This document shows, in pieces, positions 1 to 64,000 of a stretch of 64,000 nt of DNA. The stretch is from Eledone cirrhosa (taxonomy: Eukaryota): positions 109,182,001 to 109,246,000 of the forward strand of contig OZ024743.1 in NCBI GenBank assembly GCA_964016885.1, read 5' to 3'. Numbering within the stretch: position 1 is the first letter of the stretch; the number at the start of each line of letters is the position of its first letter. A model generated the notes under the pieces. It saw only the letters and a list, made by a program, of their open reading frames with translations. It ran no database searches and was not told where the DNA came from. Position numbers and translations under genes: made by a program.

Positions 1-2006
1 CTTCCCGGCTAAAGGAAGAGGGCGGGGCAATCCTCACGTTTGAGTCAGCTGATAGTTGGATCCGTCCTACACGCGACAACAGATGTTCGACATAAATCCA
101 CAAGTGAGCAATGCTCGGACACTGGACCGGTGCGTGTATGACCGTTTCGTCGCCCTGCTCGCTTCTCGGACATGCCCGGCTGACGGTACCTCCATGCTTG
201 TAGAGTATATCCCGAACTGGCAAAGCTCCTCGGTAGCACTGCCAGGCCAGGGATTTCGGTAAGTTGTCCATACGCCCCGGCCCGAAAGTTTTTCCGAAGA
301 GATTGGCTAGTTGATTTTCGTCGACACCAAGACTTTCCCCAAGTACGGCGTCGCTGTTCGCCTCCACTAATTCTCTATAGAACACCAAGGTGGAGTTTCC
401 ACCGATCACATTGCCCGATTTGTCGAGGGTTGTGAGCGCCTGAAGACATTCCAGTCTCCAAGCGCACCCTCTCGGTCTTCGATTAACCCAGGACTGTAGC
501 TCTGTCAAGGAGATGAACTGGGGAATGATGCGTCTAGCAAACGCCGACCACACCTGATCACCATCGGGTAATATGTGGAGATGTTGTAGCCTGAGCGCGT
601 GTCTGCGAATCATCAGGCACGGCATGCCCAGTCCTCCACGTAGCAGGTGTTGACAGCAGATGGACCGCCTGACCATCGGAGCGCGTCTCTTCCACATAAA
701 GCGAAAGAGCAAACGCTCCAGCGCAGTCAGGCGTGGCTAGGACAAGGCACGAAGGTCAGGCGGTAGTAGATGACGGACGCGATGTACGCATTCGCCACCT
801 CCGCTCCACTTTTCAGGGATAACTTCCTCTCTGCCCATTTTTGGGTGAGAAAAGCCACCCTGCTCGTCACTTCGTCCCAGTTTTGTCCGTCTAGAGGGCC
901 GGACTGAACTAGACTCCTAGCAATTTAACCGGTCCGTCCATCCAGCGCCCGACGACGCTCTTGGACGGTATGGTGTTGCCTCTCCAGGTGCCGAGCTGCA
1001 GGCCCACTGACTTTCCCTGGTTGGTCATTGCTCCTGTCACCGCTTTGTATTCTCTTAGTGTAGTGCCGATCGCCTCAACGTGTTTGGCGTTCGACACCAC
1101 TACGGTGACATCGTCCGCATGTGCTGACACGGATCTTCCGCATCCTAGTTCGCTTGTGCAGTAATGGCTCGAGAGTCATTACGTACAACAGGGACGAGAG
1201 GGGACATCCTTGGCGGACCGAGCGCATGATGTTGAACGGTTCCGACAGGTGAGGGTTCACTCTCACCACAGATCAGATGTCGTTGTGCATGGCAGCAATC
1301 TAGCCTCCAGACGGCCCCAAAGACCGCCGCCCTCAGAACTGCCGCCAGGTAACAATGATCGACCCTATCGAAAGCTTTTGACTGATCTAAATTGATTTAG
1401 GACCCACCCGTGCCAGGTTCCCTAGCTACCCTCACCACGATGTATCGCATGAGGTGGAGGTTGTCGTGGATGGATCAGTCTGGAATGGCGCATGTCTGCG
1501 CCTCTACCACCAGACCACCAACGACAAGCGCCAACCTCTTTGCTAACACCTTGGCCAAAATCTTGATCTCTGTGTTTAGCAGAGTTATGGGCCTAACATT
1601 ATCTATGTTATCTTCCTTGTTCGGATCCTTTCTCGGCAGCGTCACCGCTCCTCGGCTCACATAGCTGGGATTTCTCCCGTTCTGTTGCCAGTTGCAGTAG
1701 ACGCCCGCCAAGAGATCTCCCAACAAGTCTGGCATCTGTACGTAAAGTTCATAGGGCACAGCATCCAAACCAGGCGATTTACCCCTTGTGCAGCCAGTCA
1801 TTGCCTCCCGTACTTCAGCGGCTGTTATCGGCTTTTCGCAAAACTCCATCTCAGTGGCTAAGAGCCCCGGAAGTCCGCCGAGGTACGACCTAAAGTCCAA
1901 CCCTCGAAAAGTTCCGCCGCTGTCTCCGAACAGCTGAACGAAGTGTTGCTGAAAAATTTGGTGTTTGTGAGGAACGCTGTCAGGTTTGTGGGGCTGAGAG
2001 CCGTTC
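1..2006 (-). mobile_element. Decayed Tx1/L1-like LINE ORF2 fragment (RT to C-terminal region), frameshifted
   Basis: Minus-strand ORF pieces give GKSPGLDAVPYELY...VRPITLLNTEIKILAKVLAKRL (1475-2071), VRQGCPLSSLLY (1075-1269) and AHADDV (909-1130, YADD box). Bases 50-640 are homologous to 2985-3570. Confidence 0.9.
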
Positions 2007-2229
2007 ATGTTTTTTTCAAGGAATGTTTTTGTTTGATAATTATAAAGTTTAAATGTTGGGTTCAAGACCACAAATATTTTTAGAGTCCTTTTCAGAATGC
2101 AATATATGTGAACTTAACAACAAAACATTTCCATAATTGGCAATTTGAAACGACTGAAAACAACGAACCATTGCGGACTCACGATAATACGATTTCCTAC
2201 GTAGGTCGCCAATAATAATAATAATAATA

Positions 2230-2420
2230 ATTATTATTATTTCTACTTTTGGCACAAGGCCAGCAATTAAACCAGTGCATTACTGGTACTTTATTTTATC
2301 ACCCCGTAAGGAGGAAATGCAAAATTAACCTCGCCGGGATATGAACTCAGACCATAAAGGGCCGTAACTCTATGCTGCAAAGCATGGCGTCTGACCCTCT
2401 ACCGATACTGCCAATCCACA
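2230..2420 (-). mobile_element. tRNA-derived SINE with (ATT)n tail
   Basis: The reverse complement has an A-box-like GGATTGGCAGTATCGGTAG, a B-box-like GAGTTCATATCCC and the core ...GATAAAATAAAGTACCAG. It is shared with copies at 15884, 44358, 46990, 48978 and 49849. Confidence 0.85.
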
Positions 2421-4340
2421 TAATAATAATAATAATGCTTTCTTTATTGGCCACAAGGGCTGACACGAAGAAAAACTTTAGAGACAGCACAGAAGAGTAC
2501 AGGGCGATACAAAGTGGATTTTGGTCGTGTAAACAGGTTATAACAAAATCGGGCTAGAAATCCCAAGAAATTCAAACAAAAATTCCCCAAGAAGGGGGAA
2601 ACCTCCGAGGGTCACTCGTGGTGCAAACCACACAAAAGACCACGGCCACCCTTACCACCAGGTCAAGGGGCCTCTCTCACTTTTCCCACTCCCCAGTCTA
2701 CAGGCGGATACTCAGAGCGGGCTCGTTCACTCGGACCAGACTCGCCACTTTCACCCACCTTTCAACAAACTTACTAGAAGACTGCACTTGCTTCTCCGCC
2801 CTGATTTTCCTCTTCAAGTGAAACTTGAAAAAGTTAATCAGGGATTGGCCGGAGAGAAAAGTGTCCGCTTCAACCCTTTCAACCTTGTCCACCACACAAT
2901 CTCTTTCGCCATGGGCAAAGCCTGCCTTTCCTCCTATTTAAGTGAGGATGACGGGGCTATCTGCACAATGGACTCAGTCGATAACTGGATCCGTCCTACA
3001 CGCGACAGCAGCTGTTCGACATAGCTTCACCACCCAGCAATCCTCGGACACTGAACGAGTGCGTGCAGGACGGTTTCATCGCCATGCGCGCATCTCGGAC
3101 AGGCTCGGCTGACAGCACCTCCGTGCCTGTAGAGCTTATCCCGAACCGGCAAAGCGCCCCGGTAGCACTGCCAGGCTAGGGATTTCGGGAAGTTTTCGGT
3201 AGGCCCCGGTCTGATAGTTCCCTTGCAGAGTGCGAACAGCTGATCATCTTCGACGCCCAGGTTCTCCCCGAGAACGTCGTCGCTCTTTCCCTCCACAAGC
3301 CCTCTATCGAACGCCGAGGTGGATGTTCCACTGATACTAGTGCTCAGCTGGTAGAGGGCGATGATCGCTTGGAGACATTCCAGCTTCCAAGCGCTATCCT
3401 TCAGTCTTTTCCTGATCCACGACTGCAGCTCCGTCAAGGAGACGAGCTGGGGAAAAGCGCATCTGGCAAACGGCGACCACACCTGTTCACCGTCAAGGAA
3501 GCACCAGAGATGTCGTAGCGTCAGCGCATGTTTGCGCATCATCAACCACCGTATGCCTAGTCCTCCACGCAACATCCATTTGGCTGGTCATGGGTGCTTC
3601 CAAGAGATTGTCGGTGTATATCCAACTGAGTTGGGGAAGTTTTCTTTTAAAAGTTTATAATGTTCTATTTTGATTTCAATAATCTTTATATTTTTCGGGA
3701 CAGTTCTTGGTGTTGGTGAGGTGTGTGATATCTGTGTGCTGCTTTATATGTCGTAAGAGTTATTTATTTGCCCTGTTTATGGCTGTGTACTTTTTTTCCG
3801 GAGAGGGGTGGTCTTGTTGCTGTTTTCTTGTTGTTGCTGTTGGGTGTGTGTGCTTTGTTGTGTTGCGATGTTAGTGTTTTTGGTGATGCTGGTGGCGGTA
3901 TGGTTGTTGTTGGTGGTGATGCTTGTGTTGGTGATGGTGATGGTGGTCGTGTTGCTACAAGTCTCCTTGCAGCCTTTACCACTTTTTGTTTGCCTTCGCT
4001 TTTGGACGGTGAAGCTAAGGGTTTTTTTCTTTTTTTGATTTTTGTGGCAGACCGTTTGCCACTTCCCTCCCTCCTCATACTCCATGTCGGTTTGCGTGGC
4101 GTCTGGGAGGGGTATGAGCTTCACTATTGTTGGTGGTGTTAGAGGAGCCCGCACCGGCGATGTTGCCCCCTGTGTAGCTACTGCGACTGAAGGTGTTGCC
4201 GCCACTGCTGCTGCTGTATTAGATGTCCGTGGCCTTGGTATGGGTGCCACTGATGTCGCCCTCCTACTCAAGATAGATCAGGCATCGGAAGGAGGGGTGG
4301 CCATCTTCTTGGCTGTCTTCTGCGGACAGAGATTCTCCCA
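2421..4340 (-). mobile_element. Second Tx1/L1-like LINE copy: 3' end (Cys/His finger, AATAAA, (ATT)n tail) joined to an ORF1-like low-complexity region
   Basis: ORF 3027-3575 ends in RACPRCAHGDETVLHALVQCP (CCHC). ORF 2698-2895 is a typical C-terminus. On the minus strand GCCAATAAAGAAAGC is followed by (ATT)n at about 2421-2450. ORF 3777-4271 has MEYEEGGKWQTVCHKNQKKKK, typical of the ORF1 tail (ORF1 assignment is inference). Confidence 0.75.
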
Positions 4341-4580
4341 CGGTAAACTCTATGTTGGTTGCAGCAACAAATTATTCATTTGGACACCAATAATAAAATC
4401 ACACGATGAATATTGTTTACCCTAAGGAGCTTCAAGATTCACAGATTTTCATTTCAAAATTATATTATCATTAAAATGTTGATATTTTTTTAATATAATG
4501 TAGATATTTTGAAATAATTATGAGAGAGAAAAATATATCTCCTTATTTATTATTTACTAATCTGAATAAGAACAGCAGTA

Positions 4581-4610
4581 ACCCGGGCAACGCCGGGTCA
4601 TTCAGCCAGC
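4581..4610 (+). mobile_element. Helitron-like 3' terminus (GC hairpin plus degenerate CTAG)
   Basis: The hairpin ACCCGG-GCAACG-CCGGGT is followed a few nt later by CCAG (CTAG-like). The 5' end was not identified. Confidence 0.45.
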
Positions 4611-4809
4611 TTCTATATATTCAGAATGTCGAACAATGAAATAAATATGACGAGATGTAGCACTAAATGAATCTATTGTTTTACGATCGATTCAATGGGC
4701 AAAAATATTATTGAGATGTAGATTAATCAATACGAGTTATGAAACACCACACTATTAACCTCGAAAAAGTACTGACATAGTGTTTGAGGGCATATTCGTG
4801 TATGCATAC

Positions 4810-4836
4810 ACATATATATATATATATAGAGAGAGA

Positions 4837-4912
<76 letters not shown>

Positions 4913-5146
4913 CATATACATATATACACATATATATATATATTATATATATATGGGTGTGTGTGTGTATATATTTACATATATGTATATATACACACAC
5001 AGTTGTACAGTTATAGCTATATTTACGTGCAACATTTTTATTTATACTGGACATAGTATATACAAATATATAGATTCAAATGAGCAGAGACAGAGGGAGT
5101 GGGAGAGAGAGAAAGCAAGTAAGAGAGCAAGAGAGTGAGAAAGAGT

Positions 5147-5197
<51 letters not shown>
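4810..5197. repeat. (TA)n and (GA)n microsatellites
   Basis: Directly visible dinucleotide runs. Confidence 0.95.
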
Positions 5198-5200
<3 letters not shown>

Positions 5201-5404
5201 GTGTGTCTTTTAGAGAGGTTGTCGGAATTTAACTAAAATACATTGTGAAGAAAGTGCAACTGAAGACAACTGTTCTCTTGCGATATGTCAGCGTTTGAAC
5301 ATACATTTGGAATTATTCCAGCATAAATCATATAAGTAAAACTGATACGATTCCAAGAAACCTCCGAAGGGTTGGATATTGGCATTTGATTTCCGAGTGG
5401 AAGC

Positions 5405-5455
<51 letters not shown>

Positions 5456-5554
5456 CATAAATTATCGAGATTCGGATTTCGACCCACGAAATAACGAAAT
5501 ACAACCTCCGTCCGAGATGTGCGGAAAGTGCTCAATGATTCAGATGAACCAGAG

Positions 5555-5607
<53 letters not shown>

Positions 5608-5609
<2 letters not shown>

Positions 5610-6487
5610 AGACGTAAAATAAGAAAATTATAAAAATTAAATTACTTACTAAAATTTCACTCCAACTAATTAGTTTCTGAAAGGGAATAAACATAGTTTC
5701 CGAGGAAACGTACAGAGAAGCCTTTCGTCATCAGGGAAGTCTATTCTCAGCTAAGTTTCCAGGCAATACGTGGACACAGGGAACTTATACAAAAATAATT
5801 CAGTGGATGGAAAAAAGTAAAGCGTGGACTAAGTTCCAAGCCATTGAAACAATCACTGCCTACTGCGTCGGTGGCAAATTCAAAAGTTACTAAGACAAAA
5901 CCTATATATTTGCTGGCATAGGTATGCATCTGTATATATATGTTAGTAGATATACTAATTTTTATAATTATCTCCAAATTAATTTGTCGAGCCAAAATTG
6001 GCCAAAACTGCTACTATAGTTCATAGTAACAGTCCGGCTGCTGTCTTCTTAACAAACCACTCTTCAGTGATTGACCTCTATGTCACGTGATTGATTCTTT
6101 TGAATTTGCCACCGATGCAGTAGGCAGTGATTTTTTCAATGGCTTGGAACTTAGTCCACGCTTTGGTTTTTTATCCACTGAATTATTTTTGTATAAGTTC
6201 CCTGTGTCCACGTATTGCCTGGAAACTTAGCTGAGAATATACTTCCCTGATGACGAAAGGCTTCTTGTACGTTTCTTCGGAAACTATGTCTATTCCCTTT
6301 CAGAAACTAATTAGTTGGAGTGAAATTTTAGTAAGTAAGTTAATTTTTATAATTTTCTTATTTTACGTCTCTCATATTATTGTTCTGCATCCCCATGCAT
6401 TGAACCACAAAGTTACTAAGACACAACCTATATATTTGCTTGCATAGGTATGCATCTGTATATATATGTTAGTAGATATACTAATTC
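5608..6487 (+). mobile_element. Non-coding PLE-type/retrozyme-like element with inverted arm and terminal direct repeat, flanked by (TA)n
   Basis: 5608-5884 is an inverted copy of 6098-6372, and 5882-5960 is a direct copy of 6408-6487 (period about 526 bp). It carries a CTGATGA..stem..GAAAC motif and is homologous to 47684-48365. Confidence 0.75.
6234..6296 (+). ncRNA. Hammerhead-like motif (non-canonical stem I/III); inverted copy at about 5686-5746
   Basis: CTGATGA(6247-6253) CGAAAGGC-loop-GTTTCTTCG GAAAC TAT GTC. The closing helix GAATA(G/T)AC/GTCTATTC is offset by TTCC. Confidence 0.5.
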
Positions 6488-6512
6488 TTTATATATATAT
6501 ATATATGTATAT

Positions 6513-7120
6513 ATATAATACATTATAAAGAAAGAAGAAACATTAGACATAAATTTAAAAAATATAAATACCCAATATTTCTCTACATTCTCGAATGTAC
6601 AGTTTCGGGGATACTTTGCAAGAACATTACATTATAGACATGCAGTATTTTTGTGAGGTTTGCCAGCTTATCAAGAGAATACCTCATTTAAAGTTTCAAA
6701 ACACGTCCGTAAGTCGTGAGAGAGAATCCCGGAAAGGCGGAGGGGGAGCTAATCACGTGATACAGCGGTCAAGAAACAGAATTTCGCCTCAGATATTAAT
6801 GCTCCCTCCGCGTTTTGTAGTATTTTTCTCTTGGTTGCAAGAGGATTAACTCTGTTTCTTGACCGCTGTATCACGTGATAAGCTCACCCTCCGCCTTTCC
6901 GGGATTCTCTCTCACGCCTTGCGGACATGTTTTGAAACTTTAAATGAGCTATTCTCTTGATAAGCTGGCAAAACTCACAAAAATACTGCATCTCTATGAT
7001 GTAATGTTCTTGCACAGTAGCCACGAAACTGTACAGTCGAGAATGTAGAGGAATATTCGGTATTTATATTTTTTTCAGTTTATGTCTAATGTTTCTTCTT
7101 TCTTTATGATGTATTATATA
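6513..7120. repeat. About 270-bp-arm fold-back palindrome next to (TA)n with hammerhead relic
   Basis: 6513-6782 is the reverse complement of 6850-7120. The right arm has CTGCATCTC...GAAAC-TGTACA-GTC-GAGAATGTAG. Confidence 0.85.
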
Positions 7121-7277
7121 GCTCTGATATAGAGTCAATCTAATTCACTCGGAGTATTTTGTCCCTATTAATCATAGAGCAACAACGGTTAACGTTGGCA
7201 CCACGCAAATTCAGGGATATATGTGTGTGTATATGCATTTATATGTATGTATTCGCATGCATCTGTGTATTTCTTTT

Positions 7278-7319
<42 letters not shown>

Positions 7320-7403
7320 GGACACAGACACACACATACACTGACAGGCAACCCCTATATATGTATGTATGATTATATATATATATATATATATATACAT
7401 GTG

Positions 7404-7450
<47 letters not shown>

Positions 7451-7681
7451 CTGAATACATTATGAAAGTATAATATACACTCCTGGCTCTTCTAATCTTC
7501 CGCAACCATAGAAAGAAATTTGTATACAATTGACCGTTAAGGATTTCATGGATCGGTAATTAAACACTTTCAATATATTATGTATATATATAATTGATCT
7601 TGAAGATTCCCTTATAAGTATATTGTGAGTAATATCCAACGGAATGAAATATTTGTAGTTCAAATAACTAATGGATTAACT

Positions 7682-8110
7682 TTTAGGAGAGATGGTCACC
7701 AATTTTAGAAGGCTGCGTTGTTTTACAATTTAGAGGGGAGTTCGTTTCCCTAGCTTGGCTGCTAGACATCTCTTCTATTTGTTGTTAGGTGTAGGTAAAC
7801 AATTAAGCAAACAGAACATACCTCAGATTATATGTACATGAGCATTTTAATCAGAGCAATAAACAAAACAGGTTTTATCAGTTGCTCCTTGATTGGTAAT
7901 TCGTAATTATCATTTCGTGGCGGTATTCAAATATCCTGTGACTGCATGGTGTGACATCGTTGTTTCGCCACAGTGAAATGCGTCTGGTCGCCTCAAGAGA
8001 CAAAATCGAAGAGTGTGTATTCAGCTACTGACGTCAGAAAGTGACATCACAACTAAGGACAGTTAATCGACTGCCTCCATTGTCAAAGCTAGGTGACGTG
8101 ATCTTCTACA
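7682..8110 (-). repeat. 3' LTR
   Basis: Near-identical to 12755-13174. On the minus strand it is preceded by the purine-rich CTGGTGGGAGGCCA (PPT, 8111-8124). Confidence 0.93.
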
Positions 8111-8248
8111 TGGCCTCCCACCAGATTTTTAGAAAGAGAAATAAAAATCGTTTCATCGGAGCATGTATGTAGAAAAACGATGAGCAGGTAGCAAAAACAC
8201 CAAACCAAGGAGTAATCAGACCAACCGAGCATGAAGGTCACAACACAT

Positions 8249-9613
8249 TTAAAAAGAACATATGAAACAACATGCAAGAACGAGAAATAACAAAATTATA
8301 ATAAAATGTGATACAATTTTTAAAAGTTCAACTAGTTCAAATAGGAAATACAGGATTAGAGCACCGCACAATAGCAGCTTCAAAATATACAGTGCCACAC
8401 AGTCTTTTGGGCCAATGAATCCTCCGACCGGAACGGCTCGTAGTCTTATATCTTCGTGATTGGGGGGACGAAGAAGCAGGTGTTTGTGCGAAAGAAAAAG
8501 ACGGGGCGTTTGTGGCTCAGGTGTGATAGCGTATGTGTCCAAATTTGCTCGTTTGAGTCGATCAAGAGAAACCACCTCTCTGGAACCCTTAATGTCTACA
8601 GTTAAATGTTTCTCAGAACGAGCAAATACACGGCAGGGTTCAGAGTATGGTTGTGTGAGAAGTGGTCTCACAGAATCATTTCTCACAAACACATGGTTCC
8701 CCGAGGCAATATCCCTCGGAACTGCAGATTTTACAGTTTGCTTCCTCGTATCCATCGGCGGCAGTTCCTGAAAATAAGAACGCAGACGGGATACGTAGGA
8801 AAGCGGATCTTGTTCAGCAAGATCGACAGGGGCAAGCATTTGCCCAGGTAACGCTAGAGGAGCACCATATAATAATTCGGCCTGGGAGAACCCAAGATCC
8901 TCCTTTATTGTTGACCGAATCCCCAACAACGCAATAGGGAGGTACTCGCTCCAACGCGTAGGGTAAGGAGAAGTCCGTAGATTGGCTTTTAGTTGTCGGT
9001 GTAAACGCTCCACTATTCCATTAGAAACAGGATGATATGCAGTCGTTCGGTAGCGTTTAGCGCCGATGATTTTCGTTAATTCATGGAAGAGATTCGATTC
9101 AAACTGCCTTCCACGGTCGGTGGTAATTGACGTTGGTACTCCATATCGAGCGATCCATCCAGGCACAAGGGCACGCGCTGTCGTCTCAGCAGTGATATAT
9201 TTCAAGGGGATGGCTTCAGGCCATCGCGAAAAACTATCGATAACAGTCAATACGTAATTAAGACCACCGCTGATTGGCCAATGTCCCACACCGTCCACAT
9301 GAATGTGGCGAAACCTAGCGTCCGGGTTACAAACGGTACCTAGATGAGTCTTAACATGCCTGCGAACTTTTGATTTCTGGCAAGCAACACAGGAACGGCA
9401 CCAAACAGTAATATCACGTCTTATTTTTGGCCAGACAAATCTAGCCTTTATGAGTTTTACTGTGGAAAAAGATCCTAGATGTGAAATGTCGTGTAAAACA
9501 AGAAACACAGTTCGACGATGGTTCAACGGAACGAAAGGGCGTGGCACATCCAAAGAGACGTCGTAGAGGAGCCGTCGGTCTGCGGTTGATAATGGTAGGT
9601 ATTTCATCTTCAA
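8249..9613 (-). pseudogene. Gypsy integrase (HHCC zinc finger plus DDE core)
   Basis: LHDISHLG...CRSCVAC; [30 protein letters not shown]. Confidence 0.93.
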
Positions 9614-9619
9614 TTCATA

Positions 9620-11360
9620 AATTCAGACGATGTAACATCCAACGATTCGAGAGTAGGCTGATCGGCTGCCAAGCGATTCAAATCTATGTCATCGGACGAC
9701 GAGATCGAAGCAATCGGCAAACGAGACAGGGCGTCGGCCGCTGTATTCATAGAACCCGGAATATGTTGAATATCATTAGTAAATTGAGAGATAAGGTTGA
9801 GATATCTAGTTTATCTGTGCGAGTATTTGTCGGCCTTTGCTTGAAAGGCGAATGTCAACGGATTGTGGTCCGTGAAGATGGTGAACGTTCCTCCTTCAAG
9901 CATGCGCGAAAAATGCTACACCGATAAGTATATAGCTAACAACTCCTGTCCAAAGGTGCTGGAGCGCCTTTCGGCAGGTTTCAGCTTCCTGGAGAAAAGT
10001 TCCAACGGTTGCTGTTGATCGTTTTTAATTTGCTGCAAAACTGCGCCCACGGCAGTATCCGACGCATCAACACAAAGCCTCTTTATTTTTCTTTCGGCAA
10101 TTTTTCAAAATTTCCATCAATTAGGCACAAGCCGCCTATAAAAATTAATCAGCCCCATGAATTGGCGCAACTGACGGAGTGAGGTTGGTGGAGGCAAATC
10201 ATCTATAGCTTTAACTCTCTCAGGAATAGGTCGAATACCGTCAGCGTCAATGACGTGGCCCCAAAAATTCAGAGATTCGGAACCCAAAACACATTTTGAT
10301 GGATTAATCCGAACATTTTAATCCTTCAAACAACAAAATAGAAGGTCCAGATTGCGCAAATGTTGCTCTGGAGAAGAGCTAGCAACAAGAAGATCATCAA
10401 CATATATGTGTATACAAAATCGAGGCCACGAGTGACTTTATCCATAAATCGCTGGAAGGTGCTAGCATCATTCCTTAACCCGAAAGGCATGATGAGAAAT
10501 TTGAAAGATCCAAATGGCGTAGTTATAGCAGTTTTCGGGATGTGGTCTCTGTTGACAGGAATCTGGTTGTAGGCTCGGCACCAATCGAGTTTCAAAAAAA
10601 TGTTATTAACTTGCACCGAGGATGCACAATCCTGCAGATGTGGGATAGGATACCGATCCGGTATGGTCATCGAGTTCAATCGTCTATAATCCCCTGTGGG
10701 TCTCCAATCGCCAGAAGATTTTGGCACCATATGTAATGGAGATGCGCACGGGCTCGTGGAAGGACGAATAATTCCGAGCTGCAGCATACGATCGAACTCG
10801 GACCGTGCTGCATTCAGTTTGTCCGCTTGCAATCGACGGGGACGCGATAAAACCGGAGCGCCAGTAGTAGTAATAAAATGCACCGTGGCGTGGTTTGGAT
10901 CAGTGACTCTAAAATTTCCATGATATGGGTTTCCGGAGTTAGCGATGAAGAATGTCGGGCTAACTGTAGAAACTTCTGCCGTCCTGCCACAAAGAGAAAA
11001 CACAGTAATATCGTCGACTAGGCGTTGGTGACGGACGTCCACCGTCAAAGACAAATTGTGCCGGAAGTCCGCGACCAAATCGGGTATGGCAGGTCGGCAA
11101 CAGTGAAAACCCATTTGAAATCCCGACGAAGATTTCGAAACTGAAGTGGAAGTGAGATCTGTCCAAAAGTTCGGATTGGTGACTGGTTGACAGCTTGCAA
11201 TTCAATCGACGACTCGGGAGGAGTTACTGTAATACAATTAACAGGCCAAATACTGCACGAAGCTCCTGTGTCTACTAGGAAGTCTCTTCCCGTCAGGAGG
11301 TCCTCTATGAAGAAATGGCGGTTCTGTTGTGTCTCGCAGAGTCACTTGCCGCCTTTAGTG
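9620..11360 (-). pseudogene. Gypsy pol: aspartic protease, RT and RNase H (frameshifted)
   Basis: FLVDTGASCSIWP at about 11245-11285; ASPLHMVPKSSGDWRPTGDYRRLN, MPFGLRN (ORF 10326-11114); LCVDASDTAVGAVLQQ RNase H at about 10030-10080. Confidence 0.92.
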
Positions 11361-12136
11361 ACTCTGATCTACATTTCCCGAAGCTGAATATTTACATGGA
11401 GGCCGGCAATGTTTTGCCTTCTCCGCGAAGGTGGCATGATACCAGCAAAATAATGGATTGCTGGCGGGTGAAGTAGTATGTCGACGTGGAGTCACGAAAG
11501 AACGCGAAATACTCCTAGGCCGCCGGGAATACAGCCTATTATCCCGGCATAACAGCGACTTGCTGCGTAAAAGCGTCAATAGCTTTTAACATGGCACCCT
11601 CGCATGTCGAGACGGGTCGGTTCGAATGTGAAGAAGAAATACACACGAGTCAGAGGCGGTGGCCTTTCTAGAAACTTCCACGATTCGATCAGCGGAGGCA
11701 GCAATCTGCTCCAAATAGCTGGTAACCACAATGTTTGCCAAGATAATTTGGATGTTGTTTGGCAGGCGAGAGAAAAATAGTTTCTTTATGAATGGGCTAT
11801 GTCGTCGGTCGAGTCGCTGAGGTCCCAGATGTGTTTCAAAAATTCAGACGGTGTTCTGTCACCTAAACACACATATTCCAACAATAAACGAAATCTGCTT
11901 TCAGCAGAACGACTGTCTCTTCTTAATATTTCTTCCCATAACGAATCATATGAAATACCGGCCGACGCGTCCGTTATCAAATCCTTCACCGTTGTAGCGA
12001 GTGAAGAAGGAATGCCGCTTATCAAAACGTTGAGCTTCTGCTCTGTTTTCACTCCGTTCGCAGCGAAATATGCGTCGAGTTGTGCAAATCAGAGTTTGGT
12101 ATCACCTGAGAACGCAGGTAAATTAGGACCACTCAT
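11355..12136 (-). pseudogene. Gypsy gag with CHCC motif
   Basis: Starts MSGPNLPAFSGDTKLWFAQLDAYF; contains LGDRTPSEFL; ends CWYHATFAEKAKHCRPPC, the CsRn1-type CHCC motif. Confidence 0.85.
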
Positions 12137-12737
12137 TGTCAATCTATATCAACTTGGACGTACAAAAATAAGTGATATTCGCGTAAAAAGAATGCAGAAA
12201 TTAATTTAGGTGTTCAGAACAACGGGAAAACAGCACACATTTCCCTCAACATCCATAAAGGCAGAAGAACAGAAAAAAGTAAATGTTCTCAAGTGTCCAT
12301 AAAAGGGAAAATAATCCCGCGAATTTGTAAAAAGCAATCCGAAGTCGACAAGTCAAATCATTTCATGGCAGGAACTCTAAAAGAAAAAATATATATCGAC
12401 AGCATATTACGCTGCTCAGTTAAGGTCGGGAAAAGACGACATCACGAGATGCGTCTCAGCCAATCAGATTGCTGCATTTCGGAGAAGAAAGACAATTGGC
12501 AGGAAAATGATCGGCCATTACAAAAATTAAGAATTCTTCTTTTTCTTTTGGTTTGTCTGCTTAAAAAAAATGTTCAAAAGTGTTGATAATCATTTTTTTT
12601 TGTTTGTTTTTTTGTTGTTGTTTGTTGTTGTTATACATTCACTGCCCAGAGAATAGCATAATAGAAGATATAAGTGTTTCGCTTATAAATGTTCAACCAC
12701 ATGTATTATCAGCAGGTTTCTATTTTATAGAGTTCGA

Positions 12738-12753
12738 TGCTCGGGGTCAACCA
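12738..12753 (-). promoter_or_regulatory. Primer binding site complementary to the tRNA-Trp 3' end
   Basis: The minus strand reads TGG(T)TGACCCCGA just after the 5' LTR; tRNA-Trp ends ...UCGGGGUCACCA. Confidence 0.75.
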
Positions 12754-12754
12754 C

Positions 12755-13174
12755 TTTAGGAGAGATGGTCTCCAATTTTAGAAGGATGCGTTGTTTTACG
12801 AGTTCGTTTCCCTAACTTGGCTGATAGGACATCTCTTCTATTTGTTATTAGGTGTAGGTAAAAAATTAAGCAAAACGAACATACCACGAGATTATATGTA
12901 CATGAGCATTTTAATCAGAGCAATAAACAAAACAGGTTATATCAGTTGCTCCTTGATTGGTAATTCGTAATTATCATTTCGTCGCGGTGTTCAAATATCC
13001 CGTGACTGCATGGTGTGATATCGCTGTTTCGCCACAGTGAAATGCGTCTGGTCGCCTCAAGAGACAAAGTCGAAGAGTGTCTATTCAGCTACTGACGCCA
13101 GTACGTGACGTCAGAACTAAGGGCAGTTAATCGACTGCCTCCAAAGTCAAAGCTAGGTGGCATGATATTCTACA
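12755..13174 (-). repeat. 5' LTR
   Basis: Matches 7682-8110 and begins TGTAG on the minus strand. Confidence 0.93.
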
Positions 13175-14159
13175 AACTGTTCAAATTGGTGACTTATTTA
13201 TTTGTTAATATATGCTCTATGATATATGTATGTATAAGTAGCAATGTCCGTAGGTATGAAAGAGGAAAATGGAAACCAGTGCTCAAATCGGAAGAGAAAT
13301 ATAATATCACTTAGGTTCATATACGGAAAAAACGTGTTATCCAAAGTTCATGGCAGACAATTTGACAATACCCCCAGGAGGCATCCAATTTGTGAACTTT
13401 CTCAGGCACTTATACGAGTTTATAAGATACCGTTTAAGTGAAAGCGTGCTAATTATTGTATTGTATATTGTATTAAGTGGTGGGATGTAATATACAGATG
13501 GTAATATGTATACGGTATGGAGTATAGTAGTGTATACAGTGTATTTTATTATGTGAGTGTGTAAAGAGTAATACAAATAAAACATATAACGGAAGTAGAG
13601 TAGCCCGTCATTCCATGTATGTGTCTCATCTACAGATACGTATTCATCATGATCCAAAGTAGTTTCTATGGAAGTTTACTCTATGGAGATATACGTAAGA
13701 GTGATATCAGTGAATTGTTGTGTACTTTAGTATACGCCTCTATACGCAAATATCGGGTGATTTCTATGAGTAAAACTCTCTGCTTCATACCAAAAACAAT
13801 GCCCTTTTGTGATGGCATAGATGTACGTTATAATTAGGTCACATTAAAGGAATGCATGAGACGATCAATAAAATCCAGACTACTTAAATTGTGACAGAAA
13901 CAGTTTTGATAGTATTACTATTTTCATTTTTTTTTTAAATTCCATTCTGAATCACTTATTCATGGGATGCAGGTTTCCAAAATCAAATACGTTTTTCTCT
14001 AGGATTTACTGTCGTAGAATCTTTCCGCGAAATGCGTACACACACATATACATTCACTCTCCAATATATAGTATAGAGTATATTTAGCAAAGAGTATATA
14101 TATATATATATATATATACTCCTGTCACATCACCTCTGATCCATCTATATTATTTTTAT

Positions 14160-14252
14160 AACTTTGCCTTTCATCTTTACGTGTTCGATAAAATAAAGTA
14201 CCAGTAATGCACTGGGTATTTGCTGGCCTTGTGCCAACAGTAGAAACGATTA
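14160..14252 (+). mobile_element. 5'-truncated SINE
   Basis: AACTTTGCCTTTCATC...GATAAAATAAAGTACCAG...GTAGAAACGATTAT. Confidence 0.8.
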
Positions 14253-14342
14253 TAAAAAAAAAACTGTATTGTTTTCATTCTAACACACGAATTTGATTTC
14301 TTTTACGCATACAGGTGTCTGTGTAGCTGTCTGCATATGTGC

Positions 14343-14451
<109 letters not shown>

Positions 14452-14554
14452 TTGAGTATGTGTTGGTTGTTTACCGACATATCAGTATGCAGGTTGGAGC
14501 ACTCGACGAAGTAAGCAGGTTGGTTTGTTTACTCCGGAGTAATGTAAAATAATT

Positions 14555-14820
14555 AAGTCAAACATGTTAAATTTGGCTTCGTTTATTATAAATGCTCTGC
14601 TATATATATTTCAGTGACAGCTATTATTTGCTGTGACTTCATCAGGCAATACAAATTAATGTAGAAAGGACAGGTGTAACACATTTCAACACCATGTTTA
14701 CCTGTCCTTTCTAAATTAATTCGTACTCCCTGATTAGATCACAGCAAATAATAGATATCACTGAAATATATATAGCAGAGCATTTATAATAAACGAAGCC
14801 AAATTTAACATGTTTGATTT
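14555..14820. repeat. Fold-back mini-element carrying hammerheads in both arms
   Basis: 14555-14680 is the reverse complement of about 14695-14820; lies between (TA)n tracts. Confidence 0.88.
14597..14649 (-). ncRNA. Type I hammerhead ribozyme
   Basis: Minus strand: TTGC CTGATGA AGTCACAGC-aaataata-GCTGTCACT GAAA T-ATAT-A TA^ GCAG. Stems I, II and III and an AUA triplet are present. The mirror copy at 14726-14778 has a degraded core (CTGATTA). Confidence 0.78.
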
Positions 14821-14824
14821 ACTT

Positions 14825-14927
<103 letters not shown>

Positions 14928-15079
14928 ATAATAACAGATTGACTTTGTTAGTTTCAGAAGATCCCGTTAAGGGTGAAAGCAGCGATTATTTGCTTAAACT
15001 TTAATCTGTTATTTTAATAAATATATATATATATAGAGAGAGTTATGAAACGAAAGGAGCTGTGTGATTATAAAAAAAC

Positions 15080-15408
15080 AAGGTTTAGAATGGTGGTTAG
15101 GACGGAACAGGAGGAGAAAGGAAGAAAGGAGTTTCCATCGTCAGCTGTAAATGTTTCCCTAACCGATATTTCGGCGCTGAATTACAGGACATCGGTGTCG
15201 CCCTGGTGCGCCCGAGGCCTTTTATTAATCAAAAGGCCTTCCTCCTGGCCTTTTGATTAATAAAAGGCCTCGGGCGCACCCGAAATACACCGATGTCCTC
15301 TAATTCAGCGCCGGAACATCGGTTCGGGAAACATTTACAGCTGACGATGGAAGAAACTCCTTTCTTCCTTTCACCTCCTGTTCCGTCCTAACCACCATTC
15401 TAAACCTT
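15080..15408. repeat. GC-rich palindrome (about 160-bp arms, about 8-nt spacer) in TA-rich flanks
   Basis: 15080-15238 is the reverse complement of 15247-15408. Confidence 0.9.
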
Positions 15409-15883
15409 ATATATATATATATAAATATATATATAATTCAATGTTAATAAATGGTCGGATTTTTTGCTTCGATCTTTGAGCTTATTCCACAGATGATATG
15501 CCCATGCTTCTGTTATCCTCAGACATGGCTTCTTTAATCTAATTTTGGGAGCGCGCGCGTGTGCGTGTGTGTTTATGTATGTAAGTATATGTAGGTATAT
15601 GTGTGTCTGTATATATATATATATGTATGTTTGTATGTTTATGTATGTGTGTGAGGGTGTATATACATATATATATATATGTGTGAATATTTGCATAGGT
15701 TTTGTTTTTACTACTTATCCTCTATTTGCATTGCTATTTATATTTTGATATCTTATGTATGGATATTGTTTTTTTTTATTTTAGACTATATTTTACCTTT
15801 ATTTTATTTTATATTTTTCTGGGATCGTATCCTTCTATGTTTTCTACGTACCCTCTGCCTCCATCTCACTACCATTATTATAT

Positions 15884-16560
15884 GGCGGCAGAATCGATAG
15901 AGAGTCGGACACCATGCTTTGAAGCATAGAGTTACGTCCCTTTACGGTCTGAGTTCAAATCCCGTCGAGGTTAACTTTGCCTTTCATCTTTACGGGGTTG
16001 ACATAATAAAGTACCAGTAATACACTGGTTAATTGCTGGCCTTGTGCCGAAAGTAGAAACAATTATTATATGGTGGAGGTTAACTTTGCCTATCATCCTT
16101 ACGGCTCGATAAAATAAAGTACTAGTAATACACTGGGTAATTGCTGGTCTTGTACCAAATGTAGAAACAATTATTGTATGGTGGATTGGCAGTATCGGTA
16201 GATAGTCGGACGTCATGCTTTTCAGCAAAGAGTTACGGCCCTTTATGGTCTGAGTTCAAATCCTGCCGAGGTTAACTTTGCTTTTCATCCTTACCGAGTC
16301 GATGAAATAAAGTACCAGTAATGCACTGTGATAATTCCTGGCCTTGTGCCAAAAATAGAAATAATTATTATATGGTGGATTTGCAGTATCTGTAAACCAT
16401 CAGACCCCATGCTTTGTAGCATAGTTATGGCTCTCTACGTTCCGAATTCAAATCCTGCCAAGGTTAACTTTGCCTTTCATCCTTACGGGGTCGATAAAAT
16501 AAGCACCAGTAATGCATTGGGGTAATATCTGGCATTGAGCCAAAAGTAGAAACGATTATT
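15884..16560 (+). mobile_element. Head-to-tail array of four SINE copies (second internally deleted)
   Basis: Units start at about 15884, 16070, 16179 and 16372. Each ends ...AGAAA(C/T)(A/G)ATTATT; B-box GAGTTCAAATCC. Confidence 0.9.
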
Positions 16561-17365
16561 ATATAATTCATCATTTATTTTCTTTACGCCATTGTATCGC
16601 CGTTAGGATTGTTTTTTTATTTTGTATCTTTATTCTTTTACACCTTTACTTTTCCTCACATCTGCATTCTTGTATTGCCTCATCTCCTTAATGCTTACTT
16701 TAAACAATATAGCAGCGGACATCCGGCAGACGGGTCGACATGCTTGGAAACGTACGACACATTGACCAGGGATGGCAATAATAGCCGCTAAATTATAGGA
16801 AGCCCCCATTTGTGATCTGACCGAAAAGAAACCAACAAGTGAATACGGAGACACACCACTATGATAGAATTTGTGGTAGCATATAAGAAGGAATCGGGAT
16901 AATATTCAAGCACACTCAGACGCGAGTCTAAATGTTAAAACATACGTGAGTAGATTCCGATTCCAGCAGAGTAAAGTTCGATCGTTCCTCGAGCTGATCG
17001 ACAATGAAACATATGTAATATGTAATTAAATGTGTATATGATGAAACACTGATTCTTTGTTCACATATATATATTAATACTATTGATACTTTTCTCCCCA
17101 AGAGTGTCGGGTGCTCTTTCGGCATACCGCCTATGGACACAATTAATTTACACCTTATTACGAGTGTGTGTGTGTGAACTTTTACGTTTTTGTGTGTCTT
17201 TACTGGACCTTTTTTCTGATTCTCCGCTGTGATGCTGTCTCTATTTTTTACTCGTGAAGAAGGGCTTAAGCCCGACTTATCGAATTTTCTTTCTTCTTTC
17301 CAATATAATGCGTGAAACTAATAAGACTTTTTCTTACCTCTGTTTGTTGTCACCTTGGACGATAT

Positions 17366-17576
<211 letters not shown>

Positions 17577-17704
17577 AAAGTTCTATTTAAAATTGTTGGG
17601 ATACAACAAGTAAATATTTTTATAACTGATATAAAGCACTCGACAAGTATTTGGAGTAGATATACGATATTAATAAATGGAAACTATATTTATAAAACCA
17701 TATT

Positions 17705-17769
17705 TATTTCATTATACATATTTCAGGGATACCAAATTAAATTATGGTATGCCTTCATCAGACAAAATA
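17705..17769 (-). ncRNA. Type I hammerhead ribozyme in the 3' pseudo-LTR
   Basis: Reverse complement of the 21643-21707 motif, in the sense orientation of the element. Confidence 0.8.
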
Positions 17770-18374
17770 CAATATATAACAGTTTTACAAATAAGCTTTG
17801 ACGTACCTTTTTAAAATGCAACCATTATTTTTGGAAGCGATCTGGATAGTGAGTTGTTTATATTATTTTAATAAGTCATAGTGTTAAAGACACTTAGAAA
17901 AAGACGGAGAGAAATAAAATGACGGAGAGAGAGAAAGAAAAAACGTGGAGAAATATCGGAGAGAGAGAAATGCATGGAGAAAAAAGAAAGAGATAAATAA
18001 AGACAGGAGGAAAGAATGAAAAAAGAAAAAAGGAAGAAATAAGAAAAACAGAGGAAAGCAACAGAGAGATATTAAGTCATCAGACAGATAGAAAAACTCA
18101 AGAGAGAGAAATATTATATAGAGAGAGGGGTAGATAATGAAAACTTTACGTCATGTCATATTAAGTTGAGTTAACAATTTATATGAAATGAATAATAAAA
18201 ATATAAATATTAATATTCATGAATGGGACATAAATATATAATATGAGAAATTAAACATTGTTTAATAATGACTATATGTTTAGTTTAAAACTTGAGATCA
18301 ATATACCAAAATTTGGGTTTAATCATCCAAAATGTACACATTGCTAGAGAAATCAGTATCTTAGGCAAAGACAC

Positions 18375-18414
<40 letters not shown>

Positions 18415-19189
18415 GCACGTCCTGAAAATAGAAATTATATTTACTCAAGTAAACAATATAGACATACGAAAAAACGCAGACGATTTCTCCTAATCACTGC
18501 TATACATTCCTTGTGTTATAAAAAGTTCACAGTATATATACATAAATATATACGATTAACATTCATGTCTTCATATATACGATTACCATTCATGCATTTA
18601 ACATTCTGCTAAAATTATGCATATCTGCAATCCAAACTGCGTGGTTACGCAACATATCTCTTACCCACACACATACATATACATATATATATATACACAT
18701 ATATATGTATAAATAAATATTTGCGTGCGTCTTCCCGCATCGCTCATGTATACATACAGACATATATACAATCATAAACAACCTATAACACTTTTATATG
18801 CATGTTAATACGCACATACACATTTGTATAGAGATAATCAAATATCAATATATTACTAAGGATTATACTTTGGAAATATAACTATAACAATATAAATTTA
18901 AAATACCAAAGTATTATATTTTGGAAATACAATTATATCAGTATAGTCAAAAGGACAAACGAATTCTAGAAATATCAAAGCATTAAATATCTTTAAAACA
19001 CTATAGAGTATCTTAAGTTAAAATAATATGTTTCATATATTTAGTATAGAAATTTATCCTACGTATATTTCAATCAAGATATTGAAAGGGTAGACTTATG
19101 AAAATTATGAGAAGCTATCAGAATCAAAACAAAACTAATAAAAATAAATAAAAATAAAATAAAAGTTAAATAAATAGTATATCAATATA

Positions 19190-19300
19190 ATTTAAAAATT
19201 AAAAAATTAAAAAATTAAAAAATTTAAAAATTTAAAAATTTAAAAATTTAAAAATTTAAAAATTTAAAAATTTAAAAATTTAAAAATTTAAAAATTTTTA
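19190..19300. repeat. (AAAATTTA)n 8-mer tandem repeat in the PLE 3' UTR
   Basis: Directly visible. Confidence 0.9.
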
Positions 19301-19589
19301 AAAAAGTTCAAAGAATTTAAAAGATTTAAAAAAACAAAAATTCTACAGATATCCTTATATTTAGTATAGAAATTTATCCTACGTATATTTTATTTAAGAC
19401 ATTGGAAGTATAGACATTTTAGAGTAGTTTATTATATCTATGTTTATATTTAGGAAGAAAGTTTAAAAAGAAAAAGGTGAAGGAATCTAATGATTTATCA
19501 ACAGGTTTCATATATTAACTAAATTACTTAATTAATTATACTACATTTTAAATTTATATTTATATTTAAACGTTGAGTTCAATCTATGT

Positions 19590-21480
19590 CTGCAGCAACT
19601 GAATAAATTGTTCCTTAAATTAAGGGAATTTTTGGACTTTAATATGAAGAATATTTCTTCAATACAAAGATCGCAATTTTCTGAAGCGGAATTAAAAGGA
19701 GTAGATTATGAAATAATATTCCAAGTCATCGAATATTTAACATTATCTCGTTTTAGGTACCATAGTAGGCTAGATAGCGAAGTTGAAGATTTTTTGTTTG
19801 GATCTGTGAAAGAATTTTTATGATTATTGTAGCGAAATTTAAATTCTGTGGAGGTAGAACCAACATAGTTAAATGAATTTAAATTAGTTTTAACATTACA
19901 ATTGTACACTACATTTTTAGCTAAGCAGTTGTTATTTAACGGACAGTTAGATTTATTTCTACAGTTACAGTTATTCAATTGAATATTGCTTGGGTTATTA
20001 TTGGTATTTTGGTTAGGTTTTAAATTTCTATTATTAATTCTATTAATATTTTGTGCTAAATTTTGGTGGACGAGTAATTTAATTTTATAGTGTGTCTATT
20101 AAAAATTGAGTAATATTTATGTGTTCTAGGGAAGCGTTTGTCAAGAGCATTAAAGAATAGTTTAGCAATAGGGGTTTTAATATTTAGTGAGAAGGGGGAG
20201 CAAACCATAATATATTTCTAGTTATATTTCTTTTTCGGCTTTTGGAATTATTGTAATGTTTTCTATTATAGTTGTTAAAGTTGTTACCATAATTAAAATT
20301 GTTATTATTTTGGTTAGTTTGCATATTATTATTATTATTATTATCAATGTATTTACTTTTATTTCTACATCCAGCTCTTCCTAACGCTTCGTTGTAATAC
20401 TGCGCTTTTTCATCAAATATATTTTTATTAGATGAAATTCTTGAAATTCGTTCTTGAACAGAGTTCACTATAGTATTTTTATCAGATCTGGGGTGATTAG
20501 AGTTAAAGTTGACATAATTCAAGTTCTCATTTAGTTTGTGAAATGGATAATGAAGACATGTGTTGAGATTTAGTGTTACGTCAAGCAAATTGACTATTTT
20601 ATGCTTATTCTCTATTTCTACTTTTAGATTAAGGTAATTAAAAAATTGTATAATTTGTTTTCTTTTTCTATTTAGTTGACAGCTATTATTTTGTATAAGT
20701 AAAAGCATGTCATCACGATATAAGCCTCCGGTTACACCTGGTATTTTTCTATGTAGCGAATTAATTATAAATAGGCCCACAAGGTCCGTTACCTGAGCTG
20801 AGTCTGATGATCCCATAGTTATGTCGAAATTATTATTTCTATCTGCCCTAATTCAGAGTTGGTTATTAAATTCTATCAATGTTTTCCTTGCCGATAATAT
20901 AATGTGCATTTCATTGCTAGTTAGGTCTGTATGTTTAAATGCGTAATTTAGTGCCTTATTAAGTAGATTAGGAGTGATAGATGAATAGTAGTTAGCAATA
21001 TCCAGCTGAATAAACTTATTATTATAGTTATATTTAATTTCTTTAAACCAATCGATAACCTCACTAGTCCCTTTCCATAAGTTTAAGTAAGATAAATTAG
21101 TTAAGTTTTTAATTTGTTGTATTACCCTGTCTAGAATATTTTTTGCTAAGTTTGCCCAGGTCAGATTTAGATGGTGCAATTAATCTGACTGGTAAATAAT
21201 TTTCAAAGTTTCTTTTGTGATCCTTCATATTGATCTTAGGTATCTAGGCATGAAGGGTTGTGTTTTATTCTCAATGTCTAATTCATGCATTATACAAGAT
21301 GCATCTGTATTCAGTTTTTCAAGTTCGTCCTTATTTGCTACCTTGTACTTTTTCCTTAGTTCTTTCAATATAAGATCGTTATAAATGTCCTTTTGTATTC
21401 CATAAAGATTATTAGTTTTGTCCGACTTCACTAGAATTTTCTCTGTTTTCTCCAAGTTTTCAATATTATCCTTAATACTT
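19590..21480 (-). pseudogene. PLE reverse transcriptase plus GIY-YIG endonuclease (frameshifted)
   Basis: VKSDKTNNLY; FIQLDIANYYSSI; MGSSDSAQVTDLVGL..GLYRDD; CNCRNKSNCPLNNNC..NVVYNC..YVGSTSTEFKFRYNNH. Confidence 0.9.
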
Positions 21481-21642
21481 CTTAGTATGTATTTTTCTTT
21501 CTCTCCGTCTTTTTCTAAGTGTCCTTAACACTATGACTTATTAAAATAATATAAACAACTCACTATCCAGATCGCTTCCAAAAATAATGGTTGCATTTTA
21601 AAAGGGTACGTCAAAGCTTATTTGTAAAACTGTTATATATTG

Positions 21643-21707
21643 TATTTTGTCTGATGAAGGCATACCATAATATAATTTGGTATCCCTGAAATATGTATAA
21701 TGAAATA
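21643..21707 (+). ncRNA. Type I hammerhead ribozyme in the inverted pseudo-LTR
   Basis: TATTTTGT CTGATGA AGGCATACCA-loop-TGGTATCCCT GAAA T-ATGT-A TA^ ATGAAATA: 8-bp stem I (two G-U), about 9-bp stem II, minimal stem III. Confidence 0.8.
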
Positions 21708-21746
21708 AATATGGTTTTATAAATATAGTTTCCATTTATTAATATC

Positions 21747-21824
<78 letters not shown>

Positions 21825-23020
21825 GTGCGTGTGTATATATATATACATTTGTAATATGTAATTAAATCTGTATATGTTGCAACACCAAACTTTGTTCCCT
21901 TGTGTATATTATATATATATACATATATAGATATGCTCATTCTGTGTAAGCTGTTGCCATACCAAATCTTCTTTGCATTCGTGTCATTTTATATTCGAAA
22001 CATGTACAGTGGTCTTCAATTGATTTACTTATTGCTTGTGTCTGTGCACGCTTACATGTGTGTGTGCGATTTATACTTACTCGGCCTTTTCTTCCCATCA
22101 GTGTAGGACGTGATACTTTCTAACCTCTTTCAGATTAAGCCACAACAAACAATACTGAAGAACAACTCCGGCTAATTTGATTTTTCATATATATGTGAAG
22201 GTATATCTATTTAAAGGGTTTGAGAAAAATGAAATCAAGCTGTCCTAGCCAGATTATTTATCAAAGTGAAACCTCTTCAGGGATGTATACATTTGCCAGG
22301 GTAACTCTATATAATAAACGTTCACGAAACTCGTTTAGCTTGTCCGTAACTTGGATGTACATGAATCAATTCAGATTGAGTAATAATTACATATAGGTAA
22401 GGTAGAAAGCATTTAACTGCTGATTGATTTAGGCATTTAATTCTAGTGTATTGGGCATTTCATTCTACAGGCGCTCTTCATTTTATAGATTTGAATACTG
22501 CAGATTTCTTTCAGTTTGAAGTGAGAGGGAGAGATAGAGAGCGGATGTAATAATGAACCATATTGGAAGAATTAGTCTCACTATTGGATGTTTATTTAAT
22601 TTATGGATATCGAACATATGTAAGACAATCGGGGAGTCAGTGGTATTTAATCTGAAAGGGGAGTGAGTCGGAAAAATACAGATGTATTTCTAATCAGACA
22701 TCTTAATGATTCTACAAAATCACCGCCTTCATTCGTTATATGTATCAGTGAAGCCAATACGCACTCTTGTTTTTTATATAATAGTAAAGGAAGTATTGCA
22801 GAGATAGAAAGCAGAGTGTCATAAGGCTCATATCATAACCAAAGCCGATAAAGTTCACAACAAATTTATAATAATTTGAATCATTTGTTGTAAAAATGTT
22901 GGTATCACATTTTACAAGAATAGAATATGAAAGACTATATGGCTGAGCAATTGTGTTGTTGCAAGCACATGGTATGTGGGTTTGTACCGCATGTACATTT
23001 ATACATATATGTGCGCTTGA

Positions 23021-23069
<49 letters not shown>

Positions 23070-23369
23070 CGTGTGTGTGTGTATAACTATACCTATATAT
23101 TTATATGTTTGTACTCATGTTTTTGGTTACGCTTACTGTTGGTTTATACTTTGTCTCGTGAATGGAGATCGATAAAATAAGTACCAGTCTTGAAATAAAT
23201 TACTGGATTTAATAAGATCGTTGAAGCTAACACGATCTTTACCCTTTCATCATAACAATGTTGTCGGAATTTAAGAGAATACATGAAACCGGACTGCCAC
23301 TAATTGATTTAATATTTTCTTTATCTAAACTCTCACGTCCATTTACAAATCGCAATAAATATATTTATG

Positions 23370-23460
23370 AACCCGTAACATGAAAGACGAATCTGACCTC
23401 CGCTGGTATTGAACTCAGTGAGCAGTGAGCCCTAATGACTCTTCCAATTTCCCGCCTTGA
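23370..23460 (-). mobile_element. Old SINE fragment
   Basis: Degenerate reverse complement of the SINE head and core (TGAAAG...GACCTC...TTGAACTCAG...CCGCC). Confidence 0.55.
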
Positions 23461-23512
<52 letters not shown>

Positions 23513-24949
23513 GACTATCATATACTGCAGATTAAGGTCATTCAATAAAAAAAAATGTCTTCCACTTCATATATGACGTGCTATTGAACTAAAATAATAA
23601 ATCAATAATATTGAATATGAAAAAGCTTTCTTATCTAATTAAGAAATATGCAGTCAGTCCTATATTCTCCGTCAATTCAACTATTCAATTCAACTATCAT
23701 CTCTGATGACTAAATCGAAAAGAAGAGATTCGTGCATTGTACAAAGATTCAACACAAATTCTTCAGAATAGAAAGAACTCACACACTCATTGCGACAATT
23801 CCTATTCGAAATGCCAATTAGTATGATCAAATGCAATTTCTATAGAATCAAATATAAATATTTCATCTTTGAAATCCATTGCTGCATTCTTAGTTCGACA
23901 AGAATGCAGCTGTCAAGTCAACTTGTTCTTTAAACAATAGATTATAACACGATTTATGGACGTCTATTGTCACTAATAAATTATTCGATATCTGTTGTTG
24001 TCTCTTATTAAATCGTCCTAAAATTGCATCTTTGTCTTGTTTACACCGTTTTTCTTTATATTTCATATATGTTCTTTTATATGTTTATTTTATTCTCATA
24101 GTTATTCTTTCTTCTTTTTTTCGATAATTCTGTCTACGCGTTATACAAGTTTTCAAGTTAACGTTATTGATTTTTCTGTTCATTTTCGCCAGTCACTTTT
24201 CTCATTTGAACATAAATTAAAAGGATTTATATTTAATTGTTATTTTTGTTTTCATATTCATTTCATGAATAAACTAAAAAAATAACGAAGATTTGTTTAG
24301 TTTAAAAGTAATTCGTTGATTCTGTGAAAACAAAACATTTGAAATTTACATTTAGCTGAATAATAATTAATATAATAATTCATTTTTTAGACAATCATAA
24401 AAACTCCAGACTCATTTGATCAGTCGGGAAATTGAAATTTTGATTTGGTGATATAAATGCATTTCTCAAGAGAATTAAAGACGATTTTTGTAACGATATT
24501 TATTTTCAAAATCTGAAATCACAACTGAACCATTTTATCATAGATGGGTTTTGATTTAATACAACGCCAAGGCTGAAGATGTCTTCATATGTGCCATATT
24601 TTTTTAATTTTATATTCCACTTGGTGACATAATCACAACAGGCGAAACACTGGTTCATTGAATTTTTTTATTTAAGAACGACAATGGTGTGAAGGAGAAT
24701 TTTCGCAAAGGAATTCATTCGATGAAATATAAAACATTTCTCTTTTCTAACATAATATTGGTTTCACGATACAAATTCATTCCTACTACCATTCTATAGG
24801 TATTTGGCTCCACCAGACACCCATTGTGATGAAAGGCATCAACAATTTTCATTCTTTTAAGGTTCTCTATTTGCTCCATTTTCTTATTTCAATTTTCAAT
24901 GTATATAAATGAGTCAAGAGATAGTATCGAAGAAGTTTAAAGTGCTACT

Positions 24950-25285
24950 GTTACTGTTAACAACAAAGTCTCTCCCAACGTACAAAAGGACGACTCTATG
25001 ACGTATGAGGGCGACGTGCGATGCCGTCAGATAGTGAAACATGGGTAGTGATTGCATAAGACATGCGTAGTCTGGACAAAAATGAAGCAACCATACTACG
25101 TTGGATGTGCAATGTAAGCAAGTTGAAGGAGCAGCTGAGTTTAAGAGGAATTCGAAGTAGTGTGTAGGAGAAAAGACTGCATTGGTTTGGACATATGATG
25201 AACATGGATAATGTTGATGGGCAGAGGGGTGAGAGCTGACCCCCAAATCGCGGAGTTTCACAGAGGATATGACGAAGACACGTTG
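24950..25285 (+). mobile_element. RTE-clade LINE 3' fragment
   Basis: Translates with stops to SETWVV..DMRSLDKNEATILRWMCNV..EKRLHWFGHM, the RTE C-terminal signature. Confidence 0.75.
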
Positions 25286-25305
25286 TGAACGTGTGCGTAT
25301 GTATG

Positions 25306-27868
25306 TCTGTCTCTCTCTTTCTCGTAATTTCAAGTACATTTTTGACCGGCCACCCTCCTGGTACGATGGTTGTAAAAGAGAAGAAATTGTCATCCCTTGA
25401 ATCGCAAGAAAATTCTGCAAATTTTGGAGGTACCAGCTATCGCAGCCATGTGGAACCTATGAATCAGGGAGCTGCGTTCTTTGTCCACAAATCCAAGTTC
25501 AGCTATACTTTGGTCCAAGCAGGTTGGTATGTAACATGTAGCTCTAATTATGATTGGTATGAAGATGAAAGTGTATCTTAGATACTGGATCTGCAAACTC
25601 CACATCAATGGCTGGTATATGTCCTCCTTCTTTTGTAATTTTCTTACAACGTTGACATCAAGTAGGCAGCTGATCTCTACAACAGAGCACGTTTTCAATG
25701 TGTGGTCCCCAAAAACAATACCAGGCCGGTTGTGCTTTAATTTGATGGTAGTTTTTATTTTCATGTTCCACCGGTATTCTTTAGTGCCATCTATCTCAAC
25801 ATATTCCTCCTCATTTGTTTTTAATTTTATTTTCCTAAGTGCGCTCCAGATGGTTCTAGCTATCATATCATATCTCATAGAGAGGTAGTAGCGAGACCAC
25901 ATTATTTCGACGTTGGCAACAATGTGGCTAACATCTTCGGTCTTTGTTTTACATAGCCTACATTTATTGTCGACTGATGGCCCTCCTCTTTTGCGTAGCA
26001 GATATTTGGTAGGGATTTCTTGTTCCTGAATTGCATAGAGATATCGTTCAAGGTGGGATGTCATACACTTGTCGAACTTCATGCCAGGCTTTTTAAATGA
26101 TTTATCCCGTCTATGATCTGTGCTTTTCATCTCAGGTATCCATGCACAACTTTCTCTATGGATTTGTCAATGTTTCCATCTCGTTGGAAAATTGAACAAG
26201 GCTTTATTCCCTATCCCTCCTCCAAATCAGTGGCTATCCTAATGATATTATTTCCTTCATGTCATAGACTTGGGAAAAATGGTTGCTGACCTTTTTCTTC
26301 TGTTGAAGATGTTGCTTCAGTGTTACTATTCGGGTCTCGTATGATGTTAATATGGATTTTAGACCCCGGCTACATTCTTTGCATGAGAAGTATAGCCTAT
26401 TCAGATCACCATTGATGTTAAAGTTTCCAGTAACACTGCGAAGCTTGCGAGTTCTTACATCCATCTCACTTATTTCTTGCAATGACCAGTTCAGCAAGCT
26501 AAATGTTGGCGTTAACTATTGGCACAGCATAAGTATTGTGAGCAATATATAGTTATGATAACCATATTGTTTTACTCTCCTGTGGTATTCAATTCTGGAT
26601 CTCTCCTTACTTATGGGAACATCATATCTGACAATCTCATTCTGTCTAAGATATATGACTGTACACGTTGTATTGTCAAGCCGTTCATCTCTAGATTTCC
26701 AGAGAAGGGCACAACCCTTCCACGTTTTACTGTCAAATATGCCGTGTATGTGCTATTGACTTATATTTTAGTCTTTCTGCTGCAGCTGTGAGTTGGTTTT
26801 TCAACTGGTGTAGTTTGGAGTTTAGAGTGTTAAAGCTTGTATCTCCAAATCGCCTACCTAGTTTCTTCTTACGTCTTCCTGATGTCGTGTGAAGTTGCTC
26901 TCTATGTTACATTTTATAACTACAGTGGTCTGTGCGATACTTCCTCTCAGGGACAAAAGTTTGTTTTTAAATTACGCATCCACGCTGATTCAAGCTTTCT
27001 GTTTGTATCTTGGTTACGTGGTTTTAATTGTTTATGATGGGATAGCAATGTGAAAGCTGAAACATAACAAAATATTAAGCAATGTATATGTCATTTCCAC
27101 GCCATTGGATAATGTTCAGATATTTCGCCTACTGCTTCCAATTCCAATTTAGTGGGCTGTTTACTGTTGCTTGTGTTGTATGGTTTGTTACTCACATTAA
27201 GGCTGTGTATCTCTTGAAACATCGTGCCATATCACTTGTAATGTGTCCACAAATTTTTGGTGTCCTTATGAATTATGGATTTCAGCTATATTGTTTGTCT
27301 GATATCCATTGCTAGATTCAGACGACCATTCTCTCTGTTCATCAGTGGAAGTGGGGTGGATGTCAGCTACGTTGTTGGTGAGCTGTTTACTCCTAGATTT
27401 AGCTGACCATTCTCACTGTCTGTCAATGGAAGTGGAATGATTGTCGTCAATAGTGTCACTCAGTTCCATTAGATGTATCAATTTACATCTAATGATACGT
27501 TTTCCATGTTCATTTAAATGTTTTGGGGAAAAGACGAATTCAGGGTGTTTGGGGTTCCACACAGTGTTTAGCCTCTGCATAAAGCCGAACATTTGGGCGT
27601 CTAATTATTTGTATGCTTCATATAAATCTTTGTTGATGTTGTAACTCCATTGCGTACAATGGTTGTTTTTGCGATTTAGTCGAAGGAGATGTATACGTTT
27701 CACGGTGATCACTTCGTCTATTCATTTAGCATTTATTTAGCATTTATTTTTCAAAATACACGATGATCTTCTTTTAAAGTTTCGACAAAGTTTTGTCATA
27801 ATTAAATTTAAAGTTGTTCAAAGCTTGGGTAATACTTCCTCTCAGCTACTTTTACATTCTACAATTAG
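25306..27868 (-). mobile_element. R4/Dong-like RLE LINE, copy A (most decayed, RT core deleted near 26742)
   Basis: ORF 25390-26130 has CRLC..HIV, HNRPG, VVEISC; collinear with 30275-34010 except for a large deletion. Confidence 0.88.
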
Positions 27869-27977
27869 TTATGTATGTATAAATGTATGTATTTATGTAT
27901 GTATGTATGTATGTATGTATGTATGTATGTATGTATGTATATATGTATGTCTCTATCTATGTGTATGTGTATATATG

Positions 27978-30252
27978 TTATCTCTTTCTCTTAAATTCGA
28001 GTATATTTTTTTGACCGGCCACCTTCCTGGTGGCAAGGTTGTAAAAGAAAAGAAATTGTCATCCCTTGAATCGCAAGAATATTTTGCAAATGTTGAAGGT
28101 GCCAGCTATCGCAGCCATTTGTAGACCATGAATTAGGGAGCTGCGCTCATTGTACGCAAATCCAAGTTCAGTCATACTTTGGTCCAAGCGGGTTGGTATA
28201 TAATCCGTAGCTCCAATAATGATGGGTATGAAGCTAAAGGTGTATCTTGGATACTGAATTTGTAAACTCTCCATCAACGGTCCGTAGATGTCCTCCTTAT
28301 CTTGTATTTTTCTGACAACGTTTACATCATGTGGGCAGCTGATCTCCACAACAGAACACGTTTTCAAAGTGTGGTCCAAAACAACAATACCAGGCCGGTT
28401 GTGCTTTAATTTGGTGGCAGCTTTTATTGTCAGGTTCCACCAGTATTCCTTAGTGCCATCTGTCTCAATATATTATTCCTCATTTGCTGTTAATTTTTTT
28501 TCCGAGGTGCGTTCCAGATGGTTCTAGCTATCCCATCGTGTCTCATGGGGAGGTAGTAGCGAGATGACATTCTTTCGCAGCTGGCAACAATGTGGCTTAC
28601 ATCCTCGATCTTTGTTTTACATAGCCTACATTTATTGTCAGCTGATGGCCCTCACCTTTTGTGCAGCAGATATTTGGTAGAGAGTTCTTGTTCCTGTATT
28701 GCATAGAGATATCCCTGAAGGTGTGATGTCATAAACTTGTCGGAACTCCATGCCAGGCTTTTTGAGTGGTTTATTCCCTCTATAGTCTGTGTTTTACGTC
28801 TGACGTATCCATGCTCAACTTTTTCTGTAAATTGGTCAATTTGTTCATCTTGTTTGAACATTGAATAGGATTTTCCGATTTCTCTCGGTGAGAGATTTAT
28901 ATCAGGCTTTATTCCACATATCTCCTCCAGATCAGTGGCTATTTTAATGATATTTTTGTTTCATGCTCATAAACCTGGGCAAGATGGTTGCCAACCTTTT
29001 TCCTTTGTTGCTTCAGTGTTACTATCCGGGTCTCATATGATGTTAATATGGATTTTAGACCCTAACCACCTTCCTCGCGTGAGAAGTATAGCCTATCCAC
29101 ATCACCATTGACGTTAAAGTTCCCAGTAACACGGAGAAGTTTGCGAGTTCTAACATCCATCTCACTTAGTTCTTGCAATGACCAGTTCAGCAGGCTAAAT
29201 GTTGGCGTTAGAATTGGCACAGCGTAAGTATTGTGGGCAATGTATTTATTATACGCTGACAGTTCTGATGACCATATTTTCTTTACTCATCTGAGGTATT
29301 CAGTTCTGGTTCTCTCCTTATGTATGGGTCCATCCTATCTGACATTCTCATCCTGTCCAATATATCTGTAGTTGTCACCTGACTGTAGAGGTTGTATTGT
29401 CAGGCCGTTCATCTCTAGATTCTACAGGGGGACACAGCTCTTGCACGTTTTACTGTCAAATATGCACATTTAGACTCACCAAATTCCATGTTGATGTCTG
29501 TTGAAAATCGTGGAATGAGGTCCAATTGTTTCTTGATCTCATTGATATTTGGCCCATACAACTTCAGGTCATCAACAAAGAAAAGATGGGAGATACTTCT
29601 GGACCCACTTTTTTGTCCACCTTGTTTCCTGAGTAGGTAAGATAGTGGATTTAGTGAGAGAACGAAGAGTAGCACTGGCAAGCTATCACCCTGAAATATG
29701 CCCCTCTGGTAATGTATCTTATCAGTCTTAACTTGCTCCTTCTCACCTCTAAGGATCAAATTGGTGAACCAGTTCTTGGCAGACGTTCTACAGCAGCTAC
29801 CAGTGGTTGTGGGACTTTGGCTAACTGTAAAGCCTTAACAATCCACCCATGAGGTACACTATCACATGCTTTTTGATAGTCCAGCCACACCACAGTCATA
29901 TTTCTGCGATTCTATGTTGTTTTTTTCTTGCATCATTTTATTAGTTAGTAGGTGATCTATGCAACCCCACACTATCCCTATTTTCACCAGCTTGCTCATG
30001 TGTTATGATGTTGTTGGTAGCACAGTGATCCTGTAAGAACAGGTTAAGGCACCCAGTATATAATTTATACATGATGTTTTGGCAGGCTATTGGGCGGTAA
30101 TTTTTAGCAAGGGTGGTTTGGCTATTTTGGGGAATGAGGAGAGTAGTGGCAGTTGATAATCATCTGGGCAGTTCTTGTGTGCCTTTAATGGTTTTTGTAA
30201 ACAGCTGTATGAGATCTTGCCGATAGAAAGTGAAATTCTTCAACCAGTATCC
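27978..30252 (-). mobile_element. R4/Dong-like RLE LINE, copy B (5'-truncated, frameshifted)
   Basis: GIFQGDSL, HLFFVDDLKLY and RLE pieces; collinear with 30275-32556; bounded by (TATG)n. Confidence 0.9.
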
Positions 30253-30274
30253 TGTATGTATGTATGTATGTATG

Positions 30275-33200
30275 TTTTCTCTTTCTCTTAATTTCGAGTA
30301 TATTTGTTTGACCGGCCACCTTCCTGGTGGCAAGGTTGTAAAAGAAAAGAAATTGTCATCCCTTGAATCGCAAGAATGTTTTGCATATTTTGAAGGTGCC
30401 AGCTATCGCAGCCATTTGTAGACCATGAATTAGGGAGCTGCGCTTTTTGTCCGCAAATCCAAGTTCGGTCATACTTTGGTCCAAGCGGGTTGGTATATAA
30501 CCCGTAGCACCAATAATGATGGGTATGAAGCTAAAGGTGTATCTTGGATACTGGATTTGTAAGCTCCTCATCAATGGTCCGTAGATGTCCTCCTTCTCCT
30601 GTATTTTTCTGACAACGTTTACATCAAGTGGGCAGCTGATCTCCACAACAGAACACGTTTTCAATGTGTGGTCCCAAACTACAATATCAGGCCGGTTGTG
30701 CTTTAATTTGGTGGCAGTTTTTATTTTCAGGTTCCACCAGTATTCCTTAGTGCCATCTGTCTCAATATATTCTTCCTCGTTTGTTGTTAATTTTGTTTTC
30801 CGAAGTGCGTTCCAGATAGTTCTAGCTATCCCATCGTGTCTCATGGGGAGGTAGTAGCGAGATGACATTCTTTCGCAGCTGGCAACAATGTGGCTTACAT
30901 CCTCGATCTTTGTTTTACATAGCCTACATTTATTGTCAGCTGCTGGCCCTCCTCTTTTGTGCAGCAGATATTTGGTAGGGAGTTCTTGTTCCTGTATTTC
31001 ATAGAGATATCCCTCAAGGTGTGATGTCATAAACTTTTCGGAACTCCATGCCAGGCTTTTTGAGTGGTTTATCCCCTCTATGGTCTGTGTTTTACGCCTC
31101 AAGTATCCATGCACAACTTTCTCTGTAAATTGGTCAATTTTTTGTTCTTGTTTGAACATTGAATAGGATCTTCCGATTTCTCTGGGTGATAGATTTATAT
31201 CAGGCTTTATTCCATATCTCTCCTCCAGATCAGTCGCTATTCTAATGATATTTCTTTTTTCATGCTCATAAACCTGAGCAAGATGGTCACCAACCTTTTT
31301 CCTCTGTTGAAGGTGTTGCTTCAGTGTTACTATCCGGGTCTCATATGTTGTTAATATTGATTTTAGACCCCGGCCACCTTCCTTGCGTGAGAAGTATAGC
31401 CTATCCACATCACCATTGATGTTAAAGTTCCCAGTAACACTGAGAAGTTTTCGAGTTCTAACATCCATCTCACTTAGTTCTTGCAATGACCAGTTCAGTA
31501 GGCCAAATGTTGGCGTTAGAATTGGCACAGCATAGGTATTGTGGTCAATGTATTTGTTGTATGCTGACAGTTCTGATGACCATATTTTTTTTACTCTTCT
31601 GAGGTATTCAGTTCTGGTTCTCTCCTTATTTATGGGTCCATCATATCTGACATTCTCATCCTGTCCAAGATATCTGTAGTTGTCACCTGACTGCAGAGGT
31701 TGTATTGTCAGGCCGTTCATATCTAGATTTCTAGAGGAGGGCACAGCTCTTGCACGTTTTACTGCAAAATATGCACATTTGGACTCACCGAATTTCATTT
31801 TGATGTCGGTTGAAAATTGTGTAATGAGGTCCAATTGTTTCTTGATCTCATTGATATTTGGCCCATACAACTTCAGGTCATCAACAAAGAAAAGATGGGA
31901 GATACTTCTGGGCCCACTTCTTTGTCCACCTTGTTTCCTGAGTAGGTAATATAGTGGATTCAGTGAGAGAACGAAGAGTAGTACTGACAAGCTATCACCC
32001 TGAAAGATGCCCTTCTGGTAATGTATCCTATCAGTCTTAACCTGCTCCTTCTCACCTCTAAGGATCAAATTGGTGTACCAGTTCTTGGTCAGGCGTTCAA
32101 CAGCAGCTACTAATGGTTGTGGGACTTTAGCTAACTGTAAAGCCTTAATAATCCACCCATGAGGTACACTATCAAATGCTTTTTGATAGTCCAGCCACAC
32201 GACAGTCATGTTTCTGCGATTCTTTGTTGTTTTTTCCTGAATCATTTTGTTAGTTAGTAGGTGATCTATGCAACCCCACACCTCCCTCTTTCCACCAGCT
32301 TGCTCAGGTGTTATGTTGGTAGCACAGTGATCCTGTAAGAACAGGTTAAGGCACCCAGTATATAATTTATACATGATGTTTTGGCAGGCAATTGGGCGGT
32401 AATTTTTAGCAAGGGTGGTTTGGCTATTTTTGGGAATGAGGAGAGTAGTGGCAGTTGATAACCATCTGGGCAGTTCTTGTGTGCCCTTAATGGTTTCTGT
32501 AAACAGCCGTATGAGATCTTGCCGATAGAAAGTGAAATTCTTCAACCAGTATCCTGTAATGAGGTCTGGGCCTGGCGATTTCCTATTCGACATTTTCTGT
32601 AGAGCTGTTTCCAGTATTGACCCATCTATGTCATATTGTTTTGTCTGGACATGTTGGCAGTAGTCCTGTTCCAGTTGTTTTAGCCAATTAGCTTGTCTGT
32701 TGAATCCGTCATCCGTTTCCCATACAGATCTCCAGTAGTTCTCAACCTGTTCTTTTGAAGGGGTGTCGTTTACAGGGATTGAGCTTTTGCCACCGAAGCT
32801 GCGATAAACTGATTTAGGATCTCTGGCAAACAATCTATTTAGCACTTGTCTTTTATGGGCTGTTGACTTATATTTTAGTCTTTCTGTTGTAGCTGTGAGT
32901 TGTTGTTTCAACTGGTGTAATTTGGAGTTCAAAGTTTTAAATTTGGTATCTCCAAATCGTCTCTCTAACTTTTTCTTTAGGTCTTCTTGGTGTCGTGTGA
33001 AGTTTCTCTCTATGTTGCATTTCATAACGACTGCGATGTGTGAGATACTTCATCTCAGGGACAAAATTTTGGTTTTTAAATTTCGCATCCACGCTGGTTC
33101 AGGCTTTCTGTTTGTATCTTGATTGCGTGGTTTTAGATGTGTGTTATATGATAGCAATGTGACAGCTGAAACATATAACAAAACATTGAGCGTTTCAAAT

Positions 33201-34489
33201 GTCGTTTCTACACCTTTAGATCGTATAGCCTTCAGATAATTGCCAGCTATTTCGTTCACCGCTTCCAATTCCAATTTAGTGGGTTCTTTACTGACTCTAG
33301 TGTTGTATGGTCTGTCACTCACATTAAGGCTGTGTATCTCTTGAAACATATCGTTCCATATCACTTGTAGGGTGCCCACAAGTTTTTGGTGCTCTGTTTG
33401 TTCAGTAGAGTCATGAATTGCAGCCTCGTTGTTGATGTGGTGACAATTACTACTAGAGTCAGCTGACCTTTCTCGCTGTTCTTCAGTGGAAGTGGGATGG
33501 ATTTCAGCAAAATTGTTGGTGAGCTGTTCACTGTTAGATTTAGCTGGCCATTCTCTTTGTCTGTCAGTGGAGGTGGGGTGGTTGTCTACAAGGGCTGTAT
33601 TTGTAGTATCACTCGATTCCGTTAGATGTATCAATTTACATCTAATGATACGTTTTGTCTGTTCATTTAGATGCTTTGGAGAAAAGTCTAATTCTGGGTG
33701 TTTGGAGTTCCATAAAGTTTTTAGCCTTTGCATAAAACCGAACTTTTGGGGTTCAGATTGTTTGTATGCTTCATATAATTCTTTGTTAAGCTCGTAGCTC
33801 CACTGTATACAACGGTTGTAATTGCGATTTGGTCGAAGGAGACTTGTACTTTTTGCCATGATGAGTTCGTCTATTCACTAATATTTTGTATTTATTTTTT
33901 TTAAATAGTCGATGATCTTCTTTAAAAGTTACGACAAAGTTCTGTCAGAATCAAATTTAAAGTTATTCACAGCTTGGGTAATATTTCTTTTCAGTTAGTT
34001 TTTAATTCTACAACTGTGTTTTAAACGTTGTTCTTGAATCGTTTGAATCGAGAACAAAAAGAACCGTTACTTAGTATATTCCTTTACGAATGTAATATAA
34101 TATAACAACGCTGTATTTATATGTTAAAGTTTATGTATCATTCATATAAATAGGTGTTCTACAACATATTCACAACATTCACAGTTCAAACACTTATATT
34201 TTTGTTTCTGAATCGAAAACGTTACTTATATATTTCTTTATAAATGTAATATAACAACGTTGCATTTATATGTTAAAGTATATGTATCGTTCATATATCA
34301 TAAGTGTATGTATCGTTCATATAAATAGGTGTTTTACAACACACTTACAGTTCAAACACTTATGTAGAATTATTGTATGTAATCTTACCGCGTAATGTAG
34401 CTCAACTTTTTCCAATATATGGTATGTTGCCTTCATGTAAGCCGTAATTACACACGTCCGATTATCGGACACTGACCACAACGGTCGCC

Positions 34490-34490
<1 letters not shown>
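30275..34490 (-). mobile_element. R4/Dong-like RLE LINE, copy C, apparently full-length
   Basis: About 630-bp 5' UTR, long ORF and short 3' UTR; (TATG)n on both sides. Confidence 0.92.
30356..33859 (-). pseudogene. Single ORF (RT, CCHC, restriction-like endonuclease) broken by one apparent 1-bp deletion near 33050
   Basis: The 269-aa and 889-aa ORFs join by a frameshift (copy A reads CTG AGA GGA AGT; copy C reads CTG AGA TG AGT). Motifs: KSPGPD, NYRPIAC, WLDYQKAFDSV, QGDSLS, FVDD, CRLC..H...C, RHD, RPDIVVWD, VVEISCP, KEDIY. Confidence 0.92.
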
Positions 34491-34520
<30 letters not shown>

Positions 34521-34625
34521 TGTATGTATGTATGTATGTATGTATGTATGTATGTATGTATGTATGTATGTATGTATGCAAGTATGTATGTATGTGTATA
34601 TATGTATGTATGTATGTATATATGT
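34491..34625. repeat. (TATG)n microsatellite, probable target of the R4-like LINE
   Basis: Directly visible; the same motif occurs at 27870-27975 and 30253-30274. Confidence 0.95.
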
Positions 34626-37613
34626 TCTTCTGGTTTTATAATTGTATAATTTGTTTACCAATTTGAGAGAGTCGGTTTCTAACAAAGACACCGACTCTCT
34701 GATTTATTGGAATTGAGACAACACCACCAAGGTAGATATGTATGCATATGTGCAGGCCTGGTTGTATGTGTGGATGTTTATGATTTTAGTCATATGTGTT
34801 CATGTGCATAGGTTTTGTATATGTGCATGTGTACATGCAGTTATTACATGCAGAATATTTTGAATGTTTTACACATTTTTACTGTTCAATTTATGGATGG
34901 AACTTGTAATTTTCTAACTAGTCGTGTTCTTTCTGGTTCTGTGAAAGCCAGCTTCTCGTATGTATGTACGTATGTATGCACGTACGTATGTAAGTATGTA
35001 TGTATGTATTTAAGTATGTATGTATTTGAGTATGCATGCATGTATATATATATATGTATGTATATATGTAAGTATATACATATATACGGCTCAGTAGTTA
35101 TCGATGATGTTGATCTATTCTTCTTTTCGGGTTATAGTTATTGTCGCTTAGAGAGTGGGATTGGCAGAGTATTTCCTCACGTTAAAAAAAATTTCACGCA
35201 CAGGCATTGCACGATAGTTTAATTTATGATTATTAATAATGTTATATCGTGCAATGCTCATACTCGATAAGGAGAGGGCAGCCATCATATTCTACGTATG
35301 CATGTAGGTTTGTAAATAAGAGATTAATTATGAATTGCTTTTTCTCTTCGTCTATGCAAAGATATATTTTAAAAAGTTTTTTCACAGTGAAAGCGAAATT
35401 ATTTTTTTTTTAGAAAGGCACCGCTAGCATATTGCGGATTATGTCTTACGATGTGTTGAATACTTACTATTAATGGTGCTAAAATCATGCTATATAATTT
35501 CTTTAATATTTTTACATTATAACGAAACAGACAAAGAAATAATGAATAAGTCTAATGTCTCTGCACAATTGGCTAATGTCCACCATCTTGTTTACCTCGA
35601 CAATAATATCCCCTGAAGAGCTAGATACATTTAGATCTAACTATACACATTCTAAATATGTATTATAGACCACGGTGTATGAAAATTTAGAATTATAGTA
35701 GTTATATAATTTTATATTGATGTTCTTGTTTAACTCTAAAGTTAACCGCTTTATTATCGACATGGTTCTGCTTATGTATGTAAGCTACCATTATTCTATA
35801 TCCATTTTCTTACATAATAGCCTGCCATGTATTTGTTACTTTTCAGCTTTATCTATCAAGTTGTACCATACAAAAGTTTTCCGCATAATTCTCTTGGTTC
35901 TGTGACCTTTTGAATGTGCACCGAAGACATATTTTCTCATTTGTTAAATAATAAATTCTGTTTCAACACTCCCTCTGGAAACACCAAAAGATTTAATGGA
36001 AGGAAGAATTTTATGTAAGGCAGCAACATACGTAAAACCCATAATTTACGTTTGCTTCGAAAAATTAACGACACTGCTGTTTGTGCCAATATAGTTTATG
36101 CCACAAGGCGAATGAGTGTCTGTTTTGCATGTAAAGAAAATATATTTTTACAATAAATTTTCCACTATTCGCTATCAACTTATCTTTCTTCGGTATATAT
36201 TCAAAGAGGATATTCATTGGGGTGAGGTAATAGTTTAATATTACATATACATATAATAGAAATAACATATGTGTACTCTATAAGGTTATTCTGGCGTAAA
36301 AACTGCTAGTTACTTATTTGCCATAAGGAATATATAAAATCTGAAAATTCATGCTCAACATGTTTTTCAGTTTGCAATTGTTATGCTTAATATTGAGCAA
36401 AATACTATATATTTAAATTGTTTCCATATAATATACTGTTACTGTAAATAACTGATAATGGGTTAAAAACTATAGAGTTTTACATTGAATCCAGCGCCCC
36501 AAACCAAACGCAATTAAGAAAACCTAAGAGTGACTCTCGAATTTTAAATTGCAAGCTGAGAAACCTATGCAATGTTCATAACATAGAGATAATCATTTCA
36601 CAGTATTTACTTGTAAATGCTTTGGAAATATATCTATGACACACCGTACCATCCACTGACACAATATACATAATTTAATGAGATATATTTTGGAAAAGCA
36701 AATATATAGTGTAGAATATATGTTGATAGACTGCATTAAATTGTAATTTGTTACCTGCCTTTTTAAATATCATTCTATATCATATCACTATGTTTTGACA
36801 TTGGTCTTCAGAAAGTATTGACTGCTTTACTTCCTTCATTAAACGTTGTCCTAAAAGTATGTTATTATATAAAGATAAAGAGTTTTAAATATATATATTA
36901 AAGGAATTTAAAGCATATACTGCGTTGTTTTACGTTTTATAGGCAGTTCGTTTGCAGGTCGATTGTACGTAATTAGATTACGCTCTTTAAGTGTAACATT
37001 TTAACTGATACAAGCTAACGACGGCTTTGTATATGATCATTCAGACAGTTAAATATAGCAGACATATTTTTATAATTCAATCAGAGACGTCTTAATAGAT
37101 ACAGGCAATTAATATAATGTAGATATCGGATAATAACACCACGCATCTGTCACTTACTTCTTTTCGGCGAAAGAAGGGAGAGAAGCTGACAGAAGAAGTA
37201 AGTGAAATAGTCACTACTTTAAAACTGATAGCGTATGCTTTTAATTAAACATACGGTATATTGCCATATATACTATACATACATTCATGTATACATCGGT
37301 ATTTCTGAGCACCAATCCTAATACCTAATTTTTGCTGGACGGGCAATCCCTCTGTATAATCAGCTCCTGATTATTACTGGAATTCTATAAGAATCCAGCT
37401 TCAATAATTTCCTGCGGAAGCAGAGGAGTACGTGGCTCTAAATGACCGCCAACCAGCATGAAACAGAATGTCGGCTTCCTCCCTTCTTTCGCAGAAAAGA
37501 AGTAAGTGACACTGTCACTAATTTAAAACTGATAGCGAAAGGTCTTCAAAATATTTTTAATTAAACATACAGTATATTGCCAAATATACTATACATACAT
37601 TCATATATATATA

Positions 37614-38482
37614 CGAGGTCTGTCAGAAAAGTTCCAGGACTGATGTCACAAAATATTTATTTCAAACCCAAACTCCACACTATGAGTTTTCTCCTTCAAA
37701 GTAATCCCCTAGAGTCTAATGCACTTGTCCATCCTTTTCTGACACGCTTGCATGCACTCCTGGAAGTATTCTTCCGGGATCCTCCGCGGTTCCGTCGTCA
37801 TGGCCTTTTTGATGTCGTTCACGTCTTCAAAATGGGTCTCCTCCGGTTCTTACTCGAAGATCCATCACCGGTGATGACTGTCCCTAGCAAGGCTGATTCG
37901 ATTTCAAGACACTCGAGGGTGTCCTGGCACACTTGCATGCGTCGACCTTTCTGGTCATCGTTCAGCAGTTTTGGCAACATCTTCGCGCAGATTTTCCGCA
38001 TGTCCAAATCTTCAGTGAGAATCTTCCAGACGCTGTCCCGATTCATGCCCAGCTCATTTGCCCTCAGTCGAACAGTCAGCCGACGATCGCTACGCACCAT
38101 CTACCTGACGTTGACCTCAGTCCTGGTATTTGAGGGCCTTCCGCTCCTTTAAACCTCTTGCATCACTCAAAAACACGTGAGCGTGACATCGTCTCATCTC
38201 CATACACTTGCTGCAGCAATCCCAGTGGTTCTGACGGACTTTTCCCCAACTGGACCAGAAACTTCAAGTTTGTTCGTTGCTCTCTGCTCATTGCTTGACG
38301 ACCTGAAACAGAGGACATGTATATAAAATTATGAAGAAAAAAGTTTGATCGCAGCAGAGAGCTAAGATTACAGTCACATTCTCCAAGGTGATTATTTTGG
38401 AGGAGAAAACTCTTCATGTGATGTTTGGGTTTGAAATAAATCTTTTGTGACATCAGACCTGGAACTTTTCTGACACACCTCG
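37614..38482 (-). mobile_element. Internally deleted mariner transposon
   Basis: About 90-bp TIRs (CGAGGTCTGTCAGAAAAGTTCCAGG... / ...CCTGGAACTTTTCTGACACACCTCG); TA on the left flank. Transposase remnants: MSREQRTNLKF..VYGDETMSRSRVFE and DRRLTVR..LDMRKICAKMLPKLL..ITGD. Confidence 0.92.
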
Positions 38483-39484
38483 CATATATAAATATATATA
38501 TATGGCACCAACGTGGTTCATCATATATGAAAATATATAGTAATTATTATTATATTTCAATACATATATTCATATATCTATATATATGATTTGAAATATA
38601 ATAATAATAACTGAAGAAATGTTCAAGCAATACTTTTTACAAATATTCAAGTGTTACAATGTTCATAACACAGCTGCAAATAAATTAGTGCAAAAGTATG
38701 ATTTTTGATGATATTTTCGTTATTTTTTGTTGGATGTTCTGAAAATTCGATTGTGCTTCTAGTGAATAAGATGACGTATTATTTCTCAGAGAGTGGGTAA
38801 GATAGTCATATAGCTAGTATTAATTTATTAGATAAAAACTAAATAAAAATATATTAACCATAAAAATGAATGTAGACTGGTGTAAAGAGAAGGTACTGAG
38901 TAAAAAAATGAGGAAGGGGAAGGCAAAAATTGATTTTTCTTCACGCTAACTTGGTTTTAGTCTGACATTGGCGCCATTTTGACTTCTAAGAACGCTAGAA
39001 CGTTATCTGAAATTTCGCAAAACTAGGTTAGAGATATTGTGAGTGAGTGTGTATATATACGCAATAGTATATATGTTATATATACAATCACATGTGTGAG
39101 TGTGTACGTACGTATGTGTGCTTGCACCGTGTAAAATCAACAAAATATGTTAATTGCTGTAAGTTAATTAAATGGAGGCGTAATATTCGCCTTTGTTTCA
39201 TGACACGTTTATATTATTGTTATTGTTTTTAGTTTCTCCATTATAATAATATTATAATTTTATTTTCTTGGAAATATTATTCTAGCATCCTTTAAAATAC
39301 TATGGTGGTTCAGATTAGGAATGAAAGTGCGAATTTGTAGTGAATGGAAAATGCGTTGAAGTGTAAATTTAATTACATAAGAAATACATGCTTCTACACA
39401 ATCTTAGCTACGATGTTGTACTTTTTATATTACATAGAGCTGTTCTAGTTTTCTTCCTTCTTATTTGTGAGCAAGTATTGGTGT

Positions 39485-39510
39485 ATATTATTATTATTAT
39501 TATTATTATG

Positions 39511-39542
<32 letters not shown>

Positions 39543-39569
39543 CATTATTATTATTATTATTATTATTAT

Positions 39570-39615
<46 letters not shown>
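39485..39615. repeat. (ATT)n-(AGT)n microsatellite
   Basis: Directly visible. Confidence 0.95.
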
Positions 39616-39616
<1 letters not shown>

Positions 39617-41694
39617 TCGATTTGTTGTTCTTGTTTTGTTTTCGATTTCCTTTTGTCCATGGTAACAATGATGATGATGTTGATTAGGGTAATGATTTAT
39701 ATTGTCTGGACGTGAATGATTATGCTATTGTTTAGGTTAATGGTAGTCTTGATGATAATGGTGATGTTATTAGGTATTTGTTATACTTTAGATTCAAAAT
39801 ATCTTTCTCTATAAATTTACAACTTGAGTGTTGTACTCTTTACACATTTCAACAATAACCGTATGCATTGTTAGGTTCCGAGATAATGATGCCTTTTCTC
39901 GTGATTACAAATGATTCAATGAGGTATTCAACTAAAGCCACTTAAAGGGTGATATCTAACGAGCGAAGAAATGTGCATGTTAATTTATAACAGGGCTGCA
40001 AGTATGTTATAAAATAAAAGAAAATATCAATCTGAAATCAAACAATTCAAGAATAACAAACTAAGTAATTGTACGAATTAAATTCATATTAAAAATAAAA
40101 ACAGAATAAGGGAAAATATGTACTTCTAGATTAAAAGAAGTGCCTTCTGAAGTTCACTATCCGTTATTGAACTTTAAGACGTAGCCTCAAAAATTGCCTT
40201 CTTTCAGGCAAATACAGATTAATAGAAAAAATAATCAATATATTCAGATAACAATATATTAATTATATACATAAACATGTGCACAAACACATACACACAC
40301 GTACGAAACACAAACACAAACACATATACACACACGCACAAAAACATAAACACAAACGCACATAGATACACACACGTACCAAAATATACACAAACACAAC
40401 ACACTCAAATGTATGTGTAATGATACACACATTGCAAATTCGAAGTTAGATAATTTTATATATCACGATCTTTTCAGCAGACATCATAAATTTGCCGTAG
40501 TATTTAACATATAATAGGATATGTGACTCAAGTAAATGTCACAAAATATGAAATATTTGTGTCACAACGCGATCGAAGGAGAAGCCCGGGGATGACACCT
40601 GGCAAACGTCTCTGCCCATTGTTTCTATTTACAAGTATAATTTATTAGAATTTCTCAACAGTTATTTATCCTAAACGCATATTATTATTGTCATTATTGA
40701 AATAACACATTCATATCTCTCTCAAACTCCAATGTATTTCACAGTTGACATATATCTACAATGGCATTCCCCAAAACTAACATCCAGGGGCAGCTAAACA
40801 TTGAAATCTAAAACAGAATATTAAATACCGAAATAATTATGAAAGGCATTTATATTTACAAACAGTTTATGCGATCTACATACATTGTTAGGCACAAATG
40901 CCTGCTAAATTTTGGCAGCTCTCTTGATTTTAGTCTCTTGTAAACTTCGATAAAACGATTATAAGTACATGTTCTTTACTTGATAATTTAATATTGCGGG
41001 AAAATGCCCAAAAAATTCAGGCCCCTTTCTTAATGTGAAAAAACGGCGGTAAACTGAATAAATATTCGTGTACTTTCTAAATATATATTATCTCATAATC
41101 GGAACACGGTCTAAACAATTGCTTACGGAAATTTTCAGTTCAGAAGATTTGACAAATAAGTATTACGACTCAGCACATATTCATATATTCACATATTCAC
41201 GTAAAATATGATTATAACATCAGACGAGGTTGTTTAGTAATTAATACATTTTCTCTTATGTATAATGAAACATAATGTAATGGCCAGTGATGTAAACATT
41301 GTAAAAAATGTATGCATCAAATCAAGTGTATTTATTATTGTACTAAAAAATATAATATAACAGGTCTCTTGAGAATGCCTACCTCAATTACACGTTTTCT
41401 AGTGCGAAAGCGGATGTCAATAGATAATATCATATTAGTTAATATGAAATATTTTCCTTGTCTAACAATATAACGCAATTGATATATAGATTTGTATAAT
41501 AGTTTATGATACAATGGTCCATATTTTGGTACCAGTTCACAAAGAAACGGACGGAAAGTCATCATCATCAGGTACAAGTATCAAATTAGAAAATTTATTA
41601 AAACACGTATAATCTACATGTAATTGATCAAGAGAAACTCTCAAAGTGATACAAATGCACATGCAGGCATAATACACACACCCATATATATATG

Positions 41695-41785
<91 letters not shown>

Positions 41786-41789
41786 TAAA

Positions 41790-42876
41790 TATATATAAAT
41801 GGTAAATAATGATACACGTGGGACCTGCCCTTGTATAGGAGCAAATTTTGGAATATAATAGAAAGAACAAGGAATAAGGTCAATAGAATAAACTCATGGT
41901 ATGAAAGCAATAAATACCAGAGTGTAGTGCTCATCAATACAACCCCTAGAGGTGAATTAGCTTACACATTTAGAAGGGCCCTAGATAAACTTAAATTAAA
42001 TATTAAGATAGTAGAAAAACCAGGTACCTCTATCAAAACCCTTATTAATAATACATACCCTTTTCAAAGACCTCCCTGTATAGATAAAAAATACATAATC
42101 TGTAAACTAAGCCCCCATATTAACTAGAAACATAGTATATAGTATATATGTACTGAAGGACAATGTAAAGATAAGAATATAGTGTACATACGAGACAGCT
42201 CGTAGTATAGGAGAACGATTAAATGAACACTGTCGTGAGCTTAAACATGGATGAGAGTCATCAGTACTCCACCAACATGCTAAAATAGAACATAAGGGCA
42301 AATTAGAGAACATAGAAATAAAAATAACATCTACACAGAAAATACGCAATGTTTAGACAAATCACAGAGGCAATAAACATAAATGAACTCCAACCAAAAT
42401 TAAATAGAAAACATGAATGGATTAGCAACATCACAACTTAAAATTAAGTACAAAATGAAAACACACACCCATAGAACAAACAACCAACCAGTAAGATGTA
42501 AATAAACAAATAAATAAACAAAGACAAACACACACAGACACCCGGATGTAACACATGCTAAACTAAGCACACAACACACACAAAATCAAGATGGCGTAGG
42601 ACAAAACAAAGAAAATAATCCCCATTCACTGAAGAGGTCACATAATGTGTAACGAAAGAATGTTGACAATATATGAACCACCATCCGGTTGTGGAACCAA
42701 CCAACCGGAAATTTATAAATGTTAAAATTTGTAATTTCATTTATAATAAATTGGAGTGAAAGGAATTGGTGCGTGTGTTTTCTTACTGGCAATATGCCCC
42801 CCCCCCCCAAGTATAACAATATCGGTTTCAACACAGGTTTTCAGATAAAGAATGTTGCTAAAGTAATTCAGAAACG
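41790..42876 (+). mobile_element. PLE 3' fragment (GIY-YIG region plus pseudo-LTR) inserted in (TA)n
   Basis: YRSKFWN..SWY..TTPRGEL..IKIVEKPG..C..IICK, then ETARSIGERLNEH and PKLNRKHEW; same family as 50690 and 53988; CTGAAGA..GAAA motif at 42629-42657. Confidence 0.87.
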
Positions 42877-42950
<74 letters not shown>

Positions 42951-44357
42951 TATATATTTAATAATACACTGTGTGAATATTTTAAAACATTTTAAAGGCC
43001 TTTTTGGTTTGAATTTAAGGCGGTGACTCTAGTCAAGCTTCAGCAAAGAGAATTGGAAATAATCGACGATCGTTTTTCACTGCTTAGTGATTATCAAGGC
43101 TATATATCTCTTGACTTTTGTTGTGTGATGTTGAAGCTGGGTTCTTATGGAATACCAATTATGTCTATGTGTTGTTTAAACTCATTAATATGCAGAGCGG
43201 CTGCCGGCCCAGCAACAAATAGAAATTTGTGTCGGAGCCCTGAAATGTAAATATAAATGTACGTAATGTATATTTATTTATATACAGTCATTCTTGCCCG
43301 CTAAATAATAACTGCCTTGAACGCAATCTAGTGTATAAATGGATTATTAAAACTAATAATAAGTCGTATAATTATATCGGTGCTACTTCTTCTAAATTTA
43401 AGGAAAGATGATACAATCATACACATACATTAAAAAGAATAGATAAGACATTCTCCACTTCTCTGTCACCGTTACTATGGCCTCTTAAAAGCAAAAACAT
43501 CGATTACTCCCTATTTTGGCATAAACTGGGTATGACCCCCCATATGTAAATTCTACTATTTATAAAAATTGTAATCGCTGTAATACTGACATTTTGTATA
43601 TTTTTTGTAATAGGAAATATATTATTAATAAACGCACGGACGGTTTTGTGGCTGTGTACACAGGTTTCCTAGATCTTTTCACAGAATGTTTAGCTAAACT
43701 TATACACACACATATATATATATATATTTGTATGGTTGTATTGATATTTATGTATGTATATATATATATGCGCATGTATATATGCTTTTTATATATGCAT
43801 ATGTATATAATATCAACTTAATAAGTGGCACTATATCTTTCTAAAAAAATGTTTCTATGTCATAAGATATTTTATATATTATATTATAGATTTTCTATTT
43901 TCCTATACTTTCTCTCATCCATTTATTTTTTCCAATCACATATTTATTCTACCTCCCTTAACTCCTTAAATTCTATTTCATATAATCCATAAGAAAACAG
44001 ATGTTATAGATTATCCGTTCTCCTATATGCTTATCTGATTTATCCGTTATAACCCTTACATAATATGTTCTCACCTACCAAAATCTAGGATTGCAGCTAA
44101 ATAAATTTATTATAGATAACAAGTTATATATGTTTTTCTATATCTACAATAATTATATAAAATACATATCGGTTTTCGATATTACCCTTACAATTAAAAA
44201 TGAGGATTTATTTATATACTTATTTATTCTAAGCCCATTAATACATTCTTTCCCCCTGAACTATACAATATTTAGCTTAAATAAAATGATAGTTAATACC
44301 ACATAAAATTAGATACAATTAATCTAGTATATTCATAAAACCCTCCAATTATAATAT

Positions 44358-44546
44358 AATTGTTTCTACTTCTGGCACAAGGCCAGCAATTAACCAGTGT
44401 ATTACTGGTACTTTATTTTATCGACCCCGTAAGGATGAAATGCAAAGTTAACCTCGGAGGGATTTTAACTCAGATAATAAAGGCACGTAACTCTATGCTT
44501 CAAAGCATGGTGTTCGACTCTCTACCGATACTCCCAATCCACCGCC
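44358..44546 (-). mobile_element. SINE
   Basis: Full-length reverse-complement copy of the 15884 family. Confidence 0.88.
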
Positions 44547-44693
44547 TATATTATTATAATATAATATTTTAAAAAAATAAACCTTATATAAATAATCAAA
44601 ATTCTCCCCCTTGTTTATTTATTTACTTATATCTAAATGCAATTTTCCTTCTAAACCTGAAGTATATCTTCCTATTTTGTCATATAATCTCTC

Positions 44694-44823
<130 letters not shown>

Positions 44824-44906
44824 GGAGGTGAGTGTTATTGTAGTACAATAAAGCAATGCAGATATCGGATAAGAAGCACTCTACAGTTTGTAGGACTGGA
44901 GTATAC

Positions 44907-45126
44907 ATAATATATAAGATCAAAAGATGGTTAAAGGAGTTCCATGTATTTTATTATGCGCATTTCATGTTGATTTAAAACTGCACTATCCACAAATGTT
45001 TTTTAGCCTTCATATCATGTTCTCCTGTTTTATCTGATGAAAACACAAATATTATTGCATGATGATGTTTGTTTTTGAAATGCACATAATAAAATACATG
45101 GAACTCCTTTAACCATCTTTTGATCT

Positions 45127-45135
<9 letters not shown>
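44907..45135. repeat. Short fold-back mini-element with hammerhead
   Basis: 44907-44967 is the reverse complement of 45077-45135; ends in (TA)n. Confidence 0.85.
45026..45096 (+). ncRNA. Type I hammerhead ribozyme (best-formed in the window)
   Basis: TGTTTTAT CTGATGA AAACACAAATATTATT-gcat-GATGATGTTTGTTTTT GAAA T-GCAC-A TA^ ATAAAATA: 8-bp stem I, about 15-bp stem II, AUA triplet. The mirror arm has palindromic TGCGCA in stem III. Confidence 0.83.
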
Positions 45136-45173
<38 letters not shown>

Positions 45174-45296
45174 TAAGCTACATATATATTATATAACCGT
45201 TTTTTTCTGACTAATCTAACTACGCTATTTTAAACAAAATATATGAATCGTTTAAATTAACTGATTTTATTTTATATTTTTAATTTTTATCTTTTC

Positions 45297-45488
45297 CTAG
45301 GAAGATTTGAGATTTTTATCATGGACCTGTAAAAACCATTCTTGATAGTATACTATGAAACAATTTATACATCTCATATGTATTTTGTCTGAAGAAGGCA
45401 TTTTTGTTAAACGTATATTTTTGCATCCCCGAAACATATAAAATGAAATAAATTGTGATGTTATAAAGTTATATCTTTCGTTTATTAC

Positions 45489-45492
<4 letters not shown>
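45297..45492 (+). mobile_element. Solo pseudo-LTR of the Nematis-like family with degenerate hammerhead (45381-45450)
   Basis: TATTTTGT CTGAAGA AGGCA...CCCC GAAA CATATAAA ATGAAATAAAT is homologous to 21643-21750; the NUH triplet is mutated. Confidence 0.7.
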
Positions 45493-45571
<79 letters not shown>

Positions 45572-46593
45572 TATTTAGTAAAATGAGAGGAAGCCGGACA
45601 GGTGACATTCCTTCAATTTTTTTGTTTATGCAAACAACATGTACGTTTCAGAGGCCTGATTTCGTAGGATCCTGGTGACATAATCATTGACATACATTGA
45701 CATACTCATTGGCATAATCATTGTCATACATTGCATAATATCTATATACTAAACACATTCCAAACGGCTCGAAGGTGATTATGTTGACTAGGGTGTATAT
45801 GAAACGATGTTCAATATGATTATGTAAAATGAACACACGAAATTCTCGCTAGGAATATATAAGTGGTGATTATGCTACAACTTTGATATACGATTTTTAG
45901 AATGCCAGAGCGCTCTGTTTGAATGTTTAACCTTCTCCTTTAACAATTTATCTATTCGGTAATGAGACTAATAAAGGGTAAATACTATATGGGATTCCTG
46001 CATGAAACCTCGGCAGGATATACTCATTTGCATATATTGCCAATTTGAGAGTTTAGGATTAATTATCATTATCACTAATATAACATGGTACATAATAGTA
46101 GTAAAGACTAAGCATAAATCTACCTACACTAAAAAAATGACAATATCATAAAGTACTACTGACACACCGAACGAAATACACTCACCAAATTACATTAAAC
46201 TGATATTATATATTAAAGCAACGTCCATAGCGACCAAATAATCAACCCAGCCACTAATATCTATGAAAAGGTCCTGCGACCTAGAGCTAAAATTGCCTAA
46301 AACCCACAAACAAATACAATAACTAGTTACCCTAAAAAGAAAACAATGTTTAACACATTAAAACAACGTCGATTCAAAATCATCGACTGATAAAATCTTT
46401 TCCTGGGTCCTGTATTTTAGTTGCTCTAGTGATGCGGCTGGACTGCCGGCCGTAATATCTGATTTGCTAAGCTGTCTGAACGCATTGTTATTACTCTGGT
46501 TTGTTTTTTCCCCATCCGAGTGCTAAAGCTACAGACCGATTCTGCATTCGTTAGCTTGGCCGTGTTCTAAAGCTTCGTTAATGCTGTGCTAAA

Positions 46594-46676
<83 letters not shown>

Positions 46677-46677
46677 C

Positions 46678-46736
<59 letters not shown>

Positions 46737-46989
46737 ACAGTGACATGAGTAACATCGAAGTTGCATCTGGAGCTAGCATCTTTTGTATACAATCCTCAGA
46801 AGCTGGCAGAAGCACTCGATGAGATGATGTCGATAAATCGATATATTATAGCTCAGAGTAATAAACATACCTTAAAGGTTTGACGAATTGAAATTGCGAC
46901 CGGGTAAAAACTGCCACAAAAGCCAGGAGAACAACGAAAATACAAACATCTTATATACGAACCTGGACCTGATTGAAATATATTATTAA

Positions 46990-47150
46990 ATGGTGGATTG
47001 GCAGTATCTGTAGTTACGTCCCTTTACGATCTGAGTTCAAATCCCGCCGAGGTTGACTTTGCCTTTCATCCTTACGGGCTCGATAAAATAAAGTACCAGT
47101 AATGCACTGGGTAATTGCTGGCCTTGTGCCTAAAGTAGAAACAATTATTA
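46990..47150 (+). mobile_element. SINE (small internal deletion)
   Basis: TGGTGGATTGGCAG...GAGTTCAAATCCC...AAGTACCAG...GTAGAAACAATTATT. Confidence 0.88.
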
Positions 47151-47589
47151 AATGTCTTCGATTGGTTTATGGGAAACCCAAATCAACACTCCAAAGGGCG
47201 CAATATGCCAGTCAGCGCTGTATCATACGATCGAACATGGATTCCCTTCTCAAGAGGCGTTTCGTTCTGTATACCAATAGCTCGGCATCATGGGACCGCT
47301 CTTATTCACCGTAGTATCAGCTATGGCAGCGCGGTCACGTGTTGTTTCACAAAAAAGGAGGAAGTTTCATATCCGGGCAAATGGCGAGCAAATTCATAAA
47401 TGTGAAGAAAGGAATCTATTAACAACATTTGAAGTATGCTCTCGACTAGGTAATCAAACAAACAAAGATAAGTAATTTATCAACTAATTAATTAATTATA
47501 AAGAGTAGAAGAGAATAATAACAATGATAGTGAGTAAAATTGAAGTGACAGCTCCGACTAGCATCTTTCGAATACAGAAGCTGGCACAA

Positions 47590-47683
<94 letters not shown>

Positions 47684-47688
<5 letters not shown>

Positions 47689-48365
47689 AGTACATCTACC
47701 AACATATGTGTACAGATGTACACCCATGCTAGCAAATATATATGTTATGTCTTGGTACCTTTGTGGTTCTATGCAGGGGGATGAAGAACAATTATATGAA
47801 AGACGTAAAATAAGAAAATTTTAAAAGTTAAAAATCAACTTACTTACTAAAATGTTCACTCCAACTAATTAGTTTCTGTAAGGAGATAAATATAGTTACG
47901 TAATATAACCATAGATAATTTCTTACGTCATCAGGGAGTCTGTTCTCAGCTAAGTTCCCAGGCGATGCACGGACACTAGCAACACATATAAAAATAATAA
48001 TTCAGTGGATGGAATAAAGCTAGCGAGGACTAAATTCCTGAGCACTGTAAAAATTCACTGCCTCTGGTCAGTGGCAGATTCTAAAGAATCAATCACGTGA
48101 CACTGAGGTTAATCAGTTAGGAGCGGGGTGGTATTATGACAAGAGCCTACTAATATCCTGAATCAGCAGTAAATTTTGGCAAGTTTTGCTCAACAAGTAA
48201 TTTGGAGATAAATATAGAGAATTAGTACATCTACCAACATATGTGTACAGATGTACACCCATGCTAGCAAATATATATGTTATGTCTTAGTACCTTTGTG
48301 GTTCTATGCAGGTGGATGCAGAACAATTATATGAAAGACGTAAAATAAGAAAATTTTAAAAATTA
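47684..48365 (-). mobile_element. Retrozyme-like non-coding element with about 140-bp terminal direct repeat (period about 535 bp)
   Basis: 47684-47826 is repeated at 48219-48362; homologous to 5608-6487; minus-strand CTGATGA-CGTAA..TTACG at about 47895-47935. Confidence 0.75.
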
Positions 48366-48432
48366 ATGATGTAAGGATTCTCTCTCTATATATATGACGT
48401 AAGGAATTCTCTCTGTCTCTCTCTCTCTCTAT

Positions 48433-48463
<31 letters not shown>

Positions 48464-48476
48464 ATTATTTAGTAAT

Positions 48477-48511
<35 letters not shown>

Positions 48512-48517
48512 TTTAGT

Positions 48518-48554
<37 letters not shown>

Positions 48555-48560
48555 GTTAGT

Positions 48561-48637
<77 letters not shown>

Positions 48638-48977
48638 TTTAGTAATATGAGAGGAGTCCAGACAGGTGAATTTCCTTCAAATTCACACAAAAATCAGAGT
48701 CTCTTAACCAATAAACTAAATTCAAAGGACCCATAAAAAAATACCACAAAAACATAACTTAAATAATTTAATACATGTCCACTATTCTGGTATGGTATTA
48801 GAGAACTTGACTCCTAAGGCTGCCACCGCTATCATGATGTAATAACATATCCCTGTTTGAAACATGATATAAACTTACTAACTAACAGACGATTAAATAC
48901 ACAACCATCTTACCCGATGAATGTTGTCCATTCATGTACAAAACCACAAACGTGAATATATATTTCAGAAATAGTAT

Positions 48978-49160
48978 AATTGTTTCTACTTTTGGCCCAA
49001 GGCCAGCAATTATCCCAGTGTATTACTGGTACTTTATTTTATCGACCCCTTATGGATGAAAGGCAAAGTTAACCTCGGCGGGTTTTGAACTTAGTCCGTA
49101 AAGGGACGTAACTGTGCTGCAAAGCATGGCGTCCAACCCTCTACTGATACTGCCAATCCA
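48978..49160 (-). mobile_element. SINE
   Basis: Reverse-complement copy of the same family. Confidence 0.88.
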
Positions 49161-49848
49161 TAATACAAGACATGATCTGTTATGGCCCATATATTACAAT
49201 ATATGATATTTTATCTAAACTGTTTATATGTAATTAATGTTTTCATGTACTAAAATCTACGGATATATGCTATATTTGTAGCAAGTACAAATTTTCTAAT
49301 AATCTAAATGATGCCAATGCTTCTAACAAAGATCTGGTTTAGTAGCTGCTTTAATTGCTACTATTTTGATGCTATCATTTCATCCATTAAAACACACAAT
49401 TAGACATTATATTGATCCTTAATGGCTACCGAGAAGACCAAACTATGTAGTGACATGCGTGAAAAGTACTTAATCGTTAGCAGTTATGTTAATAGCATTT
49501 TTTCATTTGCTTTTATAAGATTAAAAATCATCGTCAAACAATATCCGATTTCGTATATTTTACATTCTAAATCTGCAGTTTAACTTCCTAGTTCTGCAAT
49601 AATTGTCTATAATTTAGGTTAGGTCTTGCCAACATCCTTGCTGTATTTCACAGATACTGCTTTACTGAAAATAGCTAAGCTGATCTGGAATATGCATTTT
49701 TATATTTATAGATTTCTTTTGTGTAATTACAATTTTGAAGGGAATATTAAATCAATAGAGATTTTTTGAGTTTACAAACCAAATATAAAACGAATGTTTT
49801 ATTCTTACATTTCTCCGTAGCGTTAATCCATATTATTAAAAATAGTTA

Positions 49849-50037
49849 GGCGGTGGATTGGCAGTATTGGTAGAGGGTCGGACGCCATGCTTTCTAGCAT
49901 AGTTACGTCCCTTTACGATCTGAGTTCAAATCCCACCGAGGTTGACTTTGCCTTTCTTCCTTACGGGGTCGATAAAATAAAGTTCCAGTAATACACTGGG
50001 TAATTGTGGCATTGTGCCTAACGTAGAAACAATTGTT
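49849..50037 (+). mobile_element. SINE
   Basis: GGCGGTGGATTGGCAG...GAGTTCAAATCCC...GGGGTCGATAAAATAAAG. Confidence 0.88.
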
Positions 50038-50298
50038 AAAAATAGTTATGATGTTGATATATTTCAGTCAATGTTTCTTTTTAGGTCTTATCGAATCACC
50101 TTCAATTCTAAGTTGAAAAGTGTTAGAATGATTTTTAAATCACTGTTCTTGTTTGCTTATTCAACATGTATACAATAATAGAACCTTATTTACGTATATA
50201 TTTACTAGCACTATATGTTCTATATACGAAATGTTTTGTACCTGATTATCCCAACTTTATTTTCTTCCATATTATTCATCTATATTATGTTAGGAATG

Positions 50299-50363
<65 letters not shown>

Positions 50364-50468
50364 ATACATATATATGTGTATATACATATACATGTGTATA
50401 TATGTATATATATGTGTATGTGTATGTGTATGTGTATGTATGTGTATGTGTATGTATATCCATGTGTG

Positions 50469-50544
<76 letters not shown>

Positions 50545-50551
50545 AATATAT

Positions 50552-52637
<2,086 letters not shown>

Positions 52638-52646
52638 TATATATAT

Positions 52647-52734
<88 letters not shown>

Positions 52735-52752
52735 GTATGTATATATATATAT

Positions 52753-53812
52753 ATGACGAAAACTTCTACAGGAAAATCACTAAAAACGAAGAAAGGAAAT
52801 CGAGGAACCAAATAGGCAAACTAACAACAAAGTACCAAAACAACCTAAGACCAAAAGAAGTAGATTACCTAACCAACTTCGAAATGAAAACCAGCAATTT
52901 CTATGGATTACCAAAAATTCACAAATCCATAGAAATCCAAAACAACATAAAAGGCAAAAATACATCATACATCGAAGCACCAAAACCGACAGACTTAAAA
53001 TTACGCCCCATTATTGCTGGCCCAGCCTCAAGCACACAACGTCTAAGCAACCTATTAGACATCATACTCAAACTCCTATGTAAAATAGTTCCAAGCTACA
53101 TCAGAGATGATATGGAATTCCTTAACTATATCCCCCAAAAAGTACACCCGGATACACTCCTAGTCAGTTTTGATGTAATAAGCCTGTACACTAACATCCC
53201 ACACGACCTAGGGATTGAAGCTGTGGACTTCTGGATTACAAAACACTCAAGTCACATTTCAGAAAGATTCCCCAAAGAATTCATCTTGGAAGGACTTAAA
53301 TTAGTATTGGAAAACAACCACTTCCTCTTTGACAACGAACTTTATCTACAAATAAAAGGAACAGCCATGGGTACCAAAGTGGCCCCTACATATGCAATTC
53401 TCGTTATGGGTCACTTAGAGGCAACATTATATTCCCAACTACAGATAACATTCAGTCACGACTTCGCCTTCTACATTAATAAAAACTGGAAACGTTACCT
53501 AGATGACTGCTTCATCTTCTGGAACAGAAGCCAAACAGACCTACAAAAAATGTTATTCGATCCTAAACAGGCTTCATGAAGCTATACAATTCACTATGGA
53601 ATGTAACGAAAAGGAACTGCCCTTTCTAGATATCCTCATCATTAAAGAAGGGGAAAATATCATAACGGACCTATTTTGCAAACCCACTGACACACACCAA
53701 TACTTAAATTTCCGGTCAGCACACCCCTCACATACGAAAAGGAACATTCCCTTCTACATGGCAAGGCGAATCTGCACTATAGCAACACACCCCGTACTAC
53801 ACCAACAACCAA
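52753..53812 (+). pseudogene. Neptune-like PLE reverse transcriptase fragment
   Basis: FYGLPKIHK, LRPIIAGP, FDVISLYTNIPH, GTAMGTKVAPTYA, WKRYLDDCF, LPFLDI, KPTDTHQYL..SAHP; one frameshift near 53550. Confidence 0.9.
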
Positions 53813-53959
53813 CAACTTAATTTATAAAATAATTTTTTTTAAGAAAAATTCTTTTTGGATTTTGTGAAGAAAATAAATTTGTTGAAAGCACAAGTGAAGC
53901 CATTTTTTCTTCCCCCCTGTCTTAATATACCTAACTGTACCAGGGATTACACACATTTT

Positions 53960-53987
<28 letters not shown>

Positions 53988-53994
<7 letters not shown>

Positions 53995-56172
53995 ATACTT
54001 GGGGAGGGTCATATTTGTGTAATATTGACAGAATTAATAACAGAACACACTCACTGTTTGGTTGGTTTACGCTTCTCGCTGTCTTTTATATCTGCGATCT
54101 AACTTACTCGGTCCTCAATGTTGCCATTGACTGACCGAAGGTCAAAAATAATACAGATACAGTATAGACACAAACACATATATATAGTTTACATAAATCT
54201 TTCGAGGCACATCTGCAACATCGTCAGTGGTGTTATATTTTTTTTCCTCCTGTTGTGTTGTATGTCTACGCCATTTTTTATTCAGTCTGTCTATATATTT
54301 ATTTATTTGCTTGTTTGTTTATTTTATTTTGTCTTCTTTGCGCATGCTTTTGCGTGTGTGTATAGTGTTATGTTTGCTGTGTGACTAGTGTGTATAGTGT
54401 TGTGTTTGCTGGGTGACTAGTGTGTGTTTATGTGCTTGTTATTATTGTTCTTGTGTATGTATTTATTTATCTTATTTTATTTTATTTTATTTACTTATTT
54501 ATACTTCTCTTAGGTCAGTGTTGTTTGTTTGGGTGTTGTTGTTGTTCCACTCATTCTTTCTGTTTAGCTTTGGTCTTCTAATTTCTATTTCACTGGCCTC
54601 TCTGATTTGCCTATCTTCTGGGTCATTCCTATGTTTAGATATTATTCTAATTTCTATGTTGTCTATGTTACCGTCATGTTGTTGTCTAGCATGTTCGTAT
54701 AGTACTGACCCGTTTTGTCGTCCTTTTAGTTCCCCCCAGTGTTTGTCCATCCTTTCACCTATGCTACGAGCTGTCTCCCCTATGTATGTTGTTGTCATGT
54801 TTCTGCAAGTACCCTCTATACATATTATGCTATAGACTACGTTTCTAGTTTTACAGTTTATCCGGGGGTTCACCTTACATATGATACATTTCCTATTGGT
54901 ACAGTGGGTTTTCTTAAAAGGGTAGGTTTTGCCTATCAGGGATTTTATGGTGATTCCTGGCTTTTCTACCACCTTTATTTTTAAGTGGGTCTTTCTCAGG
55001 GCCTTTCTACACTGGTTAACTAATTTCCCTCCAGGGGTGGCGTCCACAAACATGACACTCTGATATCTCTGGTTGTCGTACCATGATGTGGCCTTCCCTA
55101 TCTTATGTCTAGCCCTATCAAGGCTATTCCATGATTTGCACCTGTATAATGGGCAAATTCCTTTCATGCCCAGTTCTATGAGGGTCTTATACTTTTCCAT
55201 GGCTCCTTCGTATACTCTGACTCTGTCTCTTTGGTTGTAGCCAGAGAACTGCATGCGGTTGATTAAGTGTTGGATGTGTCTTTCCATTTCTGTTGGGTCG
55301 CACATGCTGGACACATTCTTCATCACTCGTACCAAATCTGCGATCAGAATATTAAACTTAGCACTACTGGACATTGCTTAGTTTTTGAGTATCAGGTATT
55401 TGGAGGCCATGGGTTTAGCATAGTGTGAGTGGAGAATTTGGGCTCTCTCGTCTATAGTGTTAATCCAGAGTTCTGTGTCAAATACAGGTAGTCTATTGTT
55501 AGGTTGTTTGGAAGGGAAGTCGATAGTTACAGTTATACTCTGGTGTATGGAATTAGCTATCTGCTGGATGCTTTCCATCGTGCTACGTTCTAAATCAAAC
55601 TTGTTAGTGCTCTCTAGTGGGGGTGTTCTTATAACTATATTGATATCGTCTACATAACGAGAGTACATGATGAGGTCTATGGAGCTTTCATTAAGGAGAT
55701 ATTTAAGTCTCCTTTCCCACCATACCATGAAAAGGTTGGCAACATCACCAGCTATGCTGACGCCGATGGCTGCTCCCTCATTTTGGGTGTAGATTTTCTC
55801 ATTGAACTTAAATATGTGGCCCTTTAGGGTAGTTTTGATACAATCCCCTATTGCATGTGCGACCATTTTTCTTACCTGATCATTGTTTTGGGGGGTCCGT
55901 ATAGCTTTGGTCCACCCAATCCACCTTCCCATGGGAGTCTTTTTACCATTGAGGTTAGGGTGGGGGGTCTACCTCTTATAGGTCTACTAGGGCAGAAACA
56001 TCTAAGAAAGTTAGATCGCAGATATAAAAGACAGCGAGAAGCGAAAACCAACCAAACAGTGAGTGTGTTCTGTTATTAAGTCTGGCAATATTACACAAAT
56101 ATGACCCTCCCCAAGTATAACAATATTTGTTTCTACACACGATTTCATATAAAAAACCTCGCTAAACTAATT
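53988..56172 (-). mobile_element. PLE, 5'-truncated, with inverted pseudo-LTR (56008-56172)
   Basis: RT ORF 55378-55932 and ORF 54499-55374 are separated by one in-frame TAA. 56008-56125 is an inverted copy of 53988-54105. Hammerhead-like motif at 54190-54231 (-). (TA)n flanks. Confidence 0.92.
54499..55932 (-). pseudogene. PLE RT C-terminal half, Cys-rich linker and GIY-YIG endonuclease
   Basis: QNEGAAIG, YSRYVDD, HCTNRKCIIC..C, NVVYSIIC...YIGETARSIGERMDKH, EASEI..PKLN. Confidence 0.92.
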
Positions 56173-56180
56173 CATCGGCG

Positions 56181-56384
<204 letters not shown>

Positions 56385-56389
56385 GTATG

Positions 56390-56438
<49 letters not shown>

Positions 56439-56885
56439 AGGTACAGGCACTCGCAATAAAACAGTTCCGACATTAGTTCAACATTATTCCAGCTTCAATA
56501 TAATATAGTCGACGACGCGAAGGAATTGTGGAAGTCAAGTGGAGAAAATTGAAAGTGTCAACCCGACCTTTTATCATGTGACTCACACTCTTGCATTATG
56601 AAATGCTTAATGCTTACAACAATTTCACAGTGTGCTGCCGTTGTGTAAAATGCTGAATGTATGCTTAGGTGTGGCGTTTTGGTATTTGTGTCCTCTCATT
56701 TAAGTGTGCGACTTCAATGTATTTGTAATTGATATCTGACGAATTTGTTTAAAATCACTTAAGGCAAATAACAGTATCAATTGATCGTATTGAAATTATT
56801 CTTGCTGAATAAATGCGAGTTAAGAGAAGTTGAATGAAACGTCAAGGAAAGAGTAATATAAATAGCTAGAGAGTGAAGTGTGTAT

Positions 56886-56942
<57 letters not shown>

Positions 56943-57518
56943 CGCGAGAGAGAAAGAGAGATAGAGAGAGAGAGAGAGAGAGGATGAGAGAGAGACGGCT
57001 AGAAATAGAGAGAAGGGAGAGGAGGATGACATTCGAAGAGAAGGTGGGAAGAAATGGCGTATTAATATGAAATTTGTCTTCGAACCACGATCAGATTTAC
57101 GTTAACAAGTGGTCAAACCTTTATATTGGAGATTTTATGACCTTCTAAACAGCTGTCATAATGTAAACCGCTCTCATTTAAATATGGTTCGCTTCATAAA
57201 CACTTATCTACATAATTCCGATCAGTAAAACATCCCTAATGGCGATCAGTAGTACATCATCGACAGTCTTATTGAAAATGTTGCCATTCTTTAGAGATCA
57301 CTTGTTCTACGCGTATTTTCTGCCTACAATTCTCATTGCTACACTTTAGGCTATATTAGAAGCACTGCAACTTGACGTGTACGCTCGACCTATCCACAAA
57401 TACAATATACCTTTAACGAAAATTTTCACTTAACGTGTCATAATCCACTTTATAACGAGTGGATTCCAAATACACACACACACATACGCACACGCACACA
57501 CACACATACACACACACA

Positions 57519-57559
<41 letters not shown>

Positions 57560-57585
57560 ATAACAATATATATATATATGTGTTA

Positions 57586-57623
<38 letters not shown>

Positions 57624-60600
57624 GTACCTATATATATATATATTGGTATGTGCATACCAATACACAAATGTACGTGTATTGTATTTCAGTGCCCCAACAT
57701 AATAACTTAATATGTTTCACCAGTAGTGCGCGCGTAAATTATTTCTCACGTTCATGAGACAGTTAATAGTTTTGGTGATATATAAAATTATAGCTTCGTC
57801 ATTTTATTCGTTTCTTGCTTGCTGCAAAGAACTGCTATATATCGAGTCACTAAAAAAGTAATTATATATGGGATAACAACACGTGATATGGTGAATAATT
57901 GCCAAAACATCTTATTCCCACATAGTGTATCCAGTGGTATATATTCTAGAAATGTATAATCAATAGATCCATGTTCGTACATCTAACTTAGAGTTTCTGG
58001 TAAGTATTTAAACTTATCTTCATAATTTCAATTCTATTTCTGGTAGTGGCAAACAGTACATATTTCTGGCACCCACAATTCGTCTAGATTATATAGCTAA
58101 TGAAGTAATTGTCCTCATATAAACAATGGGTGCTGACGTGGATAGTCACTGAAACATATACATCTACGTGTAGTAGACATTCTATGCTATCTTTATCATA
58201 ATAGAGATATGTGTTTACTTTATTAAGGCTAAGTCAGAGTTATGTCTATTCACAATGTCATTTATATTATTTGCAGTATTTCAACAGATACCTGGAACAT
58301 CCCACGTCATGGTCGGGTCTTATTATCTACGCATTTGCAACTCATACCTGACTCCACACTTGCCGAAGTGAAAGCGTAATATTTATAGTGCATTAAATGG
58401 CATAAAATAAATAATATGTCCACCTAGATAGAAGTGTGCAATAATAAAACTAGAAACTTTGTAATAGAATTAAGAAATCAGTCAAATGTGTACAGAAGCA
58501 TGCACAAATGTTGAAACTAATAAGAACTCTGAGGTTAGATATATGAGACGATGTCTGAATTAGTTAATATTACTGACATACAAGAATACGTTTATTAATA
58601 AATTTGAACATTTACTCTGTTGTAATTCAATTTGCGTTGTTTATAGGACATTTTTACAACTAACTATTTGCAGTTCCATCTATCTTGATGATAAGTATTG
58701 TTATAACTTGCAGTAGTTAATCGAAACTAGTAGTTAATCAAATATGTTATTGAACCTTTTTTTAGATTTTAGATACTATAAACATAGCATGGCCTAATGC
58801 TTAATAAGTTTGCTTCGTAGTCACTATTCCAGTGTTTCGATATCATTGTGTTACATCTGTAAGAATCATTTACTATCATCTCTGCTCGACTTATTCTCTG
58901 TGAGTAAAAATGGGTAACCGTAATATGTATGGAAGACCATTGGATGACCTTGTGTAGCAATTAAACTGCTCACACTCAGAGAGAGAGAGGGTGAGAGAGA
59001 GAAAGACAGAGAGAGAGAGAGCAATTCTCAATGATACCGTTAATTGTGTTATTGTAACGCAATAGGTTTTAGTAGTTAGTTGTTTAAAATAATTCCGAGA
59101 ATATTGGGTTCTCTTTTTAACATTATTGCAATAAGGATCTTGCCTTTCATCCGTATGTCACTACGACGCCCCTACCATTCCATCCAGTGTTAGGAGTATA
59201 AAGGAAGTGGTTATCTATCAAAGTTTGTATTTTCTCGTATTTTTTCACAGTTAAATATGTATGAAGTGTTCGTTAAAGAAAAAAACTGTATGTACTGATT
59301 TCGGGTACAGCATTTAGCTTCTTTTCAATGGGTTTGCACATAAACATTCTTCGCTCAAAAACTATAGTAAATTATTAAACAACGACTTTGTTAATGTATT
59401 AAATATATTTCAAATTCAACGTAAATATCATCAAACTCATTGGTCTTGGGTAAGCCTAACACCTTTGCCCAGACTACGCAAATAGTAAGAGTGACTGTCT
59501 GTAATTGTAAAAATGAAACATTGCACTCTTTTGTTAAAAAGGTACATGATTTCTCATTGTTTAGAAATTTCAGGTATATATATATATCTATCTATGAATG
59601 ATACACCTCACCGCACGAACACGCACACCCTTACCTTACACAGACGTGGGCGCAGGGGAGAAATGAGTAAGAAGCACTTCTGTATATTTATCATGTAATG
59701 TCATAGTAGAAAGCATTAAATAATACTTCAAGATGAAGCAACGATGTAGAAAAGCCTAGCTACATAAACATTAGATTTTTCCTGGTATCTCCCTATTCTC
59801 ACTAGGCTTGTCCTCACTACAATTCTGTTGATACGAACAACTAACATTATAAGATGCATTAAGAACTCATACATCATTTCTGCCAGATGAATTATTAAGA
59901 ATTACATATAAGTTACAAAACCATGCTATAGAATTTGGAAAATTATTTTCCCTGAAATTATGTAGTGATATCATATATTAGATTCTATATTATATGTGCC
60001 TATAGAAAAATCATAAATTTCTGTTGTTCAATGTTTAATAAAGGCCTAACCTTACAGAATAATTTTATTTTTTTTAATAAAAAAAATAAGTAGACACGGG
60101 ATATGTGTTGATTATGATAGGTGATGTTGGTATATATCATGTTTATTTCTTCTTTTTATTGTTTTACTTCTAGTTCATTTTTTTTCACTTTGTTTCCATT
60201 TCCCCTTTTCTCTTCTTTCCCATATCTACTCCTACTTCATTATCATCACTATCCTCTATTTACAAAATTATATTTATTATCCACTAAATACTATATACAC
60301 TCCGGTACTCAATAAAGTTATTTTCATCACAATCACCATATTAGACATTACCAACAACAACTACCACCACCATGATCCCTACCCATGATCAGAAATCTTC
60401 TGAAGCATTTCATTTGAAGCACTTCACACACTGACCCAATACATTACCATTCTATATTTACTTTCATAATTTATATTTCAACTGCATTGTAACCATCATC
60501 ATCATATACACCACACCGGCTGTTTTCTCAAGAAATTATATTTACAGTAAATATATTACTCACTATCATCAGTAGATCTACAACCACTAACCCAACTAAG

Positions 60601-61239
60601 CTATTTTCTATTCATCTCATTTGCCCTATTCATCATCGTCATCAAATAAAGAAATACCCTTTTTGCTCAGTCCCTAATTCCTATTATGAATTTTATATTC
60701 ATCGTTATCGCACACACCATGGCCATGTCTTCCTTAGTTATTTCTTTACTTCTTTTACATGCACCATTCCCTTTTCATAATTCCCTTCTATCCTTTGCTA
60801 AACAGCCATTCAAAAACTCCTATCACACATCCTCCCTTGAGTCTCACCTGTTTATACTGTCTCTGCAAATTATCTCATGACCCTGTGACTGCACAGGGAA
60901 AACTCTAGAGTACGCCTTCACAGTATTTAATCATAGTATATAAATATCTAAAATCTATTTCCGTATTGAGAACTGTTACTTACCGACACAAGCACACACT
61001 CACATACACATACATATATACACACACACAAACAAACAAACCCAGGCACATATCATGCATATATATTAAGTTTCCTGTTTCTCTTGAATATTCAATATAA
61101 TATACTGTGTAGAAACCTTCTTAATGTCAAAGCGAAATTATCTTGCTTATACATATATCAAGATTTATATGTTTACACTCTATTGATATACTGCGTACCT
61201 TACTAACTGTGGTTATCCCCGATTGAATTCGGGCCACAT

Positions 61240-61590
61240 CCAGCTGTGGTATATGTATCAACCTAATAGAGTGATCGGAGTTCCACATCAAACAAGGGCA
61301 ACGCTTTACAGTGAAATACAATTTCACATGTGCATCAGAAAACCTGATATATGTGTTGATTTGCTCAGGCTGTCGAGAGCACTACATAGGACAGACTAAA
61401 AACAGATTTCGTCAAACTATGACCGTTCATGAATTAAAATACAAGAATACAGAAAATTAGCACTGAGTGAACACATTGTCACCTGCGCATCTACTGAACA
61501 ACTCAATTTTAGAATTTCCCCACTCTACACATTTAAAGACAACGCTTTCTACATCCAGCGCATTAGCAAGAAATCACACTTTATCGCCAA
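61240..61590 (+). pseudogene. Neptune-like PLE GIY-YIG fragment (not in the ORF track)
   Basis: Manual translation: SCGIC...FTVKYNFTCASENLIYVLICSGCREHYIGQTKNRFRQTMTVH...ALSEHIVTC. Confidence 0.8.
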
Positions 61591-61653
61591 ATGTGCATCA
61601 ACTTTTGTTGGTATTGTTCAAGCTTGATGGAATTCGTGATTGACTACACCTAC

Positions 61654-62364
61654 CTTATTAAATGTGATAGAATGTGATTTTTAAGACCATTCACTGCAAC
61701 TTCTAGCAAACTGTAGGGGCCTTCATCGTTAGTGGTATTATAAGACATTATTGATATGAGAAGACGTGATGTTGGTGCTAGAGCTGACACTGCTTTGTTG
61801 GACATAACTTTGATTTTATTAGTAAGGCTGATAGGTTTCCCCGTTGTGACAGTAGTAGAGATGGCGTTGAAGGTGACGGTGTCGTTGATGCTAGTGGTGA
61901 CAGTAACTTTAATGGCACTGATGGCGGTGGTTGGTGCTTGTAGCTACCCTAGTGTTGAAGTAATGGTTATAATCCTGGTGCTGAGCCTAATTGTAGTGAC
62001 GTTGAAGATGGTGATGATTTGCCTGGCGGCTGCGGTGTTATCGAGGTAATTGTCATAATGCTGGTGGTGACGTTGCTGAGGGTAGTGGTGTTGCTGAAGC
62101 TGAAGGTTTTTTGTGTTGCCAGTCGCAGTTGTAATGTTGATGATTCTGGTGTGGTTACTGCTTCTGACGATGTTGATGTTGATGGTAGTGGTAGCTGTAA
62201 AAATACCTGTAGTTGTGCTGACGACTAGTCGGGATGTGTGTGGTAGTGTTAGTGGGGTTGGCTTCACTGGTGATTTGAGATGATGAATACATGTTGGTGA
62301 CTAGTTGAATAACTCCTAATTGGAGAATTGCAAGTGCCAATATCGCTATTTTTCTAACTCCCAT
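61654..62364 (-). pseudogene. Frameshifted Thr/Ser-rich mucin-like exon with signal-peptide-like start
   Basis: MGVRKIAILALAILQLGVIQLVT, then Thr-rich stretches with many N-x-T sequons across shifting frames; ends at the donor-like AAG|GTAGGT (61654). Confidence 0.45.
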
Positions 62365-62929
62365 TTATTACATCTCGCATTTTCTCTCCCTCTCCCCATG
62401 TATAATATATATATATATTTCTCATATTACTCTCTTATTTTTCTTTCATAAATACTCATATCCTTCTCTCTTTTTCACATCTCTTTTTTCACATATATAT
62501 TTGTTATATACGTACATACGCTTCCTCTCACTATCTTTATTCTTACTTTCTTCGTTCTTGCTATATCTTTAACACACAATATACTCTTTCTCCTTTCTCT
62601 CCCGCAATTTTTCCATTCACCTCATTCTCTTCCCGTCTCACCCACACGCAAACACTGTTACTTCTTACTCTCTATCTCAATCACATTCTTGCTTTAATTT
62701 TCTTTCGTTTTATTAGGTTTTATAGAATATTTGTTTTTATATTTTTATATATTTTTTACTGTTATTTTCACCTGAAAGTTACCTCCTAAGTTGCAAATTC
62801 ATAGATCAATACAGAATAATTGCGTGACCGAAAAATCATTATCGATTAGCTATGATTGATTAATTGTGAACTAATTACGTTTCAAAATGTTAGTCAGCAA
62901 AGAATAATGATGACATTGACAATAGCAGC

Positions 62930-63066
62930 ATAAACAGTAGCAGTAGCAGTGCATCAGGTGGTGGTGGCAGTAATAGTAGTAGTAGAAGCTGTAGCAGTAG
63001 TAGTATTAGTAGAAGTAGAAGATGCAGTAGTAGTAGTAGTATTAGTAGTGGCAGCAGCAACAGTAC

Positions 63067-63139
<73 letters not shown>

Positions 63140-63209
63140 CATAGTAGTAGTAGTAGTAGCAGTAGTAGTAGTAGTAGAAGCAGGAGTAGTAGTAGTAGTG
63201 TTAGTAGTG

Positions 63210-63266
<57 letters not shown>

Positions 63267-63280
63267 ATAGGAGTAGTAAT
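62930..63280. repeat. (AGT)n/(AGC)n trinucleotide microsatellite
   Basis: Directly visible. Confidence 0.95.
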
Positions 63281-63289
63281 GTATTGATT

Positions 63290-63385
63290 CTGTGTTCGAT
63301 CACACCTCGCGGCTCTTGGGCAAGTAACATTTACCAAAGCCTCTTGTGAGTGAAATTGAATAGACGCAATTTATGTGGATGCCAA
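63290..63385 (+). mobile_element. Fragment of a second SINE family
   Basis: B-box-like GTTCGATC followed by CTTGGGCAAGT..AAAGCC..TTGTGAGTG. Confidence 0.5.
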
Positions 63386-63685
63386 TCTCATTGTCAGTAG
63401 CGGTATTTTAGCTTGCAATATCTTATGTGGCTCATCATATTTATTTGAAAATCGTGTAATTTAAGGGCGGTTTACTAGTGATATATTGAAGAAGAGGATA
63501 CCATTTTAAAGCACACTCGTGAACTCAAGACAATATATATGAATACTTGATGCAATGGAATCCACTATTCTGTAGTGCGATGTGAATAATGATAACTTAT
63601 TTAAGCAAACGGCCAGCAATTATTGGTGAGCGGAAAGTAGATTTCATCAAACCTATTTCTTTAATAGCACTATATTTTTTTTTTC

Positions 63686-63795
63686 CTGAAAGAATGAAAG
63701 GCAAAGTTGACGTTGACGTGATTTGAACATATAGCCGGAAAAAATTCTGCTACGCATTTATCTGACGCTCTAACGATTCTGCTAATCCACCGTCC
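63686..63795 (-). mobile_element. Older SINE copy
   Basis: The reverse complement reads GGTGGATTAGCAGAATCGTTAGAG...GTTCAAATC...AACTTTGCCTTTCATTC. Confidence 0.75.
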
Positions 63796-63877
63796 TCATC
63801 ATCTGAACGACGAGATCTATCAATTAAACTAAAGGAGGAATTACAACTAAGAAAATTTGACAGGGCCTATTTTAACA

Positions 63878-63934
63878 TACTACTACTACTACTACTACTA
63901 CTAATACTACTACTACTTCTACTACTACTAGTAA

Positions 63935-64000
<66 letters not shown>
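63878..64000. repeat. (TAC)n microsatellite
   Basis: Directly visible. Confidence 0.95.

Follow-up and report, generated by a model that had tools for sequence, protein, structure and literature searches.

Insertions of Penelope-like elements (PLEs) have been described as 5'-truncated partial tandems that form pseudo-LTRs, often beside an inverted 5'-truncated copy; they carry a 'tail' of 30-40 bp at one end only and show, in one clade, a bias towards (TA)n (Craig et al. 2021, PMC8557442). Work on the lizard PLE PAc (Frangieh et al. 2024, PMC11167929) reported that both DNA strands are cleaved and extended, and that reverse transcription begins at two adjacent internal start sites on the RNA, downstream of the hammerhead cut and with the tail lying between them; the start site was reported not to be homologous to the target. 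The hammerheads of PLEs, as described by Cervera & de la Pena (2014, PMC4209133), carry one more nucleotide after A9 and a G10.1-C11.1 pair; their helix II is long, helix I measures 4-5 bp, and 15.2-16.2/loop 3 is palindromic, so that dimers can form. Another kind of hammerhead-bearing repeat, the animal non-LTR retrozymes, is proposed to be mobilised by PLEs (Cervera & de la Pena 2020, PMC7229834; Li, Clavereau & Pollet 2026, 10.64898/2026.07.22.740005).

The window that we analysed, a stretch of 64,000 nucleotides from the 3.0-Gb genome assembly of Eledone cirrhosa, holds at 5603-6493 an insertion of about 890 bases within a TA microsatellite, made up of an inverted arm, a 526-nt unit and a partial second unit. 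By the window sequence, its left flank, the target, is (TA)n at 5556-5607 and its right flank is (TA)n-like at 6494-6520. Self-comparison and BLAST place one full non-coding unit, of a family that we call F1, at 5883-6408 on the plus strand, followed at 6409-6493 (+) by a terminal partial unit (unit positions 1-84, 96.5% identity by BLAST); the two members of the direct repeat, 5883-5963 and 6409-6489, are spaced 526 apart and share 96% identity. On the minus strand at 5603-5886 lies an inverted, 5'-truncated arm, here called the A arm, which BLAST and self-comparison trace from unit 215 to about 495-500; it matches unit 215-495 at 95.8% over 284 nt, and the two arms are 95-97% complementary. 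Its outer end, adjoining the (TA)n, lies at reverse-transcription start site A, and a hammerhead domain lies within it at 5640-5751 (-), matched by our model R1 at 139.1 bits. A preliminary description had recognised a unit of about 526 bp with its start repeated at its end and an inverted copy of its middle, all in (TA)n, and its coordinates proved right to within a few bases. Directly downstream, a palindromic element of about 600 bp (6512-7120) shares the same TA microsatellite; its arms (6557-6790/6841-7074) are 92% complementary, outer arms lie at 6512-6562 and 7070-7120, and the CUGAUGA box is absent from it.

In order to see how general this layout is, we mapped unit coordinates on 60 loci (overlapping loci removed). 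These are the best full-length matches, a choice that favours copies which are young and long. The genome search gave 2,610 first-look candidates for the F1 unit and 3,689 for the copy of a second family, F2, and 40 of each were scored. Among the mapped loci, 53 insertions (F1 27, F2 26) contain a complete unit or more. An arm has its 3' end at site B in 51 of these 53, site B being unit ~72-93, where the sequence ...ACUAAUUCUUUAUA runs into (TA)n (in the window at ~6489-6493, UUAUA). The arm on the opposite strand ends at site A, about 115 nt upstream of site B, in 31 of the 53; here ...UUUUACGUCUCUCAUAU is followed by (TA)n at unit 492-498 in F1 and 503-509 in F2 (in the window at ~6377-6382, CAUAU). 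By end class there are 31 insertions with A and B, 13 with B only, one with B at both ends and 8 others with an odd or truncated second end. The inner (5') ends of the arms vary, and the junctions of opposite arms mostly fall between -10 and +2 nt, with fillers of up to 39 nt in a few insertions. A run of at least five TA repeats was found no further than 30 nt from the left end in 24 and from the right end in 25 of 31 F1 clusters; among 26 F2 insertions, the left end had such a run in 13 and the right end in 19. The preliminary description had taken such copies to be circularly permuted; instead, their outer ends are fixed at A and B, as in PLE insertions.

The window's second copy, at 47670-48366 on the minus strand, belongs to F2 and is 77-78% identical to F1 (BLAST, alignment). 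It is composed of unit 467-535, 1-535 and 1-93, without an inverted arm, and a model search places its hammerhead at 47838-47950 (-). At 47660-47690 a (CT)n run separates its site-B end from (TA)n, perhaps through slippage or the addition of untemplated nucleotides when reverse transcription began.

The architecture agrees in several respects with that described for PLE insertions in PMC8557442 and PMC11167929: a partial tandem, an inverted copy, a tail at one end, targets rich in TA/AT and two start sites past a hammerhead. Specifically, a partial tandem lies next to an inverted 5'-truncated copy in the window and in 31/53 insertions, and the tail, mapped from the insertion ends to 6378-6493 (+), stands at one end only, between the two start sites, in the 31/53 insertions of the A and B class, one insertion having B at both ends. 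The tail here is about 115 nt compared to the 30-40 bp published for PLEs, and the start sites lie in TA patches able to pair with the target, whereas the PAc start site is reported as non-homologous. Since the layout matches that of PLE insertions, target-primed reverse transcription is its likely origin. We put the chance at roughly three in four that 5603-6493 is a single PLE-like insertion which arose in this way from a non-coding repeat unit of about 526 nt, with a PLE RT/endonuclease supplied in trans.

Comparison of the two families suggests how the RNA would be used. Their majority sequences are 78% identical overall. Identity drops to 57-63% in helix II of the hammerhead and reaches 90-93% in unit 418-446 and unit 470-530/1-30, the best-kept stretch beginning in the hammerhead's 3' half and extending across the tail. 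The tail holds conserved hairpins, for example at 6382-6405, with some covariation, and both start sites lie in AUAU/UAUA patches able to pair with nicked (TA)n. We infer that the tail is probably a recognition module for the enzyme and that one start site would serve each target strand, which would be why only one arm carries the tail. In the proposed mechanism, the enzyme, probably as a dimer of the sort modelled for PAc (PMC11167929), would nick both strands of the TA target; each nicked 3' end would anneal to a UAUA/AUAU patch of the RNA, the two patches flanking the structured tail; two cDNAs would extend toward the RNA 5' end, and only the cDNA started at site B would contain the tail; and the two cDNA ends would then be joined head to head. 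For arms longer than one unit, the template would be an uncleaved multimeric transcript or a circular RNA.

The repeat is abundant. We counted 9,026 occurrences in the genome of a 24-nt core taken from the hammerhead's 3' half, compared to 0 for the reversed control, which indicates that the motif is not a product of chance, and the family holds at least 9,026 hammerhead-bearing units. Units measure 526 nt in F1, 531-538 nt in F2 and 522-571 nt across subfamilies. As an unselected sample we took the first 100 of the 9,026 motif places, which group into 63 clusters. Among these 100 places the same-strand motif spacings are either 522-571 bp (19 cases) or greater than 16 kb and never 2-6 kb, at least two same-strand hammerheads occur in 17 of the 63 clusters, and 17 of the 18 two-strand clusters are minus-then-plus, that is, with the arms facing outward. 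Most insertions in this sample hold less than two units; arrays of up to about nine units, with seamless tandem joins, occur in the genome. Identity within loci (97.4%) and between loci (96.7%) does not discriminate one template from several.

Tandem arrays of this kind, and the report that PLE structures trouble genome assemblies (PMC8557442), are what could be said for regarding the copies as a satellite or microsatellite-associated duplication propagated by unequal crossing-over, or as an artefact of assembly. We find this hardly credible given thousands of dispersed sites on many contigs with two end points in common. Furthermore, in contigs from three runs of one sample, which are of unknown kind, are not independent of the assembly and cannot be read for RNA starts or ends, many copies are seen to stop at 6377 and close to 5960, where they pass into (TA)n.

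If a PLE enzyme acts on these RNAs, it is not encoded by the repeat. The only ATG ORF within the unit has 65 aa (6250-6447) and is broken in F2 by a stop at codon 3, in agreement with the earlier statement that the unit has no ORF; a tblastn search of PLE proteins against the unit gave nothing below E = 0.04, and a search of the repeat for a tRNA or tRNA-like module found none. The ORF for RT plus GIY-YIG endonuclease that is a trait of PLEs is missing from the sampled copies, which hold no ORF and no protein remnant, and the repeat is therefore non-autonomous. Coding sequence was joined to 0 of the 53 insertions and to 0 of 20 further loci, and a survey of 54 loci (230 kb) of three abundant coding families by BLAST, tblastn, nhmmer and model found no sequence shared with an autonomous PLE. 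The preliminary description had named constant attachment of the copies to a coding PLE among the observations that would speak against it; with 0/53 and 0/20 this was not seen, and its view of a non-coding, retrozyme-like retroelement is supported.

The same numbers bear on whether the copies are broken-off ends, that is solo pseudo-LTRs, of an autonomous coding PLE and not a lineage standing on its own. Most PLE insertions are reported to be 5'-truncated (PMC8557442), as such an origin would have it. We nevertheless judge it quite improbable, as none of the 53 insertions and 20 further loci is joined to a PLE ORF, same-strand spacings of 2-6 kb are missing from the first 100 motif places, there are several subfamilies with units of 522-571 nt that are all without coding sequence, and no similarity to the three sampled PLE families was found.

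Coding PLEs are present in the window. One, set in (TA)n at 54502-55968 (-), has RT and then GIY-YIG endonuclease frames; these match no Pfam family at E <= 0.001, and we identified their motifs by visual inspection and through BLASTP against the other PLE family. Hammerhead-like motifs of this element lie at 54227 (-) and 50980 (-), a partial copy lies at 51695-52522 (-), and its minimal hammerhead, CUGACGA-U-GUUGCA...UGCAAC-GAAA, differs from that of the unit. A genome search with its endonuclease part yielded 37,410 first-look candidates; many of these are 95-96% identical, and open frames reach ~1,218 aa. A second family is represented by its RT at 52575-53817 (+), for which there were 12,756 first-look candidates, many of them keeping an intact frame of 796 aa. 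In a third family, 55-57% identical, there are an ORF1 and a 775-aa ORF2 and, 380 nt behind the ORF, a hammerhead-like motif in which U and U flank helix II (locus L091). Near (TA)n, four motifs resembling minimal hammerheads, CUGAUGA-A-stem-U-GAAAUAU, occur at 21651 (+), 17761 (-), 45389 (+) and 14645 (-), two of them as an inverted pair about 3.9 kb apart, and at locus L004 the end of an element with this motif abuts an F1 insertion. The window also contains an LTR-retrotransposon integrase with RT frames at 8249-11201 (-) and a LINE-like RT with a zf-RVT domain at 30356-33874 (-).

Each unit carries a predicted PLE-type hammerhead of type I, which in the plus-strand unit of the window spans 6230-6340 (+), as placed by two-family comparison, descriptor, model and covariation, and which would cut after U6316. 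The core box CUGAUGA (6247-6253) is followed by the unpaired C6254 and by helix II (6255-6301, 47 nt), which has a 6-bp base stem (6255-6260/6296-6301) and a distal hairpin of 9 bp (6266-6288); the unpaired A6302 stands between helix II and GAAA (6303-6306). Helix III is palindromic, CUAAUUAG (C-UAAUUA-G, 6307-6314), position 16.1 is U6315 and position 17 is U6316, and helix I pairs ACU(U)CC with GGAGU (6241-6246/6317-6321) over 5 bp directly abutting the core. The elements of the type I core are all present, namely C3-U4-G5-A6-N7-G8-A9, G12-A13-A14, the A6306/U6315 pair and U6316, also in F2 and in further subfamilies. So are the traits of the PLE minimal hammerhead: C6254 as the extra nucleotide after A9, the G6255-C6301 pair, a long helix II, a 5-bp helix I and the palindromic CUAAUUAG. 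As AACUAAUUAGUU is a perfect palindrome spanning A14 to U17, helix III could pair between two copies and form an extended helix. In the preliminary description the ribozyme appeared as CUGAUGA-stem-GAAAC, a variant with its closing helix offset by TTCC. Both boxes do exist (6247-6253; 6280-6284), but GAAAC is not the core box: it reads GUAAC in F2, and covariation and F2 show it to belong, as the 3' strand, to the distal hairpin of helix II (6280-6284, +). The conserved motif uses the second GAAA, with helix I abutting the core, and the apparent offset arose because the wrong boxes had been paired. The conservation expected of the boxes did hold up, since CUGAUGA and the second GAAA are kept while helix II is at 57-63% between the families.

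Several comparisons speak for this structure. Our descriptor matches the three unit copies and nothing else in the window, compared to 0 matches in 100 dinucleotide shuffles, and among 97 distinct sequences 96.3% of cells pair, compared to 91.5% in shuffles and 40-48% with slid partners. Helix II has compensatory changes at 7 pairs; when further subfamilies are included, double changes are seen at 13 pairs. These further non-coding subfamilies, with units 72-90% identical to F1 or F2 and the same layout, were found along with deletion variants by a search pattern that left out the long helix II, helix III being fixed by that pattern. The base stems of helix II include GAAAGG/CCUUUC, GUAAGG/CCUUAC, GUAUGG/CCAUAC, GUAAUG/CAUUAC, GCAAUG/CAUUGC and GGAAU/AUUCC, and the distal hairpin, GUUUC-UUCG-GAAAC in F1 and GUUAU-AUUAC-GUAAC in F2, likewise shows compensatory changes. 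Helices I and III can form and are almost invariant, so that covariation does not test them and conservation is what supports them. The alignments used are model-based and lean toward the given structure; a MAFFT alignment was dropped, its core being one column off between the families. Fold stability is not above that of shuffled sequence (z = -0.38), and thermodynamics thus gives the hammerhead no support. The Rfam hammerhead models gave no match at E <= 10 on 2.6 kb and on 136 nt, and none at the gathering score on the whole window; as they also miss the hammerhead-like motif 380 nt behind the intact PLE ORF of L091, which served as control, the blank result is uninformative.

The 5' ends of the arms lie close to the predicted cut more often than expected. 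Those of B arms fall within about 80 nt downstream of it in 12 of 28 cases in F1 (expected 14.8%, p = 3e-4) and in 13 of 24 in F2 (p = 3e-5), and those of A arms lie in the same ~80 nt in 3 of 16 and 5 of 15. Arms start exactly at GGAGUG in L009 and L034; those of L007, L015 and L040 start 3-6 nt upstream of the predicted cut, which does not fit simple run-off on cleaved RNA. In two F2 insertions, L033 and L042, both arms end at unit ~442-445 in a perfect palindrome (CUUACUAAAA meeting UUUUAGUAAG), and these palindromic junctions are 7-10 nt downstream of the predicted cut. The pile-up fits a template of partly processed multimers with a 5' end made by the ribozyme, which is not proof; it would also be explained if the enzyme stalled at the folded motif, or by TA microhomology within this AT-rich stretch. 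A stronger proposal, that the pairing of B arm and A arm records one enzyme dimer that primed both strands of the target on one RNA and that the pile-up records self-cleavage of the hammerhead in vivo, we offer tentatively, with the odds somewhat against it.

The pile-up and the motif could also be read without any catalysis, with a conserved structured RNA serving for protein binding or template dimerisation and with stalling of the RT or TA microhomology accounting for the 5' ends. That covariation backs helix II only, that an unpaired C and an unpaired A sit on its two sides, that Rfam finds no match, that animal PLE hammerheads are reported to cleave poorly in vitro (PMC4209133) and that the start of several arms lies slightly upstream of the cut, by a few nt, are all in keeping with such a role. 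Its difficulty is that all core boxes are in register across families that differ by 22% overall and by about 40% in helix II, and that the descriptor has zero chance matches; the Rfam blank, with the L091 motif missed too, carries no weight. We consider a non-catalytic motif possible, though rather doubtful, and prefer to read the motif as a hammerhead.

The distance from the predicted cut to the two start sites downstream of it is 60-175 nt. A cleaved linear monomer would thus give a stump and no full copy, and any arm of more than one unit must have been copied from a circular RNA or from a multimeric transcript left uncleaved. The preliminary description was correct in that copies of more than one unit exist (17/63 unselected clusters with at least two same-strand hammerheads), and had explained them, as retrozyme-like, by reverse transcription of a circular or multimeric RNA. 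In the full retrozyme cycle, units cut by the hammerhead would be ligated into circles of about 526 nt and copied by rolling-circle reverse transcription. Such a cycle has been proposed for PLEs (PMC4209133) and for animal retrozymes (PMC7229834), and it would account for the seamless tandem units in arrays of up to about nine, for the clusters with several same-strand hammerheads and for start sites past the cut, from which a linear monomer cannot template a full copy. Yet a circle has no 5' end while the 5' ends observed cluster past the cut, which linear, partly processed multimers fit better; most insertions are shorter than two units; and the hammerhead of PAc is reported to be dispensable in vitro, with no reads ending at the cut site (PMC11167929). 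The full cycle seems rather unlikely to us for this repeat.

The repeat can be compared with several systems already described. Like the minimal hammerheads of PLEs in PMC4209133, its hammerhead has type I topology, an extra nucleotide at 9/10.1, the G10.1-C11.1 pair, a short helix I and a palindromic helix III, but its helix II has 47 nt in two tiers compared to 6-8 bp there, and it has an extra A6302 between C11.1 and G12 that falls outside the description given in that paper, the coding PLE of L091 having U/U at the two positions that hold C6254 and A6302 here. Compared to PLE insertions as reported (PMC8557442, PMC11167929), the repeat lacks an ORF and, among the three families sampled, a sequence link to a coding PLE. 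With the animal non-LTR retrozymes of PMC7229834 it shares the non-coding, AT-rich and tandem-prone character, the hammerhead and the coexistence with PLEs. It differs from them in its larger units (522-571 nt compared to about 170-400, the defining range of such tandem repeats being 150-450 bp) and in its PLE-minimal hammerhead, theirs being canonical type I with loop-loop contacts; furthermore, inverted arms and single or partial units prevail here, and the PMC7229834 text does not mention inverted arms. Chlamydomonas MRC1, a non-autonomous Chlamys element (PMC8557442), is likewise described as a non-coding PLE derivative with pseudo-LTRs and head-to-tail multicopy insertions, but MRC1-like elements are said there to resemble autonomous families at the 3' end and to be without a canonical hammerhead, whereas the present repeat has a hammerhead and no parent among the three families sampled. 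Our verdict is that the repeat is a non-autonomous, hammerhead-bearing, retrozyme-like parasite of PLEs, close to the animal non-LTR retrozymes.

How PLEs integrate and what their hammerhead is for are largely open questions, with one in vitro system described (PMC11167929). The family reported here supplies thousands of short, young insertions in which both start sites, the tail and the arm junctions can be read directly from DNA, and it links non-coding repeats that carry a hammerhead with integration of the PLE type on structural grounds, beyond mere co-occurrence. For genome annotation, blocks of this kind should be labelled as non-autonomous PLE derivatives and not as satellites or unknown inverted repeats. 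If the reading with one enzyme dimer and self-cleavage in vivo were true, the family would be a natural read-out of PLE integration and of the purpose of the hammerhead.

Follow-up and report, generated by a model that had tools for sequence, protein, structure and literature searches.

What kind of element is a short, non-coding fold-back that carries a hammerhead ribozyme, and does it move as a lineage of its own? The locus lies in a 64,000-nucleotide stretch of Eledone cirrhosa DNA (the window), where two inverted arms of 66 nt (44902-44967 and 45076-45141, 97% complementary) fold together at -102 kcal/mol (z = -16.4). The initial annotation described a fold-back of about 230 bp at 44907..45135, with 60-bp arms ending in (TA)n and no coding capacity. 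The fold-back and its arms are indeed present and the largest frame starting with methionine is 40 amino acids, but the boundaries were drawn too narrowly. The insertion extends over about 315 bp (44821-45135) and is embedded in a (TA)n target microsatellite, visible in the sequence at 44766-44820 on the left and at 45134-45170 on the right. Only the right arm runs directly into (TA)n. The left arm continues into an 86-bp segment that had been overlooked, the tail (44821-44906, minus strand), and the (TA)n lies beyond it.

Comparison of copies showed that in a longer parent element the tail follows the terminal repeat (pLTR) and leads into the 5' UTR. The short arm (44907-44967, minus strand) matches the parent as a 5'-truncated 3' end and contains the GAAA, the cut site and the 3' strand of stem I. 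It also keeps the TGCGCA previously noted for this mirror arm (44957-62), though with only the 3' half of the hammerhead present, the CTGATGA being absent. The long arm (44967-45135, plus strand), when aligned to the full-length locus L061, is the parent pLTR from 2 nt inside a common 5' start to the first of two 3' end sites. From junction comparison the arms meet head-to-head at 44967 with an overlap of one base. Each arm includes sequence that the other lacks, and it is the arm with the shorter 5' reach that carries the tail, leaving the sense arm without one.

Related sequences are abundant. A 225-bp query gave 1,373 candidates, and the 40 scored all aligned at 89-100% along most of it; an exact 23-mer spanning the hammerhead core and stem II has 14,925 matches in the genome (control 0). 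These copies are ends of a longer Penelope-like element (PLE). Many of the 23-mer matches are minus-then-plus pairs, 0.1-5 kb apart, around a 5'-truncated element. L061 holds an intact 800-residue ORF followed by about 1.25 kb of 3' UTR, and closes with this pLTR and tail; on its 5' side lies a truncated copy of 881 bp in inverted orientation. The parent is about 3.7 kb long; its positions 3582-3727 align with 44967-44820 of the window at 97%, and the long arm differs from L061 at two of 165 nt (44971 and 45084). The tail is common to most of the 30 best copies and in the tandem copies L065 and L075 runs on into the 5' UTR and ORF, as it does at 207 such places in the genome. Movement by a PLE reverse transcriptase (RT)/GIY-YIG protein, as had been proposed, agrees with a parent whose 800-residue ORF is accompanied by the same pLTR and tail; a minimal non-autonomous parasite does not, as the window copy comes from the end of a longer PLE that is autonomous and located elsewhere in the genome.

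Pfam and PDB sequence searches with the parent ORF returned no match. A search retrieved 18 relatives. For a structure model from 19 sequences (mean pLDDT 79.6) the top PDB matches in Foldseek are telomerase RTs (TERT). The neighbouring Atlas clusters contain GIY-YIG, RVT_1 (18-77% of members) and HTH_animal. The ORF has DKT at 123, CxCx5C at 659, CxxC at 759 and CxH at 787, and it is without the CCHH cysteine pair, there being one Cys between IYEC and YFG. On these motifs and the modelled fold the parent is a Penelope-like element with a predicted telomerase-like RT and GIY-YIG endonuclease in one ORF, and a pLTR, a partial tandem, an inverted 5'-truncated copy and an optional tail, all features of PLEs, are present. 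The Hydra clade is defined by DKT, a CxCx5C linker, CxxC and CxH around the catalytic E/N, the lack of CCHH, and RWK (PMC8557442). From its motifs the parent likely belongs to this clade, most of whose features were found. Like the Hydra-clade PLEs of Craig et al. (2021, PMC8557442), it has a single ORF with RT and C-terminal GIY-YIG, the DKT, CxCx5C, CxxC and CxH motifs, no CCHH in the GIY-YIG core, a hammerhead in the pLTR, (TA)n targets, an inverted 5'-truncated copy and a tail. It differs in its length of about 3.7 kb, where those elements are generally below 3 kb, in a tail of 86 bp rather than the usual 30-40 bp, and in the RW at residue 37 being followed by T (L061) or I (L075) in place of the K of RWK (PMC8557442). 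Residues ~580-656 of L061 form a low-confidence Asn/Pro/Ser-rich linker between RT and endonuclease that is absent from relatives of about 720 residues and recalls the Asn-rich inserts of rotifer Penelope ORFs (PMC3846280). The family may already be listed in the supplements of PMC8557442 or bioRxiv 10.64898/2026.07.22.740005.

The coding PLEs of the window are not the parent, as had been noticed, the nearest having 53% amino acid identity to it over 380 residues. This related Hydra-like PLE (17657-21760; ORF 21485-19571, minus strand) has a hammerhead pLTR at 17713-17761 (minus) and an inverted copy at 21651-21699 (plus), in the same head-to-head layout. A decayed pLTR with a hammerhead of that family (82%) lies at 45379-45540, 250 bp from the fold-back. 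Elsewhere in the window are a head-to-head pair at 5603-6377, whose 284-bp arms (96%) each contain a hammerhead of another family, a hammerhead with a TATATA stem III at 14601-14645 (minus), and a fragment at 43295-43694 (plus) that resembles the endonuclease end of the parent. From their motifs we take 8249-11201, 30356-33049 and 51692-55968 to be LTR-type pol pieces, a non-LTR RT frame of 897 residues that has a restriction-like end, and additional pieces of PLE RT/GIY-YIG; two of the three regions have RVT_1 matches.

The hammerhead overlapping the right arm is complete and laid out as the initial annotation had it. It is of type I (45026..45096, plus strand as are all its parts), with stem I at 45026-33/45089-96 (8 bp, one G.U), the core CTGATGA at 45034-40, stem II at 45041-76 (15 pairs, the first of them A-U, and one C.U mismatch at position 4), GAAA at 45077-80, a stem III octamer at 45080-87 and a predicted cut after 45088 (AUA). 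The CUGANGA, GAAA and UH columns are all present, and no common variant is seen in them among 140-175 arms. The description of the ribozyme as apparently intact, however, does not hold for stem III. A G to A change private to this copy, at 45084, breaks the self-complementarity, giving TGCACA where 172 of the 175 arms examined have G (TGCGCA), and places two C.A mismatches in the predicted dimer. The calculated dimer duplex of the window stem III (ATGCACAT) is -3.7 kcal/mol compared with -10.5 kcal/mol for the family palindrome, and the change is likely to weaken or cripple the hammerhead. The pairing probability of stem I is 0.66 in the long arm alone and 0.0 in the whole fold-back transcript. 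Three features make the window copy likely a dead end: the mutation in stem III, the lack of a tail on the sense arm, and the 66-bp hairpin, in which the cut site of a read-through transcript would be hidden.

An Rfam scan of the window, the covariance-model search suggested earlier, gave no hammerhead among 86 hits at E<=1, with only microsatellite-driven miRNA matches, and the isolated hammerhead did not fold better than its shuffles (z -0.6 to -0.8). The identification of the hammerhead rests on conservation across families. A loose hammerhead pattern matched at least 85,585 motifs in the whole genome, from many families, against 163 in the control, a very high genomic load. Among 104 distinct motifs taken from fetched DNA, which form 11 clusters, stem III is fully self-complementary as a dimer in 10 clusters and 92 motifs, though the sequences differ (the outer AT..AT was fixed by the search pattern, the inner four bases were free). 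Covariation gave a divided answer: the first three pairs of stem II are formed in 19 of 21 cases over seven families against 14.1 on shuffling, a value reached in 13 of 5000 shuffles, while stem I, with 34 of 42 against 31.3, was matched by 473 of 5000 shuffles and so does not stand above them. Within the family of the window copy the stem changes are of the wobble type only. The self-complementary stem III in 10 of 11 clusters bears out the earlier assignment, and by its sequence the window motif is a Penelope-type, dimer-type hammerhead; the family hammerhead is the ribozyme of the parent pLTR and, given its palindromic stem III, is predicted to work as a dimer. Position 4 of stem II (45044/45073 in the window; loci L178-L207) is unpaired in all 11 clusters with C on the 5' side in nine, and is a candidate for a conserved tertiary contact of long-stem hammerheads.

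The dimer-type PLE hammerheads already described are likewise of type I, with a long helix II and a palindromic helix III that needs a dimer (PMC4209133). Here helix II has 15 bp with the conserved unpaired fourth position, helix I has 8 bp and the palindrome is lost in the window copy. Also known are pairs of PLE hammerheads that lie on opposite strands at a distance of 100-700 bp, as well as solitary motifs derived from truncated PLEs (PMC4209133). A pile-up of 5' ends at the cut was considered as a sign of cleavage in vivo. Arms without the bases before the cut number 104, compared with 43 at a control position, but of 30 examined only 21 are true 5' ends and nine are internal indels, leaving at most a weak excess. 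At one locus, L143 (G000:C1:331692657-331695683), a partial tandem has two pLTR pieces that both start at the predicted cut site, one of them joined to ORF position 335; this single case would fit a cleaved and re-joined RNA template.

The insertions themselves were surveyed in a census of 62 stretches around the first 100 matches of the 23-mer, all within the first 42 Mb of contig C1. The arms are 5'-truncated copies of the 3' end of the element, placed head-to-head, with variable 5' ends and with 3' ends at two fixed sites, with or without the tail, followed in 112 of 114 cases by (TA)4 or more. Sixty insertions could be classed, 33 as long (with element body) and 27 as pLTR-only. Of 51 pairs, 45 carry the tail on one arm and not on the other; by approximate arm lengths the arm with the tail is the shorter in about 19, the longer in 13 and one of two equal arms in 13. 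Because it sits on the shorter arm so often, the second arm frequently cannot have been copied simply from the first. Within an insertion the arms diverge by 1.1% (n=37), compared with 4.7% between insertions, and they belong to one subfamily (of 460 diagnostic sites 5 are discordant, equal to the background of 58 of 5521). Pairing of RNAs from different subfamilies through the stem III palindrome is not supported by the same figures, with which two RNAs from one locus would still fit.

The fold-back is remade at insertion and not inherited, since only 41 junctions of the window type occur genome-wide, eight of them identical, and they are on different subfamily haplotypes. Copies with the exact junction diverge from one another by 1.3-6.8% but lie within 0-2.7% of some long copy, and among the 30 best look-alikes the junctions differ by a few bases. 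Short and long insertions have haplotypes in common, the short-to-long distance being 0.9% and the short-to-short distance 0.95% (permutation p=0.42). With the scattered haplotypes of the eight exact junctions, this comparison led to the rejection of an independent MITE- or SINE-like element. The minimal parasite envisaged by the initial annotation is also at odds with these results, and the outcome named there as refuting it is largely what is seen: the window element is the end of a longer PLE, and the copies sharing its junction form no lineage. A circular or head-to-tail short unit, as in a retrozyme, was discarded as the 3' tail joins the 5' UTR and not the start of the pLTR; head-to-tail multimers of the short unit were absent from the 62 census stretches. 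The locus L002, considered as a duplicate of the window locus, has flanks that do not align with it. There is very little doubt about the observations on which the rest depends, namely the match to the terminus of a parent that has an ORF, the pair of fixed 3' ends, the variable 5' ends, the (TA)n target and the repeated independent origin of the junction.

With good confidence, then, the window element derives from an abundant PLE, likely a member of the Hydra clade, whose 3' terminal repeat was inserted head-to-head and with extreme 5' truncation. It was likely made in a single event, with one cDNA primed on each strand of a cut (TA)n. Two target-primed cDNAs are invoked because each arm of the window copy has sequence missing from its partner and because about 19 of the 45 single-tail pairs have the tail on the shorter arm. 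It seems reasonably probable that the RT/GIY-YIG protein of the parent cleaves the two strands and begins reverse transcription at two positions within the RNA. At this locus the protein would cut both strands of the (TA)n target; one cDNA would run from the inner start site almost to the common 5' start of the RNA, the other from the end of the tail to a stop at the hammerhead GAAA, and the 3' ends of both would then be joined head-to-head. In L1 twin priming an inversion likewise results from two target-primed cDNAs. Here, where synthesis would begin from two fixed points within the template and cover part of it twice, an inverted repeat would form rather than the simple inversion of L1. For one PLE protein, cleavage and extension of both strands have been demonstrated in vitro, the tail being the segment that separates its two RT start sites (PMC11167929). 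The two 3' ends found here, and the same two in a second family of this genome, fit that result.

Many 5' ends of arms pile up at one place. Thirty-one census arms start at parent positions 3470-71, and genome-wide the base before this common start is G in 2,357 cases and A in 662, whereas the body-attached parent sequence has C in 5,166 and G in 3. In the census, where T was also counted, the 85 starts comprise 11 preceded by G, 7 by T, 4 by A and 4 by C, 14 that are palindromic and 45 that are body-attached; L090 has the extra G on both arms. An untemplated G at a complete 5' end is also found in L1, where it is linked to copying of the mRNA cap (PMC9341517), and by this analogy the common 5' site is likely a capped transcription start. 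The capped RNA would not simply be the template of full-length copies, as none of 30 ORF-linked upstream pLTRs examined (from 207) begins there and 17 of the 30 reach further upstream; a full-length RNA from this site as template of the ORF copies is accordingly not supported. Logan contigs show a depth step at the common start in run X1, and in runs X4 and X5 contigs start there, but these observations are not counted as support, since the sample behind X1 is possibly the one that was assembled and since depth in contigs does not measure copy number. No sharp G-marked start was seen by eye in 30 of the 4,101 matches of the second family. Nor does the available text of PMC8557442 mention a sharp 5' pile-up with an extra G for Hydra-clade PLEs, or the PLE literature searched on twin priming, strong-stop and cap or untemplated bases, a search outside which most subscription papers fell, describe a G-marked start. 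The single-base, G-marked start of pLTR-only insertions and the two RT start sites per insertion may be new. As a tentative reading, a capped RNA beginning at the first base of the pLTR might be copied from two internal sites at once, one on each strand of the cut (TA)n, yielding two retrovirus-like "strong-stop" cDNAs, about 170 and 257 nt long, which end up head-to-head in roughly half of the insertions, with ORF copies made from another, longer or circular template.

Several features of the data could also come from a non-autonomous pLTR-only lineage, SINE-like or retrozyme-like, with its own internal promoter and mobilised in trans, in which short copies beget short ones. The 27 of 60 census insertions that are pLTR-only, their sharp 5' start with its untemplated G and the lack of this start in all 30 ORF-linked pLTRs would suit a separate short RNA; pLTRs can suffice in cis (PMC3846280) and animal retrozymes derive from pLTRs (bioRxiv 10.64898/2026.07.22.740005). 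The close agreement of short-to-long and short-to-short distances speaks against such a lineage, as do the variable junctions, with exact ones scattered over haplotypes, the lack of short-unit multimers in the census and a window sense arm without a tail. A short RNA made from short copies on parental haplotypes would still fit the census sample; as a whole the idea is considered improbable. Another route from the same parent is that the inverted arm was made by fold-back self-priming of a single cDNA, or on antisense RNA, the latter having been proposed for head-to-head repeats (PMC3846280). This would account for the perfect CATATG-centred junctions (14 of 85 starts, in seven insertions) and for the agreement of the arms at subfamily sites. 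Annealing of two ATAT-ended cDNAs, however, explains the palindromic junction equally well, and an extra G is possible on both arms, as in L090. Simple fold-back copying of one cDNA moreover fails for the window copy and the roughly 19 similar pairs with the tail on the less 5' arm, since in these neither arm contains the other, and this route as a whole is considered very unlikely.

Long palindromes are unstable, and a longer inverted insertion might have lost its middle afterwards by microhomology-mediated deletion or hairpin-induced breakage. Deletions of this kind disable Penelope copies in rotifers (PMC3846280). They would hardly produce the pile-up of 5' ends at one base or the excess of untemplated G over the body-attached sequence, and the overlap at the window junction is just one base, so that such a history is given almost no credence. 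The preferred reading remains two cDNAs of the parent RNA primed at one target.

The closest experimental parallel is the Poseidon element PAc of Anolis, for which cutting and extension of both strands, two RT start sites bounding the tail and AT-rich targets were seen in vitro (Frangieh et al. 2024, PMC11167929); for the element described here, cutting and extension of both strands from two start sites would account for the structure of the copies, and the targets are (TA)n. Uncleaved RNA is the main template for PAc (PMC11167929), and here likewise 5' ends do not pile up strongly at the cut. PAc belongs to a different clade and its hammerhead overlaps the ORF start, whereas here the ORF begins about 80 nt past the tail, and head-to-head joining was not reconstituted in the PAc assay as reported in the available text (PMC11167929). 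The short, non-coding form, the type I hammerhead and the relation to pLTRs are shared with the animal non-LTR retrozymes (PMC7229834; bioRxiv 10.64898/2026.07.22.740005). Those, however, are head-to-tail tandems giving circular RNA (PMC7229834; bioRxiv 10.64898/2026.07.22.740005), while here there is a head-to-head pair still identical to the end of its coding parent. Being head-to-head, the window copy is not a retrozyme.

Taken singly the locus is nothing unusual: the end of a truncated PLE, bearing a known kind of hammerhead. Its value is in the data set to which it leads, a young family with thousands of copies that preserves the footprint of PLE insertion. The inverted repeats, the tail and the role of the hammerhead are still called unresolved in the PLE papers compared here. 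With two fixed 3' ends, one tail per insertion, a G-marked 5' start and an intact ORF, the mechanism becomes testable in the existing in vitro assay. If the strong-stop reading is true, inverted pLTRs, one-sided tails and solo pLTRs would all be explained by one mechanism, and the pLTR would be a ready-made seed for retrozymes.
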